This document shows, piece after piece, positions 1 to 60,488 of a stretch of DNA of 60,488 bases. The position numbers were made by a program, and so were the translations under genes. Numbering within the stretch: the stretch's first letter is position 1; each line of letters opens with the position of its first letter. Source of the stretch: Alphaproteobacteria bacterium (lineage in GTDB: Bacteria; Pseudomonadota; Alphaproteobacteria; Rhodospirillales; Rhodospirillaceae). The notes beneath the pieces are model-generated. The model worked only from the letters and a program-made list of their open reading frames with translations, searched no databases and was not told where the DNA came from. The stretch is from the NCBI GenBank assembly GCA_031362385.1, contig JANLSL010000273.1, positions 1 to 60,488 of the forward strand. Direction: 5' to 3'.

Positions 1-141
1 ACCATAGCGCACCTATTCCGCATGGCTGCATCTGTCCGCCCGGTTCGGAGAAAACATGCCAAGGCGCGACATGCCCCCGTCGAGCGAGAAATGCGACAGG
101 AGGCCCAAGACAATGACACACAACCCCAAGCCCGATGTGAC
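1..141. repeat. Terminal direct repeat, copy 1 (identical to 60348..60488)
   Basis: Exact 141-nt identity between window start and window end; offset 60,347 bp. Confidence 0.95.
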
Positions 142-346
142 GCAGGAACGGCCAGTGTTGAAGCGATGCGCTAAATGTGGTTCGCTGTCTTACCCCATCG
201 CAGCAACCCAAGACGGTAGCGAAGAAATACTCGCTATAGCGACATGTGCCAAGATGGGTGAAATGCCGAGCAATTATGTGTCTTACAGGGAAGTCGCGCG
301 TGTGCTTGGCCGCGCCATCCTCGAAGCAGTGGGAGATTGGAAATGA
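113..346 (+). CDS. Hypothetical small protein (77 aa) with CxxC pair
   Basis: ATG at 113 overlaps the stop (114-116) of the Cys-rich gene that crosses the contig junction; AGGAGG upstream; the ORF-track start at 56 lies inside that upstream gene. Confidence 0.5.
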   Translation: MTHNPKPDVTQERPVLKRCAKCGSLSYPIAATQDGSEEILAIATCAKMGEMPSNYVSYREVARVLGRAILEAVGDWK

Positions 347-570
347 ACGACTGGCAGGACATAAGCACCGCGCCAAAGAAGACATATATTCTACTTATTC
401 GGTGGGCGCCAGATACGCAGTGGCACGGTCGAATGGAGGTTGACAGATACCGCGCCGACACTGGAACGTTTGGAACGCGCAATGGAAACTTTGGAACGTT
501 CAATAATTGGTATCCGCCGACCCACTGGATGCCCTTGCCCCTGCCACCAAAGATCGGAGAGACGGAATGA
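343..570 (+). CDS. DUF551-like small phage protein
   Basis: MNDWQDISTAPK...THWMPLPLPP pattern typical of DUF551-like phage proteins; ATGA overlap with previous stop; GGGAG 7 nt upstream (track start 337 is TTG). Confidence 0.6.
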   Translation: MNDWQDISTAPKKTYILLIRWAPDTQWHGRMEVDRYRADTGTFGTRNGNFGTFNNWYPPTHWMPLPLPPKIGETE

Positions 571-986
571 CCGACAAGCTGCAAATCGCGCGCATGACCG
601 CAATAGACGATGAGATGGGTATCTATGATCCGGTCTTATCGAAAGAAGATGAGGCGCTTTTAAAGCCCATCGAAGATGCAATCGCGTTCGAGTTGTCGAA
701 AGACGGTATAGCTGTCTGTTCGGCCACATTGCTTCGTATGGCATATCCCGCCCTCCTCGCCATCCAAGCAACCGAAGCGCGCATGGCACAGGCTGTTGAG
801 GCTGAGCGAAGCCTTCTAGCTGAAGCGTCCCAGTTTTTGAGTGATGTTTACAATCTACTCTGCCCGATAAAATCAGAGTGGGAGCAGGCGGGCATGTGGA
901 CAGAGTTTGACGAGACGGTTTTCAATAAACGCGCAGACTTAAACCTTCGTATTCATGAGGCAATCAGGAGCCAGAGCAATGGATAA
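567..986 (+). CDS. Hypothetical early protein (139 aa)
   Basis: ATGA overlap with upstream stop; long ORF in an operon of translationally coupled genes. Confidence 0.6.
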   Translation: MTDKLQIARMTAIDDEMGIYDPVLSKEDEALLKPIEDAIAFELSKDGIAVCSATLLRMAYPALLAIQATEARMAQAVEAERSLLAEASQFLSDVYNLLCPIKSEWEQAGMWTEFDETVFNKRADLNLRIHEAIRSQSNG

Positions 987-1170
987 AGCAGAGATGTTGA
1001 GGCCCACCGCACGCGAGATTGCGACCAAACTCCGAGAGACGATGGGCTGCAATTGCGACTTGGATAATTGGGAACCCGAACGCTCAACAGGTCATAGTTG
1101 GGTGTGCCGTATTCACAAGGCGGCAACTCATGCCGTAAACACTCGCGCGATGGCGAAGGGAGATGAGTAG
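979..1170 (+). CDS. Hypothetical small protein (63 aa)
   Basis: ATG 979 preceded by AGGAG (966-970); overlaps upstream stop. Confidence 0.45.
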   Translation: MDKAEMLRPTAREIATKLRETMGCNCDLDNWEPERSTGHSWVCRIHKAATHAVNTRAMAKGDE

Positions 1171-1353
1171 ATGATCGCCAGAGAACCCATCGCAATCGGC
1201 TGGCAATCCGCATTGCTGGCAGGTGCATATTTCAGGCTGCAAGAGGCTATGGATAAGCTGCAACCTGTCACTGACAGCGATCTTTATATGCACCTGAAAC
1301 AGGCGATGGAGCCCACCGAAAGCGCGGACGTAGCCTTGGAGAAAAACCGATGA
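1171..1353 (+). CDS. Hypothetical small protein (60 aa)
   Basis: ATG immediately after upstream TAG; GAAGGGAGA upstream. Confidence 0.45.
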   Translation: MIAREPIAIGWQSALLAGAYFRLQEAMDKLQPVTDSDLYMHLKQAMEPTESADVALEKNR

Positions 1354-1565
1354 CCAACCCTAATTGCCGCCGCGTTCGCTCTTGGCAGAGACGTGCCGAA
1401 ACCATCACGCGCAAACTAGACGATTTGGCGCACGATATTCAAGCGCACGTAAAACCGAGCACGGGAGTTGAGTTGTCAATTGTCAATCATTCTGCGCGGC
1501 TCGTTGATGAATGCGACATGCTCGTAGTCAACCTTGATTCATTCGCTGCGGAAGTTTCACGATGA
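1350..1565 (+). CDS. Hypothetical small protein (71 aa)
   Basis: ATGA start/stop overlap with the neighbours on both sides. Confidence 0.5.
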   Translation: MTNPNCRRVRSWQRRAETITRKLDDLAHDIQAHVKPSTGVELSIVNHSARLVDECDMLVVNLDSFAAEVSR

Positions 1566-1888
1566 CCAACCCCGAAGCCCTCGCGCCGGGACTGACCACA
1601 GAAAGCGCGCGGCTGGTGGAGTGTGCACCGCGAGATACCATAGGGCTAAACATATACGAAGGTGAAGGCGTAGGAGAGTGGTGTCGAGAAGCCTCCGCCC
1701 TCATCACCAAGCAGGCCGATGAGATTGCGCGGCTGCAAGAAGATGTGACGCGGCAAATGGCAATCGCGAACAGTGAGTGTAACCGCGCGGAGAAGTTGCG
1801 GGTGGCTTTGGAGTGGATTGCTGGACACTGGTTCAAGGACGGCACGGAATTGCATGATGTAGCCCGCGCGGCGCTTGGGGAGGGCTAG
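1562..1888 (+). CDS. Hypothetical protein (108 aa)
   Basis: ATGA overlap; last gene before a clear terminator. Confidence 0.55.
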   Translation: MTNPEALAPGLTTESARLVECAPRDTIGLNIYEGEGVGEWCREASALITKQADEIARLQEDVTRQMAIANSECNRAEKLRVALEWIAGHWFKDGTELHDVARAALGEG

Positions 1889-1931
1889 GGCCTCACAGGA
1901 ACAGGCTTAGCATATCCAACATTGAACGATC

Positions 1932-1962
1932 AGCCCGCTTTTTCGCGGGCTTTTTGTTGTTT
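1932..1962 (+). terminator. Rho-independent terminator
   Basis: AGCCCGC-tttttc-GCGGGCT hairpin followed by TTTTGTTGTTT. Confidence 0.8.
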
Positions 1963-2112
1963 GCAAGTAATGGAGTCGAAGCTCTAACAATAGAGAGAGT
2001 ATAGATATGGGTCACGTGTAAAAAACGTGGTCCACCACCGCTTATCTATGACCTCATCATAGGAAGGACCCGCGAATTATTTAACGCATATTCACACAAT
2101 CATCATTTTATT

Positions 2113-2177
2113 CTTGACACGCTCGCCAGCTTCTATATTTGGCGCTTGTCACATTGACGGGCTCGCCACCCTAATCG
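2113..2177 (+). promoter_or_regulatory. Promoter-like region with duplicated TTGAC-NN-GCTCGCCA motif
   Basis: TTGACACGCTCGCCAGC (2114-2130) and TTGACGGGCTCGCCACC (2154-2170) match 14/17; TATATT at 2134-2139; lies in the AT-rich 310-bp gap upstream of 2199. Confidence 0.35.
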
Positions 2178-2198
2178 GCCATTGAAAGGAATTCGATC

Positions 2199-2666
2199 AT
2201 GACAACACAATTCGCAATGACAGACGCTAAGGCAAAGCCGCAAAAGGTTCATATCACTTGGTCAATGCATCTAGAGCATGACGATACATGCGGGCCGCCG
2301 GATCAAGAACAAGACGGCTATTGGCCTTCACTCGATCCCAATGATGCGGGCTATATAGGTAAAGCGTCCAAGGTTGAACTTGCTCTCCAATATGCCGCTG
2401 CACAAGAGCGCATGACAGCATGGGAAGCGTGCGGCTGGCATTATGTGGGCGTTATCGCCCGCGCCGATATCCTTATTCCCATAGGTGGCGGATCTTTCCG
2501 CATAATGCAGCTTCAAAGCGCTGGCGTTTGGGGCGTTGAGTCCGATGCGGGCGACTATCTCAATGAACTGTACCAAGAGCAACGCGCCGACTTGCTTGGC
2601 GAATTGGAGCGCATGAGTAGCGCTCTTGCATCGGGTGACGTTGTGGAAGGTGAAGCCAATGCCTAA
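2199..2666 (+). CDS. Hypothetical protein (155 aa)
   Basis: ATG with AAGGA 8 nt upstream; first gene after the intergenic region. Confidence 0.65.
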   Translation: MTTQFAMTDAKAKPQKVHITWSMHLEHDDTCGPPDQEQDGYWPSLDPNDAGYIGKASKVELALQYAAAQERMTAWEACGWHYVGVIARADILIPIGGGSFRIMQLQSAGVWGVESDAGDYLNELYQEQRADLLGELERMSSALASGDVVEGEANA

Positions 2667-2865
2667 GCTCCCCTCTCCCCTCGCCATGCTGGCCGCCTTT
2701 ACCTTGCCCCTCAATGTGGCTGCAATCGCCACCCTGCACGCCAGGGCGCAAGCTACCCCTATTGAGGCGCCAAGCATTGCCAGCACTGCCCTAGAGCGTT
2801 GCCCTATGCCAGCAATCGGTTTGCATCGCGCGCGCAAGCAAAACCATTTGAACGAAAGGAATTGA
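2659..2865 (+). CDS. Hypothetical small protein with signal-peptide-like N-terminus
   Basis: ATG 2659 overlaps the upstream stop; MPKLPSPLAMLAAFTLPLNVAAIATLHARA is a hydrophobic leader. Confidence 0.4.
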   Translation: MPKLPSPLAMLAAFTLPLNVAAIATLHARAQATPIEAPSIASTALERCPMPAIGLHRARKQNHLNERN

Positions 2866-2869
2866 CCCG

Positions 2870-3073
2870 ATGAACGCTCTTCACACATATCGCACCATGC
2901 GCACTCAACAGATAGGCCGCTTGCGCATGTATCGCACGGCAACGCCCATAGGCGGCGGCATGTATCGCGTTGCTACTGCCGTGCATGAATCCACTGTTTC
3001 AGGCGATGCACTGGCAGGGTGGATTGCATCTGCCAGGCGCGACTTGCCGCTGTTTCGTTCATGGATTCGATGA
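2870..3073 (+). CDS. Hypothetical small protein (67 aa)
   Basis: ATG with AAGGA upstream; stop overlaps next start (ATGA). Confidence 0.4.
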   Translation: MNALHTYRTMRTQQIGRLRMYRTATPIGGGMYRVATAVHESTVSGDALAGWIASARRDLPLFRSWIR

Positions 3074-3738
3074 CGGCCGAAACGCTCCACACGGAGCGTC
3101 TGCAGGGAATGCCGAACCCTGCACTGATGAGGCTAGGCAATGGAAGGGAATTTGAGATGCAAGATTATGAGAAAGCCGCGCAACAATTCGCGATTGAGAT
3201 AACGGCCGCCAAGCTGGACGTTCAATGCGTTTTTGTGCCGTTCAGCCAGTCGCGCAACAAAGCGGAAAAGTCGCCAAGCCTGAATTGGCTTTGCACAGTC
3301 ACGCGCGACGGGCGCCCTATCGCCGGGCTCGATTCAGTCGAATACATGCAAGGGATAGGCCATGCGCCAAGCCATAAGTTTGCGCCTAAATTCAGCGATG
3401 GCCGACTTGATAAAGCGACGCAACGTGAGGCCGAATCGATCGAATCCGAAACCGGCAAAATTGCAAAACATAGGGGCGTCATGGGCGGCTTAGCCTATGC
3501 CTCAATCAAGGCAATCGATGCACCTAAGGCGGATGATGTCCTGCAATCGCTTTTCCGCGATGCCGATGCAATCGACTATCCGGAATTTGAGCAATGGGCG
3601 GATGATTGCGGTTTTGATTCTGACTCACGCACAGGCGAAGCAATCTATCGGCAATGTCTGAAAATCGCTTTGGCTTTGCGCGCGTCCGTTGGCGAAAAAG
3701 CCTTTGTCAGCCTTCGCGCTCTTGCGGGGGAAATGTAA
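3070..3738 (+). CDS. Hypothetical protein (222 aa)
   Basis: ATGA overlap at 3070-3073; the track ORF 3019.. extends into the upstream gene. Confidence 0.6.
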   Translation: MTAETLHTERLQGMPNPALMRLGNGREFEMQDYEKAAQQFAIEITAAKLDVQCVFVPFSQSRNKAEKSPSLNWLCTVTRDGRPIAGLDSVEYMQGIGHAPSHKFAPKFSDGRLDKATQREAESIESETGKIAKHRGVMGGLAYASIKAIDAPKADDVLQSLFRDADAIDYPEFEQWADDCGFDSDSRTGEAIYRQCLKIALALRASVGEKAFVSLRALAGEM

Positions 3739-3911
3739 TGTTCAAACTATCCTTTGAGACTGGCAACGCGGCTTTTGACGAAACGCCTGCAACCGAAATT
3801 GCCCGAATCCTTCGCGACATTGCGCGCAAGGTTGAACAAGGGGAATCATTCGGCGGCCGCATTCGCGACGTGAACGGCAACACTATCGGACTATGGGAGG
3901 CTGGAAACTAA
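3738..3911 (+). CDS. Hypothetical small protein (57 aa)
   Basis: TAATG overlap with upstream stop. Confidence 0.45.
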   Translation: MFKLSFETGNAAFDETPATEIARILRDIARKVEQGESFGGRIRDVNGNTIGLWEAGN

Positions 3912-3994
3912 CAGCGAAACGCGCGGCATAGCGTCGCGCGTCGGCAAGGATTGGCCGCCCTGCCCTGACGAGCTGGCCACTGGAAGGAAATGAA

Positions 3995-5839
3995 ATGGAA
4001 CATTGCAACATTGCGGGCGCGGCTCGCTTCGATCTATTCGACTGCGAGAAATTCGGGCGCGAATTCGTTTGTGCAAAGCCTAAGCCACGCCAGGCGACAG
4101 CGAAAGAACAGCGCGCATATATGCGCTGGCTGGCTGACAAAGCCGGATTGCACGCATTTGAGGAAATGAAGCTAAGTAGCAATGGCGCCACCTTTGGCGA
4201 TTGCGATAGCGCCTCAACCTATGATCCCGCGACGCGTGCCTATACCGTGCCAGTCTATCAGAAAGGCGCCTATTCAATCCCCCTGCCCGGCCGCAATTCG
4301 CACCATGACAAGGTCACACTGGAAACGCTGGACGAATCGGGCGCCGTGGTTGCGTCGCAAACATTGCCGCGCGAGCCGAAAAAGCTAGGCGTCATTTGGG
4401 ACAAGGCGGCCGTGCATAAGGCTGTTGGACCTATCGCCAAGCCAGCCAGGGCGCGCAAGGTTGCACCCCCCATCGTGCCAAATGATCAGGCGCCGGATCC
4501 AGTCGCGCCGGTCAAGGTCAAGATACGTCTGGTCGCCGTTGCATCGGATGCACCCCCTATCGTGGGAATGACGGAACGACCGGCGCGCGATTACTGGAAT
4601 CTGCAGGCGCAATGGACCGTGCGCGGCCGTCACTCATTCATCAATGAATATGACGCGGGCAATTATGAGCAATTCATAGCAGCGCCCGGCGATGCTTTCG
4701 AGTCTTGCGAAGGCGATCGATCGCGCTGGTATGCGCAACGGCGCGGGCGCATTGCCGCCTATGGTGAAGGATACGCCAGCCAAGCCGAAGCGATTGCGGA
4801 AGTGGAGCGCATCATGGCAGCGGATAACAGCCCCATCGTGGCAAATCCGCCCCATGACACCCCATCGCCGCTTAATGACGCCCCAAGCGCCGTGCACGGC
4901 GTCGCAGAGGCGGTTGAGGCGGCTATCGTGTCGCAATGCGGCGATATCGCAAGGGAAGCTATTGACAGCGGGCGCATGGAAATTGTGACTGTGGGATTTG
5001 ATCAGCCAAAGGCGAGCGAGTCCGAACCGGTTGAGATGTCCGATAATAGCGGACAACTGCCAGCGGATCCTATCGCGGAACTGGTCGCGCGCATTGCTGA
5101 GATTGAGCGCGAACTGGCAATTCATCGGAATTTGATCATCGAAGCTAATCCGCTTCCGGAAGATGCCCCGGCCGTGGAAACGGCGATCGACACCCCTATC
5201 ATCGCAAAGCCCAAGCGCTCGCCGGCGCATGTGCGGGCGATCATGGCTTATCTGGCAATGCGTAAACAACGGCGCATATTCCGCGATGCCGCTGATCAGA
5301 TGATGAAAGCACGCGACAATTTGCAGGGCATGTTAAAATCAACAGAGTCGCAATCGCGGATATTCTATGACCAGAAGCAAGAATATTATGCCAACTGGCA
5401 ACGCGATGAGCTTGCGCTGCAATCAATGACCGCCAAGCGCCGCCGTGCCGTCATCCGCGCACGCAAATGGAATCAACTCGCTTGGCAAATGACGCGCGCC
5501 GTCGATGGCATGGCGATCGAATATGCCGCCGAATTAACGAAGCGCAAGGCGGTCAACACTTATTACGATGAAGGGCATCGCGAGCGTCCGGATCAGATTG
5601 CCAGGGTTCAGGATCAGGCATTTGCTGCCAATGATCGGGCCGATACCCTTTCAGGGGAATTGGCGACGGCACAAGCGACGATCGCCACCATGCAGAGCCG
5701 CATTGACCCTCTATCGGAGGAATTAATGAGCATGACAGGGCGCGCTCTACGTGCGGAAGTCGCGCTTGCCGCAACGGCGGCGCGGGTTGATGGATGGCCG
5801 CCAGCGGTTGCCAAGGTGACGTTTGGGAGGGCGGCATGA
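3995..5839 (+). CDS. Large early protein of unknown function (614 aa), coiled-coil C-terminal half
   Basis: Long ORF; GGAAGGAAA upstream of ATG; no motif recognised. Confidence 0.7.
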   Translation: MEHCNIAGAARFDLFDCEKFGREFVCAKPKPRQATAKEQRAYMRWLADKAGLHAFEEMKLSSNGATFGDCDSASTYDPATRAYTVPVYQKGAYSIPLPGRNSHHDKVTLETLDESGAVVASQTLPREPKKLGVIWDKAAVHKAVGPIAKPARARKVAPPIVPNDQAPDPVAPVKVKIRLVAVASDAPPIVGMTERPARDYWNLQAQWTVRGRHSFINEYDAGNYEQFIAAPGDAFESCEGDRSRWYAQRRGRIAAYGEGYASQAEAIAEVERIMAADNSPIVANPPHDTPSPLNDAPSAVHGVAEAVEAAIVSQCGDIAREAIDSGRMEIVTVGFDQPKASESEPVEMSDNSGQLPADPIAELVARIAEIERELAIHRNLIIEANPLPEDAPAVETAIDTPIIAKPKRSPAHVRAIMAYLAMRKQRRIFRDAADQMMKARDNLQGMLKSTESQSRIFYDQKQEYYANWQRDELALQSMTAKRRRAVIRARKWNQLAWQMTRAVDGMAIEYAAELTKRKAVNTYYDEGHRERPDQIARVQDQAFAANDRADTLSGELATAQATIATMQSRIDPLSEELMSMTGRALRAEVALAATAARVDGWPPAVAKVTFGRAA

Positions 5840-6174
5840 GCGTTAAGTCAAAGGTTGAGCAGGCTCGCGCCGCAATCAATCATGCTGGGTTCGCCAAGGC
5901 GAAAGACTCTCCGAACGAAGCTAGGGTTGCACTGATTAGGATGATCGCAGCCGGGCGACATTTTGCCGACGCGTATGATATTAATTACATGGACTGCGCC
6001 AATCAGGCCCTAAAAATCTATCAAGGCGATACGAATTCCATGAAATACAAAGGTTGGGATCGCCGTCATGACGACAACAAAGCCGAGGGACGTCCGGTTG
6101 GCAATCAATGGAGCGATGATGGAGTTTATTACGTCCAAGGCGTGAAGATGCACGGCCCTAAGAGGCGGCCATGA
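5836..6174 (+). CDS. Hypothetical protein (112 aa)
   Basis: ATGA overlaps on both sides. Confidence 0.6.
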   Translation: MSVKSKVEQARAAINHAGFAKAKDSPNEARVALIRMIAAGRHFADAYDINYMDCANQALKIYQGDTNSMKYKGWDRRHDDNKAEGRPVGNQWSDDGVYYVQGVKMHGPKRRP

Positions 6175-6824
6175 TCGCCCGCCCGACAAGCCTTTGCGCG
6201 CTCGCTGGCAATTGGCAGGGCGAAATGCCAGACGGCGGCGCGATGACAGAATCGAAGCTAGACGGATGGCGCCTGCTCTATATCGACGGCCAATGCTTCA
6301 CGCGGAACGGAATGCCGTACAAAGGTGTGAGGCATATCGAACGCGCGCTCGCCTTGCTGCAGATGCAATTCGACCGGCCGCATTTTCTCGACGGTGAGTT
6401 TGTTGTCGGGACAGGGATCCACACGCTCGCGCAAACAAAGGCTCACCAGGATAGCGGCTGGAAAGGCGGCGACGCTGGGACGCTTTGGCTGTTTGATACC
6501 GTGCCTCTGGACCGATGGCGATCGGATGATTGCGAGATGCCTCTCTACGAACGTAAAAAGGCGCTCGGGGGGGCTATCAGGGGAATGATGGGCGCGCCTG
6601 AGGCTTGGGAGTTGGGCTGGACCGAGGGCGTGGAATGCCCGGTCAAGATCGTGCCGGATCAATGGGCGTTTGATCGGGGAGACGTGGAGCGCATGGCGCT
6701 GGACGTTTGGGCGCGGGGCGGCGAAGGGGTGCTGGTTAAGGATGCAGAATCGCTTTACCGTCGCAGGCGATCGGAAGCGTGGCAAAAGTATCGCAAAGAC
6801 ATTTCATTGAGGCGGGCGGCCTGA
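6171..6824 (+). CDS. ATP-dependent DNA ligase, minimal nucleotidyltransferase-only form (217 aa)
   Basis: Motif I KLDGWR, motif III LDGEFVV, motif IV LWLFD, motif V EGVLVKD; the ORF ends just after ...WQKYRK, with no OB-fold or motif VI region. Confidence 0.8.
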   Translation: MIARPTSLCALAGNWQGEMPDGGAMTESKLDGWRLLYIDGQCFTRNGMPYKGVRHIERALALLQMQFDRPHFLDGEFVVGTGIHTLAQTKAHQDSGWKGGDAGTLWLFDTVPLDRWRSDDCEMPLYERKKALGGAIRGMMGAPEAWELGWTEGVECPVKIVPDQWAFDRGDVERMALDVWARGGEGVLVKDAESLYRRRRSEAWQKYRKDISLRRAA

Positions 6825-6854
6825 CCCCCTACCGTAGCATATAAAGGAATCGAC

Positions 6855-7193
6855 ATGACTGAAGAATTCACCCGCCAGCGCATCAGCCAGAGCAAGGGGC
6901 CGACGTTGAAATTCAATGGCAAGTTGCTCGCGTCATCGACGGACAACCCGCACGAGAACAAGAGCCGCTGGCTGGATAATGAATTGTATGAGACGCCCGC
7001 CGGCGCATGGGTTGCAGTCTTCTACGGCCGCAACGATGACAAGGATCAGGATTTCGTGAAAGCAGCGGTGATCGAACCGGGGCCGGATGAGATGGCGCGG
7101 ATCATGGCCGCGCTTGACGCTTTGGAATGGACCAAGGTTTCTCGCGTGCTCGCCAAGCAAATGGGCTGGTCGCTGAATTTGGAGATTGAGTGA
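6855..7193 (+). CDS. Hypothetical protein (112 aa)
   Basis: ATG with AAGGA upstream; last gene of the plus arm. Confidence 0.6.
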   Translation: MTEEFTRQRISQSKGPTLKFNGKLLASSTDNPHENKSRWLDNELYETPAGAWVAVFYGRNDDKDQDFVKAAVIEPGPDEMARIMAALDALEWTKVSRVLAKQMGWSLNLEIE

Positions 7194-7348
7194 TCCTATC
7201 AGGGGAATTCGGGCCAAACCGAAACGACAACCGGCGCTAGTCAGGGCTCAGGGCCTCACTGACAAGCACATAAGGGGGTATCGGGGCAATCCATCGTCAC
7301 CCCTATCAGGGAAATTCGGCACACCCCCCTACCGTGGGAATTGTCGAA

Positions 7349-7389
7349 CCGGGGCGGAACAGAATGTGTGGCTCAATCGCCCGCCCCGG
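7349..7389. other. 9-bp GC-rich inverted repeat at the convergent operon junction
   Basis: CCGGGGCGG ... CCGCCCCGG with a 23-nt loop; no U-tract on either strand, so terminator function is uncertain. Confidence 0.4.
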
Positions 7390-7415
7390 CCCTCACCTGC
7401 CCGTAGCAGGCAAGC

Positions 7416-8213
7416 CTAGATCATCGAGAGAATCTGGAATTGAGCCTGATACCGGATCTGGTTCGGGGCGGCAGGTTTGAAGAATGTCGGCGATGAAAGC
7501 CAACCGAAATAGGTTTTGCTTTGCCTTTGAATTGTCGCGTCTGAATCGAACAGCCAGAGAGCCACACCGCGCTTGCCCAGCGTCTCGACCAGAGGCTGAA
7601 AATTGGTCGATCGATCACTGTCCGTCATCCACCCGAAATTCATCGAGAGCGTCCGCATGAGGCGGCCGTCGGCTTCGTCCACAACCCCGAAGCGGCCCCA
7701 ATCGATCTCGGCCTGGTCGGCAACGCCAAACTCGAAATCTGGCGAATAGAAATCTGCAAACTGAACTTTCTTGCCAAGCACAATTGCGGCTGCGATGAAA
7801 TCTCCGGTGTGACCGGCGAAATCAATGCGCCACCATTGCTTTGTTTGGAGCGCCGGAAATTCGAGATGCGAGCAATAGAGGCCATCGGTCCGCGTGATCG
7901 ATGGATTGATGAAGGCAACCGCAGTGCTGTCATAATCCGCCGTGCCATCGACCTCGGCCTGGGTATCTCCAACTCTGACTCGGATCGTTGTTCCAACAAG
8001 CGCGTTGGCTGAAATCACCGAACAGAAATCCATAGCCTTCGCAGAGCCGAAATTGCCGCGCACCCAAAGGTTCGTGTTGCCGCTCGATTGCCAGACCATA
8101 CCAGGATTCTTGAACTCATTGAGATGAATTGCCGGCCGACTTGCGATTTCATTGCCAGTGGTGACGGTCCCGAGCGGAAGCGGAACAACTGCAAAAGGTT
8201 TCTGGATTGCCAC
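7416..8213 (-). CDS. Hypothetical late protein (265 aa), possibly virion or tail associated
   Basis: GTG start 3 nt after upstream stop; last gene of the late operon; beta-rich sequence; no family recognised. Confidence 0.65.
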   Translation of the reverse strand: MAIQKPFAVVPLPLGTVTTGNEIASRPAIHLNEFKNPGMVWQSSGNTNLWVRGNFGSAKAMDFCSVISANALVGTTIRVRVGDTQAEVDGTADYDSTAVAFINPSITRTDGLYCSHLEFPALQTKQWWRIDFAGHTGDFIAAAIVLGKKVQFADFYSPDFEFGVADQAEIDWGRFGVVDEADGRLMRTLSMNFGWMTDSDRSTNFQPLVETLGKRGVALWLFDSDATIQRQSKTYFGWLSSPTFFKPAAPNQIRYQAQFQILSMI

Positions 8214-8216
8214 GTT

Positions 8217-8591
8217 CTACCCCCAAATTTCCACGACGGTTTGTTCGTTCCCGAAATTGATCGAAATCTCTGAGACAAGTGCTGCCATGTTCACCAGCCT
8301 TTCATCATCGATCAGTGTCACATTCGGGTTTGTTGAAGTGTAAGTCATTGCGAGCCCTGTTGACTCGCCTGTGATTGCCACCGAGAAGCGCCGCCGATCG
8401 GCTGAGAGCAACGTCTTGCGGGCATCGCAGATTGATTGTGCATCGGTCTGTGCTTCGAAATAGGTTTCAACGGGATCCTCATTGCGCCTTGCATCGTCGC
8501 CATATTTTGCGACGACACCGCTGTCCGGACCGTTTTTGACAATCCGGAAGCCCTGCGTGATGAATGCGATTTGGGCGGCGGTGGCTGGCAT
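8217..8591 (-). CDS. Hypothetical late protein (124 aa)
   Basis: TAATG coupling to the upstream gene. Confidence 0.65.
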   Translation of the reverse strand: MPATAAQIAFITQGFRIVKNGPDSGVVAKYGDDARRNEDPVETYFEAQTDAQSICDARKTLLSADRRRFSVAITGESTGLAMTYTSTNPNVTLIDDERLVNMAALVSEISINFGNEQTVVEIWG

Positions 8592-10528
8592 TAGTTTGGC
8601 CGCACAGGAACAGGCACCCTAGGCCGCGCTCCCCAATTATCGGGATACGCCTGCTTTAACTGCTTGCCGTCGCCAAGATCGGCCCCGCTGCAATTCAGCA
8701 ACTTGTCGATGCACCCAGCGTGCCAGCGTGCCATAACAGTGTCATTCCACGCGCCCCACCAATCTGTGTGAAACGTGGTTCCAGGCTTCATCGGCATCCC
8801 CGGCATAGCGTCGGATGACAGATGCCAGCTATTATGGGTGCCGTCCCAGACGCCCGAACGGTCAAGCGTGGCATCGGTGGTATACCAAGCGCCAAGCGTG
8901 AAGGCCGGAATAACATAGGGGTGTGATGTCGGGCATTGCGCGTAAGACTGCCCGATGTATTTGGCATAGGCAACGTGGCTACGGTGGTCGGCTGAATCAA
9001 GGTTCACTCCGTCCCAACAATCTGGCGCTGCAATGACCGCGCCTAACTTCGCGCCGGTGGGGCAATTCTTCGCCGCAATCACAATGTCCTTGTAGTGGCC
9101 GGGGATCGCGCCATTGCCGGTGCAATCGAAATAGCCCGAACCCGTTGGAGCCGATGCGCCGAGCATGTTGAAGCCGAAGATAAATCGAAGCCCGCGAGGT
9201 AGATCGACACAACCGCCCGTCGCTTGTTTAAGGCAATCAGCCGAGCCTTTTGGGAACCGCTTATAGTAGACGTTCACATGATCGGGTGGGACTACGAAGC
9301 CCTTGCCATCTTTCATGGCGGGCATCCAGTAGGCCGAGCGGTTTAAGGTGTTGCCGCATGACGAAGCACCGGTCTTTCTTAGACTGTCATAGGTTGAGTT
9401 TGCGTCCGCTCCGGTGTTTCCGAAAAACTGGTGGAGATGCGATTTGCCCGGTTGGTTTGGGTAGACAATAGGATCGTCATATTTGAGCATCCCAGCGAGG
9501 CCCGCATTGTCAACCGCCGCTTGACAGATCAGCCGGAACGCGCCGGGATTGCCGACATTGGGAGCGCCGCCGCTAGGAGGGATTGCACCCGTTCCCCATG
9601 CTGGTTGAAGCAAGGCCGCAACGTCCAAGCCGTCAGCAACAGGCGCTAGGCCGGTTGTCGGAATGTTCGGGTCAATCGGCGGTGGTGCTGGAGGAGGTGC
9701 CGGTGGCGGTGCGGGAGGTGGAAACACTGTGCCTGCGAGCAACGCGTCAACCTTGGCCTTGTAAACCGGCGCCATGATCGCTTGCCCCGCGTCTGTCGGG
9801 TGGACGCCATCAGCCTGCAAAGGCACTGTCACTGTGTCGAAGTCGTAAACCGCGTCAATGGTCGTCCCAACCGCTCCACGAAAACAGGCATTGGCCTCAA
9901 CCCGCTTTGTGGCGAAACCTTGGGCCAGATTGCCCGACGGCGCGACTTGTGGAAGGATCGTGCCAATCGCGACTTTCGTGCCGAGCGTCCGAATCGGCCC
10001 GACATAAGCGATAACCGCCGCGCAATACGCATTCCCGCTTGCGTAGGAACCAAGATCATTCGCGCCGATAAGCACTGTGAAAACCTTGGGGTTTGCGGCG
10101 ATGACTGTCGGTCTTCGGGTGATGAGATTATTGAGGCCGGAACCGCCAACGGCAAGCGATGTGAAGGCGGGGTTTGATGCAGCATAGAGGCCGGTATGCG
10201 AACCCGACCACTTAACCGATATGCTATCGCCTTCAGACACGACACCAGCGAGGGTTGCAGGCGGTGGCGGGCTTGGAGGGGGGGCAGGCGGTGGGCTAGG
10301 CGGTGGAGGAGGTGGCGGCACTTCCGCCGCCCTGATCGCCTTGTATTTGGCGTCAACCCGCATGGACGCAGCGGTTATTTTCGAGCCTGTTATATAGGCT
10401 TGCTGGCACATCACGTTGGTAGCGCCACACAAGGCCGCAGCGGATAACTCACGCGCATCCTGGGTAAAGTTTCCAGAGGCCAGCGCAGGCGCGGATACGG
10501 CGGCGAGGAGTAGGGCTAGGCGTTTCAT
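8591..10528 (-). CDS. Secreted two-domain protein: SGNH/GDSL hydrolase plus DUF1996 domain, with poly-proline linkers
   Basis: Signal peptide MKRLALLLAAVSAPALA; SGNH blocks GDSIS, GANDL, DGVHPT; linkers PPPPPPSPPPAPPPSPPPP and PPPAPPPAPPPAPPP; DUF1996 hallmarks DDPIVYPNQPGKSHLHQFFGN and RSAYWMPAM. Confidence 0.8.
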   Translation of the reverse strand: MKRLALLLAAVSAPALASGNFTQDARELSAAALCGATNVMCQQAYITGSKITAASMRVDAKYKAIRAAEVPPPPPPPSPPPAPPPSPPPPATLAGVVSEGDSISVKWSGSHTGLYAASNPAFTSLAVGGSGLNNLITRRPTVIAANPKVFTVLIGANDLGSYASGNAYCAAVIAYVGPIRTLGTKVAIGTILPQVAPSGNLAQGFATKRVEANACFRGAVGTTIDAVYDFDTVTVPLQADGVHPTDAGQAIMAPVYKAKVDALLAGTVFPPPAPPPAPPPAPPPIDPNIPTTGLAPVADGLDVAALLQPAWGTGAIPPSGGAPNVGNPGAFRLICQAAVDNAGLAGMLKYDDPIVYPNQPGKSHLHQFFGNTGADANSTYDSLRKTGASSCGNTLNRSAYWMPAMKDGKGFVVPPDHVNVYYKRFPKGSADCLKQATGGCVDLPRGLRFIFGFNMLGASAPTGSGYFDCTGNGAIPGHYKDIVIAAKNCPTGAKLGAVIAAPDCWDGVNLDSADHRSHVAYAKYIGQSYAQCPTSHPYVIPAFTLGAWYTTDATLDRSGVWDGTHNSWHLSSDAMPGMPMKPGTTFHTDWWGAWNDTVMARWHAGCIDKLLNCSGADLGDGKQLKQAYPDNWGARPRVPVPVRPN

Positions 10529-11073
10529 TGGATTGGCTCCGGTGATGTTGCGACGGCGGATTGCTCATTCACCCATTGAATAAGCGAGCCAAGTTGAATG
10601 GCCTGTTCGGTTGCAATCAATCTGTCGGCAAGAGAAAGTCCGTCTTGACCGGAGGCTTCAACAGGTTCGCCGGGGCCTTCGCTGGTGGCGGGCAAACCAG
10701 CACTGCCGGATGCGCTTCGATTGCCTTGGGCGAGCAACCGCTGATAGCGAGCGCGAGCATCGGCAAGGCGAGTTTCAAAATCATCAGAGATCCTTTCGCT
10801 TATGGCATCTTGTTCGTCGGCAACGCGCACAAGATTGGCGGATTGTGCAGCTTCCGCCTTCTTTTGCGCAACGCGATAATTGACAATAGTTTGCACGTGC
10901 GCGGCCCGTTCGGCTTTGACGCGGGCATGAAGCCCATTATTTGCCCGCCAGAGCCATGCCACGGCAACGAGCGAGATGATTAGGGCAGTTTGCCACGGAT
11001 AGCGCGTAACGAAGCCCAGCGCGGCCCTAGCGGCCTTTTTGGCCCATCCCAAGGCGGACAAAGCCCAAAGCAT
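10525..11073 (-). CDS. i-spanin (Rz-like)
   Basis: N-terminal TM segment (ALIISLVAVAWLW), coiled-coil periplasmic part, position directly after the holin, embedded lipoprotein ORF. Confidence 0.7.
   Translation of the reverse strand: MLWALSALGWAKKAARAALGFVTRYPWQTALIISLVAVAWLWRANNGLHARVKAERAAHVQTIVNYRVAQKKAEAAQSANLVRVADEQDAISERISDDFETRLADARARYQRLLAQGNRSASGSAGLPATSEGPGEPVEASGQDGLSLADRLIATEQAIQLGSLIQWVNEQSAVATSPEPIQ
10617..10784 (-). CDS. o-spanin (Rz1-like lipoprotein, 55 aa) embedded in the +1 frame of the i-spanin
   Basis: Hand translation gives MILKLALPMLALAISGCSPKAIEAHPAVLVCPPPAKAPANLLKPPVKTDFLLPTD; lipobox I-S-G-C; Pro-rich mature part; too short for the ORF track. Confidence 0.7.
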   Translation of the reverse strand: MILKLALPMLALAISGCSPKAIEAHPAVLVCPPPAKAPANLLKPPVKTDFLLPTD

Positions 11074-11321
11074 TATTGCTCGCCCGTGGAGTTGACAGCC
11101 TTTGCCACGCCAACATCTTTCGCTGCGATACCAAAACCGCCCGCCGCCAGAATAGCCGCCGCGCCTGCGCCAAACTCAATCGGGTTGAACGGTTCTTTAT
11201 TCCACCAGATCGCAACGCCCTGATATGCGATAAGTGCAAGTGTAGCGATTGCCCAAAGCACGCGGCCCATCTCGAACTGATCGGAAACACTTGATTTGAA
11301 TATGTGCGATAGTGCGTTCAT
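11073..11321 (-). CDS. Holin (2 TM segments)
   Basis: TM1 VLWAIATLALIAYQGVAIWW and TM2 FGAGAAAILAAGGFGIAA; ATGA overlap with the endolysin stop; AGGAGA upstream. Confidence 0.6.
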   Translation of the reverse strand: MNALSHIFKSSVSDQFEMGRVLWAIATLALIAYQGVAIWWNKEPFNPIEFGAGAAAILAAGGFGIAAKDVGVAKAVNSTGEQ

Positions 11322-11929
11322 GCCCATTCTCCTGCTTGCAAAGCCGACTGAAATTTCAAAGCGTAGTCGGCAATGTCCCCGGCACGGTCTCGGCCATTGA
11401 TGATTTTGCGAGCCTTAATAAATTCGTCTCGACTTCCCGGTCTGCCGGCGGGGAGGACATCGGCAAAGGAAACCCCCGTGAACCAGCCCTGTGTCATGCC
11501 AAACCGCATGATCTTGGCGGCAACATCGGGACGCATAGCCAAGTCTGGATTTGCCAACAATTCCGCGCCGGTCTTCGATTGCGCCTTCGCATAATTCGCG
11601 CGGCCCGTAAGCTGGACGTATCCACGCCCGCAAAACAGCGCACCGTCGCCCGCTTGGGTATTGCCTAAAACCGCTGCAACCTTGGGCCGGTTGCCCGCCT
11701 TGTCATATTGGCGGAAGAAGTAATTTGACCCACCAAATTCCTTGATTGGCTGCAACGAATGTGCGGTTTCCAGCCATGCCGTGCCGAGCGCATAGGCCGT
11801 CCAGGACAAGGCCGCGCCGTCCATTGCGGAAAGGATCGCGTTCGCGCCCGTCACTTCGTCATTATCAAGCGTCGGCCCCATGACCCCCGCGCGGCAACTA
11901 TCGAAGAATTTGGCAGGTGAGAATGTCAT
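11318..11929 (-). CDS. Endolysin, glycoside hydrolase family 19 type
   Basis: GH19-like signature ...FCGRGYVQLTGRANY... and AWLETAH; sits next to the holin and spanins. Confidence 0.85.
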   Translation of the reverse strand: MTFSPAKFFDSCRAGVMGPTLDNDEVTGANAILSAMDGAALSWTAYALGTAWLETAHSLQPIKEFGGSNYFFRQYDKAGNRPKVAAVLGNTQAGDGALFCGRGYVQLTGRANYAKAQSKTGAELLANPDLAMRPDVAAKIMRFGMTQGWFTGVSFADVLPAGRPGSRDEFIKARKIINGRDRAGDIADYALKFQSALQAGEWA

Positions 11930-12186
11930 CGCCCGTTCCTTTCCTGCCGCGCCCGTTCGGCGGCAACGAGGTAATCAATACTCGTTTTCATGCTGGATAT
12001 GTCCACAACTGCCGGATCGACCTTGCGCTCCAATTCGGTGACGCGGCGCGTGTTTTCTTGCGTCTGGCCGTAAACGAACCCTGCGCTGAAAATGAGAGAT
12101 GCCGCCGAAATGACGCACGCCGCGCCCGCAAACCATTCGCTTCGCGTCACCTTTTTCTCCGTCGCCGTAGGGTGCTGAACGCTCAT
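11926..12186 (-). CDS. Small single-TM protein upstream of the endolysin (possible holin or antiholin partner)
   Basis: MSVQH start at 12186; TM WFAGAACVISAASLIFSAGFVYG followed by a charged helix. Confidence 0.5.
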   Translation of the reverse strand: MSVQHPTATEKKVTRSEWFAGAACVISAASLIFSAGFVYGQTQENTRRVTELERKVDPAVVDISSMKTSIDYLVAAERARQERNGR

Positions 12187-12635
12187 TATGACGCCCCGAT
12201 CTTCTTGCCTTGGGCAACTGCCCATTCAACATAACGGCGATGACGCTTGACCCATCGAGCCGCCGCGCCGCGCTTGGCGACCATTAACGCCAGCAATTCG
12301 GCCTGAGACTTACCCTTGAGCGAGCCGTAGCTGCCGAGCGATTGCGCTTCGAGTGCCTCGTATGCGTCGAAATCCGCCCCGTAGTAATCAGCCGCCACTC
12401 GTGCTTCGACGGCATGGCCCATCGGCTCAATCCATCGCTCCAAGAAGATCGCGGGGATAACACCAACCTTCCACTTGAAGCCGAACTCGTATCGTTCCTG
12501 TGCCAACACCGCACCCCAGTATTCGGAAAGCCCGACCTGACGGGCAATCCATATCCGCAAGGGATTGTTGTGCGCGTTCGTTCCGGTGCGCGGAACGTCA
12601 CGAACGAATGTTGGGGGAAAGAATGAGATTATCAT
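12186..12635 (-). CDS. Hypothetical protein (149 aa)
   Basis: ATG at 12635 overlaps the upstream stop (ATGA); the 230-aa track ORF start would overlap the fibre gene by 243 nt. Confidence 0.6.
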   Translation of the reverse strand: MIISFFPPTFVRDVPRTGTNAHNNPLRIWIARQVGLSEYWGAVLAQERYEFGFKWKVGVIPAIFLERWIEPMGHAVEARVAADYYGADFDAYEALEAQSLGSYGSLKGKSQAELLALMVAKRGAAARWVKRHRRYVEWAVAQGKKIGAS

Positions 12636-13360
12636 GCCGTCACCGCGCGCTCGATGGCGAAATTGAAAACCGGCTGTTCGGTCGTTGTGCCGCTCAATGT
12701 GGCGAACGTGACTTGGAATGATCCCGCCGCGACGTTCGTGATCCAGATCGCGTATTTGTCCGTTCCCGACTTCTGGACAATCCTGATCGTATCGGTCGCA
12801 GCGACAAGCGTATTCGTGACAGTGAATGATTGGAACGTGGTTGACCCTGCCGCCGAGACCAGCGTGATCGCCCCGCATGGCTTGCTCAAGGTGACCCCGG
12901 TTGTGCGCGACGTGCCTTGGGTGACCGCGCCGCCCGCGCCCGTGCCGTAACCGAATGCACCGAGCGGGCTGGCAAGGGTCAAGTTCCCGGCGTCCGTCAA
13001 GGTGAGCATGTCGGTCGTGGCCGATGCGGCGCGCTTTGAAAAGGCGATGCTGTAGCCTGTGCCATCGCCAAAGTAGAGCCGCTTGACCGGGCTTTCATTG
13101 GAGATCAGGAAGACGCCGCCAACCGCTGCCGGTAGCGTAGCGGTAGCGGCTTCCATCTGGAAGCCCCCGCTTATGTTGAGCCTTTGCGCCGGTGCGGTTA
13201 GCCCGATGCCGACATTGGCGCTTGCGTCCTTGACCAATAAATCGGTTAGCAGAAACCGCCGCTCGAAAATCGGCGCGGTGGACGTCTGCCCCCAGAGAGA
13301 GGACGTCGCGGCAATCCGTTCGGCTGCACTGGCGATGGTGACTGTGGTGATTTCAACCAT
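12632..13360 (-). CDS. Tail fibre-like protein (242 aa)
   Basis: Ala/Thr/Gly/Ser-rich beta-type sequence downstream of the tail-tip gene. Confidence 0.55.
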   Translation of the reverse strand: MVEITTVTIASAAERIAATSSLWGQTSTAPIFERRFLLTDLLVKDASANVGIGLTAPAQRLNISGGFQMEAATATLPAAVGGVFLISNESPVKRLYFGDGTGYSIAFSKRAASATTDMLTLTDAGNLTLASPLGAFGYGTGAGGAVTQGTSRTTGVTLSKPCGAITLVSAAGSTTFQSFTVTNTLVAATDTIRIVQKSGTDKYAIWITNVAAGSFQVTFATLSGTTTEQPVFNFAIERAVTA

Positions 13361-13363
13361 TTC

Positions 13364-13669
13364 TTACGTCCCTTTTTTCACAATGATTTTGGCCTCTTCG
13401 GCATCCGACCAAATCCGCACCGCGTCGATTGCCGCAAAACGTGCATCGCCTTCAGGCGTTGGCTGTCGAATGTCGTTCACTTGTTTCCAGAGTGGCGCGA
13501 CCGCTTCAATCTGGCGGGCGGCTTCAATCTTGATCGCAGCAACTGCCTCGGCTGCATCGAGATCGGCCCAATAGGTGTCAGCCACGGGCTGCAAGTCGGC
13601 GCTGTCATATCCTTCAGGAAAGACAATCGCGCCAGTTGGCACATGAAGGAATAGAGGCCGCTCGCTCAT
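13364..13669 (-). CDS. Hypothetical tail-module protein (101 aa)
   Basis: ATGA coupling to the 781-aa gene. Confidence 0.6.
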   Translation of the reverse strand: MSERPLFLHVPTGAIVFPEGYDSADLQPVADTYWADLDAAEAVAAIKIEAARQIEAVAPLWKQVNDIRQPTPEGDARFAAIDAVRIWSDAEEAKIIVKKGT

Positions 13670-16011
13670 GAGCCTGCCACCGATGCGGTGCCAAGCCAGT
13701 TATTTGTGGAGGCGTCATCGTTCCGCAAGAGCAACTGAAATTCGTAAGGTGTGCCTGGCGTGAGGCCGGTTTTCGTCATCGAAACCGAGATTGAGCCGGG
13801 GTTATTATATGGTTCTTGAACCGTGTCATCTTTGGAATTGTTGGCGCTTGATGCAATCTCGGTCGTGATGTCCGCATAACTTCCCGAAACAACTCGCCAC
13901 TGCCACTTGCCGAACGCGCCGTTTGAGCCGTTCGTGGTGCGCTTGAATGTCGCGGGGAAAGAGCAGGCAACCTGCCCGCCCGCGCCCGCTGTTGCTGTCA
14001 GCATGGCCGTATTCGCAGCGCCGTAGCTTGCCGATGTCGTCTGACTGATCGTGCTTGTCGAAGTGATTGTGCCGGAACCGGGAGGCGCATCAAGTAATCG
14101 TGGTAGAGTAAGCGTGCCGACGCGAACCTTGCCGCTATAAGTGGCCTGCATTTCAATCACCGCGTCCAGAGACATCGCCGTGATATTGAGAATCCCGGTG
14201 GCGTTGGGGCTTGCGACCGTTGGCGTGAAAGTTGCCGTGCCGGATTTGAGAACGGCCGCCCATGACGCCGATGTCGTGATGTCCGTTTGTGCGCCGTTGA
14301 TGAGCTTGAATGCCGCATCCAATGGCAACTGGCCCGCCTTTACGGCACCTAGATAGTCGCAGGCAATCACAACCGTCTTGGTGCCGGTAACGAGCGTTGT
14401 GACGTCCGCGTTATCGACTGGCTTGGTGCCTGTGGTATCCACAACAGAAGGCCAGTTCGCGGTCGTCGCCGCAGCAGGAATGGCGGTGTCCTGTATATCG
14501 ACATAGCCGCTGTCCGTCACCGCGATGCTTATTGAAGTGATTGCAACGCCGATGGACAGAAGCGGATTGCCCTCAAAGCGAAACTGCTTGGCGGTTGCGT
14601 CAATGTAGATCGAGCCGAGCGGCATTTGAGTAGGAACGGCGGTCGGAAAGCGTTCTGTCAGAATGCCTCCCGTAGTCTGCAATTCGCTCCAATACGTCAC
14701 ATTGGGCGGCGCATTTCCCGCAGTCGGCGTCGGGTTGATGTAGAGATAGCGTTTCCCATCAAGCGGCTGAAAAACGATATTGCCTTCGCGGTAGGTGGTA
14801 GCAGCGTCGTAGTCACCTGTTTCGATTAGTTGCGCGTAGAACGAGATTTCATCGAACGTATGCACACGCCATGAAGGCTGATAGCCGAGTTGGATGAAGC
14901 TGAACGGTGGCGACACGGCCTGTTCGCTGTTCGATACCACCCGAGGCAATTGGCGCTGTTGCGCGTCCATGGTAATCGACGGGCTGCCGATCGCAATCTG
15001 GCTGACAAAGAGTTTGCCGAGCATTGAAACGCCCGCCTGAGCATTACATGGGGCTGCCAGTTTTGCAGAGAGATCGAGAACATTTGTCTGTTCTTCAAGA
15101 TAATACCCCATCCGCCCCTGGTTGGTGAGCGCGTTCAAAGCCGTATCGAGCGCAGTCAATGATGTTGAGTCGATCAGCCCGCCAGAGACGCCCGCGAGCG
15201 TGGCAATCCGGTTGATGATCTCGCCTGTCTTGCGCAGCCACGTTCCAGAGGGCTTATCGCCGTCCACGTCGCCTGTGATGACCCCAACAGGCGGAGCGCC
15301 AAGCCGGACCATCCCTACCGCGAGACTGGTTGCCCAGCGACCAGGTGGGATCGATGCTGCGACAAGGGTGGCGTAACTGGCATAATCACCAAACGACGCG
15401 CCAAAACTACTACCCCGTTCATAGAGAACATTGACCGCCTGAATCGTGCCATAAGCTGAAAACTGGAACACCGAATTGGCGACATTGATCAGCACGGGCT
15501 CTGCGTTCAAACATCGCCCGAGCAAAAGCGGCTTCACCCTGTTTTTGAGATCGGCCCCACCTTCCGCGCCTGCCGTTCCTGCATATTTGGCAGTCAGAAC
15601 GTCTTTCTTGAACGGCTCCTGATCGACCTCGAATGTCAGTTTGATCGCGTTCTTTTCGGCTGTGTGGCTTGCGACGCGGCCCTGAAATACTTGCGTCCAC
15701 GGCCATGCTTGTCCGAGTGTCCCAGCATAAAGGTTGATCGGCGCGCCCTGCCAGACGAAACGGCGCGCATTTGCGTTCAGGTCGAGAAGTTGGTCGATCT
15801 GGACGGTCATATTGCCACCAGCCGGAGTTGCAGTTCCGTCGAAATCGCCTGAGAACAATCTTATCCCTATCGTGGGCATTCCAGAGATCGCAGGGCGCCA
15901 TTTGACACTGTTGAGGCCGGTGATGTCGCGGTGATTGGCATTGGTGGCACGCAACAGAATGCGCGTCCCCCCAACCGGATCGAGCGGGGACAATTCAGCG
16001 AGGATGATCAT
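13666..16011 (-). CDS. Tail tip / host-specificity-like protein (781 aa)
   Basis: Large ORF immediately after the tape measure; Thr/Ser/Ala-rich C-terminal half. Confidence 0.7.
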   Translation of the reverse strand: MIILAELSPLDPVGGTRILLRATNANHRDITGLNSVKWRPAISGMPTIGIRLFSGDFDGTATPAGGNMTVQIDQLLDLNANARRFVWQGAPINLYAGTLGQAWPWTQVFQGRVASHTAEKNAIKLTFEVDQEPFKKDVLTAKYAGTAGAEGGADLKNRVKPLLLGRCLNAEPVLINVANSVFQFSAYGTIQAVNVLYERGSSFGASFGDYASYATLVAASIPPGRWATSLAVGMVRLGAPPVGVITGDVDGDKPSGTWLRKTGEIINRIATLAGVSGGLIDSTSLTALDTALNALTNQGRMGYYLEEQTNVLDLSAKLAAPCNAQAGVSMLGKLFVSQIAIGSPSITMDAQQRQLPRVVSNSEQAVSPPFSFIQLGYQPSWRVHTFDEISFYAQLIETGDYDAATTYREGNIVFQPLDGKRYLYINPTPTAGNAPPNVTYWSELQTTGGILTERFPTAVPTQMPLGSIYIDATAKQFRFEGNPLLSIGVAITSISIAVTDSGYVDIQDTAIPAAATTANWPSVVDTTGTKPVDNADVTTLVTGTKTVVIACDYLGAVKAGQLPLDAAFKLINGAQTDITTSASWAAVLKSGTATFTPTVASPNATGILNITAMSLDAVIEMQATYSGKVRVGTLTLPRLLDAPPGSGTITSTSTISQTTSASYGAANTAMLTATAGAGGQVACSFPATFKRTTNGSNGAFGKWQWRVVSGSYADITTEIASSANNSKDDTVQEPYNNPGSISVSMTKTGLTPGTPYEFQLLLRNDDASTNNWLGTASVAGS

Positions 16012-19000
16012 TTAGAAATTATAGATGGCGTATTGGCGATAGCCACCACCTGCCCCCGACGCTGCCTGCATATACCCGAGAATATTGCCAAGATTACCAT
16101 TCATCGCCGCAAGATATGCCGCAAGGTCAGTCGTTTGCTGGTTGATCGCAGTAACAACGGGTGTGTTGGCATTGGTTGGCGTCGTGAATGGGCTGTTCGA
16201 TGCCGAAGCGATACTGACGACGTTCTGTTGGCCCGCAAGCGCCTGTTGGGAGAGCCCCAGCACTTCGTTGAATGTCGCAAAATAGTCGTTTGTCGAGCCA
16301 GACAGTTGCCGCTGAATATCGATCAGGAGCCGCGCATTATCGGCAAACTTGTCATAGTCCACCGTCTTGCCAGCGCGAACGTCATTGGCGAGTGGGTCGA
16401 ACAGGGCCCGAGCATTCGAGAGCCGATCGCGAAGCGACAGGCCGTTGTCGCCGGTTTTGAGATCGTCGATCAGGGATTGCAATGCGCCTGTGAATTGCTC
16501 GGTCGCCTGTTTGATCGCCTCCGCGCGTTTCAGGCCATAGAGTTCTTCGAGTTGCGCAAATTCGGCTGCGGATGCACTGGCTTCGGTAAAGATGCTTTTG
16601 AGGGTGGTAAATTCCAAAAACAGGTCGTCGAGTGCGGCGCCAATCGGATCCTTGATGCGCTTCAACTGCTTGAAGACATCTTGGAACTTGACCGCTTTGG
16701 AAAGCTGCTTTTCGATGTCGGTGCCAGCGCGAAGCAGGTTCTGCGCACCTTGGCGGATTCCTTGAACGGCTCCCTGATTTATTGCAGCGAGCAGAACGGC
16801 GCGTGATGCTTCAGCTTCATCGGTGAATTTCTGCCCGTTGACGAAAAACTTTTTCTTCTTTTGCGTGATGGACGCCGAATAATTCCCGACCGTCCCCCCA
16901 AGTTGATCGGCGATGCCGGCAAGTGAAGAATTTACACCAGTGCCAAGTTGGGTGAGCCCTGATTTCAGCGATCCAGAACCCGTGTAACTGACCCCTGTAT
17001 TCGATATTGTGGCCGTGCCTTTGGGAGTTTTCTTGAACAATCCTCCCACTACGCCGCCGAGAATTCCGCCGACAATTGAGCCAAGCGGACCTGCAAAGGC
17101 TCCGAGTTTGCTGAAGATAGCCTTGCCTGCTACTTCGCCAAGCGCTCCGCCGATTTGCGAGCCAGCCTTTGAACTTTTGCCGCCAGTGATGGATTGAAAA
17201 ATGGTCGCCGATGCCTGTCCGGTCTGCGCTCCTGCCAATACGCTGCCGAGCGTCTTGGCGAATGGCCCAGCGCTGCTGAATACTTTATTGAATATGCTAT
17301 TCAGGCCGTTTTTGAGCGCGTCATTGAATTCTTTTTTACCCGCGCCGACGCTGTTCAGGACGCTATTAACCGAATCTCCTGGGCGCGCGGAACGCGAAAG
17401 ACTTTCCAGCAAACGCGCGACGCGACCACCAAACAAGTCGGCGATGGAATTGAGTGCCTGCTCCCCTTCCCGGCTCAGGGCCAACCCAAGCGTCTCGGCA
17501 AGTTTGCGCATGGATTCTTCGGCGACCTGCATGAAGTCGCTGCCAGTCTCGAACGGCGTTTTGAGCGCGTCCTGCCATTTTGGGCCAAGACGCTCAAATG
17601 TATCCTGCATGGCCCGCTCGAATTGATCCTGTTCGGCATCAAAATTGTTGAGCGATGCCGCGACTCTGAATTGCGAAGCCTGTTCGCCGCTGATCACGCC
17701 GGCCGCGCTCAACCGCGCAATGGTCGCCAGTTGGTCAGCATAGTCCGCAGCCGCGCTCGTCGCGGGATCGAATGTCTTTAGGACGGCATCGAGATCGCGG
17801 GCGAGTTCCTTGGCGGCGTCAGCGGCATCCTTTTCTGCCTCCTGAAACGCCTGCATGTCGGTTGTGGCGCTCTTGAACTGGTAGTGGATGCGCCCACCGC
17901 TTTCCTTGACGATCTGGAATCCCTTGAGACCGGCCGCCGCTGCTGCCGCATAGGCACCAGTGAGGTTGTCTTTGCCGACGCCGGGATCGAGCGCGCGATA
18001 ATCCTGATGCGGGCTTCGTTTTTTGAATCCGTCGAGTGGTGTAAGCCCTTGTTTGAATATCTCGTTCTGATCGGCGGCGGTGCGAAATGTGGTTCTGCCA
18101 GCGGCCTTAAAGATGCCCCTCTTATTCAGTTCGCTTTCAAATCTCGCCAGCGCCAACTTGTTTGATTGGAGGGTGCCTTCGGTGAAATCGGTCGAGCCTG
18201 TGCGAGCCTTATTTGCTTCATTGGCCGCATCTACTGCGGCCTTTCTCTGCAATTCGTAGCCGGTTAGAGTTCCCTTGAGCGACTTGGTAAGAGTGTCATT
18301 GCCCGCCGCCGCTCTGGTCGCAGCGGCTGCCATATCGTCATAGCGATCGTTTATTGCCCGAATGGGATCGACGGCTGCTTTCGCATCGCGCACCGCATCC
18401 TGAATGCGCAAATTACCGATCGTCTTGGCAATCAGGTCAATGCTCGATTGATTTTGCGCGAGCGCCGTGCTTGCTTCGCCGACCGCCGCGCCCGTTCGAG
18501 CCTCACCGCCGAATGGGCCGCCGCCAGTTGTTCTAAAGGCGGCTTCAAGCCTGGCCTTCAACTGCTCGCGGGTGGCAAGTGCATCTTTCAACCTGGCCTC
18601 TGCGCTCGCCAAGTTAAGTTTTATCATGTCTTCGGTGCTTTTCCGCGCTCGATCCTGCTCGGAATTATATTCTTCCAAAGCCTTGCGCGATTCATCGGTG
18701 CCGATTTTCAACTTACCGAACGCATCGGCAAGTGTGATGGTCTTGTTTTTGGTTTTGTCGGCGGCGTCGCCACTGGTGAATAGTTTATCTACCAACCCGC
18801 CGAGCGCAAAGCCGCCTACTGCAACAGCAACACCCCAAGGGCCAGCAAGGAACCTACCAAATTCGCCAAATTTCCCAGACGCCCCGCTGATGGCAAAACC
18901 GAGTTGAGGAAGCTGTTGAGCAAACACTGTGCTTGCGCGCTGTCCGCTGCCGAGACTGATCACAATATCTTGAAGCTGTTGTCCTGCTTGGGTGGTCGCC

Positions 19001-19518
19001 TGCCGATTCGCACGGAATGAATTAGTGAGAGCACCGTTGACGGTCGTTCCCGATCGCTGCGACTGAACCAGCCGGTCTGTCGCCGACTTGGCTTGGTTCA
19101 ACTCGGCTTCAAGACGCTCATGCGCAATGGCAGTCTTGTTTGCCGCAACGGCAAGTTCTTCTGATTCGCGGGCTGCGGCAGACGCGCCCTGTGCCATCTG
19201 GCGATATTCTTCGGATGGATTGGCAGCGGCGACACGGCGCGCGGCTTCGGCGATCTCGCGTTGAGCAATCGCCAAGGCTTTGGCGTCGTCTGCGGCCCGA
19301 CGATATGATGCGGAATCGATTTCGAGCGACCCACCTGCGTTGCGGGGAATGGCGAGAGCGCTCTGGGCGAGGGCTTTGACGTCATTGAATGCTGACGTGA
19401 AGGTTTGGCGGTAGCGATCTGCGGACTGCTTAAACGCCTGTTCGAGTGCGGGGAACGCATTGCCGCTGGGATCATATTCGGCGCGCAGGATTGCCGGAAA
19501 GACGTTCGATCCTGCCAC
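16012..19518 (-). CDS. Tail tape measure protein (1168 aa) with internal M15-like peptidase segment
   Basis: Size, Ala/Gln-rich coiled coils, Gly-rich hydrophobic segments (GSIVGGILGGVVGGLF), position after the chaperone genes; GTG start. Confidence 0.9.
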   Translation of the reverse strand: MAGSNVFPAILRAEYDPSGNAFPALEQAFKQSADRYRQTFTSAFNDVKALAQSALAIPRNAGGSLEIDSASYRRAADDAKALAIAQREIAEAARRVAAANPSEEYRQMAQGASAAARESEELAVAANKTAIAHERLEAELNQAKSATDRLVQSQRSGTTVNGALTNSFRANRQATTQAGQQLQDIVISLGSGQRASTVFAQQLPQLGFAISGASGKFGEFGRFLAGPWGVAVAVGGFALGGLVDKLFTSGDAADKTKNKTITLADAFGKLKIGTDESRKALEEYNSEQDRARKSTEDMIKLNLASAEARLKDALATREQLKARLEAAFRTTGGGPFGGEARTGAAVGEASTALAQNQSSIDLIAKTIGNLRIQDAVRDAKAAVDPIRAINDRYDDMAAAATRAAAGNDTLTKSLKGTLTGYELQRKAAVDAANEANKARTGSTDFTEGTLQSNKLALARFESELNKRGIFKAAGRTTFRTAADQNEIFKQGLTPLDGFKKRSPHQDYRALDPGVGKDNLTGAYAAAAAAGLKGFQIVKESGGRIHYQFKSATTDMQAFQEAEKDAADAAKELARDLDAVLKTFDPATSAAADYADQLATIARLSAAGVISGEQASQFRVAASLNNFDAEQDQFERAMQDTFERLGPKWQDALKTPFETGSDFMQVAEESMRKLAETLGLALSREGEQALNSIADLFGGRVARLLESLSRSARPGDSVNSVLNSVGAGKKEFNDALKNGLNSIFNKVFSSAGPFAKTLGSVLAGAQTGQASATIFQSITGGKSSKAGSQIGGALGEVAGKAIFSKLGAFAGPLGSIVGGILGGVVGGLFKKTPKGTATISNTGVSYTGSGSLKSGLTQLGTGVNSSLAGIADQLGGTVGNYSASITQKKKKFFVNGQKFTDEAEASRAVLLAAINQGAVQGIRQGAQNLLRAGTDIEKQLSKAVKFQDVFKQLKRIKDPIGAALDDLFLEFTTLKSIFTEASASAAEFAQLEELYGLKRAEAIKQATEQFTGALQSLIDDLKTGDNGLSLRDRLSNARALFDPLANDVRAGKTVDYDKFADNARLLIDIQRQLSGSTNDYFATFNEVLGLSQQALAGQQNVVSIASASNSPFTTPTNANTPVVTAINQQTTDLAAYLAAMNGNLGNILGYMQAASGAGGGYRQYAIYNF

Positions 19519-20223
19519 CTAGATTCCTTTCTGCAATTCATTGTTGACCATCTCGCCAACGCGAGCGGCATGTGTTCGCATGATCGCTTCGACATCGACA
19601 CGTTGTTCGCGCCGTGTTCTCGGGATGCCGATAAACGCGACGATAAATTCCTTCGCGCGCTGGCCTTTGCGCAGCCCGCCGCCCTTTTTGCGCGACTTCG
19701 CCGAGCGCGCCTTGCCAGCCTCATTCACACTGGCATTCTTCACAACAAGCAACGGCCTGCCATTGATATTGGGCACGAAGATCAGCGGCCCGATCTTGGA
19801 TTCAAAGCCCTTGGCGCGGTAGAGTTCCGGCGTCATCTTCATTCGGCCTGCCCGCTTGGGAATTTCATCGGTGGCGAACCAGAGATAACGGCCCTTCACC
19901 GGGAGAATTTCGGCGCCCTCGGTATAGGATTTGATCGCCCCTACCGTGCGTTCGTTCTTTGTCTTGATCGCCAGACCGCCAGATGCCGAAAAGGCTTCCT
20001 TGCCCCGCCTGAACACCTTGCCTTTTGTGAGATCGGAGAATTGACCGATGGCTTTGCTGTAGCGACCGAGGTCGCTACCAGCGAAGGACGCGCGAACGTC
20101 TTTAAGCGCGTCCTTCGATGCGCGATCGGTTGCGACCAGCGCGGCCCGTTCAAGCCGCTGGATTGAAAAGCGGCGGAAGTCATCGACCAACCCTTTGGGG
20201 AAGGTGAGGCCGGTTCGGATCAC
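19519..20223 (-). CDS. Hypothetical tail-module protein (234 aa)
   Basis: GTG start overlapping the stop of the -1 frame ORF (GTGA); lies between the chaperone genes and the tape measure. Confidence 0.7.
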   Translation of the reverse strand: MIRTGLTFPKGLVDDFRRFSIQRLERAALVATDRASKDALKDVRASFAGSDLGRYSKAIGQFSDLTKGKVFRRGKEAFSASGGLAIKTKNERTVGAIKSYTEGAEILPVKGRYLWFATDEIPKRAGRMKMTPELYRAKGFESKIGPLIFVPNINGRPLLVVKNASVNEAGKARSAKSRKKGGGLRKGQRAKEFIVAFIGIPRTRREQRVDVEAIMRTHAARVGEMVNNELQKGI

Positions 20224-21163
20224 GATTGCCTCTCGTAGAAGCGCGCGAACGTCCGGATCATGTTGAAGGCGGCGATCATCTTGACCGGCTGATCAAGTAA
20301 TGCGCCACCATCAGGAAACGAAGGCGCACTCATCCCGCCTTCACACATACGGCAAAGGCGCACGAGCGAGAGCATGTCATCGGTTACGAGGTCACGAGGG
20401 TTTTCTGTTTCGAACTCGTGGAATGCTTCGGCTCCGTTGATTTTTCCCCTGTAGATGCGCCACCCACCGTTGGCGCTTCCGACGTCTGGGTCGAAGGCTC
20501 CTGGTTCGAAGAAACAGGCGATGGCGCAGGCGAGTTTTTTTCCTCATCCTCAGTCAAGCGAAGCAATCGGAAAGCCTCGCCGCACAGTTGCAGGAAGGCC
20601 ATACCAACCGGCCCAGCCTCCTCAACCTTGTCGGCAATCGCGGTCGCCTCGATCTCGCCAAGCAGTTTTTCAACCGCGTATATCGTGTCGATGGGAACGA
20701 AGCCACCGTCGAGTTTGAAGGGCATGTCAAAGCGTTTCCAGCCTGATAGGTAGAGCGCAAGCGCCACCTTGGGAGCGTCGGACTGGAACTCGGTGCGGTC
20801 GGCAGCCATCACCCGCAAGGATTTTCGGTTGCGCAACACTGTTTCGACCAACTCGGAAGCCCAATCCCTGTCTTCGTCGCTGATCTCAATATCCTGGTTT
20901 CGTGCCACAATGATGCTTTCATAGCGCGTTGCCATCGGCGCTGCATCTTCTGCGGACCAGAGCTCGCCGATCGCTTTCACGATGGCGGCGTGCAGATCCT
21001 CATCCGAACTATAGTTGAGCCCTTCCTCGGCAATCAGGCGGCGATAGGTCCGCATGTCGCGTTCGGTTGCAGGGCGCAGGCGAAACACGGGTGCGTCGCC
21101 AATGTTTTTCAGAGATTCGGGGGTGAAGTCCAGAATCTCTGATCGTTCTACGGGAACGACCAT
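20220..21163 (-). CDS. Predicted -1 frameshift extension product (GT-like chaperone)
   Basis: The -1 frame is open from the slippery site at 20540-20534 to the TGA at 20222-20220 (hand translated: ...LACAIACFFEPGAFDPDVGSANGGWRIYRGKING...MIRTFARFYERQS). Confidence 0.5.
20384..21163 (-). CDS. Tail assembly chaperone, G-like (259 aa)
   Basis: Sits between the major tail and tape measure genes; acidic; slippery heptamer about 50 codons before its stop. Confidence 0.6.
   Translation of the reverse strand: MVVPVERSEILDFTPESLKNIGDAPVFRLRPATERDMRTYRRLIAEEGLNYSSDEDLHAAIVKAIGELWSAEDAAPMATRYESIIVARNQDIEISDEDRDWASELVETVLRNRKSLRVMAADRTEFQSDAPKVALALYLSGWKRFDMPFKLDGGFVPIDTIYAVEKLLGEIEATAIADKVEEAGPVGMAFLQLCGEAFRLLRLTEDEEKNSPAPSPVSSNQEPSTQTSEAPTVGGASTGEKSTEPKHSTSSKQKTLVTS
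20534..20540 (-). promoter_or_regulatory. Slippery heptamer A_AAA_AAC
   Basis: Zero-frame reading is GAA AAA AAC, which fits X_XXY_YYZ. Confidence 0.5.
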
Positions 21164-21188
21164 GAGATTTTCCTTTCAGATAAATGGC

Positions 21189-22391
21189 TTAGTAGAGGAC
21201 CGGGAACGTGATGCTGAGAGCCTTATCCATCCCGTCAATCCACGAATCGCCTTGGGTGGTGATGAAATCCTGTCCCTCTTGCGTGGACCGATAGTTGAAC
21301 CGTTGCTGGTCGATCATCACACCCATATAGTTGCCCGCTGCCAGCCCCCAGAAGAACTGCGACGCCCATTGCGACTGCGCGAGCGCGAGCGCGTTGAAAT
21401 CGACCACGGTGCGCGCGACCTTGTAGAGTTCATAGGACGCGGCGCGCTTCGATTCGACCACAACCCCAGCATCATAACCTTCGGTCTGGTTCGGGTTGCT
21501 CGGATAGCCTGAGCGCAGGCCGAGATCGATCGTGACCGATGAACCGCCAATCTGCACATGAGCGATGTCCTGACGCCCGTTGCGCATCGGGGGAATTGCG
21601 GTCGAGATGGTGACGGCTGGTGCTGCTTCGTTCGCTTCACTGACAAGCGTGCCCGAAAACGATCCGGTCAATTTGCAATAACTGTCGCTCCCGTCGCGGC
21701 CTGCCGTGACAAGTTGGATGGTCGCAGCGGTCGGGCGCATATCGGCAAAATTGAGCCTGTGTCCGTCTTCCCAGACCGTGATCGACGCGCCTGCGACCGG
21801 ATCGACAATCGAACTGGTATAGGCGAGTTGCTGCGGAATGGTGTAGTTTCCGGTGGCAGAAAAGCCAGTATGAAGCCGCGCGAGAGTGGCGACTTTCGAT
21901 GCCTGATAATCGCGGATCATGGCGAAGCCGCCCGGAGCCGCTGCAACGCTGGCGAAGTTCACAACGAGACCCTTGTAAAGCTGCAATGTGCCGGCTGCGG
22001 TTGCGCCAAGGGTCGCGGCTGTGGTTGTGCCGGCCGAATAGGCTTCCGATGCAATGCCGGTGGTGAAGCGGTTTTCGGTGAAGCCCCACTGTTGCAGGAT
22101 GCGGCCGGGTAGGAAGGCGTTGGCAGCCGGAACGGCGTTATTGCCGATGCCGTGGATCAGCCATTCGAAATCAACGCTCCACGTCGCGCCGATCAGGATT
22201 TCACCTGGACGGTGGATCGAGCCGGTATAGCGCGGATCTGTCGATGTTATCGCGTTGGGCGAATAGGATACGCTTGAGACGTCAATGCAGTCCGCCGAAG
22301 TGATAGTGACAGGCGTGCCGGGAGTGGATTGGTTTGCAAATCCCATCGCTTTTTTGCGGGAGATCGAAGGTGCGTTTACGGGACCAGCCAT
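21189..22391 (-). CDS. Major tail protein (400 aa)
   Basis: Position between the head-tail connector genes and the chaperone pair; beta-rich; no sheath or baseplate genes present. Confidence 0.6.
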   Translation of the reverse strand: MAGPVNAPSISRKKAMGFANQSTPGTPVTITSADCIDVSSVSYSPNAITSTDPRYTGSIHRPGEILIGATWSVDFEWLIHGIGNNAVPAANAFLPGRILQQWGFTENRFTTGIASEAYSAGTTTAATLGATAAGTLQLYKGLVVNFASVAAAPGGFAMIRDYQASKVATLARLHTGFSATGNYTIPQQLAYTSSIVDPVAGASITVWEDGHRLNFADMRPTAATIQLVTAGRDGSDSYCKLTGSFSGTLVSEANEAAPAVTISTAIPPMRNGRQDIAHVQIGGSSVTIDLGLRSGYPSNPNQTEGYDAGVVVESKRAASYELYKVARTVVDFNALALAQSQWASQFFWGLAAGNYMGVMIDQQRFNYRSTQEGQDFITTQGDSWIDGMDKALSITFPVLY

Positions 22392-22397
22392 GAGTGA

Positions 22398-22589
22398 TTA
22401 CTCCTTGATAGAGGTTTTTGAAGGGGTGGTTTCAACCGGCTTTTCGGGTTTGCCGGGTTGGGTTGCTATGGCGATTGCGATTGCTTCCTCGCCCGCCGTT
22501 CCTGCGATGCACTCGGCGGCAAGCACACCAAGGTCGATCGATACAGGTGGAAGCGGTGGGAGTTCAGCGGTCGTTTTCGGTAATGCCAT
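22398..22589 (-). CDS. Hypothetical small protein (63 aa)
   Basis: ORF in operon context. Confidence 0.4.
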   Translation of the reverse strand: MALPKTTAELPPLPPVSIDLGVLAAECIAGTAGEEAIAIAIATQPGKPEKPVETTPSKTSIKE

Positions 22590-22603
22590 GAGTGGAAAGT
22601 CCT

Positions 22604-23089
22604 TTATGCGACAAGGCCGTTCTGGCCTGCAATGGTGCGGAAATCGTTGATCGGCGTGAGATAGGTCATGCGGTATTGGAGCGTCGTTTCACCTTGGTCC
22701 GACAATTCCATGTCCGCCCCGCTGCTCCCCATCGAAACCGGCAAGGCGTCCTGCAACAGTTCGCCTATAGTGCCTGCGGTTGAGGTTCTGGCAGCGATGC
22801 GCGCGACAATATCAGCGGCGATCTCGGCCTGTTTCTTGTCGATCGTGAGGGTTGTGCTTGAGCGCGTCACAACGTCAAACATGATGGCAGCGGAGTGAAG
22901 CCAGCCCGAATAACCGAAAACATCGTAATCTGTTTGCTGGCACCGGATGTTGACCGTTGGCAATTCCTCATCGTGATATGGTTGGTCGAACGCGCGATCG
23001 AGCGTGATTGTAACGCCCGATCCGATGTTGCCGGTGAGCCATGTCAGCAAGGTATTTTTGACCTTGGTGATTGCCGCCTCGCCAGCCAT
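22604..23089 (-). CDS. Head-tail connector / tail completion protein (161 aa)
   Basis: Position only. Confidence 0.5.
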   Translation of the reverse strand: MAGEAAITKVKNTLLTWLTGNIGSGVTITLDRAFDQPYHDEELPTVNIRCQQTDYDVFGYSGWLHSAAIMFDVVTRSSTTLTIDKKQAEIAADIVARIAARTSTAGTIGELLQDALPVSMGSSGADMELSDQGETTLQYRMTYLTPINDFRTIAGQNGLVA

Positions 23090-23418
23090 TACGAACGGAC
23101 CAGTTTGAGAAGGATGATCCAGCCGCGCCCGCTCGGGGTGTTGAGCCAGTCCTTCGGGTTATAGGTTTTTCCCAGCCTTGGCAGCGTGATTGTATCGGTC
23201 GCAGCGACAACGGGAACGGCGGTCTTGAACACCTCCATCACAATGTCCTGTGCCGTGATCTGGACGCCCGCAAAAGCGTCTGTCTTGTCGGTGTGATCGA
23301 CAAAGGCCATGATTGACTGCGGCAGCAGGTTGGCGAGTTTATAGGTCACAGGGTCGCCCAAAACCTCCACCGATGTCTCGTCGAGTTCATCGGTGAAGGT
23401 TTCAAGTTCCAGCGCCAT
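23089..23418 (-). CDS. Head-tail connector protein (109 aa)
   Basis: Position only; TAATG coupling. Confidence 0.5.
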   Translation of the reverse strand: MALELETFTDELDETSVEVLGDPVTYKLANLLPQSIMAFVDHTDKTDAFAGVQITAQDIVMEVFKTAVPVVAATDTITLPRLGKTYNPKDWLNTPSGRGWIILLKLVRS

Positions 23419-23420
23419 TA

Positions 23421-23651
23421 TCAGGCGACCGGCGCTTCTTCAGTGGACGCGCCGCCCTTGGGTGCTTTTTTTCCCGAGCTACCAGCTTCAGCGATGTTAC
23501 CCGCCTCTACCAGTTGAGCAATCGCCCGCACAGGAACGAGTGGGTCCGTTGCTTTGTCATCAGAGGAATCGGGATCGCCGTGGACGATCCCGTATCCTGA
23601 CACAAACAGCGAGAAAGCCTGAAGGGCTTTGCATTTGACTGTTTCTGTCAT
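23421..23651 (-). CDS. Hypothetical head-module protein (76 aa)
   Basis: ATG at 23651, 2 nt after the capsid stop; the longer track ORF would overlap the capsid gene. Confidence 0.45.
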   Translation of the reverse strand: MTETVKCKALQAFSLFVSGYGIVHGDPDSSDDKATDPLVPVRAIAQLVEAGNIAEAGSSGKKAPKGGASTEEAPVA

Positions 23652-23653
23652 CG

Positions 23654-24679
23654 TTACGCGCCCGAACGACCCTGCAACAGTGCCTGCGGAGCAACGCACA
23701 TGTGCAGAGGATATGAGGCAACGTCGATTTCGACGAACTCATTGTAGCCCGAAGGATCGAGAACGACCTTCGAATACATGGTTTGCCCAAGCGTGTTGAC
23801 GACCGCGAAATCCTCGCCCGGAGCATAGACGCTCTGGAAGACATCGGGGATGCCAACCGGAATGAACCGGCACTTGGTATCCGCAATGATCGCCGTGGTG
23901 TTGTCGTCGGTTCCACGGTAGTTATACCACTCAACCCCGCCATAACGGAACATCCCGAAGGCATTGCCTTCACGAAGGTCGGCGGCGGCCGTCCAGTTGA
24001 GATAGGTCGCCTTGATTTCAGCATTTTCCGTCAATGTGTCGAAGAATGCGTCGCCGCACAGTGCAACAATCCGTGCGCCAGGAACCCATCGCCCACCAAG
24101 CGCGCGCATCATCGGACGAACAACATTCGTCTGGATGAACGAGCGAACACTTGTGCGCGCGGCCCAATTGAAGCCGATTTCAGTTGGCGGTGTCACCCCG
24201 AACTCGGTGTAGAAGTTGCGGATCGTGGTCGAACCGTCAGAGTCCAGAACGATGCCGTTAATCGCGCCGAGACGGTGATATTCATGCGTCAGGTTGAGCC
24301 GACGAATGAGTTTCGACTGGCGGGTCGCCACGACGGCCTGCATCGCTTCGGTTTCGGTTTCCTTGCCGAAGGCCCGCACACCCTGAATTTCAGCGGCGCG
24401 CAGCGTGTCCACCTGACGCAGACGCACGGCCGAGAAATCGCGCATGGTCCGACGATCACGACCGATGGTTGTGCGCGGCGCGGCGCGTTCAGTTGTGGGA
24501 ACGAGGGCAAGCGTTCCATCGCCGACCATTTCGATCTGGAATCGCTCGGTCGTGGAGGGAACGGGGGTGAAGATGCCGAGGCTTTCGAGAAAGCTGGGCA
24601 CGGTTTTGATGTCCGCAATCGCGTTCGTCATCGAGATGATGTTGAAGGCGTCGGAACGAAAGACGTCCATTGTAGCCAT
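23654..24679 (-). CDS. Major capsid protein, lambda gpE family
   Basis: 341 aa; N-terminus MATMDVFRSDAFNIISMTNAI...VPSFL typical of the capsid E family; follows a gpD-like gene. Confidence 0.9.
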   Translation of the reverse strand: MATMDVFRSDAFNIISMTNAIADIKTVPSFLESLGIFTPVPSTTERFQIEMVGDGTLALVPTTERAAPRTTIGRDRRTMRDFSAVRLRQVDTLRAAEIQGVRAFGKETETEAMQAVVATRQSKLIRRLNLTHEYHRLGAINGIVLDSDGSTTIRNFYTEFGVTPPTEIGFNWAARTSVRSFIQTNVVRPMMRALGGRWVPGARIVALCGDAFFDTLTENAEIKATYLNWTAAADLREGNAFGMFRYGGVEWYNYRGTDDNTTAIIADTKCRFIPVGIPDVFQSVYAPGEDFAVVNTLGQTMYSKVVLDPSGYNEFVEIDVASYPLHMCVAPQALLQGRSGA

Positions 24680-24716
24680 TGTGTTTTTCCTTTGATTGAA
24701 TGGGAATCAGCCGCGA

Positions 24717-25097
24717 TCAGCGAACCTTGATGCCGCGCGCCAGAAGGTTGGCAATCGCAGTCGTGGTCTGCGGGCCAGTGATGCCACCTGGATAGACCAG
24801 CACCTTGCCATTGACCTCGACGGCCACACCTTCGGCGCTGCCAAGAATGATAGCCGTGCGCTTGTCAGCGGCCGTTGCATCCGTTTTCTGGCAAAGGATT
24901 GCGGCTGCGACCTCTTCGCCAGTGACCGCAGCGGGTGCGAGAATGGTGTATTTGCCAGAGGCGGTGATCTTGCCGAGGACGGTGCCAGCTTCAAGATTCT
25001 GGCCCGTGATGAGGGTCACTTGCTCGCGAGCGAAATCGCCATTGTTTTCCGAAATCAGGAACTCAAGGGCGCGCGACTTTTCGGTGAGTGTCGTCAT
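24717..25097 (-). CDS. Head decoration protein, lambda gpD-like
   Basis: 126 aa; ...SENNGDFAREQVTL..GQNLEAGTVLGKIT.SGKY pattern; position before the capsid E gene. Confidence 0.8.
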   Translation of the reverse strand: MTTLTEKSRALEFLISENNGDFAREQVTLITGQNLEAGTVLGKITASGKYTILAPAAVTGEEVAAAILCQKTDATAADKRTAIILGSAEGVAVEVNGKVLVYPGGITGPQTTTAIANLLARGIKVR

Positions 25098-25112
25098 TGT
25101 GAAAGTCCTTTC

Positions 25113-25598
25113 TTAAAAACCGTTGCGCTTGTTGACTGAAGCCGTTGCCTTCTTCCATCCGGCGTCAGAATCGTCCGCCTTCTGTTCGCCACCGGCAGGT
25201 GTAATTTCAGGGTTTGGATTGGCCTCGATCTGAGCCAGCATCCGGTTTCCCACTTCACTTTCGTCGGCATTGGGAGCAGCAACACTTTGCGCTGCGACCA
25301 ACTTGACGATGGCTTCGGCGCTCAGGGCATCGAACTCGGAATCGCCGAGAAGCGAGGCTGCAAAGCCTTCCTTGCCTTTAACCGCATCGGCGGCAAAAAC
25401 CGTCTTCATACGGGCATTGAGATCGACTGAGGAAACCGCGACCAGCGGCGTCGCCAGATTTTCGACTTTGATTATATCGGTCATTTCGTTTTCCTTTGTT
25501 GTGGAAAGGTTTGTTGCATCGTCGCCCTGAACCTCAGGGTTCGGAATTTCGGTTTGAGCGTGCGAGGCCAATCGCAGCCCTTCATAGGCTCCGTTCAT
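25113..25598 (-). CDS. Putative scaffold protein (161 aa)
   Basis: Acidic, Ala-rich; lies between the protease and decoration genes. Confidence 0.5.
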   Translation of the reverse strand: MNGAYEGLRLASHAQTEIPNPEVQGDDATNLSTTKENEMTDIIKVENLATPLVAVSSVDLNARMKTVFAADAVKGKEGFAASLLGDSEFDALSAEAIVKLVAAQSVAAPNADESEVGNRMLAQIEANPNPEITPAGGEQKADDSDAGWKKATASVNKRNGF

Positions 25599-25621
25599 CG
25601 GGCTATCCTTTGGTTTTGGCG

Positions 25622-26515
25622 CTAGATCGCGAGCGACTTGGCGCGGTTGAATATGGCTTCGAACGAGCCGATTCCGTCGATCAGGCCCATTTTCATGGCT
25701 TCGTCGCCTGTGAACCAGTCGCCCTCTTGGGCAAGCACGTCATCGGCGGGAATATTGCGGTTTGCTGCGACCATCTGGGCAAACTGGACACGGGTGTCTT
25801 CAACCCATGCCTGCAACTTGGCGAAGGTCGCCTTGTCAGCGCGTTCATATGGTCCACCACGCGCCTTGCGGTCGCCCGCTCTTATCATGGTGATCTCGAC
25901 GCCATCCTTGTCCATCGCACGAGTGAGATCGGCAAGCATTGTCCAGACGCCAATCGAGCCGACCATGCCGGTTTCTGGCATGTAGATTTCATCGCACGCC
26001 GAAGCAATCGCATAGCCTGCCGAGCAAGCCTGTTCATTCGCTGCGCCGATGATCGGCTTTCCACCACTGCGGCGTGATAGAAGGGAAATCTTGCGCGCGA
26101 GATCAAAGCATCCCGCAACCTCGCCACCAGGGCTGTCAATATCGAGCAAAATGCAGCGAACCATTGGATCACGGCTTGCTTCCGTCACTTTCCGGTCGAT
26201 CTGGTTATAGCCAACGGCGCCTGAATAGGGATCGATGCCGCCCACGCGCTGCATGAGCGAGCCCTGCACCGGGATAATCGCCACACCTTCAACCACATCG
26301 TAAAAACGGCTGGCGCGAACGGCGGGCTCATCGTCCAGTCCATCCATTGCCTGTTGCTTCAACTCGACCACACCGAGCGAAACTCCGTCGATGCGGTTAA
26401 GTTTGGCAACCCCAAAATGATCCATGAGTGCTGCTACAACGATCTCGCACTTTTCAGGGCGGAGCAAGAGTGGCGTGTTGAACAAACGCGACCCGACATA
26501 GGGATACAGGCTCAT
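25622..26515 (-). CDS. Prohead protease, peptidase S49 (lambda gpC-like)
   Basis: ILLDIDSPGGEV motif and the overall SppA/S49 pattern; ATGA coupling to the portal gene. Confidence 0.9.
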   Translation of the reverse strand: MSLYPYVGSRLFNTPLLLRPEKCEIVVAALMDHFGVAKLNRIDGVSLGVVELKQQAMDGLDDEPAVRASRFYDVVEGVAIIPVQGSLMQRVGGIDPYSGAVGYNQIDRKVTEASRDPMVRCILLDIDSPGGEVAGCFDLARKISLLSRRSGGKPIIGAANEQACSAGYAIASACDEIYMPETGMVGSIGVWTMLADLTRAMDKDGVEITMIRAGDRKARGGPYERADKATFAKLQAWVEDTRVQFAQMVAANRNIPADDVLAQEGDWFTGDEAMKMGLIDGIGSFEAIFNRAKSLAI

Positions 26516-28173
26516 TTGCTCGGGCCTCCATTTTCAGGCGAAACAGGGCCAGTCTGATCACCGTTGCCATCGCCGGGTTCTGTGGGGTCTGGCGGGCGGC
26601 CGGGGCCAGCCATTGATTGTGTTTCGGTCACATCTGTCAGCCCAAGTGATTTGAGCAGAGCGATTTCACGCGCCCGCTTCACAAGCGTCTGGCGTGGGTT
26701 GATACCCTTGTCAGCCGCGATAATCGCAAGCGTCGTCGTGTTCTGGCGCAACTCAAGGTCATTCGCTTCAGCTTCCTTCTTCGGATCGCCGGAGCCAGGT
26801 CCCGGACCCATCCATTCGCCTTGGCACATCTCGGGAGCCCATCGGTAGAAATTGGCAGGACCGCCCGGAACCTTGATCTCGCCGAGCGCCACCGCTTCTT
26901 CCATCCATGCCGCATAAAATGGTGTGGCAAATTCCTGCGTGAACAATTCCCTGTCTTCAAGGAACCCGCGCCACATTTCATTCTTCATCAGGCGCCCCGA
27001 TGAATAGTTTATGTCAGCCCAATTCTGCGAAAGGTGCGGATAGGAAAGGCCCATTGCGCCTGCGATCTTCCTGTCCTGCGCGCCCGCGAAATTCGGATAA
27101 TTTGCCGCTGGTCGCGCTGGTTGATTCATGTCGAACTTTTCGCCGGGCAGCAAATGCCCGACCTGCAAACCCGGAACGCGAACCTTTTGCTCTTTGCGAT
27201 AGTCAATAATCGTATTGAACCAACCGCTTGTAGATTCTTCGCTTCCAGGCGCAATCATGTCGCGCACGTCGCTTCCAGGCGCAGCGCTTGTTACAAATGC
27301 CGCCATCACCGCATTGAGCAAGGCTGCGTCCAGTTCCGCCTTGTCGTAGCGATCGGACATTTTGATCCGCTCCATTGCCGCCGCGAGGCGACTGACTCCA
27401 CGGCGTTGGTCAGCGCGATCCGCGCGAAACGCATGAATGAATTGTGGACGTCCCGTGCGCCCATAACGCTCAATCCTTGTCCATGTGAACCTGTCCGCAG
27501 TCGGCATAACCGAGGCCGGATGCGCGTTGCGGATATAGTAGGCCACAACCTCGCCGGTTGATTTCAGGATTTCCACGCCGCCAACGCATATATTCCCGTT
27601 TGCCAGCACGGTTTCATCTGGAATCTCTTGCGGATTGCTCAACCTGTCGGGGTCTATCAGTTTGATTGCCGTGGCGAATTTTCCACCGCGTTTCAAATTC
27701 ATCACCAACCCACACGCCTCGCCGTCGATCAACCAGTGCCGATAGCCTGTGCGCAGCATCTCGGGAAAGCGTGCCTTGCGGTCGGCATCGCAGCGCCGCC
27801 ACGGATCATTCGCCCAGACCCTAAACCTTGCCTCAACATCGGTTGCCCATTTGTCAGCCCATTCCGGCGTCCTGCCCATCGCCTCATAGTCGGGCTGCGC
27901 TTCAAGCCACATTCTTGCGCCAATGACACTTTCGCAAAGCCGGTCAATGCCGCCAGAGATCGTCGGATTGTTGCGGATCAGGTCTCGGGCTCGGGCGACG
28001 ATCTGGTCACGGCTTGAAAGAATTTCCTCTGCCGACGAAGCAATTGTTGGCGTCCATGCTCCGAGTTCGCGCGTATCGCTCCGTCCCGCATCATAGTGGC
28101 GGCCCCCAAACCCCATCAGCGCGGCAAGGCGCGGAAGGCCGGTTGCCGACATCAGGTTTGAAGCAACGCCCAT
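26512..28173 (-). CDS. Portal protein, lambda family
   Basis: 553 aa; position and sequence pattern of lambda-B-type portals. Confidence 0.9.
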   Translation of the reverse strand: MGVASNLMSATGLPRLAALMGFGGRHYDAGRSDTRELGAWTPTIASSAEEILSSRDQIVARARDLIRNNPTISGGIDRLCESVIGARMWLEAQPDYEAMGRTPEWADKWATDVEARFRVWANDPWRRCDADRKARFPEMLRTGYRHWLIDGEACGLVMNLKRGGKFATAIKLIDPDRLSNPQEIPDETVLANGNICVGGVEILKSTGEVVAYYIRNAHPASVMPTADRFTWTRIERYGRTGRPQFIHAFRADRADQRRGVSRLAAAMERIKMSDRYDKAELDAALLNAVMAAFVTSAAPGSDVRDMIAPGSEESTSGWFNTIIDYRKEQKVRVPGLQVGHLLPGEKFDMNQPARPAANYPNFAGAQDRKIAGAMGLSYPHLSQNWADINYSSGRLMKNEMWRGFLEDRELFTQEFATPFYAAWMEEAVALGEIKVPGGPANFYRWAPEMCQGEWMGPGPGSGDPKKEAEANDLELRQNTTTLAIIAADKGINPRQTLVKRAREIALLKSLGLTDVTETQSMAGPGRPPDPTEPGDGNGDQTGPVSPENGGPSK

Positions 28174-28751
28174 TACCAGCCGATCGCGATGGGGCTGCGA
28201 CGCGAATAACCGGCCGCCAGATTGGTTGCCTGATCAATGTCGCGTTCGAGAATTGAAATCAGATCGGTCAAACCTTGCAAAGTCACCCTTCCTTTTGTGA
28301 TACGTCGCCCATCGCGCATAACGTCATCGACGCGCTTGCCCGATGCCAGATCCATGCGCGCCGCACGCACCGCAGCCAGATCGGCAGTCAAAGTCTCAAC
28401 ATCGGTCGGTAAAGCGAGAACGGGCGCTGCGGACTCCACCGTGAGAATACCGTGTTGCTCGCCGCTGAACCCGCTCGCCGCTTTGGCGATCTTTACCGAA
28501 ACCACGAATTGATTGATTGCAAATAATAGCGTCTCGGCAGGCGTCAGGCCGGCAACGAAAGCAGTGTTGGCCGCCGCGCCGGAATAGGCTGGTTGCATAA
28601 CTGTGACTGCCCGGTTGACCGCTGTTCCGCCCACCGTGATGTTGCAGGTATAGCCAGCCGATAGATCGGCAAGTGTGCCAGCGCCATCGGTGTCATGCCA
28701 GACGAGCCATCCAACACTGTCCCCCTGAATGATCGTCTTGGCGTCAAGCAT
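28173..28751 (-). CDS. gpW-like head-tail joining domain fused to an extra ~120-aa N-terminal domain
   Basis: The C-terminal 70 aa (DLAAVRAARMDLASGKRVDDVMRDGRRITKGRVTLQGLTDLISILERDI...SRRSPIAI) aligns with lambda gpW ([47 protein letters not shown]...RRRGPAGF). Confidence 0.75.
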   Translation of the reverse strand: MLDAKTIIQGDSVGWLVWHDTDGAGTLADLSAGYTCNITVGGTAVNRAVTVMQPAYSGAAANTAFVAGLTPAETLLFAINQFVVSVKIAKAASGFSGEQHGILTVESAAPVLALPTDVETLTADLAAVRAARMDLASGKRVDDVMRDGRRITKGRVTLQGLTDLISILERDIDQATNLAAGYSRRSPIAIGW

Positions 28752-31377
28752 TTCCGACTTTTCCTAAGATTGGAGTTGAACCGGCAGTGCCAGGATTGGC
28801 AGATGATTTTGCTAGGCTATCGATGAAGTCAGAAACAGAACCCTTCGTATCAAGCGTCCCGTCCGCACCTCCGACAATCGGGGTCGACCCCGCCCGCCCA
28901 AAGGTAAACAAACTTGAAATTCCCGCGCCATACCCGATGACCAAACAGGTTCCCGACGCCGTTGCGATTGCAAGAGCCAGACCCCCGCCGGTTGCCGTAG
29001 CGGTTGCCGTGGCGGCGGATGTTCCTGCTGAAGCCGAATTTGCGGCTCCTATCCCAACGATATTGCTTGTTCCCGCAGCAATTCCATTTGCAGCGGCGAG
29101 ACTGGATCCTGTTACCGCTGCCGTTCCGAGCCCCGTGGCTGACGCCACTGCTTGCGTTGCGCCCGTTCCAAATGCTGTTGCCGTTCCCGCACCTGAAGCT
29201 GAACCAATCCCTGCTGCGAGCGCACCACCTGTAGCAGTGGCCGTTACCGCCCCGCTTGCAGCGCCCGTAGCGGCTGCGAGGCTGGCTCCAACACCGGTTG
29301 CGGTCGCTGCACCAGAAGCGGTTGCTGTTCCCGCACCTGATGATGCCGTCGAACCAACGCCCGTTGCTGTTCCGGTTCCGCTGGCTGTTCCGACTGCGGC
29401 TGCAAGCGAAGCGCCTGTCGCTGTTGCTGTGCCTGTTCCGCTCGACGCCGCGATTGATGCAACGATCGAGGCCGCACCGCCTGTAGCCGTGCATGTGCCG
29501 CTCGCGGTTCCAGTCGCGGCTGCCAAAGAGGCGCCGGTTGCCGTTGCCGTTCCTGTGCCAGAGGCCGTGGCAATCGCGTGAGCAAGCGCGATTCCAATTC
29601 CAGAGGCCGTTCCCGCGCTCGATGCCGCGGCAATCGCGGGGGCTAGGGATGCCCCTGTCGCGGTTGCAGAACCAACTCCACTTGCCGTTGCTGTCGCGGC
29701 TGCCAGCGAAGCGCCAATGCCCGTCGCTGTTCCCGTTCCAGATGCTACGGCATCGGATGCCCCGGTTGCCGTTGTTCCGACCCCAGATGCCGTTCCTGTT
29801 CCAGATGCAGTGGCAGTCGCGGCTGCCAAAGAGGCGCCGATCCCTGTCGCTGTCGCCGTTCCCGAGGCCAAAGCCGTTGCAGGAACCGCTGCGTTTCCAA
29901 TTCCCGAGGCCGTTCCTGTGCCTGTAGCCGATCCGACCGCCGAAGCGATTGATGTTCCAGTGGCTGTTGCCGTTCCAACGCCGTTTGCGGTGGCTGTTGA
30001 TGCCGCCGTAGAGGAACCAACGCCGGTTGCTGTGCCAATTGCACTTGCCGAAGCCGTGCTTGCACTCAGGACCGCGCCAACACCCGCTGCCGTGCCTGTT
30101 CCTGATGCAGTCCCCACGCCTGGCGCGATGGCTACTCCGGTTGCAGTGGCAGTGCCGATTCCCGTTGCCGTGCCGGTTGAGGCTGCCGTCGAAGCCCCGA
30201 TACCCGTTGCTGTGCCGGTTCCCGCCGCCGAAGCGCTGCTTGCACTGACCGCAGAGCCTGTCGCTGCTGCCGTTGCAACTCCTGCCGCGCTCGCGCTTGA
30301 CGCCGCGATCGATGACCCAACGCCGGATGCTGTTCCGATTCCCGTTGCAGCGGCAACCGCAGGAGCCAAAGCATTCCCGGTTGCAGATGCTGTCGCTACA
30401 CCAGAGGTTGCTCCAATGGCGGGTGCGAGCGCACCACCTGTCGCAGCCGCTGTGGCAACCCCTGATGCAGATCCAGTCGCCGATGCAATCGAAGAACCAG
30501 CGCCTGTTGCGGTGCCGACGCCAGTTGCGGTGCCGACCGCGGCAGCTACTCCCGTTCCCGCAACATACAGAATTAAATCTTCATCGAACCACCCAAGATG
30601 ACTTGTCTCATTGGAAAACCAATTTCTCGCAACAAGTTCGGCATCAAAAAAGCCGAGCGGGACGATGTTTTCGTAAACTGGAGCGTCCGGCCAAGGAAGG
30701 CGGCTGGGGATATTAGCCAGAAGTCTGTCAGCGCGGAATTTCGTTCCGGTTGTGACGGGCTGCGTGGCTTTGATAAGAGACCGTGGAATATTGCTTTCGA
30801 GTGATATTAATTCGGTCAGATATTGCGGGCGAATATCCCTTGGGTCAGCACCTTTGGAAAGAGCAACAGCTTCGGCGGGCGAAAGCATAACGCCCGACCA
30901 CCATGCGCTATCCCCATGCGCGCCGTCCCAATCGACACCGCCGGTTGTGCGGTTGCCGATACTTAAAGGGCCGGTTCCTTGATTGGCCGTTCCAACGCTC
31001 GCCGTCGTTGTGGACATTGTAGCCACACGGCCATTGATATAAAATATTGGGACACTACCAGCTACGCCGTCATAAGTAACAACAGCGTGAACCCATTTAC
31101 CCGTCGCGATGGCTTCTGCGTCGGTTGTTTGCCATTGCCCGCTTGTGGTGCTGAAACTCCGCGACATCGTGATACTGCCAGCGGAATTATTATTGCGAAA
31201 GATGATTTCGCCGGGGCTTCCGGCCTCTTTGTCAAATATGCGAGAATTGCCAAGCCCGCCCGCGCCGTTGCGAAAATACCAGCACGAGAATGAAAAAACT
31301 AACGGGCTGAGAAACGATGCTGCCTTTACCAGATCGGTTGTGCCAACCCCAAGCGTTGAGCCAAAGCCGCGTGCCAT
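28744..31377 (-). CDS. 877-aa LamG-like domain protein with a ~500-aa Ala/Gly/Thr/Ser tandem-repeat region
   Basis: The N-terminal ~190 aa resemble a concanavalin/LamG fold (...WVHAVVTYDG...IFYINGR...IGNR...). Degenerate ~20-aa units of the type ASGTGTATGIGASLAAATAT follow, then a short unique C-terminus. Confidence 0.8.
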   Translation of the reverse strand: MARGFGSTLGVGTTDLVKAASFLSPLVFSFSCWYFRNGAGGLGNSRIFDKEAGSPGEIIFRNNNSAGSITMSRSFSTTSGQWQTTDAEAIATGKWVHAVVTYDGVAGSVPIFYINGRVATMSTTTASVGTANQGTGPLSIGNRTTGGVDWDGAHGDSAWWSGVMLSPAEAVALSKGADPRDIRPQYLTELISLESNIPRSLIKATQPVTTGTKFRADRLLANIPSRLPWPDAPVYENIVPLGFFDAELVARNWFSNETSHLGWFDEDLILYVAGTGVAAAVGTATGVGTATGAGSSIASATGSASGVATAAATGGALAPAIGATSGVATASATGNALAPAVAAATGIGTASGVGSSIAASSASAAGVATAAATGSAVSASSASAAGTGTATGIGASTAASTGTATGIGTATATGVAIAPGVGTASGTGTAAGVGAVLSASTASASAIGTATGVGSSTAASTATANGVGTATATGTSIASAVGSATGTGTASGIGNAAVPATALASGTATATGIGASLAAATATASGTGTASGVGTTATGASDAVASGTGTATGIGASLAAATATASGVGSATATGASLAPAIAAASSAGTASGIGIALAHAIATASGTGTATATGASLAAATGTASGTCTATGGAASIVASIAASSGTGTATATGASLAAAVGTASGTGTATGVGSTASSGAGTATASGAATATGVGASLAAATGAASGAVTATATGGALAAGIGSASGAGTATAFGTGATQAVASATGLGTAAVTGSSLAAANGIAAGTSNIVGIGAANSASAGTSAATATATATGGGLALAIATASGTCLVIGYGAGISSLFTFGRAGSTPIVGGADGTLDTKGSVSDFIDSLAKSSANPGTAGSTPILGKVGNA
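28980..30530 (-). repeat. Coding tandem degenerate repeats (approximate bounds)
   Basis: Repeated GCx/ACx/GGx codon blocks; they produce Pro/Ala/Val-rich shadow ORFs on the plus strand. Confidence 0.7.
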
Positions 31378-31378
31378 G

Positions 31379-31858
31379 TTACGCTACCGTCGCGTTAATG
31401 CCCTGATAGACGGCGCTGTGGCTTCCGCCCGTGGCATCAAGGGCCGCGCCTGATTGATTGTCGATCACGATGCCCCACTTCGCCGGGACGCCCCCATAGC
31501 CGAACGCGCGGGAGAGGTTGAAAATTGAAACATAAGTCGTTGCGTTGGCAATCGTCGGCAGCGAACCGAGAAAGATCAGCGCGTCTTTGTTGTTTGTGAA
31601 GGCGGCATCCGTGCCGGTAGCCCCGCCTGAATATGTTGTCCCGTCATCCGCTGTTGCATAGGCGAAGATATTGACCGTGCCGGTTGCGCTTGTGCCAGCC
31701 GCGTTCGTCTTGACCTTCATCTGGATCTTGATGTCCATGAACAAGTTGGACGTGTTGACTATAGCCGTGCTTTCACGCGCCGATGTGTTGCCAAGCGATG
31801 CAATCGTCAGCGTAATCGTCTGGTTGGTTGTGCCGAAAAGTTGAGTGAGCAGGCCCAT
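31379..31858 (-). CDS. Hypothetical beta-rich protein (159 aa)
   Basis: TAA/ATG coupled ORF in the TerL-gpW insert. Confidence 0.65.
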   Translation of the reverse strand: MGLLTQLFGTTNQTITLTIASLGNTSARESTAIVNTSNLFMDIKIQMKVKTNAAGTSATGTVNIFAYATADDGTTYSGGATGTDAAFTNNKDALIFLGSLPTIANATTYVSIFNLSRAFGYGGVPAKWGIVIDNQSGAALDATGGSHSAVYQGINATVA

Positions 31859-32262
31859 TATGAAGCCCTCGCCAAAGCTACATCAGAATGCCCGATTGTC
31901 GGCAGGCCGAGTTCTTCCGCGCGGCTGATCTTCGGTGGCGTAATCGCTTGAAAGTTAGTCCGCGTTTGCGTTCCCGCGCCGAAAACGCTTGCCATATACA
32001 CAACCGCCTTACTGCCCGCCGTCAGGTCAAGATCAACCGCCTTGAGTAAGATTGCCAGCGTGTCTCGCTTTGCCGCTGTTAAAGCCTCAACTTCCGTCCA
32101 GACAATGACATCGTTCATCAGATCGTCACCCGTCAGCGTGATTGCCGTGCCTGTGCGGTTTGCGGTATTGAGGCTGATTGCCGCAGCCGCGTCTGACATG
32201 GCTGCATAGCCACGGGTGAGCGGGTCGGTTGTCAGTTCGGTTTTGAGTGCGGACGCTGCCAT
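31858..32262 (-). CDS. Hypothetical protein (134 aa)
   Basis: TAATG coupling; N-terminus ...LKTELTTDPLTRGYAAMSD. Confidence 0.65.
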   Translation of the reverse strand: MAASALKTELTTDPLTRGYAAMSDAAAAISLNTANRTGTAITLTGDDLMNDVIVWTEVEALTAAKRDTLAILLKAVDLDLTAGSKAVVYMASVFGAGTQTRTNFQAITPPKISRAEELGLPTIGHSDVALARAS

Positions 32263-33170
32263 TAGCTGACGGCTGCATAAAGCGTCACAAGCCCGCCTGT
32301 GATCGCAGCCGCAGGATCAGGCATTGCGGTTGTCAGGCCGGTGGACGAAGTGCCATGCAAGATCGGAACGGTGGCAGCGAGTTGCCCGCCTGTTTTCGCG
32401 GTGTTTCCCTTCGTTGTAATAATCGTCGTGGCGGTCATCATCAGCCCGATATAATACAAGCCGCTGGTTGGCACGCGATAGGCCGTTGTCATTGCCAGTG
32501 TCTTGTAAGTGTTCGCCGCCCATGCGGTTGTGGTCTGGTTTGCGGAAACTGCCAAGCGTCCGAGCGCGCCGGAATAAAGCGCAAAGAAATAGTTGGTCGG
32601 CGTGCCTGCCGCCGTTGTCGCGCTTGAGATAGAGATATTTGAAACCAGTTGGCCCGCTTTCAGATAGATCGCCTGCATGAAAAGCGTGCCCGACGCGGTC
32701 GGGATTGTCGCGTTGGTTTCCGTGCAGAACTCGCGGGGGATGGTTTCCGCTATAGTACCTGTTGGCCCAAGGTTCCCGAACGGTGGCCCAGCGTAGGTGT
32801 AAAGCCCGCCTTGCGAATCGCGATGCTGCCATTCACCCTCGACATAATACAGGTTTTCGCCCGCAAGCAACGTAACCGAGATTACGTCAACCGCCGTTGC
32901 CGCGTCGAAATGCTGCACCGTGACTTGGGTCGATGCCGAGGCGTGGTTGTTTTCGAGCGTCAGGATTTTAACCTTGCGCTTGTAGTTTACAACACCGGAA
33001 ACCAGCGTTGTAGTGGTGGCCGTAGCGATTGCCGCTGCGTTCGTCGGATGCCCGACAAGCACGGGATCGGTTGTGGTTTCCTTGTAATCCGCATAATCCG
33101 CGCGCCAAGAAATGCTCGCCGCCGAACCTGTGACTAGCCGGATGACTTCGCCTGTGCCGTTGAGGATCAT
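32262..33170 (-). CDS. Fibre / receptor-binding-like protein (302 aa)
   Basis: Thr/Ala/Gly-rich beta-type sequence; operon context. Confidence 0.6.
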   Translation of the reverse strand: MILNGTGEVIRLVTGSAASISWRADYADYKETTTDPVLVGHPTNAAAIATATTTTLVSGVVNYKRKVKILTLENNHASASTQVTVQHFDAATAVDVISVTLLAGENLYYVEGEWQHRDSQGGLYTYAGPPFGNLGPTGTIAETIPREFCTETNATIPTASGTLFMQAIYLKAGQLVSNISISSATTAAGTPTNYFFALYSGALGRLAVSANQTTTAWAANTYKTLAMTTAYRVPTSGLYYIGLMMTATTIITTKGNTAKTGGQLAATVPILHGTSSTGLTTAMPDPAAAITGGLVTLYAAVS

Positions 33171-33203
33171 GCCCTGTTGCCCTCGATCGACAAGGAGGCA
33201 TGG

Positions 33204-33686
33204 TCACACATCTGCATGGGTTGGGATCCTTATTTGTCCAAATAGCTTTTTCGTCGCCAGTTCCCGCGCATTTTTCATCTGCGCGCTCACGAACGCGGGT
33301 TCCTTGCGCCCCTCTGCAAAAGCATCATTCACCGCATCTTCCATCGCACCGCGAATGATAACTGCCGCCGGCTTCAACGCAGGGTTGCTCATATTGACCG
33401 ATATGCCGACGCCCTGGACGCAAATCGGATACATCCGTTCAGCCTTGGGCCTCAAAATGTCAGGCAACCCGCTCGGGATATTCCGCTCGGTCAACCAGCG
33501 ATGGCTATAGGCACGGTATTTCAGATCGATCGTGCCAACCTCAGTTCGGGCCCGGTGCATGATAATCTCGGCCTGTTCCGTGGTGCCGGGAACAGGAAGG
33601 TGCGGCGCGATAACGCGCCACCGCTCAACCAGATCGCGAGCATCGCCCCTGATCAGGGCGTCCACGAATTCAGAGTGTTGTGACAC
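33204..33686 (-). CDS. Hypothetical protein (160 aa)
   Basis: GTG start overlapping upstream TAG. Confidence 0.55.
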   Translation of the reverse strand: MSQHSEFVDALIRGDARDLVERWRVIAPHLPVPGTTEQAEIIMHRARTEVGTIDLKYRAYSHRWLTERNIPSGLPDILRPKAERMYPICVQGVGISVNMSNPALKPAAVIIRGAMEDAVNDAFAEGRKEPAFVSAQMKNARELATKKLFGQIRIPTHADV

Positions 33687-33898
33687 TATGCTTCGACTGG
33701 AAACGCAACAGTCATTGCGCCAGTCCCTGAAACTTCCACGCTTCCGGAGACAGATTCTTCCTCGACCGAGCCGCTGTAGAAAACGACCTTGGCAACCTTA
33801 CTCTCAGCATCGAATCCCGCATCGCCATTGGCTTTGCACTTACCATCGGCGACAACCAGGCCATCCACCCCATAGGCTCTGAAACGATCTGCTGACAT
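33686..33898 (-). CDS. Hypothetical small acidic protein (70 aa)
   Basis: ORF in operon context. Confidence 0.5.
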   Translation of the reverse strand: MSADRFRAYGVDGLVVADGKCKANGDAGFDAESKVAKVVFYSGSVEEESVSGSVEVSGTGAMTVAFPVEA

Positions 33899-33916
33899 AA
33901 AAAATTCCTTTTTCAG

Positions 33917-34714
33917 TTAGCCCAAGGGGGCGGGACCAATATTGTGCGAGCCGCAATCGTTGCAGCGCATCACGATGTGCTTGCCGTGTCTTCCTTGGCG
34001 GAGTTGAAGATTGTCGGGGGAATTGTTTAATCGATCTCCATCAATGTGATGGATCGTCTCAGATCGCAGAAGCGGACGCCCGAGTTTTCGAGCCATGACC
34101 AGCCGGTGTTCCATCACGTAACTATCTTTTCCGCACATAACGGCCATAGGGTCGGTGCGATCCACCAGAACGCGCCAGTATCCGCTGGCCTTCATTCTAC
34201 CCCCGCGCCACATGCCATGAGCCTCACCCCGCCTGGGTGAAAAGACTTCCCCTTGTGACCGGAGAAAGCGGCTTACAGCGCTTTGCGACCGCCCCAGTTT
34301 CAATGAAATGACCTGTTGAGAAAACCCCTGCTTTCTTAGGTGCAGAACTTGTGATTTTTCTAACCCGTTAAGAGATGGTGTTACTGGTATTAGAGTTCCA
34401 CCGGCCCGGCGTATCGCGGCCTTTATTGAGTAAAATGTGCCGCCAAAGCGCTCCACGAGTTGAGCAAAATATTCTCCGGCTTCGTATCTCGTTCGAATCT
34501 CTTTTTCGACCACCGGATCAAATTTACGTGCGTTCAGACGGTAGTTTTCAAGGCCGGTCCTTTTAACGCCGTGCCGCTCCAAAACTCGGTAAATAGTGCT
34601 TGTAGATAACCCGGTTTCTTGAGAGATTTGATTGACCGAGAGGCGGCCCATGTATCGATCAATCAGGTCTTCGTCAGAGATTTCCAGTTGCCTCTTTTTG
34701 CCCATATGTCCCAT
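33917..34714 (-). CDS. HNH homing-type endonuclease with N-terminal HTH modules
   Basis: C-terminal ...EHRLVMARKLGRPL...ETIHHIDGDRLNNSPDNLQL...; three HTH-like segments; ATG 34714 has GAGG upstream (track start 34747 is TTG); locally AT-richer by eye. Confidence 0.8.
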   Translation of the reverse strand: MGHMGKKRQLEISDEDLIDRYMGRLSVNQISQETGLSTSTIYRVLERHGVKRTGLENYRLNARKFDPVVEKEIRTRYEAGEYFAQLVERFGGTFYSIKAAIRRAGGTLIPVTPSLNGLEKSQVLHLRKQGFSQQVISLKLGRSQSAVSRFLRSQGEVFSPRRGEAHGMWRGGRMKASGYWRVLVDRTDPMAVMCGKDSYVMEHRLVMARKLGRPLLRSETIHHIDGDRLNNSPDNLQLRQGRHGKHIVMRCNDCGSHNIGPAPLG

Positions 34715-34773
34715 TCTTGCCTCACTCGCATGAATAATGTGAGACAACGCATTAAGAGACTTTCTAATCTAAA

Positions 34774-35205
34774 TCAATCAAGACTTATGCTACTCGAAGA
34801 AGTCAACTGCGGCGTGATTCCGTTGCCCGTCACAATATTCGGAGTGACCGTGCCATCGGCGATGATGTCCGCCGCGCCGCCACCGGTCTTGCCTGCCGCG
34901 AAGTGTGTGACCGTGCCACTACCACCGGTGCCGGCCGGAAAACTGGTCAGCGCAACAAGATTGGTCGCGCCCCCAGAAGGAGCCGTCCAGCCGCCCGTGG
35001 TCCGTGCCACGTTCACCCGCGCATAACTGGTATAGGTGGTCTCTGAAGTGGACATCGTGCCAGCATCGCCCGGTGCCCCCGTTGACAGGGCCAGATGGAT
35101 ATTCGTCTGCGGGGTTGTCGCCGCATTGTCTGCATAGTTTGCCCATGCTGTTGCGTTGAAAATCAACGCCAGAATGGCATTTTCGGCAATGTTACTGAAT
35201 GACAT
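34774..35205 (-). CDS. Conserved phage structural-type protein (143 aa)
   Basis: MSFSNIAENAILALIFNATAW... N-terminus resembles a recurrent phage family; the ATG follows the TerL stop. Confidence 0.6.
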   Translation of the reverse strand: MSFSNIAENAILALIFNATAWANYADNAATTPQTNIHLALSTGAPGDAGTMSTSETTYTSYARVNVARTTGGWTAPSGGATNLVALTSFPAGTGGSGTVTHFAAGKTGGGAADIIADGTVTPNIVTGNGITPQLTSSSSISLD

Positions 35206-35206
35206 C

Positions 35207-37147
35207 TCAAGTGTCCCTTTCATCGGATTGAGTCAGGCTTTGCAGCCGCTCAAACATTGGGTTGCGCTTTGGTGGTTCGGGAGGCGTCGGCACATTGGCG
35301 CCGTCGTCTTGATCACCCCCCTTCGAAATTGTTACAGGCCGCGCCCACGGAGGCATCTGGCCTTGCGACCATTTCAGATCGGCTCGGTCTGGACGGAGCA
35401 TGAGGCGCCCCGCTTCTTCGTAGGCGAAAAGGTCCAGACTCTCGTTCGGCCCGTTGCGTTCCCATTTTCCGTCGATCAGGCGTTCGTTGAAATATTCGTC
35501 AAAATGGTTGCCCGCGATCCCTTCGGCGAACAGGCATTGCCCTGGCCCGCCATCATCGACGCCAAGCCGCTCAACCGCCAATTCCTTCAACTTGTGAACG
35601 CCCAGCGTATATTCGAGGATGATCGGTGACACGATGCGACCGTGTTCATCCTTGCTGATCTTGGTGGGTGCGACCGGCAACTCAGGGGCTTTTGCTGATG
35701 ATGATCCCTGTATGAGCCGGACCCGAGACCACGGTTGCGCGGGAGACCCCCAATAACGTCCAGATACCAACGCCCGCCGCGCAAACTCGCGGCCTTTCCA
35801 GACCACATTGCCATCGCCGACATCGATCGTGACGACCGCTACTGGCATTTCAAGTCCGGATGACCCAATGATCGGGAACGTCCGGTCAATCACTTGCGCG
35901 TAGAGAACATCCCAATCCTCAATCCGTTCGCGCGTCCGGATGTCGCGCATTACACCGTCTGCCCAGAGACGTTGCCGTATCGTGAACCTGTCGAGCCACC
36001 ATGAGCGCGATTCGAGATCGAAGGCGCGGAACGAAACGTCGAACTTGCCAGAGCCCACATCGACCGCCGCGACGATGAAATTTGCGTTCGGCGGAAACTC
36101 GCCAACCTGAAGCACGCGCTCGCTGGCGGCTCGTTTTTGGAGCGAGGCAGAGGATGATCCCCGCCCAGCTTTTGCGCCTTCGAACACTTCCCCTAAAACT
36201 TTTGCTGTCACTTCGCGAAGTTGATCGGATTTTCCGGTCTGGTCGAACTTCACCTTGGCTGTTTCCAGATCGCGCGCCAATTCAGGCAGTGTGATCGTTT
36301 TCAACAGCAATCCATGTATCCATGCGCCGAAGGTTTCGGTCTGATCAATATCTCCAACTACGCCTTCGACCACATCCAATGTCTGCCCTTTGTGGAGCAT
36401 CTTGACGTCATCGATCATGGCTAAACGCTGTTCGTCGGTTAGTAGCGCGCCGCAGTGCGGACACACCATAGCCGCGCTCGCCTTCGCCATTGCGATCCTT
36501 TCATCGCTCGCTGCAAGCGGGTCTTGCTGGTATGTTAGATTGAATTGCGGTATCTCGGGCCAGAATTTTGTCGAATGAACTGATGCCCAGCCGTTGCATT
36601 CCGCGCAAGGCATGATGAATATCCCGCGCGATGACTGCTCCCAGGCATTCGCGATTCCAGTCCCCCATCCCCGATCAGGGTGCGAGCAAAGCCCGACCTT
36701 GCGCCTATTCCCGAGAACACGACCACGAATGCGGGTCTGTTGCAGGAATGAGGCGCAGAGCCTTGGCGAATAGACATCGAGTTCGTCGCCAAAAATGTAA
36801 GCCGCTTGACGCTGCGTTATGGTTTTATTGTTCGCCGGCAGAACCTCAAGGGTCCGGCTCCAAACAACCTTCTTCGATAAATTGTTATCTGACCGGCCGG
36901 CACCGATCTTGCCGATGACCTCAGGTGTTTCGAAAAGCCACGGCCATTGCTGGGTTGTGTATGTGCTGACTTCGCTGTCACTGCCCATGTAGTGCAGGAA
37001 ATCGGTCGGAGGGCCATAGATCATGCGCCGCAATAAGTAATTCTCAAAGGACGTCGTTTTTCCCGATCGACCTGGCCCGACAACAATAACTTCGCGAACC
37101 GAAGGGTTGTCCAAAGCGTCTTGGATTGGAACGATGTAGGGTGTCAT
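35207..37147 (-). CDS. terL: Terminase large subunit, GpA family (coordinates from first ATG; true N-terminus probably upstream, up to 37351)
   Basis: TPYIVPIQDALDNPSVREVIVVGPGRSGKTT (Walker A), Zn-finger CPHCG, 646 aa; the in-frame upstream extension carries further GpA-like sequence. Confidence 0.9.
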   Translation of the reverse strand: MTPYIVPIQDALDNPSVREVIVVGPGRSGKTTSFENYLLRRMIYGPPTDFLHYMGSDSEVSTYTTQQWPWLFETPEVIGKIGAGRSDNNLSKKVVWSRTLEVLPANNKTITQRQAAYIFGDELDVYSPRLCASFLQQTRIRGRVLGNRRKVGLCSHPDRGWGTGIANAWEQSSRGIFIMPCAECNGWASVHSTKFWPEIPQFNLTYQQDPLAASDERIAMAKASAAMVCPHCGALLTDEQRLAMIDDVKMLHKGQTLDVVEGVVGDIDQTETFGAWIHGLLLKTITLPELARDLETAKVKFDQTGKSDQLREVTAKVLGEVFEGAKAGRGSSSASLQKRAASERVLQVGEFPPNANFIVAAVDVGSGKFDVSFRAFDLESRSWWLDRFTIRQRLWADGVMRDIRTRERIEDWDVLYAQVIDRTFPIIGSSGLEMPVAVVTIDVGDGNVVWKGREFARRALVSGRYWGSPAQPWSRVRLIQGSSSAKAPELPVAPTKISKDEHGRIVSPIILEYTLGVHKLKELAVERLGVDDGGPGQCLFAEGIAGNHFDEYFNERLIDGKWERNGPNESLDLFAYEEAGRLMLRPDRADLKWSQGQMPPWARPVTISKGGDQDDGANVPTPPEPPKRNPMFERLQSLTQSDERDT

Positions 37148-37354
37148 ATCCCTCGACCAAAGCCGCCAACCGCTGCCTTCAGCGTTCTTTATGCGCCGAT
37201 GCTTTTCGGCGCAGTCAGTGGTCGAAACATTCTCCGGTGGAAGCAGAAGATCGATGTGCCTAGCGACGACATCGACCAGTTTGGTCTGATATTCTCCCCC
37301 TGTGAGCGCCCCAATCTCTTTCTCGATTTGGGCGGCACTCAGGATTTGAATTGG

Positions 37355-37969
37355 TTATCTCCTCTTTTCAACCCATCGCTGACCAGCTTCGTGCATTTTC
37401 ACGAGCATGTTTCGACACGCATTTTCCACTGATAATCGAACCTCAGGTTCGAACGCTCCTGTTGGATCAACCTCTTGGGCAACATCGAGCGCCGCCGATT
37501 GGATGGTCTGCAAAAAGTCGATGAAATCTCGGATTGATGAATCCTTGTCCATCGTTCCGGCGCTCGCCTCTTTTTCCTTTCGGATGCTGGCGGCGATCTT
37601 CACGAGTTTGTCGAGCCGGTCGATCGACATTGAGTTTTCACTGCCAGCCTCATCGGGGATTATGAATCCCGTCAAACTTGCTTCGCGCCGAAGCCTGGCC
37701 TGCCCTACCTCGATCCGCTCTTTCGCACGGCGGATCATGTGTTCAATAACCTTGATCACTTTGAACTGCCATTTCACACCCTCGGCGCCTCGGCGCTGAA
37801 TCGGGAACTTCGCGTCCTTCTCGATATGTGTAACCAACAAGCCGCGCCAAGTCAGGCCGACAATCTTCGCCATAACCTCGGCGGAGACAACATCCTTGGG
37901 CGATGAAACTTTTTTCGCCGCTTCAAGCCGTCTGATCAATTCTGTGGGGTCGCCGAGCGGTCGTGCCAT
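37355..37969 (-). CDS. terS: Terminase small subunit, Nu1-like
   Basis: N-terminal winged-HTH-like segment (MAKIVGLTWRGLLVTHIEKDAKFPIQRRG..GVKWQF) and a coiled-coil C-terminus; directly upstream of TerL. Confidence 0.7.
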   Translation of the reverse strand: MARPLGDPTELIRRLEAAKKVSSPKDVVSAEVMAKIVGLTWRGLLVTHIEKDAKFPIQRRGAEGVKWQFKVIKVIEHMIRRAKERIEVGQARLRREASLTGFIIPDEAGSENSMSIDRLDKLVKIAASIRKEKEASAGTMDKDSSIRDFIDFLQTIQSAALDVAQEVDPTGAFEPEVRLSVENACRNMLVKMHEAGQRWVEKRR

Positions 37970-38100
37970 GCGTTATCGCTCGACCTCAAAAGTGGCGGAA
38001 ATCCTTGATGTTGTGCTTGTTTTTCGCAGCGCCACAATATCTGGGCGCGCAACATGAATTGGTGTGTAGATACTTTGTGCGGGCCACTTGTCAATATCCC

Positions 38101-38736
38101 TCATGCGAGAAGCCCCGCAGCGGCCGCATGAAGGTCCGCTTCATCGACCTGTCTCTCTGCCCAATCCTTCGCATTCGGCCATAGGTCGATGGCGTCGATC
38201 AGGATGCGGCGGGCCTTGCGTTTGTGTATTCGGTGTATCTTCGCCGCAGTCGAATAGGCCATCGGATCGCCCGCGAGCATGTCCAACACGGCAGCGATAG
38301 GTTTCGGAGCGCGGACCCGCCACCAGCCATAGGCCATTTCGAGACGCACCCAGCGGATGCCCTCGATCAGCACCGTCGGCACATTCATCGAGCGATCGAT
38401 GCGCGGTTCGTAATTCACGATGCCGCAACCGACCTCGCGCTGGATCCGCTCTGTGACCGAGGCAATCTCGTTGGCGTCGGCAAGTTGGTCCGCGTTGATG
38501 TGACCTGCCATGTAAAACCTGACCAGCGCACCTTCACGGGTTCGGCTGGCGTGAAAGTGGGTTTGCCATGAACCTTCCCGCTTGTGACTGAACTCAGCCG
38601 CCGCGTGGTGACGATCTCGGGCCATGATGATCTCGGCACGGGGCAACGGTTTTGGCCCAAGCATGGTGCGAGGCGTGTAAACCCCGCTCGGGCGCACTGG
38701 TTTGTCGAAGTTTTTTGGTGGTATATCACCCATCAT
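38101..38736 (-). CDS. Putative DNA-binding / late regulator protein (start uncertain)
   Basis: ATG-ATG at 38736/38733 (track start 38904 is TTG); C-terminal HTH-like STAAKIHRIHKRKARRILIDAI; last gene before TerS. Confidence 0.5.
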   Translation of the reverse strand: MMGDIPPKNFDKPVRPSGVYTPRTMLGPKPLPRAEIIMARDRHHAAAEFSHKREGSWQTHFHASRTREGALVRFYMAGHINADQLADANEIASVTERIQREVGCGIVNYEPRIDRSMNVPTVLIEGIRWVRLEMAYGWWRVRAPKPIAAVLDMLAGDPMAYSTAAKIHRIHKRKARRILIDAIDLWPNAKDWAERQVDEADLHAAAAGLLA

Positions 38737-38904
38737 CAAAAAACCTTTTTCCCGAATACCCGCATCGCGAAAATCCAGCGATGATTTAGCCTGCACACCA
38801 TCAGCCCTGACGTTCGCCAATACGGTTTGTCGGGAGACCGCCCGAACTGCCAAAATTTTTCGTTTGAGCGATATTGTCTGAAATGGAACGGGCCGAACGA
38901 CCAA

Positions 38905-39123
38905 TTATGCCGCATTGCGCCCTCCTTGATCCCTTTTCCCAAACAGTCTGTTTGCCATCGCAATCAGGAATTCCCGGTCTTCCCATGTGTGCAGCTTCGC
39001 AGGGTCGATCATCACGATGCCCATTTCGCGCCATGCGCGGGTTGAGGCGCCCCAGGCGGCGGCGTCCTGCGGTTCCTGCGACAAGTGCGCGATGCTGGCG
39101 AGAGAGGAGCGGTAGCCGGTCAA
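38905..39123 (-). CDS. Hypothetical small protein
   Basis: TTG start only; weak support. Confidence 0.3.
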   Translation of the reverse strand: MTGYRSSLASIAHLSQEPQDAAAWGASTRAWREMGIVMIDPAKLHTWEDREFLIAMANRLFGKRDQGGRNAA

Positions 39124-39294
39124 ACCAAGCGCCCTTGCCGCCTGTATTGCAGTTTCATGTTGCCGGCAGGATCATAAACCCATTCAAGTTCAGGCCGACT
39201 GCAACGGATATTGGCGGCGGCTAGAAATTCAGGTGAGACATAAGCGAAACGGGGACCGCTATCGCTCACTTCGGTTGAGCGGCGGGAAAGTGGA

Positions 39295-40047
39295 TTACTG
39301 GTCATAATTTCCCTCCAACGCTTTCTGAAAATTGGCCTTTTTGAATATCCAGTCGAACGTGCATCGCTGCCAGCCGGTATCGCCGCGCAGGAACGGACTC
39401 CGTTCAACCTTGCCGAAAACCGAGACAAAATCGTCAATGTCGTATTGGGCTATTCGGGCTTTTAGGAGTTGGCGGCGCTCCGGTGTCAGGTCTCTAACTT
39501 TGGGCTTGCCAAGCCTTCCAGCGACTTCGTTCCACCTGTCCCGAATGTGCTCCGGTAAGAGAATTTCAGATTGAGCCTGCGACTCGGGTGGATCGTCAGA
39601 TCCACAAACACCGTCAGGTGTTACTTCTTCTCCTCTCCCTCCTCCATCCTCCATCTGAAATGGTTTTTCCTCTTTTGGGGGAAATGGTTCGGAAGTCGGT
39701 TCGGTTAAACCAACGTAATTTCTCATTTCATCGGTAATAGGATGAATGTCGTTCGGAGTTTTGGGCTTCTGAAACTTGCGAAAATTCCGAATTGCGCCGA
39801 AGTGACGGCCGCCAATTTCGTAATTTCTAACAGCGTCAGCGGCGAGTAATTCGGAAAGCAGTTCGCCCACATCGAGGTTGTCAGCCGGGAATATCCGCAT
39901 TTTGAGCGTGAGTGTTTTCCACTCAAATATTCCTTTATCATCAGCCTCTATCCCCAGGCCGATAAACAGCATTCGCGCGCCCATACTGGTTTCAACCATG
40001 CGCTCATCGGTAAAGAATCCTGGGTGTACGGAACGGATGCGGCTCAT
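39295..40047 (-). CDS. Replication initiation / replisome-organizer-like protein
   Basis: N-terminus MSRIRSVHPGFFTDE... and C-terminus ...RCTFDWIFKKANFQKALEGNY resemble replication-organizer proteins of alphaproteobacterial prophages (recognition from memory). Confidence 0.55.
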   Translation of the reverse strand: MSRIRSVHPGFFTDERMVETSMGARMLFIGLGIEADDKGIFEWKTLTLKMRIFPADNLDVGELLSELLAADAVRNYEIGGRHFGAIRNFRKFQKPKTPNDIHPITDEMRNYVGLTEPTSEPFPPKEEKPFQMEDGGGRGEEVTPDGVCGSDDPPESQAQSEILLPEHIRDRWNEVAGRLGKPKVRDLTPERRQLLKARIAQYDIDDFVSVFGKVERSPFLRGDTGWQRCTFDWIFKKANFQKALEGNYDQ

Positions 40048-40163
40048 TCAGATTCTTCCTCTTCAATCCATTCTTCCATGGCTTCGCGCCAGTTGGTCCA
40101 ATTGCGCGAAGTCCGGGCTAGGTCTTTCAATGCCTCGATATGAATGCCCGCGTCGAAGGCGCG

Positions 40164-40826
40164 TTAGAGTAATTGGATCGCCATGTAGTCGATACAATTG
40201 TGGCGATTTCGAACGATTGCCCTCACATAGAAAAGGTCTTTCATGTGTGGTTTGCCAGCATATTTTTGCTGAGACGCGATGACGCGAACGGTCATGTTGA
40301 AGGCAACGCCGGCAAGGCGATTGTTTTCCTCATGGTCCGTAGAGCCGGTCTTGTAGTAGGTGTCTAAGGCCGATTGCAGGGCATCTAAAAGTGCGTTGAG
40401 ATGGTGCTTCTTTAACCATTTGCGAACTGTGGCCCGACCAAATTCATTGAGGGAGGAATTTGTCGTCTTTTCAAATTCAGCGTTGAAAGCATCGATCTTT
40501 AGATCGTCGATCTGGACTAACCCTTCGCGCCACGCGAGTATCATTTCCAACTGCTCTCGGCGCTCGTTCAATTCGTCGAGTTGGGCGCGTTGCTTTGCGA
40601 TGGCGGTGTTATCATCTAACCGCCGCGCTCCTTTTCCAAGGTTACAATCGACGCAAGCGGTCAACAGATTCATTATTTCGTTGCCGCCGCCGCCAGCCAC
40701 AGGATTTATGTGCTCCAAATGTAGGATCACATCTGGCGCTTTTTTTCCACAATACTGGCAAGTGAACGCATCCCGCTTGAACACTTCGAAGCGGGTTGAC
40801 TTTGAAATTGGCTTACGGGCTGGCAT
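40164..40826 (-). CDS. HNH endonuclease (220 aa)
   Basis: FTCQYCGKK...HLEHINPVAGGG...LLTACVDCNLGK. Confidence 0.8.
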   Translation of the reverse strand: MPARKPISKSTRFEVFKRDAFTCQYCGKKAPDVILHLEHINPVAGGGGNEIMNLLTACVDCNLGKGARRLDDNTAIAKQRAQLDELNERREQLEMILAWREGLVQIDDLKIDAFNAEFEKTTNSSLNEFGRATVRKWLKKHHLNALLDALQSALDTYYKTGSTDHEENNRLAGVAFNMTVRVIASQQKYAGKPHMKDLFYVRAIVRNRHNCIDYMAIQLL

Positions 40827-41155
40827 TAGACTGTCTCCATTTCGTGACAGCCGTATGTATTAGCGGCATTTTTGGGGGATTCTACAAGGGGGTGCGAAAA
40901 AGACAGGGATAACTTTTCCAGATGATAGCGAATGGTTTTGCGGTCGCGATTGAGCGTGTGCGCAATCCGGTCGATCTGCATTGAATGGTCGCGGCGCATG
41001 GAGATAACCGCCGACTGGAATGCCGGGACGTGGGCCTTCGGTAGTCGCGGCATCTCGCGAACGGTATCAAGGCATAAACCAGCCCGCGCGACCTCATAGG
41101 CCGCAGATATGGCGTCAGAGATGCGCTCGCGCTCGGATACTTTGCGCCGTGTCAC
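40826..41155 (-). CDS. Hypothetical HTH protein (109 aa)
   Basis: GTGA/TAATG coupling; ...IDRIAHTLNRDRKTIRYHLEKL is HTH-like. Confidence 0.5.
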   Translation of the reverse strand: MTRRKVSERERISDAISAAYEVARAGLCLDTVREMPRLPKAHVPAFQSAVISMRRDHSMQIDRIAHTLNRDRKTIRYHLEKLSLSFSHPLVESPKNAANTYGCHEMETV

Positions 41156-41772
41156 GCCGCCACCCGCGCGCGATACCGATCGGCCCGCTGCAACAATTCA
41201 TCGGGCGTATAGACCGCGTTCCCGATGCGCCAAAACTCGCCTTTTTCGTCATACCCGCCAGCCTCTCGACACCGAAAAACAGCCCACCGCTCGGCACGGA
41301 TCACATCGGCAGCATGGTCGAAGATCGTCTTTATCCGGTTGTCCTGGTGGTGGAATTTCGTCGGCGCTCCCAACTGACTCAGGTTTTTGACTTGTTTTGG
41401 CGCGCGTGCCTTGTTGCGTGTATCGGGTCGCGGTGTTGCCTTGCGCTTTTCGTGGTGATTCTTGCCGTCCCGATCATAAGCAATCGGCGTGATGCCGGTT
41501 TGTGCAACCCAGCGCGCCACAACCTTGCGGTCAACGTCTTGTATCCGCGCGATCTCGGTCACGGTATGCTTGGCACAGAGTCCGGCAAAATTGAACGGCA
41601 ACGAGTGAACCCGCTTGTCCTGCACTATTTTCGCGCCGGTCTCGTCAACCCATCGCTGGATCGTCGGATAGGCGGCGCGATAATGTTTGCATAATGCGTG
41701 GATCGTGTTGCCGGTCGCTATGGCAACAAAATCAAGCGGGCGATGCCGTTGTAGAATGGTGCGCGGGTTCAT
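41152..41772 (-). CDS. Hypothetical DNA-binding protein (206 aa)
   Basis: ATGA overlap at 41772-41769; two HTH-like segments. Confidence 0.55.
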   Translation of the reverse strand: MNPRTILQRHRPLDFVAIATGNTIHALCKHYRAAYPTIQRWVDETGAKIVQDKRVHSLPFNFAGLCAKHTVTEIARIQDVDRKVVARWVAQTGITPIAYDRDGKNHHEKRKATPRPDTRNKARAPKQVKNLSQLGAPTKFHHQDNRIKTIFDHAADVIRAERWAVFRCREAGGYDEKGEFWRIGNAVYTPDELLQRADRYRARVAA

Positions 41773-41954
41773 CCCATTCTCCCCAACTGGCAATCCAGCA
41801 CCGCTTTTTGCCTCAGGACGGCATCACGGCGCTTCTTGGCTAGTGCGTTGCCACCGGCGCTCAGTTTGGTGCGCAGGACGGAGTTAACAGCCCTCTCGGC
41901 GGCAAGGGCGCGCCGGGTTGGCATGAGGCGAGTGAGGATGGTGGAGAGGGTCAT
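41769..41954 (-). CDS. Hypothetical small protein (61 aa)
   Basis: ATGA overlaps at both ends. Confidence 0.45.
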   Translation of the reverse strand: MTLSTILTRLMPTRRALAAERAVNSVLRTKLSAGGNALAKKRRDAVLRQKAVLDCQLGRMG

Positions 41955-42532
41955 GCCGCCTTCCAATCAAGGAAACCGAGTGTTGGCGGCCCTGAGTGCG
42001 AATGCTCCCAAACAAACCATGCAAAGGCGATGACGCCATGCCCGTCGCCTTCTTCCTGTAATTTCCCGCGCTGCATCGGAACGCGCCGCGACATGATCCA
42101 CACCCGAGCCAAAGGGGTGTTAGGGAACCATTTGCCGCGCTCTACACCTTCAAGAAAAGCGAGCCGCAGGAACAGCGCGACCTTGCCAGTGGTGAGTTGC
42201 AGCGCGCGATCGGTAAATTCTATCGCCCAACGGAACGGTGGGTTGGTGACGATGTTCGGAGCAAGTGGTTGCCACTCCATAAGGAAATCTCGGTTGCCTT
42301 CGCCATAGCCGCGGTCGATCAGATCGGTCGAAATAACATCGTATCCGCCAGCCTCTAGGACACGCGACATATCCCCTTCACCGCATGAAGGTTCCCATAT
42401 CGCGCCGTCGAATTTCTCGACCTTCAACAGTGCGCGCGTGGCACCGGGATGGGTCGGATAGAAATCATGCTCTTCGCGATTCTTTGGATCATCGGTCTGG
42501 GCCGACGCATAGACTGCTCCACCCTGTCTCAT
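41951..42532 (-). CDS. DNA methyltransferase (NPPF motif; N6-adenine or N4-cytosine type)
   Basis: WEPSCGEG (SAM-binding motif I) followed by IVTNPPF (motif IV); ATGA overlap with the RuvC-like gene. Confidence 0.75.
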   Translation of the reverse strand: MRQGGAVYASAQTDDPKNREEHDFYPTHPGATRALLKVEKFDGAIWEPSCGEGDMSRVLEAGGYDVISTDLIDRGYGEGNRDFLMEWQPLAPNIVTNPPFRWAIEFTDRALQLTTGKVALFLRLAFLEGVERGKWFPNTPLARVWIMSRRVPMQRGKLQEEGDGHGVIAFAWFVWEHSHSGPPTLGFLDWKAA

Positions 42533-43080
42533 CCGACCATCCCCAGCGCAGGCCGCAGAATCTCTCCACGTCGCCACGGCGGAATAATATCCTGTTCAAA
42601 GCAGGCATGGTCCAAAATGCCCAAGGAATCGGCTTCGTCATCGTTGCGCGGGCGGAAACCAAGTTGCTGGCACCGCTCCATCGCGAAATCTTTCAGATCC
42701 TTGCGCTTGTGACCGCGCCCGATATTACCGAAGAACGACCGGCGCCACGCTGTCATGTTGACCGGGCGCACGATCCGGCAGCCCATTGCGTGCCCCCAGC
42801 TATCGGCATGGGCAATCAAGCCGGCGGCAAGTTTGATCGCATGGACATTGGTATTTCGCGCGCCTGGCAGGATGTTGATCGCGTCTTCGTAATAGATTGC
42901 TTCGATGCGACCGAGAGAATTGAGTTCGCTGATATTCTGGTGGAGTTTGGCGAAGACGGCGCCATTCGACGTGAACGGGCTGCCAAGCACCCAATGACCG
43001 AAAGCAGGTTTCGGATCACCGGGAGCCCAGCAGGCCCATCCTGTGCTGGTTTTAGATAAGTCGAGCGCCAGTATCCGCAC
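42529..43080 (-). CDS. RuvC-like Holliday junction resolvase
   Basis: MRILALDLSKTSTGWA..., ...IYYEDA..., ...NDDEADS... acidic catalytic pattern. Confidence 0.8.
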   Translation of the reverse strand: MRILALDLSKTSTGWACWAPGDPKPAFGHWVLGSPFTSNGAVFAKLHQNISELNSLGRIEAIYYEDAINILPGARNTNVHAIKLAAGLIAHADSWGHAMGCRIVRPVNMTAWRRSFFGNIGRGHKRKDLKDFAMERCQQLGFRPRNDDEADSLGILDHACFEQDIIPPWRRGEILRPALGMVG

Positions 43081-43505
43081 TATTCAGCGCCGTCTGCCAG
43101 ATCTGTATCACCTTCAACGGCGGGCGGGATTGTTACCAGCGTTGGCTTGGGGCGTTCACCGCTCGGAATGACATCGCCAGCCGCAGCGCCTTGAGCCGCG
43201 TCAACCAGATCGCTCGGCATGAAGATGCGCAATTCCTTGAGCAATCCGTTCAGCCCGCGCAGGAAATCGTCGCGCTTCGATTCTTCCATGCCGTCGAGTT
43301 TGAACGCCAGTTTGGCGGCGCCAGATTGGATATGGCACTGCTTTTTCAGGAATTTATACGCTGTCGAAAGTTCCTGGCTGTGTTCTCCGACCTTGCCGAC
43401 GGCCGGCTTAATGTCTTCGCGATAGACCTTGAGGGCCGTCTTGAAATCCATTTTGGGGACTTCGCCGCCGCCTTCGTCGGGCTGTTTTCGTGCTGGTCGT
43501 GCCAT
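43080..43505 (-). CDS. Hypothetical early protein (141 aa)
   Basis: ATG 43505 lies 7 nt after GGAG. Confidence 0.55.
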   Translation of the reverse strand: MARPARKQPDEGGGEVPKMDFKTALKVYREDIKPAVGKVGEHSQELSTAYKFLKKQCHIQSGAAKLAFKLDGMEESKRDDFLRGLNGLLKELRIFMPSDLVDAAQGAAAGDVIPSGERPKPTLVTIPPAVEGDTDLADGAE

Positions 43506-43617
43506 CGTCATTCTCCTTCGGTTGAACAAAATCGGCGGGCAAAGATTGAACAGGAGCCGGTTGAATGCCGGAGGATGGCCCGCTTCCCCTCCCGCCTGTT
43601 AAGGTGAATACCAAACC

Positions 43618-43974
43618 TCATCGATGCTCTTTCGCAGCCGCCTCTGCGGGGGATTCGAGTTGCTTGCGCGCATCGCGGGCAATCGCTGCCATCTTGCGCG
43701 ATGCTGAATTTGCCTTGGGTGTTTCGAGCGCGATGATGGCGTTCAGCTTTTGGCCCATGACAAGACAGACCGAAATGTAATCAATGTGAAGACTGCTATG
43801 TGCGGCGGTGGCGACCGACAATTGTTTGCGCGCCGTAACCAACGCCTTCTCGGCGTCGTTCAAATGATTGATCAGATCGTTCTCATCTTTGACCGAGCTC
43901 AGGCCGAAGAATCGCCTCACCGATGCGCCAGCCCGAGCAAGCGAGCCGTCGCGGTAAATTTTGGTCTTGGTCAT
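43618..43974 (-). CDS. Hypothetical early protein (118 aa)
   Basis: ORF in the leftward early operon. Confidence 0.55.
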   Translation of the reverse strand: MTKTKIYRDGSLARAGASVRRFFGLSSVKDENDLINHLNDAEKALVTARKQLSVATAAHSSLHIDYISVCLVMGQKLNAIIALETPKANSASRKMAAIARDARKQLESPAEAAAKEHR

Positions 43975-43996
43975 ATTGGCCCCTGGGTTTGGAGTT

Positions 43997-44299
43997 TCAG
44001 GTTGTGTGGCGGTTGATCAGTGCGAGTTGGTAAGCATCAGGCCAGCCACGAAGGGCGACCGGGAGTGTGTCGAGTTCAAGGCATTCTGCGCAGTCGCAGC
44101 GATCAATTTGGGGCGGAAAAGCGGTGACAATCGCCTCCCCGCCCCGTTCGTCGGTTCCGGTAATAGAGCGACCCAAAGGAGCCTCCGACGAAACTGTGCC
44201 ATCCTGATACGAACCGGGCGTTAACCATTGACTTGGGTTGAAGCGCGCTACGGGAGGGTTGACATTGGATGGATGTTGACTTTTTCGAATCATGGTCAT
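43997..44299 (-). CDS. Hypothetical early protein (100 aa)
   Basis: ATGA overlap with the Cro-like gene stop. Confidence 0.5.
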   Translation of the reverse strand: MTMIRKSQHPSNVNPPVARFNPSQWLTPGSYQDGTVSSEAPLGRSITGTDERGGEAIVTAFPPQIDRCDCAECLELDTLPVALRGWPDAYQLALINRHTT

Positions 44300-44499
44300 G
44301 CGGCCTGCTTTGCAGTCTCATGGGCGACATATTCTGCCATGAATGTCCGGACCCTGGCCTCAGTCTCGGGCCAAACCCTTCGTCCGCTTTCAATCTGCCC
44401 GACAAATGCCTTGTCGTTCAAAGCGAGGAATCCGAAGCGCGTAACAGCCATTTTGTGCCGTTCGCAGAAAGAGATGATGTCGTGATGCAAGCTGTTCAT
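44296..44499 (-). CDS. Small Cro-like regulator (67 aa)
   Basis: First gene of the leftward operon, divergent from the repressor; MNSLHHDIISFCERHKMAVTRFGFLALNDKAFVGQIESG is HTH-like. Confidence 0.6.
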   Translation of the reverse strand: MNSLHHDIISFCERHKMAVTRFGFLALNDKAFVGQIESGRRVWPETEARVRTFMAEYVAHETAKQAA

Positions 44500-44506
44500 G
44501 GTGTGC

Positions 44507-44535
44507 TTGATATGTTGGATATAACCAACCGTCAA
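44507..44535 (-). promoter_or_regulatory. Leftward early promoter candidate
   Basis: Minus strand TTGACG - 17 nt - TATCAA. The spacer is the O1 palindrome. The -10 ends 7 nt before the Cro-like ATG, so the mRNA would be nearly leaderless. Confidence 0.5.
44514..44529. promoter_or_regulatory. Operator-like palindrome O1 GTTGGATATAACCAAC
   Basis: GTTGG-N6-CCAAC dyad in the divergent intergenic region. Confidence 0.55.
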
Positions 44536-44589
44536 GGTGGGATACAACCCCGCTTCAATTTTTTGTTCGCGAGGACGAATACCGTTCCC

Positions 44590-45216
44590 ATGGGCGAGAT
44601 GATCGACATGAAATCCTTGCGGGCAAATTTGCGCCGCATCATGGCGTCGAAGAGTGTAAAACCCACATCTCTCTCGTTGCAGATCGGGCCTTCCAAAACC
44701 TTGGTGAAGGATCTTCTGGAAAAGAACGATGACGTTCGGCTTGGCACGCTGGTTAAACTTGCGGATGCCCTGTCCGTTTCTCTCGATGATCTACTTGCCC
44801 TGCCGCGCGTTCCTATCGCGGGAAGCATTGGTGCTGGCGGTCAAATTGCCTATGAGGACGTTGGAGAGGCATTCGAACCCGATATGAGTGTGTCGCGACC
44901 GCCTGGAATAAGCGGAAAACTGATCGCGCTCATGGTGCGCGGTGAATCGATGCTTCCGCGCTACAAGGATGGGGATATTCTCTATGTCCAGCGAGAGCAT
45001 GACGGAGTTCTGCCCGCCTATATCGGCGAGGACTGCGCCGTGCGGCTTTCGACAGGGGAAACATTCGTCAAACAACTCAACTATGGCTCGCGACCGGGTG
45101 TGTTCACATTGATGTCGCTCAATGCCGCTCCAATGGTTGATGTTGAAATTGAGTGGGCCACGCTTATCTTGTTTGTTCTACCAGGCGCAGCCCGGAGGCT
45201 CGGGCAATATAACTAA
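44590..45216 (+). CDS. CI/LexA-type repressor (HTH plus S24 peptidase domain)
   Basis: N-terminal XRE-type HTH (PTSLSLQIGPSKTLVKDLL); C-terminal ...MVRGESMLPRYKDGDILYV... and ...FVKQL... matching the Ser/Lys autocleavage fold; start is one of ATG 44590, 44599 or 44608. Confidence 0.85.
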   Translation: MGEMIDMKSLRANLRRIMASKSVKPTSLSLQIGPSKTLVKDLLEKNDDVRLGTLVKLADALSVSLDDLLALPRVPIAGSIGAGGQIAYEDVGEAFEPDMSVSRPPGISGKLIALMVRGESMLPRYKDGDILYVQREHDGVLPAYIGEDCAVRLSTGETFVKQLNYGSRPGVFTLMSLNAAPMVDVEIEWATLILFVLPGAARRLGQYN

Positions 45217-45230
45217 TCTGAGGATTTCCG

Positions 45231-45584
45231 ATGATTTTACTGGCATTGCTGGCAGCGACGGCGATCGATCCGGTTGCCGAAAAATTCCTTCGCTACGACC
45301 TTTTCGATTACGATTCCGCCAAGATTGAGGTCATCCGAGAGCCGTATGCCGACACGTTCACGCCGGCAAAGGGATGGTTTGAAAAGACAAAGCCCGAGCC
45401 GTTCGCGATCTCGGTTCAATGCTACCGGATCAATAGCAAAAACCGCATGGGCGGATACACAGGCTGGAACAACTATCTACTGATATTCAGGGACAATGAT
45501 CTCTGGTTTCAGGCTCATAGTCCGACTCAGGGATACCAGAATCCTGAGATTACAAAGAGATGCGTCACTCCCTCTGCAAAATAA
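45231..45584 (+). CDS. Exported protein co-transcribed with the repressor (117 aa)
   Basis: GAGGA upstream; hydrophobic leader MILLALLAATAI. Confidence 0.6.
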   Translation: MILLALLAATAIDPVAEKFLRYDLFDYDSAKIEVIREPYADTFTPAKGWFEKTKPEPFAISVQCYRINSKNRMGGYTGWNNYLLIFRDNDLWFQAHSPTQGYQNPEITKRCVTPSAK

Positions 45585-45600
45585 GTTGGATGCCGCCAAC
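45585..45600. promoter_or_regulatory. Operator-like palindrome O2 GTTGGATGCCGCCAAC (also a terminator-like hairpin followed by TTTATTTT)
   Basis: Same GTTGG-N6-CCAAC dyad directly after the immunity operon. Confidence 0.5.
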
Positions 45601-45618
45601 TTTATTTTCATTGCCATG

Positions 45619-45647
45619 TTGACAAGGTTGGATTTAACCTACTAATT
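45619..45647 (+). promoter_or_regulatory. Rightward early promoter candidate
   Basis: TTGACA (45619-45624) - 17 nt - CTAATT (45642-45647). Confidence 0.5.
45627..45642. promoter_or_regulatory. Operator-like site O3 GTTGGATTTAACCTAC
   Basis: One mismatch to the dyad; lies in the promoter spacer. Confidence 0.45.
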
Positions 45648-45683
45648 GTGCCCATCGCCAATCAAGGCGGTGGAGAGCGTCAA

Positions 45684-45917
45684 GTGTCAGACCCCCAAAC
45701 ACAATCCGCCGAAAAGAAGTATCCGGCCAAAAAGGCTCCTGCGGCATTACCTCCTGTAATGGCAGTTGGTATCTGCAAGGCGGGCAAGGTCATTGGGCTT
45801 TCAACGCCAACCGTTAGAAAGTTGGTGAACGAGGGAAAACTTAGGTCCGTTCGCGTTGGCGGTCGCGTTCTGATTCCTATGAGCTCGCTCGCGGCATTGC
45901 TGGGCGAGGTTGCGTGA
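45684..45917 (+). CDS. Excisionase/AlpA-family HTH protein (77 aa)
   Basis: ...GLSTPTVRKLVNEGKLRSVRVGGRVLIPMSSL...; GTG 45684 lies 6 nt after GGTGGAGAG. Confidence 0.55.
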   Translation: MSDPQTQSAEKKYPAKKAPAALPPVMAVGICKAGKVIGLSTPTVRKLVNEGKLRSVRVGGRVLIPMSSLAALLGEVA

Positions 45918-46201
45918 TGTCAACCCAAACACAATCCGCAGAAGGCCACATCTATAAGGGCTGGACCTGTCAGACTGAGCCCGAGGAAGACGGTGACGGC
46001 TTCACGGCTACGCTTTGGTTCGCGACCCATGAAGATGGCACGCGCCAAGACTTAGACTGGTCGCGGTTCAAACAATTCGAAGCACGCCATTTCGAGATCA
46101 TGATCGATCACGGCTTCCCGCATTATTACGGCGGATCATGGCTTCCGGTATCGCTGATCAACTTTGCAGCGAATGCGCCGAAGCGGAGTCTGGCAGCATG
46201 A
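45917..46201 (+). CDS. Hypothetical protein (94 aa)
   Basis: TGATG coupling. Confidence 0.55.
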   Translation: MSTQTQSAEGHIYKGWTCQTEPEEDGDGFTATLWFATHEDGTRQDLDWSRFKQFEARHFEIMIDHGFPHYYGGSWLPVSLINFAANAPKRSLAA

Positions 46202-46734
46202 GCGCCCAAGTTTCACAGACAAGCGAGGGTGGCCATGGGGATTGCGCAACCCAACAGCGACCCGCCCCCTCGCTTGTAACCCGCGCATGGAATGACAGCG
46301 ACGGCACGATTGAAGACGCCATTGGCATCCTCTTCGATTACGCGGGCCGCGACAAGACGTTCATCTCCGAACATTTGCCAGCGCTTTTGAAGGCATGGTG
46401 CCGCGACGAAATATCCGGTCTTGTTGGCGCTATCCGGCTGAAAGCATGGCGTCCGCCTAACATGAGCGAAACCGGGAACGGTGCACGCCTCCGCGCGGCG
46501 TTCAAGATGACCCTTCTCGATTTCCCGCTACCGGGCGGAAAACGCCTTGGTGATGCCTCGGCTCAGGATGTCCGCGATGGCGCCACGCACTACGCGCTTC
46601 TTGCCGCAGACACTGCCCACAAAGCCCGCTGGCTGTTCAAGGTTGCAGACGCGGTGCCAGATGATGAGATGGTCTCTCAGGTTCTCACCGATACCGATCT
46701 CCGTAAAATGCAGGAGGAAACAAGTGCTTCGTGA
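46198..46734 (+). CDS. Hypothetical protein (178 aa)
   Basis: ATGA overlap at 46198. Confidence 0.55.
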   Translation: MSAQVSQTSEGGHGDCATQQRPAPSLVTRAWNDSDGTIEDAIGILFDYAGRDKTFISEHLPALLKAWCRDEISGLVGAIRLKAWRPPNMSETGNGARLRAAFKMTLLDFPLPGGKRLGDASAQDVRDGATHYALLAADTAHKARWLFKVADAVPDDEMVSQVLTDTDLRKMQEETSAS

Positions 46735-47680
46735 AGCAGAACATTCGAGTTTCGCTGTCGATATGGCGGCGGCCAACGTTGCGACGAGCACCAATTGCCC
46801 CTCGCCTTCCGTAATCTTGCCGCGCGCCACCGCCAGGTTGAAGCCCGCCCCCCGCACGGGCGCGGCAAAACCCATTCCCCCGGCCAGACAATCGGTGATA
46901 CCCATGAGCATCCCGCCGGGGGATACCGAATTGGGGGGGCAATCAACTCCTGTCGACCAAAGTTGTTGCGCCCCCCAATACCTCTCCATTCTGATCGAGC
47001 AGCACCGCTATCGCTGGCAGACGATCCGCGCCCGCCAGCGCCTTGAACTCCAATCGCAGGGTTTTTGTCGCCGCTTCTGCGATGGCGACAAGGTGCAAGC
47101 CTCGAAACTCTGGGGCGCCGTCAAGGCTGATCCGATGCACGAACTGCGCATTTGGATCGAACCATTTCTGTCGGCGATGGAGCCACTGATTGCAGCCCAG
47201 ACGAGCACTGAAAAGAAACTCGCCAAACTGGCGAAGGCTTTGCCGGTCTATGATTGGGCCAAGGGCATTTCCGGCCTCGGCGAAGTTTCACTTTCGGCAA
47301 TTGTCGGAGAGTGCGGCGCTCCGGTCGGCGAGTATAAATCTGTTTCCGCTGTCTGGAAGCGGATGGGTCTCGCGGTCATCAATGGCGAACGTCAACGGCG
47401 AGTGGCGGGAGACGCTGCGATTGAGCATGGCTACAACCCCGGACGCCGTTCGATCATGTGGAATATCGGCTGCTGTCTGATCAAGGCACAGGTCCGCAAA
47501 GACCCGGAAAACGAAGAATTACGCATCGGCATCGGCGAATATGGCGCGCTCTATCTTGAACGCAAAGCCTACGAAGCGACCAAGACCGATCGCCCGATCA
47601 TCGCTCACGCCAGAGCCCAACGCTACATGGAAAAGCGCCTGCTTCGCGAGATGTGGAAAGCGTGGAGGGCCGCAGCATGA
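46724..47680 (+). CDS. Protein with IS110-type Tnp (HhH) domain homology; no recognisable DEDD domain, catalytic Ser position is Asn
   Basis: GTG 46724 lies 5 nt after GGAGGA; ...KGISGLGEVSLSAIVGECG..YKSVSAVWKRMGLAVINGERQRR...NPGRRSIMWNIGCCLIKA resembles the IS110 Transposase_20 region. Confidence 0.5.
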   Translation: MLREAEHSSFAVDMAAANVATSTNCPSPSVILPRATARLKPAPRTGAAKPIPPARQSVIPMSIPPGDTELGGQSTPVDQSCCAPQYLSILIEQHRYRWQTIRARQRLELQSQGFCRRFCDGDKVQASKLWGAVKADPMHELRIWIEPFLSAMEPLIAAQTSTEKKLAKLAKALPVYDWAKGISGLGEVSLSAIVGECGAPVGEYKSVSAVWKRMGLAVINGERQRRVAGDAAIEHGYNPGRRSIMWNIGCCLIKAQVRKDPENEELRIGIGEYGALYLERKAYEATKTDRPIIAHARAQRYMEKRLLREMWKAWRAAA

Positions 47681-47781
47681 CCTGCCTCAACCTGAAAACC
47701 ACCACCATCGCGCTTGTCATTGCCGCTGTGTTTACACTGGCTTTTGTCGGCCTGCTGACCCTGCTTGGAAGTGTGAAATGA
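47677..47781 (+). CDS. 34-aa membrane peptide
   Basis: MTCLNLKTTTIALVIAAVFTLAFVGLLTLLGSVK; ATGA overlaps at both ends. Confidence 0.4.
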   Translation: MTCLNLKTTTIALVIAAVFTLAFVGLLTLLGSVK

Positions 47782-48095
47782 GCGCCGCCCGCAAAGCCGA
47801 TGCCTGTCGTCGCTCAGTTGAGGCTGGCAACGTGATCCACGACACCCGCTTTGATGCGGACCGCGAGCGCCGCGCCAAGATGCAGCGCGACTATGCGGAC
47901 GGCATTGCGGAAATTGGTGACAACCAGATGCTTGCCGACATGCACCAGCGCGATGAAACGCGCGGTGATGGCGTTCAAAAGGCTCGCGGCTGTTGGCTGG
48001 ACGGGCTGGCAACTGCGCTGATCGGCGGGATGCTGTTTGGGATATTTCTCTACGCCTTGCTGGCAGGGCCGGTCGACATGGTGGCGATGCGATGA
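47778..48095 (+). CDS. Hypothetical C-terminally membrane-anchored protein (105 aa)
   Basis: ATGA coupling; TM LATALIGGMLFGIFLYALLAG. Confidence 0.5.
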   Translation: MSAARKADACRRSVEAGNVIHDTRFDADRERRAKMQRDYADGIAEIGDNQMLADMHQRDETRGDGVQKARGCWLDGLATALIGGMLFGIFLYALLAGPVDMVAMR

Positions 48096-48487
48096 CCAGA
48101 GACGCCACCCCATACGCCCAGCGCCGCCAATGGGCCGCACCGGAAGGCTACGGCGTTGATGCCGAACATCCAACGGAAGGCTACTATCGCACGAAGTTGC
48201 GCATGGGCGGCGTTCAGGTCGGTGTCTATATCTGGTTCGGGCCACCGTTCGATCCAGACACCGGCGAGGAAATGGACCGCTCGCACAGGTGGCAAGCGGA
48301 AACGAATGGCCGCTACATCGAATTCGATCGCGTCTGGCCCAAGTGCGCCGGCGATCCGATCGATGTCGACGAATATGAATATCTGTCGAGCCTGCAAACG
48401 TGGGGCGAACAGCACGCTCCGCAAGGTCCGCACGCTCAGCCTCACAAGCCGATCGACCTGCTTTCCGCCCCCATTTTACTCATCTGA
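48092..48487 (+). CDS. Hypothetical protein (131 aa)
   Basis: ATGA coupling. Confidence 0.55.
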   Translation: MTRDATPYAQRRQWAAPEGYGVDAEHPTEGYYRTKLRMGGVQVGVYIWFGPPFDPDTGEEMDRSHRWQAETNGRYIEFDRVWPKCAGDPIDVDEYEYLSSLQTWGEQHAPQGPHAQPHKPIDLLSAPILLI

Positions 48488-48500
48488 AACCGGAGGATTT

Positions 48501-49433
48501 ATGACCACGATTGCCGCACCACGCCCAGCCGACGAATCGAACCCCCGCGCCGTGATGGGTTCGAATAACCCGCCTTTGGAAGAATCGATCCTGATGGATT
48601 TCGATGCCTCCCTGCGCGACCGTGAAGGCTTACTCGCTCGTATCGACGAGATGGAAAAGAAGGCTGCTGATGCCAAGCCGTGCACGAGTGACGAAGCGGC
48701 TGGCCGTATGGGGGATTTTATCAAGATGGCGAGCGCTGCCGCCAAGGTCGTGGAGGAAGAACGCGAAAAGTTGAACCGTCCGCTCCTGACAGCACAGCGC
48801 GCATTGAAGGGCCGTGCTGATTTTCATTCCACCCGCGCAATGGAGGCTGGTCGCAAGGTGCGCCGGTTGCTCGATCCCTATTTGGAAGAAAAAGAGCGTC
48901 AGCGTCGGGCAGAGATCGCGCGCCAGGCTGAGGTTGAACGGCAAGCGCAGTTGGAGCGCCAGCGGATTATCGACGAAGCCAATGCCGAGGCTGCGCGCGT
49001 TGCCGAGGTCGAGCGGAAGCGGTTGCAGGATATTGCCGATGCTGAGGCCGCCAAGGAGCGCGCCCGGTTGCAGGCTATTGAGGATGAGCGCGCTGCAGCG
49101 GAAGCCCGCGAGGCTGAGAAGGTCGAAGTGGTTGCCGAGGTCGTCGAAGTCGCGCCCGAGCCGGTTTTCGTACCTGAGCCCGAACCGGTTTACGTTGCCG
49201 CGGCGCCAGAGAAATCCGTCACCCGTGGAGAATACGGCACTGCTGTTTCGACCGTCGAGAATTGGGACGTGAAAGTCGTGAATATCAGGCAGGTGCCCGA
49301 TAATTTTTTGCGTCATCCGACCGTCATCGAAGCGCTTGAAAAGGTCATTCGCCCACTTGTGCGCGGCAAGAATGGGATGCGTGAGATTCGCGGATGCGAG
49401 ATTACATCCACGCTCGGCTCGCGGGTCCGGTGA
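48501..49433 (+). CDS. Hypothetical protein (310 aa) with a central charged coiled coil
   Basis: GGAGGA upstream of ATG 48501. Confidence 0.6.
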   Translation: MTTIAAPRPADESNPRAVMGSNNPPLEESILMDFDASLRDREGLLARIDEMEKKAADAKPCTSDEAAGRMGDFIKMASAAAKVVEEEREKLNRPLLTAQRALKGRADFHSTRAMEAGRKVRRLLDPYLEEKERQRRAEIARQAEVERQAQLERQRIIDEANAEAARVAEVERKRLQDIADAEAAKERARLQAIEDERAAAEAREAEKVEVVAEVVEVAPEPVFVPEPEPVYVAAAPEKSVTRGEYGTAVSTVENWDVKVVNIRQVPDNFLRHPTVIEALEKVIRPLVRGKNGMREIRGCEITSTLGSRVR

Positions 49434-49678
49434 TGCTCAAACTGCGCCCCTACACGGATCATCGCGAAGCCTCTGGCACTGCCAAGCAGAACACCACGCG
49501 CGACCGCAACTGGCGCATTTTCAAACTGCGCGGACTCTTCGCACAAGTTGGATTGTTGACCGGCGAGCGCAAAACAGTCGCCCGCGCGTTGGTCGATCAG
49601 GAATTGGCCCTTTTGGGGGCAGAAACAGAAACGAAACGCGACGCAGATCGTCGTGCAAAATGGAGTGAAGAGAAATGA
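49433..49678 (+). CDS. Hypothetical protein (81 aa)
   Basis: TGATG coupling. Confidence 0.5.
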   Translation: MLKLRPYTDHREASGTAKQNTTRDRNWRIFKLRGLFAQVGLLTGERKTVARALVDQELALLGAETETKRDADRRAKWSEEK

Positions 49679-49908
49679 CCGAATCCCGCCAATTTGTTGC
49701 CTGCACTTTCCGCCTCGGGGACAGCCGCAGTTACACCTACCATAACGACGGCGAGCCCGTTGCCATCGGCGATGAGGTCAAGGTCACTGACCGGGACGGA
49801 GTGGGCTGGAAGCGCGTTCATGTTGTCGCGATTGGCGATACCCCCCCCCTCATTCCCGACCAAACCCATTCTTGGAAAGGTCGAGCCAGAGCCCGCGCCC
49901 GACGCTGA
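49675..49908 (+). CDS. Hypothetical small protein, probably frame-disrupted at a C9 tract (restored ORF would end at 49936)
   Basis: See finding; the tail RARARARR looks out of frame, and the alternative frame ends in a TGATG overlap with recT. Confidence 0.45.
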   Translation: MTESRQFVACTFRLGDSRSYTYHNDGEPVAIGDEVKVTDRDGVGWKRVHVVAIGDTPPLIPDQTHSWKGRARARARR

Positions 49909-49935
49909 ACTCCCGATTGAAAAGGAAGATTTCTG

Positions 49936-50886
49936 ATGACACAGACCGCCCGCCAGACCGCTGTTGCCAAAGCTGATGACACAATCACTGCCAACGTCGC
50001 CAAGATTGAGACTGCCAAACGCCCAAGCGCGCTGCAAATGATGGCCCATCGCCTTCATATCGATGCGAACGTCCTCGAAAAGACGTTGCGCGCCACGGTT
50101 TTTGCCAAAGCCAGCCCGGAAGAGTTCGTGGCGCTAATGATCGTCGCGGAGTCTTACCGTCTCAATCCGTTGACCAAGGAAATCTATGCGTTCCCGGCGA
50201 AGGGCGGCGGCATTGTGCCAATCGTCTCGATCGATGGCTGGCTGCGCATCATCAACGAGCACCCGATGTTCGACGGCCTCGAACACAACGATATTCCAGA
50301 CCAGAACGGGAAATTGATTGCGGTCGAAGCGGTTATCTACCGGAAAGACCGCGCCCATCCGGTCAAGATCGTCGAATATCTTGAAGAGTGTCAGCAAAAC
50401 ACAGATCCATGGAAAAAGCTGCCAGCACGCATGTTGCGCCACAAGGCAACAATCCAGTGCGCTCGCTACGCTTTCGGGTTCAGTGGTGTCTACGACGAGG
50501 ATGATGGCCGCGCGATCGGCGACGTCCAGATGGGTGGTGATCTGACACCGGAGCCTGCACCGATGCGATCTGCCAACAAGGTCCTCACTGCAAACGGCAA
50601 GCGCACCCAGGAAGACGAAGAAACTGCCCGCGCGCTTGATGCCGGTTTTGATCCGCAGACCAGCGAAGTGCTGACGGCCCGCGAAGACGCGCAACATGGC
50701 GAACAAAACACCGGAGCCGAGATCAACATCTCCGATTGGGGCTACCGTCTCGAACAGGCGCCCATCATCGCTGACGTGCTTACAGTGGAGCGCGAATTCG
50801 AAGCGGCAAAGGCTCAAATGGACGGGGATGACGCGCGCAACGTCCAGAACTGGATTGAGACCGCGAAGGCGAGGTTCGGGAAGTGA
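49936..50886 (+). CDS. recT: RecT-family single-strand annealing protein
   Basis: ...EEFVALMIVAESYRLNPLTKEIYAFP..GGIVPIVSIDGW... typical RecT core. Confidence 0.85.
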   Translation: MTQTARQTAVAKADDTITANVAKIETAKRPSALQMMAHRLHIDANVLEKTLRATVFAKASPEEFVALMIVAESYRLNPLTKEIYAFPAKGGGIVPIVSIDGWLRIINEHPMFDGLEHNDIPDQNGKLIAVEAVIYRKDRAHPVKIVEYLEECQQNTDPWKKLPARMLRHKATIQCARYAFGFSGVYDEDDGRAIGDVQMGGDLTPEPAPMRSANKVLTANGKRTQEDEETARALDAGFDPQTSEVLTAREDAQHGEQNTGAEINISDWGYRLEQAPIIADVLTVEREFEAAKAQMDGDDARNVQNWIETAKARFGK

Positions 50887-51176
50887 TTCAGCAATCCGCC
50901 ACCAAGGCCGAGCGGCGCGCATTTGCCGTCACGAAACTGCGCAACAAGCGGGCGCGCGATGCACGTCTCCATGCCGAGCATAATACCGCGCAAGCACTCA
51001 GCAATATGCGCTCGTGGACCGATGCCAGCATTCGGAAAGCCAAGGGCGGCGATAACGTCAGCTACGGCTCTATCGCTTGCGGAAATCGCCGTGGTGGCGA
51101 ACATCATCACCAGCGCGAAATCGACCGACGTGCCCGACAAGCCGAGGCCAAAGCGGAAGTAAAAGCAAATGCGTAA
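50883..51176 (+). CDS. Hypothetical basic protein (97 aa)
   Basis: GTGA coupling. Confidence 0.45.
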   Translation: MIQQSATKAERRAFAVTKLRNKRARDARLHAEHNTAQALSNMRSWTDASIRKAKGGDNVSYGSIACGNRRGGEHHHQREIDRRARQAEAKAEVKANA

Positions 51177-51420
51177 AGCTGTGCTCCGCGCGGTCGATAC
51201 CGCTGAAACCCCTGAGTTGACCCCCAAGGAAGTTCAGGAAGCATGGCTTGCGAACTACCGAATGGAAGAGGCAGCTCTCGCGATCGCCGCTGAGGCCCGT
51301 CGCAGTCGGCCGCCGCTCAAATTCAAGGTTATGGAGAGCATGATGTTGTGGGGAATGACAGACAAGATGCTCGCCGAGAGGATCATCGTCGAACAAGCGA
51401 AGCAGTCCGATGCTGGATAA
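51169..51420 (+). CDS. Hypothetical protein (83 aa)
   Basis: Overlaps upstream stop. Confidence 0.5.
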   Translation: MRKAVLRAVDTAETPELTPKEVQEAWLANYRMEEAALAIAAEARRSRPPLKFKVMESMMLWGMTDKMLAERIIVEQAKQSDAG

Positions 51421-51718
51421 GATGGGCGTAGCTGATGCCGCACTGCTCGATATCGCAGACCGGATCACGAAGATGATCATCGAGCATGGCGGGCCCACCC
51501 TGCCAGCGTTCAGTGTCACCAGCCGGTTGAGCGAGGATATGGGCATCGACGCCATCGATCGCATGACGCTGGCCTGCACCATCGAAGAGACATTCGACGT
51601 GATGATCTCCGATGATGCGGTTGATGCGGCTGCGACAGTGCAGGATTTGATTGATGCTGTGGCGCTGGCTGTTGGGGAGAAGATGGCGGACGAAGCAGGG
51701 GGCGGGGAGCATGAGTAG
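51410..51718 (+). CDS. Acyl-carrier-protein-like protein lacking the phosphopantetheine serine
   Basis: SEDMGIDAIDRMTLACTIEETFDVMISDDAVDAAATVQDLIDAV versus E. coli AcpP [44 protein letters not shown]; DSL is replaced by DAI. Confidence 0.7.
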   Translation: MLDKMGVADAALLDIADRITKMIIEHGGPTLPAFSVTSRLSEDMGIDAIDRMTLACTIEETFDVMISDDAVDAAATVQDLIDAVALAVGEKMADEAGGGEHE

Positions 51719-51950
51719 TCTTCTACCAATTGATGCGCGCGAGATGGCGCGGAAGCCAACCGAGCTTTCGGACGATGAACTGGCCGCGTGCTGGAAGTGC
51801 CTCGCGGGCCAAATATCCTATCTCAATGCCGATGATTACGGCGGAGACTGGAAACTGGTTCCTCAATGGCGTCCCGCGCTCGATGTGCTCGATCTAGAGC
51901 ATGATCGCAGGGGCATCCCGCGTCCGAGCCGTTCGGGGTTTCTACTATGA
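51711..51950 (+). CDS. Hypothetical protein (79 aa)
   Basis: ATG overlapping the upstream 3' end. Confidence 0.5.
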   Translation: MSSLLPIDAREMARKPTELSDDELAACWKCLAGQISYLNADDYGGDWKLVPQWRPALDVLDLEHDRRGIPRPSRSGFLL

Positions 51951-52099
51951 TCCTCACCCTCACCATCATCGCCTTCCTCTGGCTCGGCACCGGCATCTAT
52001 TTCGTGACGCACTCGCGCTCGCGGGGCTGGAAGGCTGACGTCCTGTTCATCTTCACATGGCCGATCAATGTGTTTCTGGATTGGAGGGATGGGCGGTAA
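51947..52099 (+). CDS. 50-aa two-TM membrane peptide
   Basis: MILTLTIIAFLWLGTGIYFVTHSRSRGWKADVLFIFTWPINVFLDWRDGR; ATGA and TAATG coupling; below the ORF-track cutoff. Confidence 0.45.
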   Translation: MILTLTIIAFLWLGTGIYFVTHSRSRGWKADVLFIFTWPINVFLDWRDGR

Positions 52100-52569
52100 T
52101 GGCCTACGCCTCCAAAACAGAAGTGCCGGTCGTTAAGACCAAGGCCGAGATCGAAGCCATCTGCGAACGCTATGGCGCTGGCCAATTCCTTTCGGGATGG
52201 AAAGAGGATTGCGCCATCATCGGCTTCACGATGGCAGGGCGGCAAATCCGCTTCATCCTGCCAATGCCAGGAAAGAGCGACAAGGCGTTCACTCACTACA
52301 AGCAGCATGGTTATGAATGCGTGCGCAAGGAAACCGCCGCAATCGCCCTTTGGGAGCAAGCCTGCCGGTCGCGCTGGCGGGCACTTTTGCTGGTCATCAA
52401 GGCCAAGTTGGAAGCGGTAGAGATCGGAATCAGCACGGTTGAAAACGAATTTCTCGCCAACATCGTCATGCCAAACGGGCAGACGGTGGGCGACATGGCG
52501 AGGGAGCCAATCGCTATCGCATACCAGAGCGGGCAGATGGGCAATTTGCTGCCGGACTATTCGCAATGA
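52099..52569 (+). CDS. Hypothetical protein (156 aa)
   Basis: TAATG coupling. Confidence 0.6.
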   Translation: MAYASKTEVPVVKTKAEIEAICERYGAGQFLSGWKEDCAIIGFTMAGRQIRFILPMPGKSDKAFTHYKQHGYECVRKETAAIALWEQACRSRWRALLLVIKAKLEAVEIGISTVENEFLANIVMPNGQTVGDMAREPIAIAYQSGQMGNLLPDYSQ

Positions 52570-52796
52570 CCGCCTGCCCAATCTGCCAGTCCCCGTTCAC
52601 CACCCCGAAAGGCGTCAAGCAGAAGCAGTTCTGTTCCACAGCCTGCCGAGCCGCATTCCACAACGGATGCCGCCTTATCGGCCAGCGGCTCTACGAGGAT
52701 GGCGCGATCTCCATTGAACAGATCAGGGCGGAGGTAGGGCTATATGTGCCATCAGGCTCCGTTAACGGCGATTTGGAAGGGGTTGAGGCCCGATGA
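52566..52796 (+). CDS. Small zinc-finger protein (76 aa)
   Basis: CPICQ...CSTAC. Confidence 0.5.
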   Translation: MTACPICQSPFTTPKGVKQKQFCSTACRAAFHNGCRLIGQRLYEDGAISIEQIRAEVGLYVPSGSVNGDLEGVEAR

Positions 52797-53032
52797 CCGA
52801 GGAAGAGTTCCGCAGCGGCACTTTGGCGAATGGCGAGCGGCTTATGCAGCATGTCGATCATCGCGCTTCGATCATCGCATGGCTTTGTGTCGAAGCTGCT
52901 AAGCGCCAAGGCGTTGAAAGGCGGGTTTTGAGGGTTGCGGCAGATGGCGTTCGCGCGGAGTTGGATAGACAGGAAACACCTTCACCGGGCGGCAGGGAGT
53001 CTAATAAATTCCCTGCCGATGGTGCGCGGTGA
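52793..53032 (+). CDS. Hypothetical protein (79 aa)
   Basis: ATGA coupling. Confidence 0.5.
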   Translation: MTEEEFRSGTLANGERLMQHVDHRASIIAWLCVEAAKRQGVERRVLRVAADGVRAELDRQETPSPGGRESNKFPADGAR

Positions 53033-53313
53033 GTGAGCCGCTGCTCTTGACGGAAACGCAGGCGAGCGAGCAATTGAACTTGTGCGAGCGGACGTTGCGC
53101 AAGGCCAGACGCGATGGTTCATTGACCTATCGCTTGTATGGCCGCGCGGTGCGCTACACGATGGAAGACCTTACACGATTCGTTGAGGGGATGCAGCAAT
53201 GTCACTCTACAAGCGCGCCGGAACGCCGTTCTACTGGTTCGACTTCACGGTCGCAGGTGTTCGACATCGAGGCTCTACGGGCTGCGCGAAACTCTCGGAC
53301 GCGAAGGAAGTAG
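53029..53313 (+). CDS. Excisionase-like HTH protein, 3' end overlapping int
   Basis: LLTETQASEQLNLCERTLRKARRDGSLTYRLYGRAVRYTMEDL; GTGA coupling; 115-nt overlap with the integrase start. Confidence 0.55.
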   Translation: MSEPLLLTETQASEQLNLCERTLRKARRDGSLTYRLYGRAVRYTMEDLTRFVEGMQQCHSTSAPERRSTGSTSRSQVFDIEALRAARNSRTRRK

Positions 53314-54224
53314 AACGGGATGAACGCGCAAAGGCCAAGAAACAGCCGCGATACGGTGACAGGTGGAAAGTCCGCAACGTGCTTGGCTCCTACTGGAATG
53401 ACCATGCCGTCAATCTGCGTTCGTCCAAGACAATCGAATATCAGATCCTTGAACTGTCTGCGGGCTTGGGCGCTGACATGCTTGTAGAGCGCATCACACC
53501 CGCCACCCTGCTTGCCTATCGTGCCAGACGGCGCGGGCATGGCTTGGGCGAAAGTTCGATCAACCGGGAACTGCACTTGCTGCGCGCAGCCCTCACACAC
53601 GCCGCCCAGGTGCATTGTCAGAGCGTTCCGAACATCCCTTGGGCAAAGATGACCGTGAGCGAACCAGCGGGCCGCACGCGCTTCCTGACGCGGGAAGAAT
53701 TTGACCGCTTGATTGCGCATTGCCATGCATCGCTAAAGCCGATCATCTGGTGCGCTGTCACAACTGGCCTTCGCAAGCAAAACATCCTGACGATGGACTG
53801 GCAACAGGTGCGCTTGAACGCCAAGTTGATTACAGTGATGGTCAAGGGCAACAAGCCCCATGCTGTCAGGATCGTGCCGCAGTTGATGGTGTGGCTTTCA
53901 CCCGTCAAGGAATCGGAGCGCAGGGGCCGCGTATTCGATCGCGAGAATTTCGAGAAGCGTTGGCGCGCGGCGCTTGCGGAGGCAGGGATTGCAAACTTCC
54001 GCTTTCACGATCTGCGGCATACCTTCGCGTCATGGGCGAGGCAGGCAGGCGCGGGGATAGAGGATATTTGCGAGGCGCTGGCGCACTCCGATATTTCGAT
54101 GTCGATGCGCTATGCCCATATCAAACCGGACAGCGAAAACACGGCATTCGACAAGGTTTCAGAGGCTCTGGCGTCACAATCTGCGGCACAGTTGGTCGAA
54201 AATGAACGGAAAACCGCCGCATGA
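53199..54224 (+). CDS. int: Tyrosine integrase
   Basis: MSLYKRAGTPFYWFDFTVAGVRHRGSTG...; catalytic region HDLRHTFASWA...LAHSDISMSMRYAHI. Confidence 0.9.
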   Translation: MSLYKRAGTPFYWFDFTVAGVRHRGSTGCAKLSDAKEVERDERAKAKKQPRYGDRWKVRNVLGSYWNDHAVNLRSSKTIEYQILELSAGLGADMLVERITPATLLAYRARRRGHGLGESSINRELHLLRAALTHAAQVHCQSVPNIPWAKMTVSEPAGRTRFLTREEFDRLIAHCHASLKPIIWCAVTTGLRKQNILTMDWQQVRLNAKLITVMVKGNKPHAVRIVPQLMVWLSPVKESERRGRVFDRENFEKRWRAALAEAGIANFRFHDLRHTFASWARQAGAGIEDICEALAHSDISMSMRYAHIKPDSENTAFDKVSEALASQSAAQLVENERKTAA

Positions 54225-54237
54225 AGCCCATTTTGAG

Positions 54238-54281
54238 CCTGTTCCCAAAACAGATGCGCTACCAGGCTGCGCCACTCCCCG
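54238..54281 (-). other. Candidate attP core: 5' half of a tRNA-Pro(UGG) gene
   Basis: Minus strand CGGGGAG-TG-GCGC-AGCCTGGTA-GCGC-A-TCTGT-TTTGGGA-ACAGG (acceptor 5' strand, D arm, anticodon arm with UGG); no T arm or 3' acceptor follows. Confidence 0.6.
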
Positions 54282-54334
54282 ACGCGGGTTTCCTTAGGTT
54301 TGCGAACTGCGCAGGTCAAGCCGAACGGAACTTA

Positions 54335-54387
54335 GCGGCAACAAGCGGCACAGTCCGACACACTGGACGCCACATTTCGCGGCACAG
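54335..54387 (+). repeat. GCGGCA(A/C)CA direct repeats (possible integrase arm-type sites)
   Basis: GCGGCAACA 54335-54343, GCGGCACAG 54345-54353 and GCGGCACAG 54379-54387. Confidence 0.35.
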
Positions 54388-54404
54388 CGCCATTGGAGGG
54401 TGCA

Positions 54405-54902
54405 ATGCCTAATCGGTATCTAAAACATCCTCCAATTCGGCGCTTTGACGAAGGCTATACGGTTGATGACTCTGGTTGCTGGGTTTGGCAGGGCTCAACG
54501 AACACCAACGGCTATGGCAAGTTTCGAGTTGAGGGAAAGACGGTGTATACGCACCGCTTTTCATATACTCGATTCAAAGGCCCAATTCCGAGCGGGCTGA
54601 CAATAGATCACTTGTGCCGCAACCGCCTGTGCTGCAACCCAGATCATTTGGAAGTCGTGTCATTTGTTGAGAATCAACGACGCAGGCACCTCGTTCCCTG
54701 TCCGCATACTGAATATCGAAATGAGGGTCGATGCATACCATGCGACCGGCTCGCAAGCAGAATGCGAACACGAAAATGGCGTGAGCGCAAGGCATCGCTC
54801 GCAAATTTAGAAGGAGCAACCCTTTCCCGCCACATCGCGCCAGACGTGCGGGAAATACGGCCACGAAACGCCTGCAAGTCGCAACGCGTGGGGAAACGGT
54901 GA
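54405..54902 (+). CDS. HNH endonuclease (165 aa)
   Basis: ...GCWVWQGSTNTNGYGKF...TIDHLCRNRLCCNPDHLEVV; GGAGGG upstream of ATG 54405. Confidence 0.8.
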   Translation: MPNRYLKHPPIRRFDEGYTVDDSGCWVWQGSTNTNGYGKFRVEGKTVYTHRFSYTRFKGPIPSGLTIDHLCRNRLCCNPDHLEVVSFVENQRRRHLVPCPHTEYRNEGRCIPCDRLASRMRTRKWRERKASLANLEGATLSRHIAPDVREIRPRNACKSQRVGKR

Positions 54903-56386
54903 TGCGTGCCGCCACATGTTTTTCCGGTATCGGCGCTCCTGAAATGGGCCTGCCTGAGTGCGACTGGGTCTGGCACGCCGAGATTGAGCCGTTCCCTTCG
55001 GCCGTCATGGCCGAGCGGCATCCCGAAAGCGCGAACCTTGGCGACGTGCTTGCCGCTGACTTCATTGATCGCGCGAAAGCAATGGGGCCACTCGACATCA
55101 TGGCCGGCGGGCCTCCGTGCCAAGCATTCTCGGTTGCTGGCAATCGCGGCGGCATGTCCGATGCGCGCGGCAATCTCACTCTAAGATGGGTTCAAATTCT
55201 CCATGCAATTCAGCCTCGAAATGCCATCACCGAAAACGTCCCCGGATGGCTCTCAATGCCAGACAATGCCTTCGGGTGTTTCTTGGCAGGACTTGTCGGA
55301 GCAGATGATGCCCTGTGTTCGCCACTCGACGGGGGAAAGTGGCCCGGTGTCGGTATGGTTGCCGGGCCAAGGGCACGGACGGCATGGCGGATTCTCGACG
55401 CTCAATATTTCGGAGTGGCCCAACGACGCCGCCGTGTGTTCGTTGTCGCAGATTTTGGAAACGGCGCCGATCCCGCCCAAGTATTATTTGAGCGCGCTGG
55501 CTTGTCGGGGAATCCTGCGCCGCGCCGAGAAACGCGGGAAATATCTTCCAGAGATATTGCACCGAGCCTTAGAGCACGTAGCAACGCCAGCCACCGAGAT
55601 GACAGCGACACTTACGTCGCAGACATAGCCCCGACGCTCGACAGTCAATTTGGTTCGAAGATGGGCCAGAATAATCAGCACATCAACGGGGGGGGGGATT
55701 GTTCGTTGCCAGCCGTGGCGATGTGCCTCAATCACGGCGCGCAACAGCGCCTCGACCCGACTTTCGAGACCCTGATCCCAACAAACAGGTGCGGCTTCGA
55801 TGTTGCTCATTCGCTACGCGCGGAAGGCTTCGACGCTTCCGAGGATGGAACTGGCCGTGGGACACCGATTGTGCCGGTTGTATATCGCACGTCTGGGAAT
55901 TGCGGAGCATGGGCGACAGGAGATCGGACTGATGCGCTTACACAATCGACCGATCCGAATAGCCATGTGGTCGCAATCCAAGCCGGAGCCTTGCGCGAAA
56001 ACCCGAACAGCGGACCGGATGGCATCGGAGTGCAGGAAGATTTGGCCTATACGATCGAGGCTCGGGCCGAGGTTCAGGCGGTTGCATTCGCCCAAAACCA
56101 GCGTGACGAGGTTCGCACGATGGACGTTGCTGGCGCGCTCGCGGCTGAGCCCGGAATGAAGCAACAGACCTATGTGAATGACGCATGGGCAGTGCGCCGG
56201 TTGACGGTGCGGGAATGCGAGCGCCTCCAGGGATTTCCAGATGATTTCACGGCCATCACCTACCGCGGCAAACCGGCCGCCGATGGCCCGCGATACAAAG
56301 CACTCGGCAATTCATGGGCCGTTCCGTGCGGCCGCTGGATTCTCAACAGGATCGCCATCGCCCTAGCCACCCAGGAGCCATCATAA
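54902..56386 (+). CDS. DNA (cytosine-5) methyltransferase
   Basis: Motifs FSGIGA, GGPPCQAFS, ENVPG, QRRRRVF, and TVRECERLQGFPDDF...LGNSWAVP. Confidence 0.9.
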   Translation: MRAATCFSGIGAPEMGLPECDWVWHAEIEPFPSAVMAERHPESANLGDVLAADFIDRAKAMGPLDIMAGGPPCQAFSVAGNRGGMSDARGNLTLRWVQILHAIQPRNAITENVPGWLSMPDNAFGCFLAGLVGADDALCSPLDGGKWPGVGMVAGPRARTAWRILDAQYFGVAQRRRRVFVVADFGNGADPAQVLFERAGLSGNPAPRRETREISSRDIAPSLRARSNASHRDDSDTYVADIAPTLDSQFGSKMGQNNQHINGGGDCSLPAVAMCLNHGAQQRLDPTFETLIPTNRCGFDVAHSLRAEGFDASEDGTGRGTPIVPVVYRTSGNCGAWATGDRTDALTQSTDPNSHVVAIQAGALRENPNSGPDGIGVQEDLAYTIEARAEVQAVAFAQNQRDEVRTMDVAGALAAEPGMKQQTYVNDAWAVRRLTVRECERLQGFPDDFTAITYRGKPAADGPRYKALGNSWAVPCGRWILNRIAIALATQEPS

Positions 56387-56604
56387 TGGCACTGACTAAA
56401 TCCGCCATGAAAGAGCGCGAACGGATAATCGCGCTTCACAAGCAAGCGGCCATCGAAACGGTGCAGACGATCCTTGCCAGCGGGATGCCCGGAAGGACGA
56501 AATCAGAACGCCAAAAAGCGCGATGGATCGCCAAGGGTTTTGAACTGGCAACCGACGCACTCAAACGCGCAATCAACGAATCCAGCGAACAGGAGCCATC
56601 ATAA
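56386..56604 (+). CDS. Hypothetical small protein (72 aa) bracketed by 18-bp direct repeats
   Basis: TAATG coupling at both ends. Confidence 0.5.
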   Translation: MALTKSAMKERERIIALHKQAAIETVQTILASGMPGRTKSERQKARWIAKGFELATDALKRAINESSEQEPS

Positions 56605-56708
56605 TGGACACACCAACCAAGATTGCGCGGGGGCTGGACAGCAAGATTGCGCAGTCGCTCGACATCATCGATTCAGCGATCCGAGATAATCCGGCAAGCC
56701 ATGTGTTT
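56604..56708 (+). pseudogene. 5' fragment (35 codons) of an IS-disrupted PAPS-reductase-like gene
   Basis: MDTPTK...ASHVF reads in frame into GMFSGGHDS at 58895 once the IS and one target-duplication copy are removed. Confidence 0.8.
56701..56708. repeat. Target site duplication ATGTGTTT (left)
   Basis: Identical octamer at 58887-58894. Confidence 0.8.
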
Positions 56709-56733
56709 GGCGTTATTATACTTCCCATACCCA
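56709..56733. repeat. IS left inverted repeat GGCGTTATTATACTTCCCATACCCA
   Basis: Matches the reverse complement of 58862-58886 at 23/25. Confidence 0.85.
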
Positions 56734-56847
56734 GATCGGGGGTGCTAAGTGAGTAGCTCCCGCGACTGTGCAGGCTTGCTGTTTCCAAAGGCGGCAAATT
56801 CATATTGTGCGGGCAGACATCTTAAAGTCAGCCGAGGCCCCACGGAT

Positions 56848-57753
56848 ATGAGAATCCCAGACCAACTTATGAACACGCCAGTCTATCTCTACCCTGATTT
56901 GCAAAGGGCTGAGGCTGGAGAAAAGGCGGGCGGAACCGGCTTTTTGTTTGGCCACACTATAGCTGGGACTAATAGCTTTACGCTTTGGGTTGTGACAAAT
57001 CGTCACGTCGTTGAAGGAGGCGCTTGCACTGTTAGGCTTAACAGAAAGGGTGGAGGTCTAGAGTTTATAGACACAGATGAGAGCGAATGGTTTTTGAATG
57101 AAGAACATGATCTTGCTGTCAGGCCAATAGCCCTTTCCCAAGATGTGCATGATTTCAATTGTTTCGTCACTGAATGGATTTTGCAGAGGGATTGGGCACG
57201 CGCCTTGGATATTGGGCCAGGCGATCCATGCATAACAATAGGAAGGTTTGTTGGCCACGATGGGAAACAACGAAACACGCCGACGGCGCGATTTGGCCAA
57301 ATCTCTCAGATGAATGCAGAACCGGTCAACTATCGCGGACGAGTGCAAGACAGTTTCCTTGTGGAGATACGATCCATCGGCGGAGCCTCCGGCTCTCCAG
57401 TTCTAGTTCACCTAGATCCAATGTTTTATAGGCCCAGCATAAATTTGTCTAAGGCCCCAGACGGGTCAACTCTTGGTCAGGGGGTTTATCCCAAAGGCCC
57501 TTGGTTGCTCGGCATCAATTGGTGCATGATCCCATCTTGGGAACCTGTATGCGACTCATCTGGGCAGATTCTGCCTAATAAAACGCAAGTTCCTGCCAAT
57601 ACAGGAATGATGGGGGTCATCCCAGCGTGGCATCTACATGATATGCTCGAAACAGGCGTTGCTTCTCGACGGAGGATTGAGATTGAACGTGAGATAGCCG
57701 CATTAGGCGCGATCAATCTCGATAACGGCCTTCCTACTTTAGAGAAGGGTTAG
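56848..57753 (+). CDS. Trypsin-like (S1/Trypsin_2-type) serine protease with an unknown ~110-aa C-terminal domain; IS passenger
   Basis: His VVTNRHVV, Asp EEHDLAV, Ser GGASGSPV; AT-richer by eye than the phage; alternative GTG start at 56749. Confidence 0.7.
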   Translation: MRIPDQLMNTPVYLYPDLQRAEAGEKAGGTGFLFGHTIAGTNSFTLWVVTNRHVVEGGACTVRLNRKGGGLEFIDTDESEWFLNEEHDLAVRPIALSQDVHDFNCFVTEWILQRDWARALDIGPGDPCITIGRFVGHDGKQRNTPTARFGQISQMNAEPVNYRGRVQDSFLVEIRSIGGASGSPVLVHLDPMFYRPSINLSKAPDGSTLGQGVYPKGPWLLGINWCMIPSWEPVCDSSGQILPNKTQVPANTGMMGVIPAWHLHDMLETGVASRRRIEIEREIAALGAINLDNGLPTLEKG

Positions 57754-57901
57754 GTTTGTTAGTGGCGCTTCCTAGCAGCTTTTCGAAGGCCGTGTCTGCG
57801 TCGGTGGGGTTTAGTTCGCCAGCGTCCACGAGTTCGCGCACGACCTTTCGGAACAACTCGCTTTGCTGCTCCGGCGTCAGTTCGACTTTTTTCTTTGGCA
57901 T
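57734..57901 (-). CDS. 55-aa ORF downstream of the transposase (inside the IS)
   Basis: Hand translated MPKKKVELTPEQQSELFRKVVRELVDAGELNPTDADTAFEKLLGSATNKPNPSLK; starts 16 nt after the tnp stop. Confidence 0.4.
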   Translation of the reverse strand: MPKKKVELTPEQQSELFRKVVRELVDAGELNPTDADTAFEKLLGSATNKPNPSLK

Positions 57902-57917
57902 GGCTGCCCCCAATCAA

Positions 57918-58823
57918 TCACGCATATTTCAGCCGCTTCCCGACAACACCGCTCAACAATTTGTCGGCGCGGTCAGCGTCGTTATAGCCCAAGGCAACGC
58001 GGTTCGAATAGCGGAAGTCAAATTCAGCCAGATAACGGTGCAGGTGCTTCTCGTTGCAGAACTGATAGGTTCCGCGCATCCCACGTTTGAAGATGCTGAA
58101 AAAGCCTTCGACGGTGTTGCTATGAATGGAGCCACGGACATACTCGCCACGCGCATGGGTGGTGGTTTCATGGGCGGCAAACTCGCGTCCAACGGCGCGA
58201 TAGTGAGTGGCTTCGTCGGTATAGAGTTGAGCCTGACGGGCGACGTTGGAATATACAATGTCAGCAATTTCACCGATGACCATCTTGTTGGCGTCAAAGG
58301 AGCGAGCCTCGCCAGTCGCGCGGTCTATCAGGGACACAACACGCATCTTGTGACGGAATCCGCCACGGGCCTTTTCAGAGCCTTCCTTGACGCCGATATA
58401 GGTTTCATCAGCTTCAACCGGAGTGCCGCCAGCGCCAAAGATCATGGGATTGCTCTTTGCCATGGCTTCACGAATGCGGTGCGACATGAACCAAGCGGTT
58501 TTGAGGGTGACGCCAAGGGTGCGGTGAAGCTGGTTGCTGGAAATGCCCTTCTTGCTGCCAGCGATCAGATACATCGCCTGCAACCAGATATGCAGGGCAA
58601 CGTGCGAGCCTTCAAAGATGGTGCCGATCCGCACGGTGAAAGGCTTGCGGCACTGGTAGCACTTGTAAAGGCCGACGCGGGTGGATTTGCCGCCCATAAG
58701 ACTAATGCGCTCCACGCCACCGCAATGCGGGCAGGTCGGGCCTTCCGGCCAAACGCGGGCTTCCACATAGGCAAAAGCGGCCTTTTCGTCGTGGAAGTGA
58801 GGGGCGGAAAGTGCGGAAACCAT
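57918..58823 (-). CDS. IS1595-family transposase
   Basis: N-terminal Zn-ribbon ...WPEGPTCPHCGG...YKCYQCRKPFTV..GTIFE.SH, followed by an ISXO2-like DDE region. Confidence 0.85.
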   Translation of the reverse strand: MVSALSAPHFHDEKAAFAYVEARVWPEGPTCPHCGGVERISLMGGKSTRVGLYKCYQCRKPFTVRIGTIFEGSHVALHIWLQAMYLIAGSKKGISSNQLHRTLGVTLKTAWFMSHRIREAMAKSNPMIFGAGGTPVEADETYIGVKEGSEKARGGFRHKMRVVSLIDRATGEARSFDANKMVIGEIADIVYSNVARQAQLYTDEATHYRAVGREFAAHETTTHARGEYVRGSIHSNTVEGFFSIFKRGMRGTYQFCNEKHLHRYLAEFDFRYSNRVALGYNDADRADKLLSGVVGKRLKYA

Positions 58824-58861
58824 GGTCTAACTCCTTATGGAGCAACCAATAGGGTTTCCTT

Positions 58862-58886
58862 TGGGTATGTCAAGTATAATAACGCC
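58862..58886. repeat. IS right inverted repeat
   Basis: The reverse complement is GGCGTTATTATACTTGACATACCCA. Confidence 0.85.
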
Positions 58887-58894
58887 ATGTGTTT
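58887..58894. repeat. Target site duplication ATGTGTTT (right)
   Basis: Identical to 56701-56708. Confidence 0.8.
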
Positions 58895-59647
58895 GGTATG
58901 TTCAGCGGTGGGCATGACAGCCTTTGCTCAACGCACGTCGCATCGCAGCATCCTGCATTCACTCGCGCCGCTCATATTAACACGACTATCGGGATTGAGG
59001 AAACGCGGCAATTCGTGCGGCGCGTGGCGACGGAACGGCAATGGCGGCTGATCGAATACTATCCGCCGATCAGCTACCGGGACATTGTTTTGAAGCACGG
59101 CTTCCCTGGCCCCGGTGGTCACGCGATAACCTATGCGCGGCTCAAGGAACGCTGTGTGCGTCAAATTGTCCGCGAGCATAAGCAGTCCTTCAAAGATCGC
59201 GTCGGCCTTGTGACAGGCGTTCGACTATCGGAAAGCACGCGCCGTATGGGGCATGTTAAGCCTGTCCAAAGAGTTGGCGCACAACTTTGGATTGCTCCAA
59301 TTCTGCATTGGAACGACGATGACAAACTCGAATATATGGCCCGCTACGAACTACCCCGGAATCGGGTTGTTGATACGATATGTATGTCAGGCGAGTGCTT
59401 GTGTGGAGCCTTCGCCAAGAAAGAAGAATTGTTTGAAATCGAGCAAGCATTCCCAGAAACGGCAGCGATAATCCACGCTCTGCAACGTGATGCGGAAGCC
59501 GCTGGCGTTCATGCCAAATGGGGGACGCGCCCACCAAAAGGTCGTTGGATCACAACCAAGGGCGGGATGCTCTGCGCGACCTGCAATCAGAAGAATATGG
59601 CCGCATTTCCGATGTTCACAGAAAGGCAAACCAATGACCATGACTGA
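58889..59647 (+). pseudogene. 3' fragment of the PAPS-reductase-family (PP-loop) gene disrupted by the IS
   Basis: FSGGHDS PP-loop, ...IAPILHWNDDDKLEYM...P.N...MSGECLCG pattern of the PAPS_reduct family; lacks its own N-terminus. Confidence 0.75.
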
Positions 59648-59681
59648 TGTGTTCAGGGCGCACATAAACAGGAGCAAACCA

Positions 59682-60293
59682 ATGACTGACAAAGAGCGCG
59701 ATGATGCGCTGATCGCTGAGGCTGAAAGGCTGGCCTATGATGAAACAAAGACGATTGTTGATGATCGTGGGTCTACATGGACAGTAGCAACTGAGGACGA
59801 TTGGCAGAAGCGAAAGAATGCACACCTAATCCGCCTCGCCCGCGAAAACTGGCAACCCGCGCCAGAGCCGGATCGCTGGACGTTGCTGACGAGGAAGGCT
59901 CTTGCTGCCTGTAATCGGGGTAACAAAAACGGCGGACATTACGATGAGGCATCAGAACGCGCTGCGGAACAATATGAAGAGGGCAGTCGAGATAACGAAG
60001 GCGCCTTTGTCGCCATGCGCGAAGTCCTGCGCGAACACTTCCCCGAGCGGCGGCCTGCGGTTGTCGTGCCGGAGGATCAGATCAAGCGCATGACGAACCG
60101 CTTTCTTGGCTGGAAACTGCCAGAAGATTTTCACCCCGATGACGGTATCAGTTTTGAGCCTGAGTTCAACAAGGAATGGAATTCCTCACAAGGCAAGCCG
60201 CCTCAACGAAGAACCCCGACCGGAACCAATCTGTTCGACGCCACACAGGCTGAAGCGATGGTGCGCTATATCATAGATCAAGGAGGAGAGTGA
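59682..60293 (+). CDS. Hypothetical protein (203 aa)
   Basis: ATG 59682 lies 7 nt after AGGAG; the longer track ORF overlaps the upstream gene. Confidence 0.55.
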   Translation: MTDKERDDALIAEAERLAYDETKTIVDDRGSTWTVATEDDWQKRKNAHLIRLARENWQPAPEPDRWTLLTRKALAACNRGNKNGGHYDEASERAAEQYEEGSRDNEGAFVAMREVLREHFPERRPAVVVPEDQIKRMTNRFLGWKLPEDFHPDDGISFEPEFNKEWNSSQGKPPQRRTPTGTNLFDATQAEAMVRYIIDQGGE

Positions 60294-60463
60294 TGGCTGT
60301 TCACACTTGTATCGCTAACCCATGTCCTATTTGCCACCCGCAATACTACCATAGCGCACCTATTCCGCATGGCTGCATCTGTCCGCCCGGTTCGGAGAAA
60401 ACATGCCAAGGCGCGACATGCCCCCGTCGAGCGAGAAATGCGACAGGAGGCCCAAGACAATGA
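60293..60463 (+). CDS. Cys-rich small protein (56 aa) spanning the contig junction
   Basis: AAGGAGGAGAG upstream; TGATG coupling; MAVHTCIANPCPICHPQYYHSAPIPHGCICPPGSEKTCQGATCPRRARNATGGPRQ; its 3' part is duplicated at 1..116. Confidence 0.5.
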   Translation: MAVHTCIANPCPICHPQYYHSAPIPHGCICPPGSEKTCQGATCPRRARNATGGPRQ

Positions 60464-60488
60464 CACACAACCCCAAGCCCGATGTGAC
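60348..60488. repeat. Terminal direct repeat, copy 2 (identical to 1..141)
   Basis: Exact identity with the window start. Confidence 0.95.

Follow-up and report, generated by a model that had tools for sequence, protein, structure and literature searches.

Rope-and-bead neck fibres have been described in GP4, Sf14, and Bas63 only, and the arrangement has been termed rare (PMC12609058). The rope of Bas63, an N-terminal extension of an Ig-like collar, carries just two whisker dimers, which surround it "like beads on a string"; the collar forms a ring of its own that binds the adaptor (PMC12609058). GP4 possesses a separate, longer rope with five dimers and a separate Ig-like collar, and its fiber I is directed up towards the capsid (PMC12609058). 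The respective GP4 genes are arranged in the order gp80, gp79 (325 aa), gp78, gp77, and PDB entry 8jou comprises 10 gp80 chains plus gp77, the fiber-tail adaptor. The gp79 sequence has no PDB entry. It exhibits a weak 20-aa period over ~220 residues, which fits one repeat per bead monomer and ten beads, and we infer that gp79 is the published rope.

On the evidence presented here, it is rather probable that a block of eight genes in an alphaproteobacterial contig, along with ~112 codons at the start of the adjoining gpW gene, encodes a rope-and-bead fibre anchored at the head-tail joint and built on the plan of GP4 fiber I and the Bas63/Sf14 collar-whisker. The data consist of family memberships, repeat structure, synteny, and co-occurrence; physical contacts, virion location, and function are all inferred from these.

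Layout of the block and the enlarged gpW gene

The window, i.e. the whole stretch of 60,488 nucleotides that was analysed, carries eight tightly packed ORFs on the minus strand at 28744-35205, between a gpA-type TerL gene and a gene with a gpW domain. The sequence-only reading had described eight same-strand, tightly coupled genes at this place; all of the ORFs were confirmed, with intergenic gaps of -8 to +33 nt. The block genes are translationally coupled to gpW, and the end of the last one, g877, overlaps the start of the gpW-domain gene (g192) by 8 nt. Promoter-like and terminator-like sites in the block did not exceed the shuffled expectation. Seven of the eight products have homologues elsewhere or a Pfam match, the sole ORF without such support being one of 70 aa.

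Both boundary genes lie outside the module and on the minus strand. Upstream is TerL of the lambda gpA type (35207..37147; PF05876 plus PF20454, phrog_15); downstream of g192 is a lambda-family portal (26512..28173; PF05136, E 5.6e-89), which is followed by S49 protease, gpD, and gpE. The gpA-type TerL, the gpW domain, the portal, the protease, gpD, and gpE are thus found in the order known from lambda (Nu1-A-W-B), but unlike in lambda 6.5 kb of putative fibre genes are located between A and W, and W has 192 aa instead of 80.

The block had been regarded as extra in comparison with the lambda order, and the search for relatives lacking it was successful. In six of seven relatives (L001-L005 and L007; TerL of all seven 42-61% identical), TerL is directly followed by an 80-aa gpW and the portal with nothing between, and neither the block nor an enlarged gpW is present; L006 likewise lacks the block at this site. 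In contrast, enlarged gpW and block occur together in L031, L032/L033, and L073. A rope gene or the whole block lies directly upstream of the enlarged gpW in all four distinct contexts examined (L031, L032/L033, L072, and L073, with L072 cut by the contig end). The possibility that this gene order is the norm for the lineage holds for the enlarged-gpW sub-lineage (L031, L032, L073) and for L070, but not for L001-L007. The limits 28744-35205 proved correct for the ORFs and too narrow on the left: the module extends past 28744, since L001-L005 and L007 have no counterpart of the first ~112 gpW codons (about 28416-28751) either.

Residues 117-192 of g192 (28173..28403, minus strand) represent the lambda gpW head-tail adaptor domain. 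PF02831 matched within residues 122-174 (28.7 bits, cut-off 22.5), 1hyw was hit with an E value of 1.4e-4, and Foldseek retrieved 8xow_W and 8k38_M (probability 0.98-0.99). Fused in front of it is an additional N-terminal beta-sandwich (residues 1-~112; 28416..28751, minus strand), as indicated by an AF2 model and by homologues. The model is of moderate quality (pLDDT 69), with strands at residues 14-106 forming a 7-strand sandwich, and nine homologues have the enlarged form (194-195 aa). The N-terminal domain is proposed to be a collar or docking domain. The Gp77 profile (PF23148) matched neither g192 nor its nine homologues even at E 10, hhalign of the N-terminal domain against Gp77 yielded a probability of 0.1, and Foldseek with the g192 model did not retrieve 8jou. 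The domain is thus a positional analogue rather than a demonstrated homologue of Gp77. In L070, a PF23148 Gp77 domain is fused to gpW in the position seen in g192, and in L006 a Gp77-like sequence motif occupies that same position.

Candidate bead, rope, and partner genes

The first gene of the block, g149 (34774..35205, minus strand), encodes a Gp80-family protein, i.e. a candidate bead (whisker/fiber I subunit). It comprises 143 aa when read from the second ATG, whereas the ORF reaches 35223; the 143-aa start lies 1 nt after the TerL stop and agrees with the L073 homologue. The match to PF23140 (Gp80) was above the gathering score (47.6 bits, cut-off 27, E 2.6e-12), phmmer detected chain 8jou_a of GP4 gp80 (E 5.8e-4), and the bead gene in the same position in L073 is 73% identical. 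The protein also matches phrog_240, a family labelled "head protein".

The last gene of the block, g877 (28744-31377, minus strand, 877 aa), is situated between the bead gene and the gene for the collar-gpW fusion, and its product consists of four parts. Residues 1-229 (30691..31377) contain a LamG (concanavalin-like) domain, for which PF13385 (Laminin_G_3) scored 50.8 bits over residues 27-164 (above the gathering score; cut-off 27.6). It shares 67% identity with the LamG head of the L074 rope, and a role as distal lectin head is proposed from these similarities. At residues ~238-268 (30574..30666) an aromatic-F-D-x-x-L (Phi-F-D-x-x-L) motif occurs three times with 10-residue spacing. The proposed rope itself covers residues 271-~815 (28933..30567) and is made up of ~27 tandem 20-aa repeats rich in A, G, T, and S; identity at a shift of 20 residues was 0.43 versus 0.20 expected from composition, and no tandem repeat was found at the DNA level of this region. 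The Ala/Gly/Thr-rich repeat also gives rise to artefactual long ORFs on the opposite strand (28787-30601). The C-terminal tail (…PILGKVGNA; 28744..28932 including the stop codon) is conserved as …LFGKIGNAA in the ropes of L031 and L073, both of which lie upstream of the same enlarged gpW, and an interlocking of this tail with the collar domain is proposed on that basis. Taken together, the layout of g877 would be that expected of a fibre rope.

Rope-like genes adjoining bead-like genes were found in about 25 unrelated phage contigs. Their sequences are completely different from one another; the encoded proteins comprise 215 to 1014 aa and have periods of 18 to 24 aa. Similarity of g877 to GP4 gp79 (E 0.03) is at the level of low complexity, and the rope of L032 gave a weak right-handed beta-helix match. 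The Gp80 profile misses most of the bead-like proteins in the comparison loci.

Four further genes on the minus strand separate bead and rope in addition to a probably inserted pair described in the last section. The 160-aa product of g160 (33204..33686) did not match any Pfam or PHROG family but is 56% identical to the product of a 159-aa gene sitting between bead and rope in L073, and was therefore classed as a conserved module protein; from its position, one might guess at an assembly factor. For g302 (32262..33170, 302 aa), more than 1360 homologues of about 301 aa with 58-70% identity were retrieved. Its AF2 model (pLDDT 78) shows two beta-sandwich domains. The C-terminal one looks like a fibre tip, as minor tail and collagen-repeat fibre proteins were matched in BFVD by their distal domains (E 5e-9 to 1e-6). 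This domain also resembles a Bxb1 tail-tip chain, and the g302 model moderately matches 9jwb_Z from the capsid asymmetric unit of cyanophage A4 (TM 0.59 on target). The earlier impression of fibre- or adhesin-like products in the block is borne out.

In 20 of 21 loci examined, the exception being L034, the g302 homologue is followed by a rope with the F-D motif, and the motif of g877 aligns with the N-termini of these ropes. From this co-occurrence, g302 is proposed to be the partner of the motif. The 134-aa product of g134 (31858..32262) belongs to a large uncharacterised family (684 clusters in an exhaustive search) that matched nothing in PHROG or PDB and travels with g159 and LamG; in L074/L075 a gene encoding a 52% identical protein lies upstream of the g159 homologue. 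Directly upstream of the LamG-headed rope gene, g159 (31379..31858) encodes a conserved beta-rich protein of 159 aa with 294 homologues (identity up to 88%), and the order g159, LamG protein is kept in all loci examined (L074, L075, L076, and L021).

Many unrelated phages have the slots bead, ~300-aa protein, periodic rope, and collar in this order, and rope segments co-vary with neighbouring genes, the F-D motif with g302 and the LamG head with g159 and g134. By gene content, the module is mosaic: three cassettes, each found by itself in other loci, are combined with an inserted HNH endonuclease gene; the cassettes would be bead-g160-rope-collar, g302 with F-D-motif rope, and g134-g159-LamG.

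Proposed assembly and competing explanations

In the proposed structure, the 877-aa protein would form an extended rope, whose C-terminal tail would lock into the gpW-fused beta-sandwich and so be held in a ring of docking sites around the portal-adaptor junction. Each of the ~27 20-residue repeats would complete the open sandwich of one g149 bead, bead dimers would be strung along the rope, and the repeat number would set fibre length. Near the distal N-terminal end, the triple F-D motif may recruit g302 with its knob-like C-terminal domain, and the terminal LamG lectin domain may act together with g159 and g134. The likely function would be reversible binding of cell-surface glycans before the tail engages. 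An attachment site on the adjoining gpW adaptor, with its gained domain, would explain why the block is located between TerL and portal. Read from rope to collar-gpW, the two genes with their 8-nt overlap follow the same N-to-C polarity as in Bas63, where rope and collar are fused in one protein.

With fiber I of the Ralstonia podophage GP4, the locus shares a Gp80-family subunit, an adjoining separate periodic rope-like gene, the order bead, rope, collar, and a small beta-sandwich attachment domain that closes the cassette. Unlike GP4, a T=9 podophage, the phage is long-tailed with a lambda-type head and connector, and it has a gpW-fused attachment domain that is not detectably Gp77. Moreover, the rope is ~2.7 times longer (~27 versus ~10 repeats) and carries the LamG head and the F-D motif, and g302, g134, g159, and g160 are additional partners without GP4 counterpart. 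As in Bas63 and Sf14 (Ounavirinae myophages), anchoring would occur at the level of the neck adaptor, as proposed from the genes, and the rope is N-terminal to the collar domain, with this polarity kept across two overlapping genes; in contrast to Bas63, the very long rope is a protein of its own, and it is the adaptor polypeptide that includes the collar-like domain. A neck-anchored fibre that assists adsorption or assembly, as proposed here, would also resemble T4 Wac (fibritin) and XM1 gp40, but these are one-gene trimeric coiled coils, whereas coiled coils are not predicted for any block product.

The same genes might instead specify a tail side-fibre or receptor-binding module that merely lies in the head region, with its products on tail tip or baseplate. 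Such a module would be in line with the C-terminal domain of g302, which is similar to the Bxb1 chain and to minor tail proteins in their distal domains. LamG domains are common in tail fibres, and the Gp80 homologue of podophage contig L008 is located among genes with a tail annotation. We consider this unlikely: the cassette always ends at a collar-type domain, which here is covalently part of the portal-seated gpW, Gp80-type fibres of the solved examples hang from the neck/adaptor region, and the window has other, large tail-end genes that lie downstream of the tape measure. Little credence is also given to the idea that the 877-aa protein is a self-standing fibre (beta-solenoid or trimeric) with g149, g302, g134, and g159 as accessory or decoration proteins. 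Its small-residue repeats could pack on themselves, a single Gp80 gene would serve ~27 of them, and the beta-helix match of the L032 rope points in the same direction. However, the period is near constant despite unrelated repeats and a bead-type gene is always adjacent, which fits a spacing imposed by the partner, and GP4 and Bas63 are solved rope-and-bead precedents.

Capsid-surface head fibres or decoration proteins appear quite improbable, even though the g149 family carries the label "head protein", g302 moderately matches 9jwb_Z, and fiber I of GP4 is oriented upwards, to the capsid: gpD is already present as decoration protein, no capsid-binding domain was found in the block, and the linkage is to gpW rather than to the capsid gene. 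That unrelated morons or cargo genes without common structure are simply tolerated in the late operon is very improbable. Such an origin would agree with the apparent selfish-insertion character of the HNH and 70-aa genes and with the variation of the mosaic between relatives, but not with functional slots whose kind and order are shared by many unrelated phages or with translational coupling to gpW. Hence, none of the three origins suggested earlier (head fibres, a displaced side-fibre module, or cargo) describes the block best, and the evidence favours fibres of the head-tail joint.

For this head-tail-joint fibre, a more general principle can be put forward tentatively, namely that the rope is a linear assembly template on which each segment recruits the product of a neighbouring gene and the repeats act as a length ruler. 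The LamG head would pair with g159/g134, the three F-D motifs with g302 (perhaps each with one subunit of a trimer), the repeats with beads, and the C-terminal tail with the collar. If true, this would amount to a plug-and-play neck-fibre system common to all three phage tail morphotypes, in which tip, length, and anchor are independently swappable by recombination, and its main parts, the g302, g134, and g159 families, each with hundreds to thousands of unannotated members, would be new virion protein families. Were there indeed one 20-residue repeat per bead, fibre length could be read from the sequence. The results suggest that the rope-and-bead design is apparently common in environmental phages including lambda-like ones, modular, and almost entirely unannotated, and that the gpW adaptor can itself include the fibre anchor. 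They offer a testable function for g302, g134, g159, and the enlarged gpW, large families without Pfam, PHROG, or PDB match. For phage engineering, separate tip, length, and anchor cassettes would be an attractive scaffold for display or altered host range.

The HNH gene, a probable insertion

Between g149 and g160, on the minus strand, lie the two remaining genes. The larger (33917..34747, start codon uncertain) encodes a free-standing protein with HTH and HNH endonuclease domains; HTH_23 and HNH_3 scored above their cut-offs, and many HNH PHROGs were matched. It is missing in L073: there, the homologue of the bead gene directly adjoins that of g160. The smaller gene, g70 (33686..33898, 70 aa), had no Pfam or PHROG family and no homologue among the fetched loci. 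GC3 was 0.52 for both genes as compared with 0.60-0.69 for their neighbours. The uninterrupted junction in L073 and the deviant GC3 indicate that the HNH gene, a putative homing endonuclease gene, was probably inserted secondarily, and g70 was probably inserted together with it. Selfish-cargo behaviour thus looks confined to the HNH gene, with the 70-aa ORF as a possible second case.

The TerL-gpW block

The minus strand of the window was found to carry a lambda-type late operon. A small-terminase candidate (37355-37969) came first in operon order, followed by a gpA-type large terminase, TerL (35207-37147; PF05876 and PF20454), eight packed ORFs with gaps of -8 to +33 nt (28744-35205), the gene for g192 (192 aa, gpW domain at residues 122-174), and a portal gene of the lambda family (26512-28173). 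Beyond the portal lay, in that order and on the same strand, genes for an S49 protease, a scaffold candidate, gpD, gpE, and an FII-like protein. The likeliest start of the first ORF of the block, g149, was the second ATG, at 35205, because this codon lies 1 nt past the TerL stop and agrees with the start of the closest homologue; the resulting length of 143 aa is that given in the sequence-only reading. A scan of the block region for promoter-like and terminator-like sites gave nothing above shuffled expectation. Seven of the eight products had a family match or conserved homologues elsewhere, the exception being the 70-aa ORF g70. Three further ORFs of 264, 294, and 214 aa on the plus strand (28787-30601) were spurious by-products of the Ala/Gly/Thr-rich repeat of g877, the 877-aa product, which gives rise to long antisense ORFs and to long ORFs in other frames. 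Among the tail-end genes of the window, a 645-aa protein (8591-10528, minus strand) combined a GDSL lipase/esterase domain with DUF1996 and may be a virion-borne surface-polysaccharide deacetylase. A 400-aa putative tail protein of the window gave no informative match.

When the 9.2-kb region was searched at the nucleotide level against 50,697 phage records, no match was returned, and TerL was at most 26% identical to that of any isolated phage; the phage is thus without a cultured relative. A tblastn search with g877 was likewise without a match. IMG/VR held seven contigs with a TerL 42-61% identical to that of the window. In six of them (L001-L005 and L007), TerL was directly followed by an 80-aa gpW and then the portal. 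The gpW of the window could be aligned with these six only from about residue 115 on. The extra DNA thus consists of the eight genes together with the initial ~112 codons of gpW. The eight-gene block proposed from the sequence alone was therefore borne out by the ORF layout and by the relatives lacking it, but its left edge had been drawn slightly too short. Third-position GC was 0.47 in the repeat part of g877, 0.53 in its N-terminal LamG part, and 0.52 in both the HNH gene and g70 (low stretches at 28744-30687 and 33686-34747), compared with 0.60-0.69 in the neighbouring late genes, which hints at a more recent acquisition of these parts.

Putative bead, rope, and associated proteins

The g149 protein matched Pfam Gp80 with 47.6 bits (cut-off 27) and also the gp80 chain in the virion structure of GP4 (8jou). 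In a published whisker assembly, dimers of the whisker protein wrap a rope "like beads on a string"; the rope is an N-terminal extension of the collar protein, and a rope strand completes the incomplete sandwich of each bead (PMC12609058). The GP4 rope is longer, is a protein of its own with five dimers, and interlocks with the Ig-like collar gp77 (PMC12609058), whose family is Pfam PF23148, "fiber-tail adaptor". The GP4 genes are ordered gp80, gp79, gp78, gp77. Located between the bead and collar genes, gp79 (L013, 10948-11925) encodes 325 aa with a weak 20-aa period over ~220 residues, which would fit ten bead monomers. Sequence searches of the PDB found gp80 (10 chains) and gp77 (8jou holds both) but not gp79, so that gp79 can only be inferred to be a candidate "rope" chain for this structure. 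The Gp80 profile missed most bead-like proteins of the comparison loci, and hhalign comparison of bead-like families with Gp80, run on shallow local alignments, gave weak matches (P 0.002 and 0.007), to which no weight was given.

The putative rope of the window is g877. Its residues 1-229 form a LamG domain (PF13385, 50.8 bits), followed at about residues 238-268 by a triple aromatic-F-D-x-x-L motif (F-D motif) with 10-residue spacing, by ~27 tandem 20-residue units rich in Ala, Gly, Thr, and Ser, and by a C-terminal tail ending in PILGKVGNA, the last codons of which overlap the start of the gpW gene. Identity of the repeats at a shift of 20 was 0.43 as opposed to 0.20 expected from composition. 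TRF detected no large tandem array in the rope DNA. This ruled out a recent duplication or an assembly artefact and shows the periodicity to be old and kept at the protein level.

For g302, the ~300-aa product of the block, a model with two beta-sandwich domains was obtained (pLDDT 78). More than 1360 homologues of ~301 aa were found, 58-70% identical, in phages whose packaging and portal genes are of unrelated types (Mu-like, DUF4055, and others). Of the 21 distinct loci inspected, the window among them, 20 had a small bead-like gene ahead of g302 and an F-D-motif rope after it; L034 was the exception. The motif usually came directly after the initiator Met, and the ropes were 215-1014 aa long with a period of 18-24 aa; in L011, a free Gp77 gene was also present downstream of the rope. 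In a Pseudomonadota MAG contig (L036, 21-1499), two tandem g302-family genes, the first cut by the contig end, lay upstream of a single F-D-motif rope.

The C-terminal domain of g302 resembled distal domains of minor-tail/collagen-repeat fibre proteins of Streptomyces and Gordonia phages (E 5e-9 to 1e-6) and matched a Bxb1 tail-tip chain. At residues ~130-260, it was 40-55% identical to proteins in many actinobacterial genomes (L037-L069; Streptomyces, Micromonospora, Actinoplanes, and others). Judging from these matches, a fibre-tip domain seems to be common to phages of very distant hosts. A scan of genome contigs with g302 alone gave no match; repeated with a g302 alignment, it returned only three near-full-length copies, all in MAGs, in addition to the C-terminal-domain matches in actinobacterial genomes. 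As a prophage in sequenced genomes, the cassette is seldom present.

No Pfam, PHROG, or PDB match was obtained for g134, g159, g160, and g70 (named by their lengths), and PHROG and PDB profile searches with g134, g159, and g302 gave nothing usable. The g159 protein nevertheless had 294 homologues, up to 88% identical, and in each locus examined, its gene lay directly upstream of that for a LamG-headed repeat protein. An SU10-like podophage (L074/L075) encodes, in this order, homologues of g134 (52%) and g159 (85%), a LamG protein with 20-aa repeats that is 67% identical over residues 1-229 of g877, and a bead-like gene. In a Mu-like phage (L076), the g159/LamG cassette ends with a gene for a Gp77-like protein. 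L021 brings together g302, g159, a rope in which an N-terminal domain precedes the F-D motif, and a small protein of 98 aa. Two HTH regions and an HNH_3 motif were recognized in the HNH protein. A role as an HK97-style HNH-terminase partner in cos cleavage was rejected, as the gpA-type TerL brings a nuclease domain of its own and L073, a locus with an enlarged gpW, lacks the HNH gene.

The enlarged gpW and the putative collar position

The model of g192 showed an N-terminal seven-strand beta-sandwich and two gpW helices (pLDDT 69), and its C-terminal part matched portal-bound lambda gpW. A homologue search gave nine proteins of 194-195 aa. The three contexts examined in full (L031, L032/L033, and L073) showed TerL followed by a block, then the enlarged gpW and the portal. 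In L073, a Gp80 bead (73% to g149), a 159-aa protein (56% to g160), a 75-aa ORF, and a 539-aa rope with A/G/T/S 20-aa repeats ending in LFGKIGNAA lie between TerL and gpW. L031 has a 107-aa ORF, a 124-aa bead-like protein, a 279-aa protein, and a 540-aa rope with a 22-aa unit and a tail as in L073. L032, and L033 arranged alike, has a 125-aa ORF, a 192-aa bead-like protein, a 381-aa protein, and a rope of 958 aa with a 23-aa unit. The L072 contig breaks off inside the rope gene that directly precedes its enlarged gpW.

Another lambda-like relative (L070/L071) carries after TerL ORFs of 78 and 77 aa, a 131-aa bead-like protein, a g302 homologue (68%), an F-D-motif rope, and a 179-aa protein composed of PF23148 Gp77 plus gpW, then the portal. 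The public gene call at L070 8710-9813 is a spurious antisense ORF of 367 aa; the real 473-aa rope gene was missed. In L006, the remaining TerL relative, a 171-aa Gp77-like::gpW fusion (7688-8203) follows TerL directly with no block between; any fibre genes that it has must be located outside the TerL-gpW site (the contig is only 9 kb). L006 and L034 are the exceptions to the co-occurrence patterns. Homology of the g192 N-terminal domain with Gp77 was dropped, since hmmscan, hhalign, and Foldseek found no similarity; an equivalence in position only was kept.

A putative fibre at the neck

One order of slots (bead, ~300-aa protein, periodic rope, collar domain) recurs in many phages, and in the lineage of the window, it ends in a domain belonging to the portal-bound adaptor. 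For these reasons, the block points to a single structure, a fibre that would hang from the head-tail joint. The sequence-only reading, which had considered fibres on the head or a displaced tail module, was right in spirit as to a fibre, but the site now indicated is the neck rather than head or tail tip. The rope-then-collar polarity of the window is that of the fused Bas63 protein. The structure is of a recently described kind, here in altered form with its anchor fused to gpW, and as far as we could find, this is the first such case in a lambda-type module.

Segments of the rope co-varied with neighbouring genes: the tail did so with the enlarged gpW, the repeats with a bead gene, the F-D motif with g302, and the LamG head with g159 and g134. 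Because each segment co-varies with one neighbour, the rope may act as a linear template, each segment recruiting one partner. Lectin and knob domains would then be placed at the distal end of the fibre. Relative to L073, the window appears to be a mosaic of an L073-type basic cassette and additions: an HNH plus g70 insertion, a g302/F-D cassette, and a g134-g159-LamG cassette. A likely role of the fibre would be to attach the phage reversibly to surface glycans, which has also been speculated for the GP4 and Bas63 fibres (PMC12609058). The block also exposes several large unannotated protein families.

Two unrelated phages carried, besides their fibre cassettes, PF23474 (Acb1, the phage anti-CBASS nuclease) next to or within Mu-type portal genes (L010, 17901-19094; L076, 4118-6226).

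Follow-up and report, generated by a model that had tools for sequence, protein, structure and literature searches.

The window (the whole 60,488-nucleotide stretch of DNA analysed here) begins with a 141-bp segment (1..141) that is identical to its last 141 bp (60348-60488), an assembly overlap indicating that it is a closed phage genome of 60,347 bp rather than a prophage with host flanks. A prophage bounded by att-type direct repeats was also considered; only a 14-bp chance match was found, and this possibility was superseded by the closed circle. The genome carries genes for a terminase, a portal protein, a replication initiator, a CI-like repressor, an exonuclease-like protein, RecT, an excisionase (Xis) and an integrase (Int), with an HNH endonuclease and a C5 methylase coming after the integrase. 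The phage is temperate, was binned with an alphaproteobacterium-like MAG, and has a portal protein at most 36% identical to that of any phage in INPHARED. The open reading frame (ORF) at 51410-51718, the subject of this work, had been attributed to a phage in an earlier note, and the closed temperate genome bears this out. It encodes a protein resembling acyl carrier proteins (ACPs) and lies in a run of overlapping, translationally coupled genes that reads RecT, 97 aa, 83 aa, ACP-like, 79 aa, 50 aa, 170 aa, 76 aa, 79 aa, Xis and Int. The features of this region are as follows.

48510..49433, + strand: exonuclease-like protein (phrog_10477), upstream of RecT
49936..50886, + strand: RecT/Bet-like single-strand annealing protein, in the operon of the ACP-like gene
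50883..51176, + strand: 97-aa basic protein, uncharacterised, coupled between RecT and the 83-aa gene
51169..51420, + strand: 83-aa protein, uncharacterised; its 3′ end overlaps the start of the ACP-like gene by 11 nt
51410..51718, + strand: ACP-fold protein of 102 aa (pI 4.05; Ser replaced by Ala48), with ATG start and TAG stop
51551..51553, + strand: GCC codon of Ala48, equivalent to the Ser36 phosphopantetheine site of AcpP
51711..51950, + strand: 79-aa protein, uncharacterised; its start overlaps the stop of the ACP-like gene by 8 nt
51947..52099, + strand: 50-aa hydrophobic micro-protein, in ATGA overlap with the 79-aa gene
52057..52569, + strand: 170-aa protein of phrog_17260 (function not assigned; E=5e-55), three genes downstream of the ACP-like gene
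53029..53313, + strand: excisionase-type HTH_17 protein
53199..54224, + strand: tyrosine integrase, the last gene of the co-directional block

The layout of the lambda pL operon resembles this exo-RecT...xis-int run, and the corresponding region of lambda encodes proteins that modulate the host, among them Gam, Kil and CIII. The description "early operon" that had been given to the locus is reasonable on account of this likeness, and stands as a fair guess from gene order.

The ACP-like ORF matched the PP-binding family PF00550 with 33 bits (E=7.4e-8), above the Pfam gathering cut-off of 20.8 bits, and the PHROG profile phrog_5934 ("acyl carrier protein") with E=2.4e-12. Seven NCBIfam models of housekeeping ACPs also matched (E 1e-10 to 1e-6), every one of them below its equivalog cut-off; TIGR00517, for example, scored 39.1 bits and did not reach its cut-off of 70.45. 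A phmmer search against all PDB chains returned 114 ACP chains, headed by the Brucella ACP 2n57 (E=4e-8), and the best PDB alignments ran over residues 13-84 as a single stretch without gaps. The gapless alignment with 2n57 sets GIDAIDRM of the window protein over GADSLDTV, which places Ala48 at the position of AcpP Ser36. An exhaustive search through 1.8 billion representative proteins supplied 129 single-domain homologues, and in 120 of them this attachment column is Ser. We looked for a different serine aligned at the site and found none, so that the reading stands; likewise, the alignment of the ACP-like orthologues shows no other Ser or Thr that is conserved close to where helix II begins.

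The four-helix ACP fold expected in the earlier note was recovered with AlphaFold2 and Foldseek. Modelling with AlphaFold2 on 29 relatives (mean pLDDT 85.9) put helices at residues 2-27, 48-62, 68-73 and 77-97; as in ACPs, helix II begins at residue 48, and Ala48 belongs to its first turn. The best 50 Foldseek matches to this model in the PDB were ACPs exclusively (target-normalised TM 0.63-0.86, above 0.75 for most; rmsd 1.6-2.2 Å for most). An earlier model from four sequences (pLDDT 70) had the same fold and matched phage ACPs in BFVD. The ORF at 51410-51718 is confirmed as a true member of the PP-binding superfamily with its serine replaced, far beyond chance; the homology to ACPs, the Ser-to-Ala replacement and the resulting impossibility of phosphopantetheinylation at the canonical site, all claimed beforehand from the DNA, proved correct. 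Since the serine that holds the cofactor is absent, the protein is very probably unable to carry fatty acids. It lacks the defining feature of a functional carrier, and the annotation "acyl carrier protein" is therefore inappropriate.

Relative to bacterial AcpP (PF00550, TIGR00517; 2n57, 1l0h, 1f80), above all in its apo form, the window protein shares the four-helix fold at a TM of 0.8-0.86, aligned without gaps over helices I-IV, and an acidic helix II/III face with a pI of about 4. It differs from AcpP in having Ala for Ser36 and hence no 4′-phosphopantetheine attachment, in 12 additional residues at the N-terminus and a longer helix IV, in M, A and C replacing V40, V43 and M44, and in its place in a phage operon for recombination/integration that is devoid of fab genes. 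In the gapless alignment to 1l0h the acidic docking face is kept: in helix II, D47 corresponds to D35, D50 to D38 and E59/E60 to E47/E48, and beyond it D68/D69 correspond to D56/E57, D72 to E60 and D82 to D70.

With 22 acidic and 6 basic residues and a pI of 4.05, the protein could be taken for a Gam-like acidic DNA mimic or nuclease inhibitor belonging to the recombination module, which would shield phage DNA ends or recombination intermediates from AddAB/RecBCD-type or restriction/defence nucleases. The gene lies just downstream of the exonuclease-like and RecT genes, and in a relative (locus L150, see below) within the RecT operon; in lambda and P22, anti-RecBCD genes occupy a position near the exo/RecT genes. 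However, all ACPs are equally acidic (the host AcpP has a pI of 4.21), so that charge is uninformative here, and the confinement of the best 50 Foldseek matches to ACPs also counts against this explanation. The PADLOC scan found no defence-system family for the protein, its library consisting of defence rather than anti-defence proteins. We know of no DNA mimic with the ACP fold, and consider a role of this kind quite unlikely.

No fatty-acid or polyketide synthesis genes had been seen near the ORF, and this was substantiated: its neighbours are RecT, small uncharacterised proteins, Xis and Int. Ketoacyl synthase (PF00109), AMP-binding (PF00501) and PPTase (PF01648) families had no match on the phage contig (C624), and all matches of the bin to the ketoacyl synthase, AMP-binding and ACPS families lie on other contigs. 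One of these carries a fabD-fabG-acpP-fabF operon, which encodes the genuine AcpP of the bin, and the only AcpS-type PPTase of the bin is on a third contig. The adjoining 83-aa and 79-aa proteins had no match to Complex1_LYR or any other Pfam family, and a Pfam search found no LYR-family match among the neighbours of the gene; a word-indexed search for homologues of the 83-aa protein returned only itself. A single lipid-related enzyme domain was seen in the phage: a GDSL/SGNH lipase-acylhydrolase domain, joined to DUF1996 in a 645-aa protein whose gene (8591-10528, - strand) closes the late gene block. This gene is a long way from the ACP-like gene and runs in the opposite direction.

Orthologues of the ACP-like gene were found in four further lineages.

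Locus L004 (protein P0002): 70% identical to the window protein; Ala (GCC) at the cofactor site
Loci L005/L006 (P0003): 58% identical; Asn (AAC) at the site
Locus L150 and six other contigs (P0004): 63% identical; Asn (AAC) at the site
L161:1405-1695, an unlisted gene: 58% identical; Ser (AGC) at the site

The family is very rare: its five lineages all come from metagenome assemblies, and its members were present only on a few contigs assembled from public read sets. No family member was found by tblastn in INPHARED (50,697 phage records), by pattern-based scans of IMG/VR, the GTDB species representatives and JGI metagenome contigs, or in 119 species genomes of the host's family; the database scans gave only ordinary AcpPs or generic ACPs with at most 42% identity. 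All ACP-like orthologues share an N-terminal MLDK, and each overlaps the gene upstream of it. Across the five lineages the residue at the cofactor site is Ala twice, Asn twice and Ser once, and in the nearest sister family (MTNRAH...) it is Ser in three members and Gln in two. A tree of the family and this sister (families A and D) joins the two with support of 91/92; its inner branches are not resolved, nor is the order in which Ser was lost. Ser has been replaced by three different residues, so at least three substitutions must have taken place.

The residue between D47 and I/L49 is among the most variable of helix II, in a protein with 16 invariant columns over the family and its sister. 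D47, M52, A55, C56, E59, F62, V64, D68, D69, D72, V77, D82 and A83 are invariant in all ten sequences, and D50 and E60 nearly so. Pairwise dN/dS within the ACP-like family is 0.21-0.36, and falls to 0.06 between the two Asn forms at a dS of 1.2; the reading frame is intact across the five lineages, which have diverged to a dS of 0.9-1.7. The A/A/N/N/S pattern at the site, the invariant flanks and the dN/dS of 0.06-0.36 together indicate that the serine is dispensable and that the serine-less forms are under selection. Since one orthologue retains Ser, the function of the family would be independent of the cofactor in either state. In the L161 operon two ACP-like paralogues are present, P0157 (420-680, Gln at the site) and the Ser-bearing orthologue (1405-1698); genes of 173 aa and 73 aa separate them, and a DUF5131 gene then follows.

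The loss of the catalytic Ser and the rarity of the family (absent from INPHARED and from the IMG/VR, GTDB representative and JGI scans) would suit a decaying remnant, now functionless, of an ACP gene once used in auxiliary metabolism. Against this, the frame is intact in lineages separated by a dS of 0.9-1.7 with a dN/dS of 0.06-0.36, the 16 columns are invariant across two families, and both the N-terminal MLDK and the translational coupling are conserved, which makes a remnant barely credible. The same alignment bears on whether the protein might still be a carrier that is loaded at a non-canonical residue of helix II, namely the thiol of Cys56 or Thr/Ser53: Cys56 does not vary among the ten sequences of families A and D, which have only Thr or Ser at position 53. 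The "AC" of helix II, however, is also present in relatives that have the canonical Ser, so that Cys56 is no substitute for it, and the phage is devoid of a loading enzyme. We know of no PPTase that modifies a residue inside helix II, and regard a cryptic carrier as very unlikely.

The gene neighbourhoods of the relatives fall into two arrangements. In L004 and L161 the order is a 167/173-aa gene, a 73/80-aa gene, the ACP-like gene and DUF5131; the 73/80-aa genes, directly upstream of the ACP-like gene, are homologues of the 83-aa gene of the window (47-59% identity), so that this upstream gene of 73-83 aa is co-conserved with the ACP-like gene in three of the five lineages. In L005/L006 and L150/L151 the order is a HerA/DUF87-type ATPase, the ACP-like gene, a 114/115-aa gene and DUF5131, and L150 also has RecT and HU on the upstream side. 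The ATPase of this Asn-type lineage (L005:1-1476; L150:8326-10011) is a protein of 561 aa with two C-terminal winged-helix-like repeats, and its gene overlaps the ACP-like gene from directly upstream. A DUF5131 gene thus lies downstream of the ACP-like gene, immediately or one gene on, in four of the five lineages. DUF5131 (Gp37/Gp68) is a member of the radical-SAM superfamily (PMC9477430).

No phage neighbour gene is conserved in all five lineages. Between the window and 13.7 kb of L150, the only shared proteins are the ACP-like protein and the product of window 47993-48487 (+ strand). The latter is an uncharacterised 164-aa ORF upstream of the exonuclease-like gene; its counterpart at L150:5122-5532 is 34% identical over 101 aa.

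These neighbourhoods raise the possibility, which we hold tentatively, that the protein is a small acidic docking module, an adaptor or subunit that would stabilise or regulate a phage-encoded complex; its partner might be the 73-83-aa upstream protein or, in the relatives, DUF5131 or the HerA/DUF87-type ATPase. The 11-nt overlap with the 83-aa gene and the homologues directly upstream in L004 and L161 are in keeping with such a role, as are the DUF5131 genes adjacent or one gene downstream in L004, L005/L006, L150/L151 and L161, those that L074 and L159 carry no more than 1.5 kb from the gene of a Gly-type sister family, and the clade-specific invariant residues on helix II (M52, A55, C56). 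A precedent for a cofactor-less ACP as a structural partner is the mACP of Plasmodium falciparum, which is without phosphopantetheine, yet essential, and stabilises Isd11-Nfs1 by binding (PMC8547962). Like this mACP, the window family keeps the ACP fold, under selection, despite the loss of Ser; the Plasmodium protein differs in being eukaryotic and organellar, with a known LYR-motif partner. On the other side, DUF5131 is absent from the window phage and from its whole bin, and the 83-aa gene is missing from the L005/L150 lineage. A PP-binding gene was present within 4 kb on either side of only three of 80 DUF5131 loci and in only five of 50 whole viral contigs bearing DUF5131, so that DUF5131 has no general need of an ACP. 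DUF5131 and the 83-aa gene are each missing from some lineages, and the ACP-like gene thus persists with changing neighbours.

Other phages, too, encode ACP look-alikes without the serine, and the window family is not unique in this respect. A second such phage family, in which the site is occupied by Gly (P0163, P0165-P0168) or Ala (P0032) within the motif L-D-G-L-D-R-Q, sits in early operons of temperate phages, at most 1.5 kb from a DUF5131 radical-SAM gene; its loci are the following.

L074:6191-6421: second serine-less phage family
L159:7001-7243: second serine-less phage family
L160:3734-3976: second serine-less phage family

A third family (P0148, P0158-P0162), with Leu or Phe at the Ser position, is found in defence islands, at the head of a conserved cassette at three loci.

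L157:7001-13668: third-family cassette
L163:6364-13112: third-family cassette
L164:2255-9003: third-family cassette

The cassette encodes, in order, the ACP-like protein, a KR-type short-chain dehydrogenase (SDR), a radical-SAM-like protein of 310-343 aa and a protein of 159-161 aa. It ends with a giant SIR2_2-NACHT-FGE-sulfatase protein (L157, L164) and then a methyltransferase; in L163 a 634-aa protein with only the FGE-sulfatase part takes the place of the giant protein. The SIR2 part matches ThsA/LmuA/Dsr models, and in L157 and L158 the cassette is directly beside ZacABC, a system listed in PADLOC. The cassette has the look of a defence-type system that is not yet described. A search of the literature turned up no account of phage ACPs without the serine or of anti-defence ACPs.

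Known phage ACPs of the phrog_5934 type include Caulobacter phage CcrMagneto gp204, those of Achromobacter phage Motura and Olleya phage Harreka_1, and Erythrobacter phage vB_EliS-R6L ORF32. They resemble the window gene in being small stand-alone ACP-fold genes in an early or accessory context with no lipid enzymes nearby; three cultured-phage ACPs keep D-S-L, whereas the window protein does not. The function of phage-encoded ACPs has been described as unclear (PMC5463345, PMC8224337). Another known case is PhiSH19 AER70228.1, from the Ackermannviridae (Vi01-like), a phage ACP homologue that is annotated as a carrier and has no Ser, its motif being G-D-D-L-D. PhiSH19 belongs to an unrelated lineage of virulent jumbo-type phages of enterobacteria, and its protein differs in having Asp for Ser and a 45-residue N-terminal insertion, whereas the site in the window family varies among S, A and N. 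The PhiSH19 gene (L173:856-1188; JN126049 80355-80687, minus strand) reads DLGGDDLDAIEIVMELEEEF, with Asp at the Ser site; the gene table of the 2011 PhiSH19 genome paper lists it as a plain acyl carrier protein with a PP-binding domain.

Taken together, the replacements are Ala/Asn in the window family, Gln in its sister, Gly/Ala in the second phage family, Leu/Phe in the defence islands and Asp in the Ackermannviridae, and the radical-SAM-type neighbours are DUF5131 in the phage families and the SDR plus radical-SAM-like gene in the defence-island family. It is conceivable, though rather unlikely, that these proteins form a so far unrecognised and recurrent functional class of "apo-ACP adaptors", spread over phages and defence islands by repeated loss of Ser, in which the ACP fold may partner the radical-SAM-type enzymes themselves or the Fe-S/ACP-dependent host machinery that they need. 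If true, such adaptors would be a viral counterpart of the mitochondrial ACP-LYRM-Nfs1 arrangement.

These data suggest that (i) the ACP-like protein is very probably a binding protein and not a carrier, since it keeps the ACP fold and the acidic face under purifying selection, has no serine and is encoded in a phage that has no carrier-using enzymes; and (ii) it is plausibly, if still tentatively, an unloadable decoy occupying the ACP-docking site of a host protein. According to the latter reading, the phage gene would make a permanently apo look-alike of acyl carrier protein that acts solely through binding. The look-alike would occupy the basic docking site at which a host protein ordinarily receives AcpP and, as a competitor that can never be loaded, would serve as a decoy while the phage develops. 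That no phage neighbour gene is common to all five lineages fits a host target, and the position among small accessory genes between RecT and xis-int fits a host decoy. Apo-ACP inhibits glycerol-3-phosphate acyltransferase more than holo-ACP does, and it brings growth of E. coli to a stop (reviewed in PMC3896788). SpoT, which the earlier note had included among the possible targets of a decoy, is an unlikely one, because it was reported in the same review not to bind apo-ACP (PMC3896788).

Several observations count against a host decoy. The protein is only ∼31-33% identical to the host AcpP, and M52, A55 and C56, in place of V, V and M in AcpP, suggest a specialised partner rather than faithful mimicry. 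The synteny with the 73-83-aa gene and DUF5131 suggests phage-encoded partners. Finally, some members of the family need not be "dead" mimics, because the L161 orthologue retains Ser and modification is possible there.

Genes for phage "acyl carrier proteins" are routinely annotated as auxiliary metabolic genes (AMGs). For the genes described here the label "lipid metabolism AMG" would be wrong, as their job is argued not to need the cofactor. The particular value of the family is its natural variation among Ser, Ala and Asn: the orthologues amount to a natural experiment in which the residue at the cofactor site changes and the docking helix is invariant, and Ser/Ala swaps combined with pull-downs offer a simple handle for finding the partner. 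If the target is a host ACP-dependent enzyme, the family would represent a new form of phage control over host lipid or cofactor metabolism; if it is a phage radical-SAM enzyme, the family would provide a first clue to DUF5131, a widespread phage family.

Follow-up and report, generated by a model that had tools for sequence, protein, structure and literature searches.

Insertion sequences (IS) of the IS1595 family are typically compact, at ~0.9-1.2 kb. The family includes the ISNwi1 subgroup, distinguished by a DDEK + E-x3-R ('ER4') transposase signature and by inverted repeats (IRs) whose tips read GGnnatTAT, and ISNwi1-type derivatives listed in ISfinder reportedly carry passenger genes; these passenger-carrying derivatives span 1.75-4.75 kb. 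Other mobile elements also join a conserved backbone for transposition to a variable slot for defence or toxin-antitoxin genes, as seen for the passengers of Tn7-like and Tn3-family elements and for integron cassettes, or, as in ISEcp1-type capture with its surrogate right ends, mobilise a neighbouring gene within a longer unit. In phages, IS elements are reportedly rare and poorly tolerated (Leclercq et al., PMC3429520), and a 2026 survey of P2/P4 elements that weighed IS delivery of antiviral genes came upon essentially no examples (PMC13586616).

The locus described here lies in a temperate phage. The window, by which we mean the whole 60,488-nucleotide stretch of DNA analysed, encodes a portal, a large terminase and an integrase, and an exact 141-bp overlap between its two ends indicates that it represents a complete, closed temperate-phage genome of 60,347 bp (~60.3 kb). 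Positions 56709-58886 very probably constitute an intact, autonomous IS1595-family element residing in a PAPS-reductase-like phage gene, and the gene it interrupts is an accessory one, located in the early/modification part of the phage genome. As would fit an ISNwi1-type element that carries passengers, the element has a zinc-ribbon + DDE transposase of ~300 aa, an 8-bp duplication, IRs starting GG...TTAT, the residue spacing D...D...E-x6-K + E-x3-R, and a length within the passenger-carrying range. By these motifs it probably belongs to an ISNwi1-like subgroup, an assignment that depends on the ISfinder motif table. The element itself is new, while the IS1595 family and its carriage of passengers are already known. 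Its transposase relatives bear only the PGAP label 'IS1595 family transposase', and the literature on IS1595 with defence or passenger genes, and on ISNwi1, yielded no description of the present clade. To our knowledge, a conserved 55-aa gene, a bias toward defence or toxin cargo, and the replacement of one cargo by another among near-identical backbones have not been reported for IS1595. The features of the element and its target are as follows (a dot denotes no strand):

56604..56708, +, 5' fragment (35 codons) of the PAPS-reductase-like (PP-loop) gene, from the restored ORF and alignment with uninterrupted homologues
56701..56708,., target-site duplication copy 1, ATGTGTTT, in an 8-bp register backed by 56/69 relatives
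56709..58886, - (transposase strand), whole IS1595-family element, 2178 bp (~2.18 kb), delimited by inverted repeats and the 8-bp duplication, with the same architecture and tips in 69 relatives
56709..56733,., IRR (cargo end, relative to the transposase), 25 nt, matching the other end at 23/25
56848..57753, +, cargo gene for a 301-aa S1/HtrA-like serine protease with a PDC-S45 match, from Trypsin_2, PDC-S45, phrog_7688, the catalytic triad and an AF2 model
57734..57901, -, conserved 55-aa ORF (MPKKK...EQSxxF...AGELNPTDAD...), found in 68/69 relatives
57918..58823, -, IS1595-family transposase, 301 aa, full length, from PF12762, PF12760, NF033547 and end-to-end alignment with homologues
58862..58886,., IRL (transposase end), 25 nt, agreeing with IRR at 23/25
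58887..58894,., target-site duplication copy 2, ATGTGTTT, identical to copy 1
58895..59647, +, 3' fragment of the PAPS-reductase-like gene, with the SGGHDS PP-loop and the entire PF01507 domain, from PF01507 and phrog_424

The boundaries of the element are set by its ends and their flanks. IRR (GGCGTTATTATACTTCCCATACCCA) and the reverse complement of IRL (GGCGTTATTATACTTGACATACCCA) are identical at 23 of 25 positions, and no inverted-repeat similarity extends beyond nt 25. The element tips are GGCGTTATTAT, and the 15-nt tip is present at two places in the window only, both of them element ends in inverted orientation, where 0.02 window matches would be expected at <=2 mismatches. By chance, an inverted pair of this quality with a spacing of 0.7-8 kb should arise 0.0016 times per window, and such a pair with an 8/8 flanking repeat 3e-8 times. 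The literal direct repeat at the flanks spans 13 nt (GCCATGTGTTTGG) rather than 8 because of a fortuitous similarity between the target flanks and the IS tips; it is the relatives that set the register of 8 bp. The 15-nt tips recur at both ends of 69 out of 80 related loci, with a spacing of 1.5-3.5 kb, and perfect 8-bp duplications beside the same GGCG... tips are seen in 56 of these 69 tip-bounded relatives. Across the relatives the 15-nt IRL tip (GGCGTTATTATACTT) is 97% conserved, conserved sequence on the cargo side is confined to the last 25-50 nt, and element lengths range from 1505 to 3460 bp, with up to 5055 bp in IMG/VR. The 25-nt ends and 8-bp duplication proposed in an earlier note on this DNA are borne out, and coincidence as their origin is ruled out, since these tips also delimit the 69 relatives, 56 of them with perfect duplications.

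The transposase, which the same note had taken to be of the IS1595 type, passes the curated thresholds of both Pfam and NCBIfam models for this family: PF12762 (DDE_Tnp_IS1595, the ISXO2-like catalytic domain; 1e-30, 107.2 bits, cut-off 27), PF12760 at the N-terminus (Zn_ribbon_IS1595; 8e-12, 45.4 bits, cut-off 25.4) and NF033547 (177 bits, cut-off 75). Residues D139, D203, E239, K246 and E267/R271 are invariant among the aligned homologues, in which the zinc-ribbon residues C31, H33/C34, C55 and C58 are also conserved. The nearest match, at 90% identity, accompanies a different cargo. The element had additionally been described as AT-richer than the phage, which holds for the protease cargo (50.0% GC) but not for the transposase gene (56.5%); the lower GC of the element (53.0%, vs 56.8% for the rest) is attributable to the protease part alone.

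When 56709-58894 is deleted, joining 56604-56708 to 58895-59647, one 285-aa ORF results. That this restored product belongs to the PP-loop/PAPS-reductase family, as claimed, is confirmed by its Pfam PF01507 match (40.6 bits, cut-off 22.5, residues 37-196) and by gap-free alignment of the restored junction (SHVFG/MFSGGHDS) with uninterrupted homologues, the best at 86% identity; at the DNA level, the two target flanks overlap by exactly 8 nt on the contiguous homologue. The SGGHDS motif occupies residues 39-44, of which S39, G41, D43 and S44 are invariant among homologues, and there is a match to phrog_424 (1.9e-28). The restored protein reached no NCBIfam CysH equivalog threshold, and the target is therefore regarded as a PAPS-reductase/PP-loop family member, not as a CysH orthologue. 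On the 3' side, a GTG at 58889 starts a 252-aa ORF. The element entered between codons 35 and 36 and duplicated 8 bp of target; in mechanistic terms, the transposase would have bound both IRs and cut the target with an 8-bp stagger. The likely source of the element is a Sphingomonadales-like host, whose chromosome it would have left during lysogeny or replication, and the protease would be transcribed in the direction of the interrupted phage operon. The insertion is textbook, a clean and fully reconstructable transposition by a known passenger-carrying IS family. An Rfam search of 56000-59600 gave no match, and a promoter and terminator scan gave signal at background level only.

The cargo gene product is, as judged by sequence and predicted structure, an S1 chymotrypsin-fold serine peptidase with an H-D-S triad. 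It matches Pfam Trypsin_2 (4e-8, 34.4 bits, cut-off 27.6) and phrog_7688, and the triad, H53/D88/S181 in His-Asp-Ser order, is invariant in 46 protease homologues. The form on record in the protein collection is the 301-aa form (P0121); an upstream in-frame GTG at 56749 makes a 334-aa form possible, and this longer form and the exact transposase are absent from the contig index. In the AF2 model (pLDDT 91.9), the closest PDB structures are the DegQ/DegS/HtrA protease domains (Foldseek probability 1.0, E 7e-8 to 1e-6). The cargo shares the chymotrypsin fold and H-D-S triad with these enzymes but differs in its low identity (13-17%), an extra C-terminal helical segment, and the absence of a PDZ domain; given this absence and the lack of an obvious signal peptide at the N-terminus, the protease is probably cytoplasmic. 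A tblastn search with the window protease gave a single match in plasmids and none in GenBank phages.

A possible role is suggested by a moderate match (3.6e-12, 43.8 bits) to the PADLOC candidate PDC-S45, a single-gene trypsin-like protease, over model positions 11-216 of 293; the protease and its homologues together score from 3.6e-12 to 9e-14 against this model. Additionally, non-IS homologues of the protease adjoin a CBASS operon and, in another case, a restriction-like methylase/helicase/GIY-YIG cluster, whereas the present gene rides on an IS rather than in a defence island, and its match covers ~200 of the 293 model positions. PDC-S45 has also been listed in an S. meliloti prophage (PMC12429752). 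PDC entries are themselves predictions, and the protease is accordingly presented as a candidate anti-phage or superinfection-exclusion effector; on this view, the phage would have gained a candidate defence gene that travelled with the IS. The locus thereby illustrates concretely a way in which temperate phages could acquire defence or superinfection-exclusion genes via transposable elements.

Comparison of the relatives further defines the element's organization. The order of the backbone is a 25-nt IRL, the zinc-ribbon + DDE transposase, a 55-aa helical protein, the cargo slot and a 25-nt IRR. The conserved portion ends at ~nt 1100 of the element, leaving a one-gene slot between the small ORF and IRR. 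The earlier note had listed a transposase, a 55-aa ORF and a 301-aa protease, all three of which are present, and had ascribed the extra size to passenger genes; this is correct for the protease, but the 55-aa ORF belongs to the conserved backbone rather than to the passengers, with 68/69 relatives carrying it immediately after the transposase gene. Elsewhere in the clade the slot holds genes for DUF3800, HEPN-like, GmrSD (GmrSD_N), RelA/SpoT, MazF, ParE, PIN, Abi_2 and PD-Lambda-5 proteins; the cargo families represent mostly defence or toxin domains, and about half of them are without annotation. Cargo differs even where transposases are 94-98% identical, with swap breakpoints falling in the tail of the small ORF and 25-50 nt away from IRR. 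These breakpoints set the clade apart from Tn7-like and Tn3-family elements and integrons, as do its far smaller size (~2 kb, usually one gene) and, in the present element, the lack of a resolvase, an integrase and an attC-like site. Unlike in ISEcp1-type capture, a well-conserved, genuine IRR rather than a degenerate surrogate is found in all relatives, and no inner IRR is left in the present element. A vestigial inner IRR was in fact rejected as a route of cargo capture (at most 16/25 matches, which is chance level, and a degenerate tip in locus L051 only), as was a special conserved DNA site at the backbone end, where the peak at nt 1066-1080 (0.92) does not exceed the best transposase segments.

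The family pattern suggests an under-described small defence-gene vehicle in Alphaproteobacteria, consisting of an accessory micro-protein and a one-gene slot, and about a dozen unannotated cargo families merit testing as defence genes. It is conceivable, though we lean against it, that the Sphingomonadales-centred IS1595 clade is a dedicated miniature 'defence-gene shuttle', in which a conserved 1.1-kb backbone bears a cassette-like slot subject to fast exchange, one defence or toxin gene at a time. If so, the window would directly exemplify the arrival of a new antiviral gene in a temperate phage by way of an IS. Such a shuttle implies that cargo is exchanged much faster than transposases diverge, through an exchange mechanism as yet undescribed.

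Mobility of the complete unit is best illustrated by a sister IS of 2187 bp, which is 77% identical to the element at the nucleotide level over its full length, protease cargo included. The two have the same order of transposase, small ORF and protease, their proteases are 82% identical, and the sister occupies at least four distinct sites, with 8-bp duplications; the unit therefore appears to move as a whole, cargo included. No identical copy of the element was found in GenBank phages, JGI metagenomes or IMG/VR. Element DNA had no match in GenBank phages and matched plasmids only as transposase fragments at 66-73% identity, and an exact 24-nt IS-specific string had no match in JGI metagenomes or IMG/VR. 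Nor did any related phage or metagenome sequence display the empty site: the reconstructed site retrieved only distant methylase matches from GenBank phages, the restored target protein had nothing close in IMG/VR, and the exact 32-nt empty-site string had no match in JGI metagenomes or IMG/VR. Activity and recency are consequently inferred only from the element's intactness and the sister IS; the recent event envisaged in the earlier note is plausible in view of the perfect duplication and intact ORFs and ends. The missing copy and empty site would also be in keeping with an insertion that is real yet has lost its mobility and become fixed in the phage lineage, with a protease that has no defence role and could be a neutral hitch-hiker or a selfish factor for stabilisation or addiction. 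The purely predicted defence function and the large unannotated share of clade cargo point the same way, but we consider this scenario improbable, given the perfect duplication, the 23/25 IRs, three full-length ORFs with invariant catalytic residues, the predominance of defence or toxin domains among clade cargo, and the defence neighbourhoods of non-IS protease homologues.

We regard as very remote the prospect that the locus is an assembly artefact, in which a chromosomal IS was joined into the phage contig via a short common repeat. The window does resemble a k-mer assembly, as its terminal overlap indicates, and searches of JGI metagenomes and IMG/VR turned up no further sequence carrying these junctions; a chimera, however, would neither yield an exact 8-bp duplication right at the IR tips nor allow codon-exact restoration of the target ORF, and the 13-nt common string is far below assembly k-mer length. 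Least likely of all, to the point of being refuted, is an IS of ~1.1 kb comprising the transposase and small ORF only, with the protease a resident phage gene beside a chance IR-like end: the limit of the conserved backbone and the typical IS1595 size would fit, but no IRR-like sequence follows the small ORF, the target ORF is restored only when the protease is also deleted, the sister IS has this protease too, at no fewer than four unrelated sites, and all 69 delimited relatives are >=1.5 kb, with the second IR beyond the cargo.

The 55-aa ORF is the second conserved gene of the backbone. Its 3' tail and the cargo 3' end overlap by 20 nt, and most of its variation, as in the transposase gene, falls at third codon positions. 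Searches of Pfam, NCBIfam, PADLOC, PHROGs and PDB profiles returned no credible relative, and the sole PDB matches, to designed armadillo repeats, were dismissed as spurious, with only a 14-residue motif in common. Homologues of the protein form 61 representative clusters, nearly all stand-alone and 47-86 aa in length, and its AF2 model depicts a two-helix hairpin (helices 10-26 and 32-45) with a basic N-terminal tail.

The IS1595-family insertion sequence (IS) in the window joins a conserved backbone of transposase and small ORF to a variable cargo, here a protease, and interrupts a phage gene. Its parts are as follows:

56709-58886, (-) as the transposase: the element, 2178 bp
58862-58886: IRL, inverted repeat at the transposase end
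56709-56733: IRR, inverted repeat at the cargo end
57918-58823, (-): transposase, 301 aa, with Zn_ribbon_IS1595 and DDE_Tnp_IS1595 domains
57734-57901, (-), strand of the transposase: small ORF, 55 aa, clustering with the conserved small ORF of relatives
56848-57753, (+): cargo protease with a Trypsin_2 domain, the 301-aa form being that on record (P0121)
58889-59647: target remnant ORF, 252 aa, with a GTG start within the right-hand duplication; PP-loop and whole PF01507 domain kept

The family assignment made in the earlier note holds. Instead of the lack of IS1595 similarity named there as counting against it, the minus-strand ORF carries both family domains and scores 177 bits against the NCBIfam IS1595 model (cut-off 75). 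Its alignment with homologues runs end to end, and D139, D203, E239, K246 and E267/R271 are invariant among them, with a spacing that we take to be that of ISfinder's ISNwi1 subgroup (DDEK + ER4).

By direct comparison, the two inverted repeats are identical at 23/25 positions and their likeness ends sharply at position 25, while a reading of 56300-59400 places ATGTGTTT directly outside each element end (56701-56708 and 58887-58894). Within the 60.5-kb window, the 15-nt tip GGCGTTATTATACTT is confined to the two element ends, in inverted orientation; matches expected at ≤2 mismatches number ~0.02. Composition-based estimates give 0.0016 inverted pairs of the 23/25 type per window, and ~3e-8 with the 8/8 flanking repeat added. 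A repeat finder reports a 13-nt direct repeat in the window (GCCATGTGTTTGG), and from the window alone the boundary is formally ambiguous because the target flanks (..GCC / ..GG) resemble the IS tips by chance. At least 579 relatives came from a scan in which each species was represented by a single genome; the best 80 (L001-L080; transposase identity 64-74%, mainly Sphingomonadales) were analysed. In 69 of these, the same 15-nt tip precedes the transposase start by ~63 nt, and its reverse complement lies 1.5-3.5 kb downstream, so that the differing ends considered earlier as a counter-indication were not what these 69 display. Since perfect 8-bp duplications moreover flank 56 of the 69 relatives delimited by shared tips, the repeats and duplication first noted in the window reflect the family norm and not coincidence, and 8 bp is the correct register.

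All-against-all ORF clustering of 69 elements plus the window element defines the architecture of this Sphingomonadales-centred clade: two genes are conserved, that of the transposase and the small ORF, which follows it immediately downstream in the same orientation and is kept in 68/69 relatives. The 55-aa ORF, previously listed as a passenger, is therefore a backbone gene. Third codon positions of the conserved small ORF are the most variable (conservation 0.62 vs 0.78 and 0.76), a trend shared by the transposase gene, and its pattern in the family is MPKKK..E(T/S)..EQSxRF....(L/M)(I/V)xAGEL(N/S)PTEAD.A(L/F)(D/E).L; a single-sequence AF2 model shows two helices and a basic N-terminal tail. 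Exhaustive search yielded 61 representative clusters, almost all stand-alone proteins of 47-86 aa; Pfam, NCBIfam, PADLOC, PHROGs and PDB returned no match. Backbone nucleotide conservation stops at ~nt 1100 of the element, within the 3' tail of the small ORF, and on the cargo side is limited to the last 25-50 nt; the intervening stretch holds the variable cargo, whose orientation is convergent with that of the transposase in 55/66 elements.

This cargo turns over rapidly. The element whose transposase comes closest (P0001, 90% identity) has DUF3800 in place of the protease gene and is homologous to the window element only across nt 1-1092 and the final 39 nt. Only 9 of 64 transposase nearest-neighbour pairs share a cargo family, unrelated cargo occurs in pairs with 94-98% identical transposases, and transposase identity is the same in same-cargo and different-cargo pairs (69.1% and 69.3%). 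Among 93 cargo ORFs of the clade are DUF3800 (14), a domain that serves as effector of type VII retrons (PMC7736814), GmrSD_N (3), RelA_SpoT (2; match to the PADLOC candidate PDC-S33 at 2.6e-125), PemK/MazF (2), Trypsin_2 (2) and, once each, ParE, PIN, Abi_2, HNH and Mut7-C; a PD-Lambda-5 system of two genes is also present once. An unannotated ~280-aa family (cluster 8) is carried by 14 elements (L002, L005, L006, L012, L020 and others); its members match no Pfam or PADLOC model, share H..R..E and R-x4-H motifs and, judging from the latter, may be HEPN-type RNases. No exchange mechanism was found, the elements having neither an internal IRR nor a recombinase. Whereas ISEcp1 uses surrogate right ends, the IRR of clade elements is genuinely conserved, which argues against an ISEcp1-style process. 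In a single element among 70 (L051, nt ~1160-1179), the small ORF is followed at once by a degenerate tip resembling the IRR (..GTAAAATAACGCC), and this tip may be the vestige of an inner right end. The literature searched describes neither the conserved small protein nor defence-biased cargo or rapid cargo exchange in this clade, an absence that does not prove novelty.

The trypsin-like protease recognized earlier has a triad (H53/D88/S181) that is invariant in 46 homologues, and its confident AF2 model (pLDDT 91.9) best matches the protease domains of DegQ, DegS, HtrA and MamO in the PDB; a PDZ domain is absent. It matches phrog_7688 and the PADLOC candidate single-gene system PDC-S45 (3.6e-12), and homologues outside IS elements adjoin a CBASS operon (SMODS/AGS_C + S_4TM) or, on an Acetobacter plasmid, a methyltransferase/helicase/GIY-YIG cluster. 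Because of this match and these neighbourhoods, a candidate defence role is a reasonable hypothesis. The element is AT-richer than the phage, as previously remarked, albeit modestly (GC 53.0% vs 56.8%) and owing to the cargo alone (50.0%; transposase gene 56.5%). Among protease homologues, the closest (P0122, 82% identity) belongs to a 2187-bp sister element, 77% identical to the window element over its full length and of the same order (protease, 55-aa ORF, 302-aa transposase). This sister element occurs in 16 contigs at no fewer than four distinct sites, where the duplications include ATGTTCGC and CATTCCTC; one target context has a phage-type HNH endonuclease. The element thus appears to move together with its cargo. 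In different samples (L089, ~745-760; L091, ~210-225), the sister element is inserted twice at one locus near a phage-type HNH endonuclease gene, with a single orientation and a spacing of ~57 bp; this locus may be a hot spot. The S. meliloti prophage phiAK21-039, reported to encode a PDC-S45 match and to have an 'IS1480' transposase interrupting its terminase gene (PMC12429752), could represent a second protease-carrying IS in an alphaproteobacterial prophage.

Excision of 56709-58894 restores, as proposed, a 285-aa PP-loop ORF with PF01507 and phrog_424 ('PAPS reductase, moron/auxiliary'). Its 1414 homologues (best 86% identical) are usually uninterrupted and 260-300 aa long, the junction SHVFG / MFSGGHDS aligns gap-free just before the SGGxDS PP-loop, and at the DNA level the window flanks align with an uninterrupted homologue (L097) at 519-599 and 592-1313, overlapping by exactly 8 nt. 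In the early region of a temperate phage, an uninterrupted relative of the gene is accompanied by an S24 repressor, YqaJ/RecT and an integrase. The insertion follows residue 35 and PF01507 starts at residue 37, so the domain is whole in the remnant, and the target may be truncated instead of inactivated. The protease reads in the direction of the interrupted operon (C5-methyltransferase, 72-aa ORF, PAPS-reductase-like gene) and could therefore be expressed by read-through.

The window codes for portal, large terminase, exonuclease and integrase, and its first and last 141 nt (1-141, 60348-60488) are identical. It is therefore a temperate-phage genome of 60,347 bp that closes into a circle (or is terminally redundant), not a prophage fragment in a chromosome; the overlap probably stems from k=141 assembly. 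The 495-aa C5-cytosine methyltransferase gene (54899-56386) contains a G10 homopolymer (55688-55697, coding ..NGGGD..), which could mediate phase variation by strand slippage or could be a place where sequencing errors tend to arise; the window also has a C9 run (49841-49849).

Within the IS1595 family, elements that carry passenger genes form an established category in ISfinder, and the window element is therefore a new member of it. The perfect duplication and intact parts suggest the recent insertion postulated earlier, although neither an identical copy nor an empty-site version of the phage was found in the collections searched. Clade members reach predicted viral genomes, rarely: IMG/VR holds 29 such contigs, several with perfect duplications. 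Interest is raised somewhat by reports that IS elements are poorly tolerated in phages (PMC3429520) and by a 2026 survey that explicitly considered whether transposable elements bring defence genes into P2/P4 elements and did not find such carriers (PMC13586616).

Across 58 distinct insertion sites in L001-L080, the 8-bp duplications are AT-rich (62-78% at each position) in genomes that are GC-rich, with C enriched at -2 (25/58) and G at +2 (32/58), a flank pattern to which the window site conforms. Palindromes or hairpins are centred on many of the sites, examples being tgtca-N8-tgaca and GC-rich stems that enclose T8/A8. The recurrence of cctACTTGTCTagg or the adjacent cctagacaagTAGGATTT as target in different genomes (L009, L030, L032, L063; L070, L072, L080) points to a specific site that is preferred or to a host element that is repeated. 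At L033 (5921-5945), a clade member is inserted exactly against the IRR tip (..TAATAACGCC) of a second element, at a distance of 8 bp, a tandem or nested arrangement.
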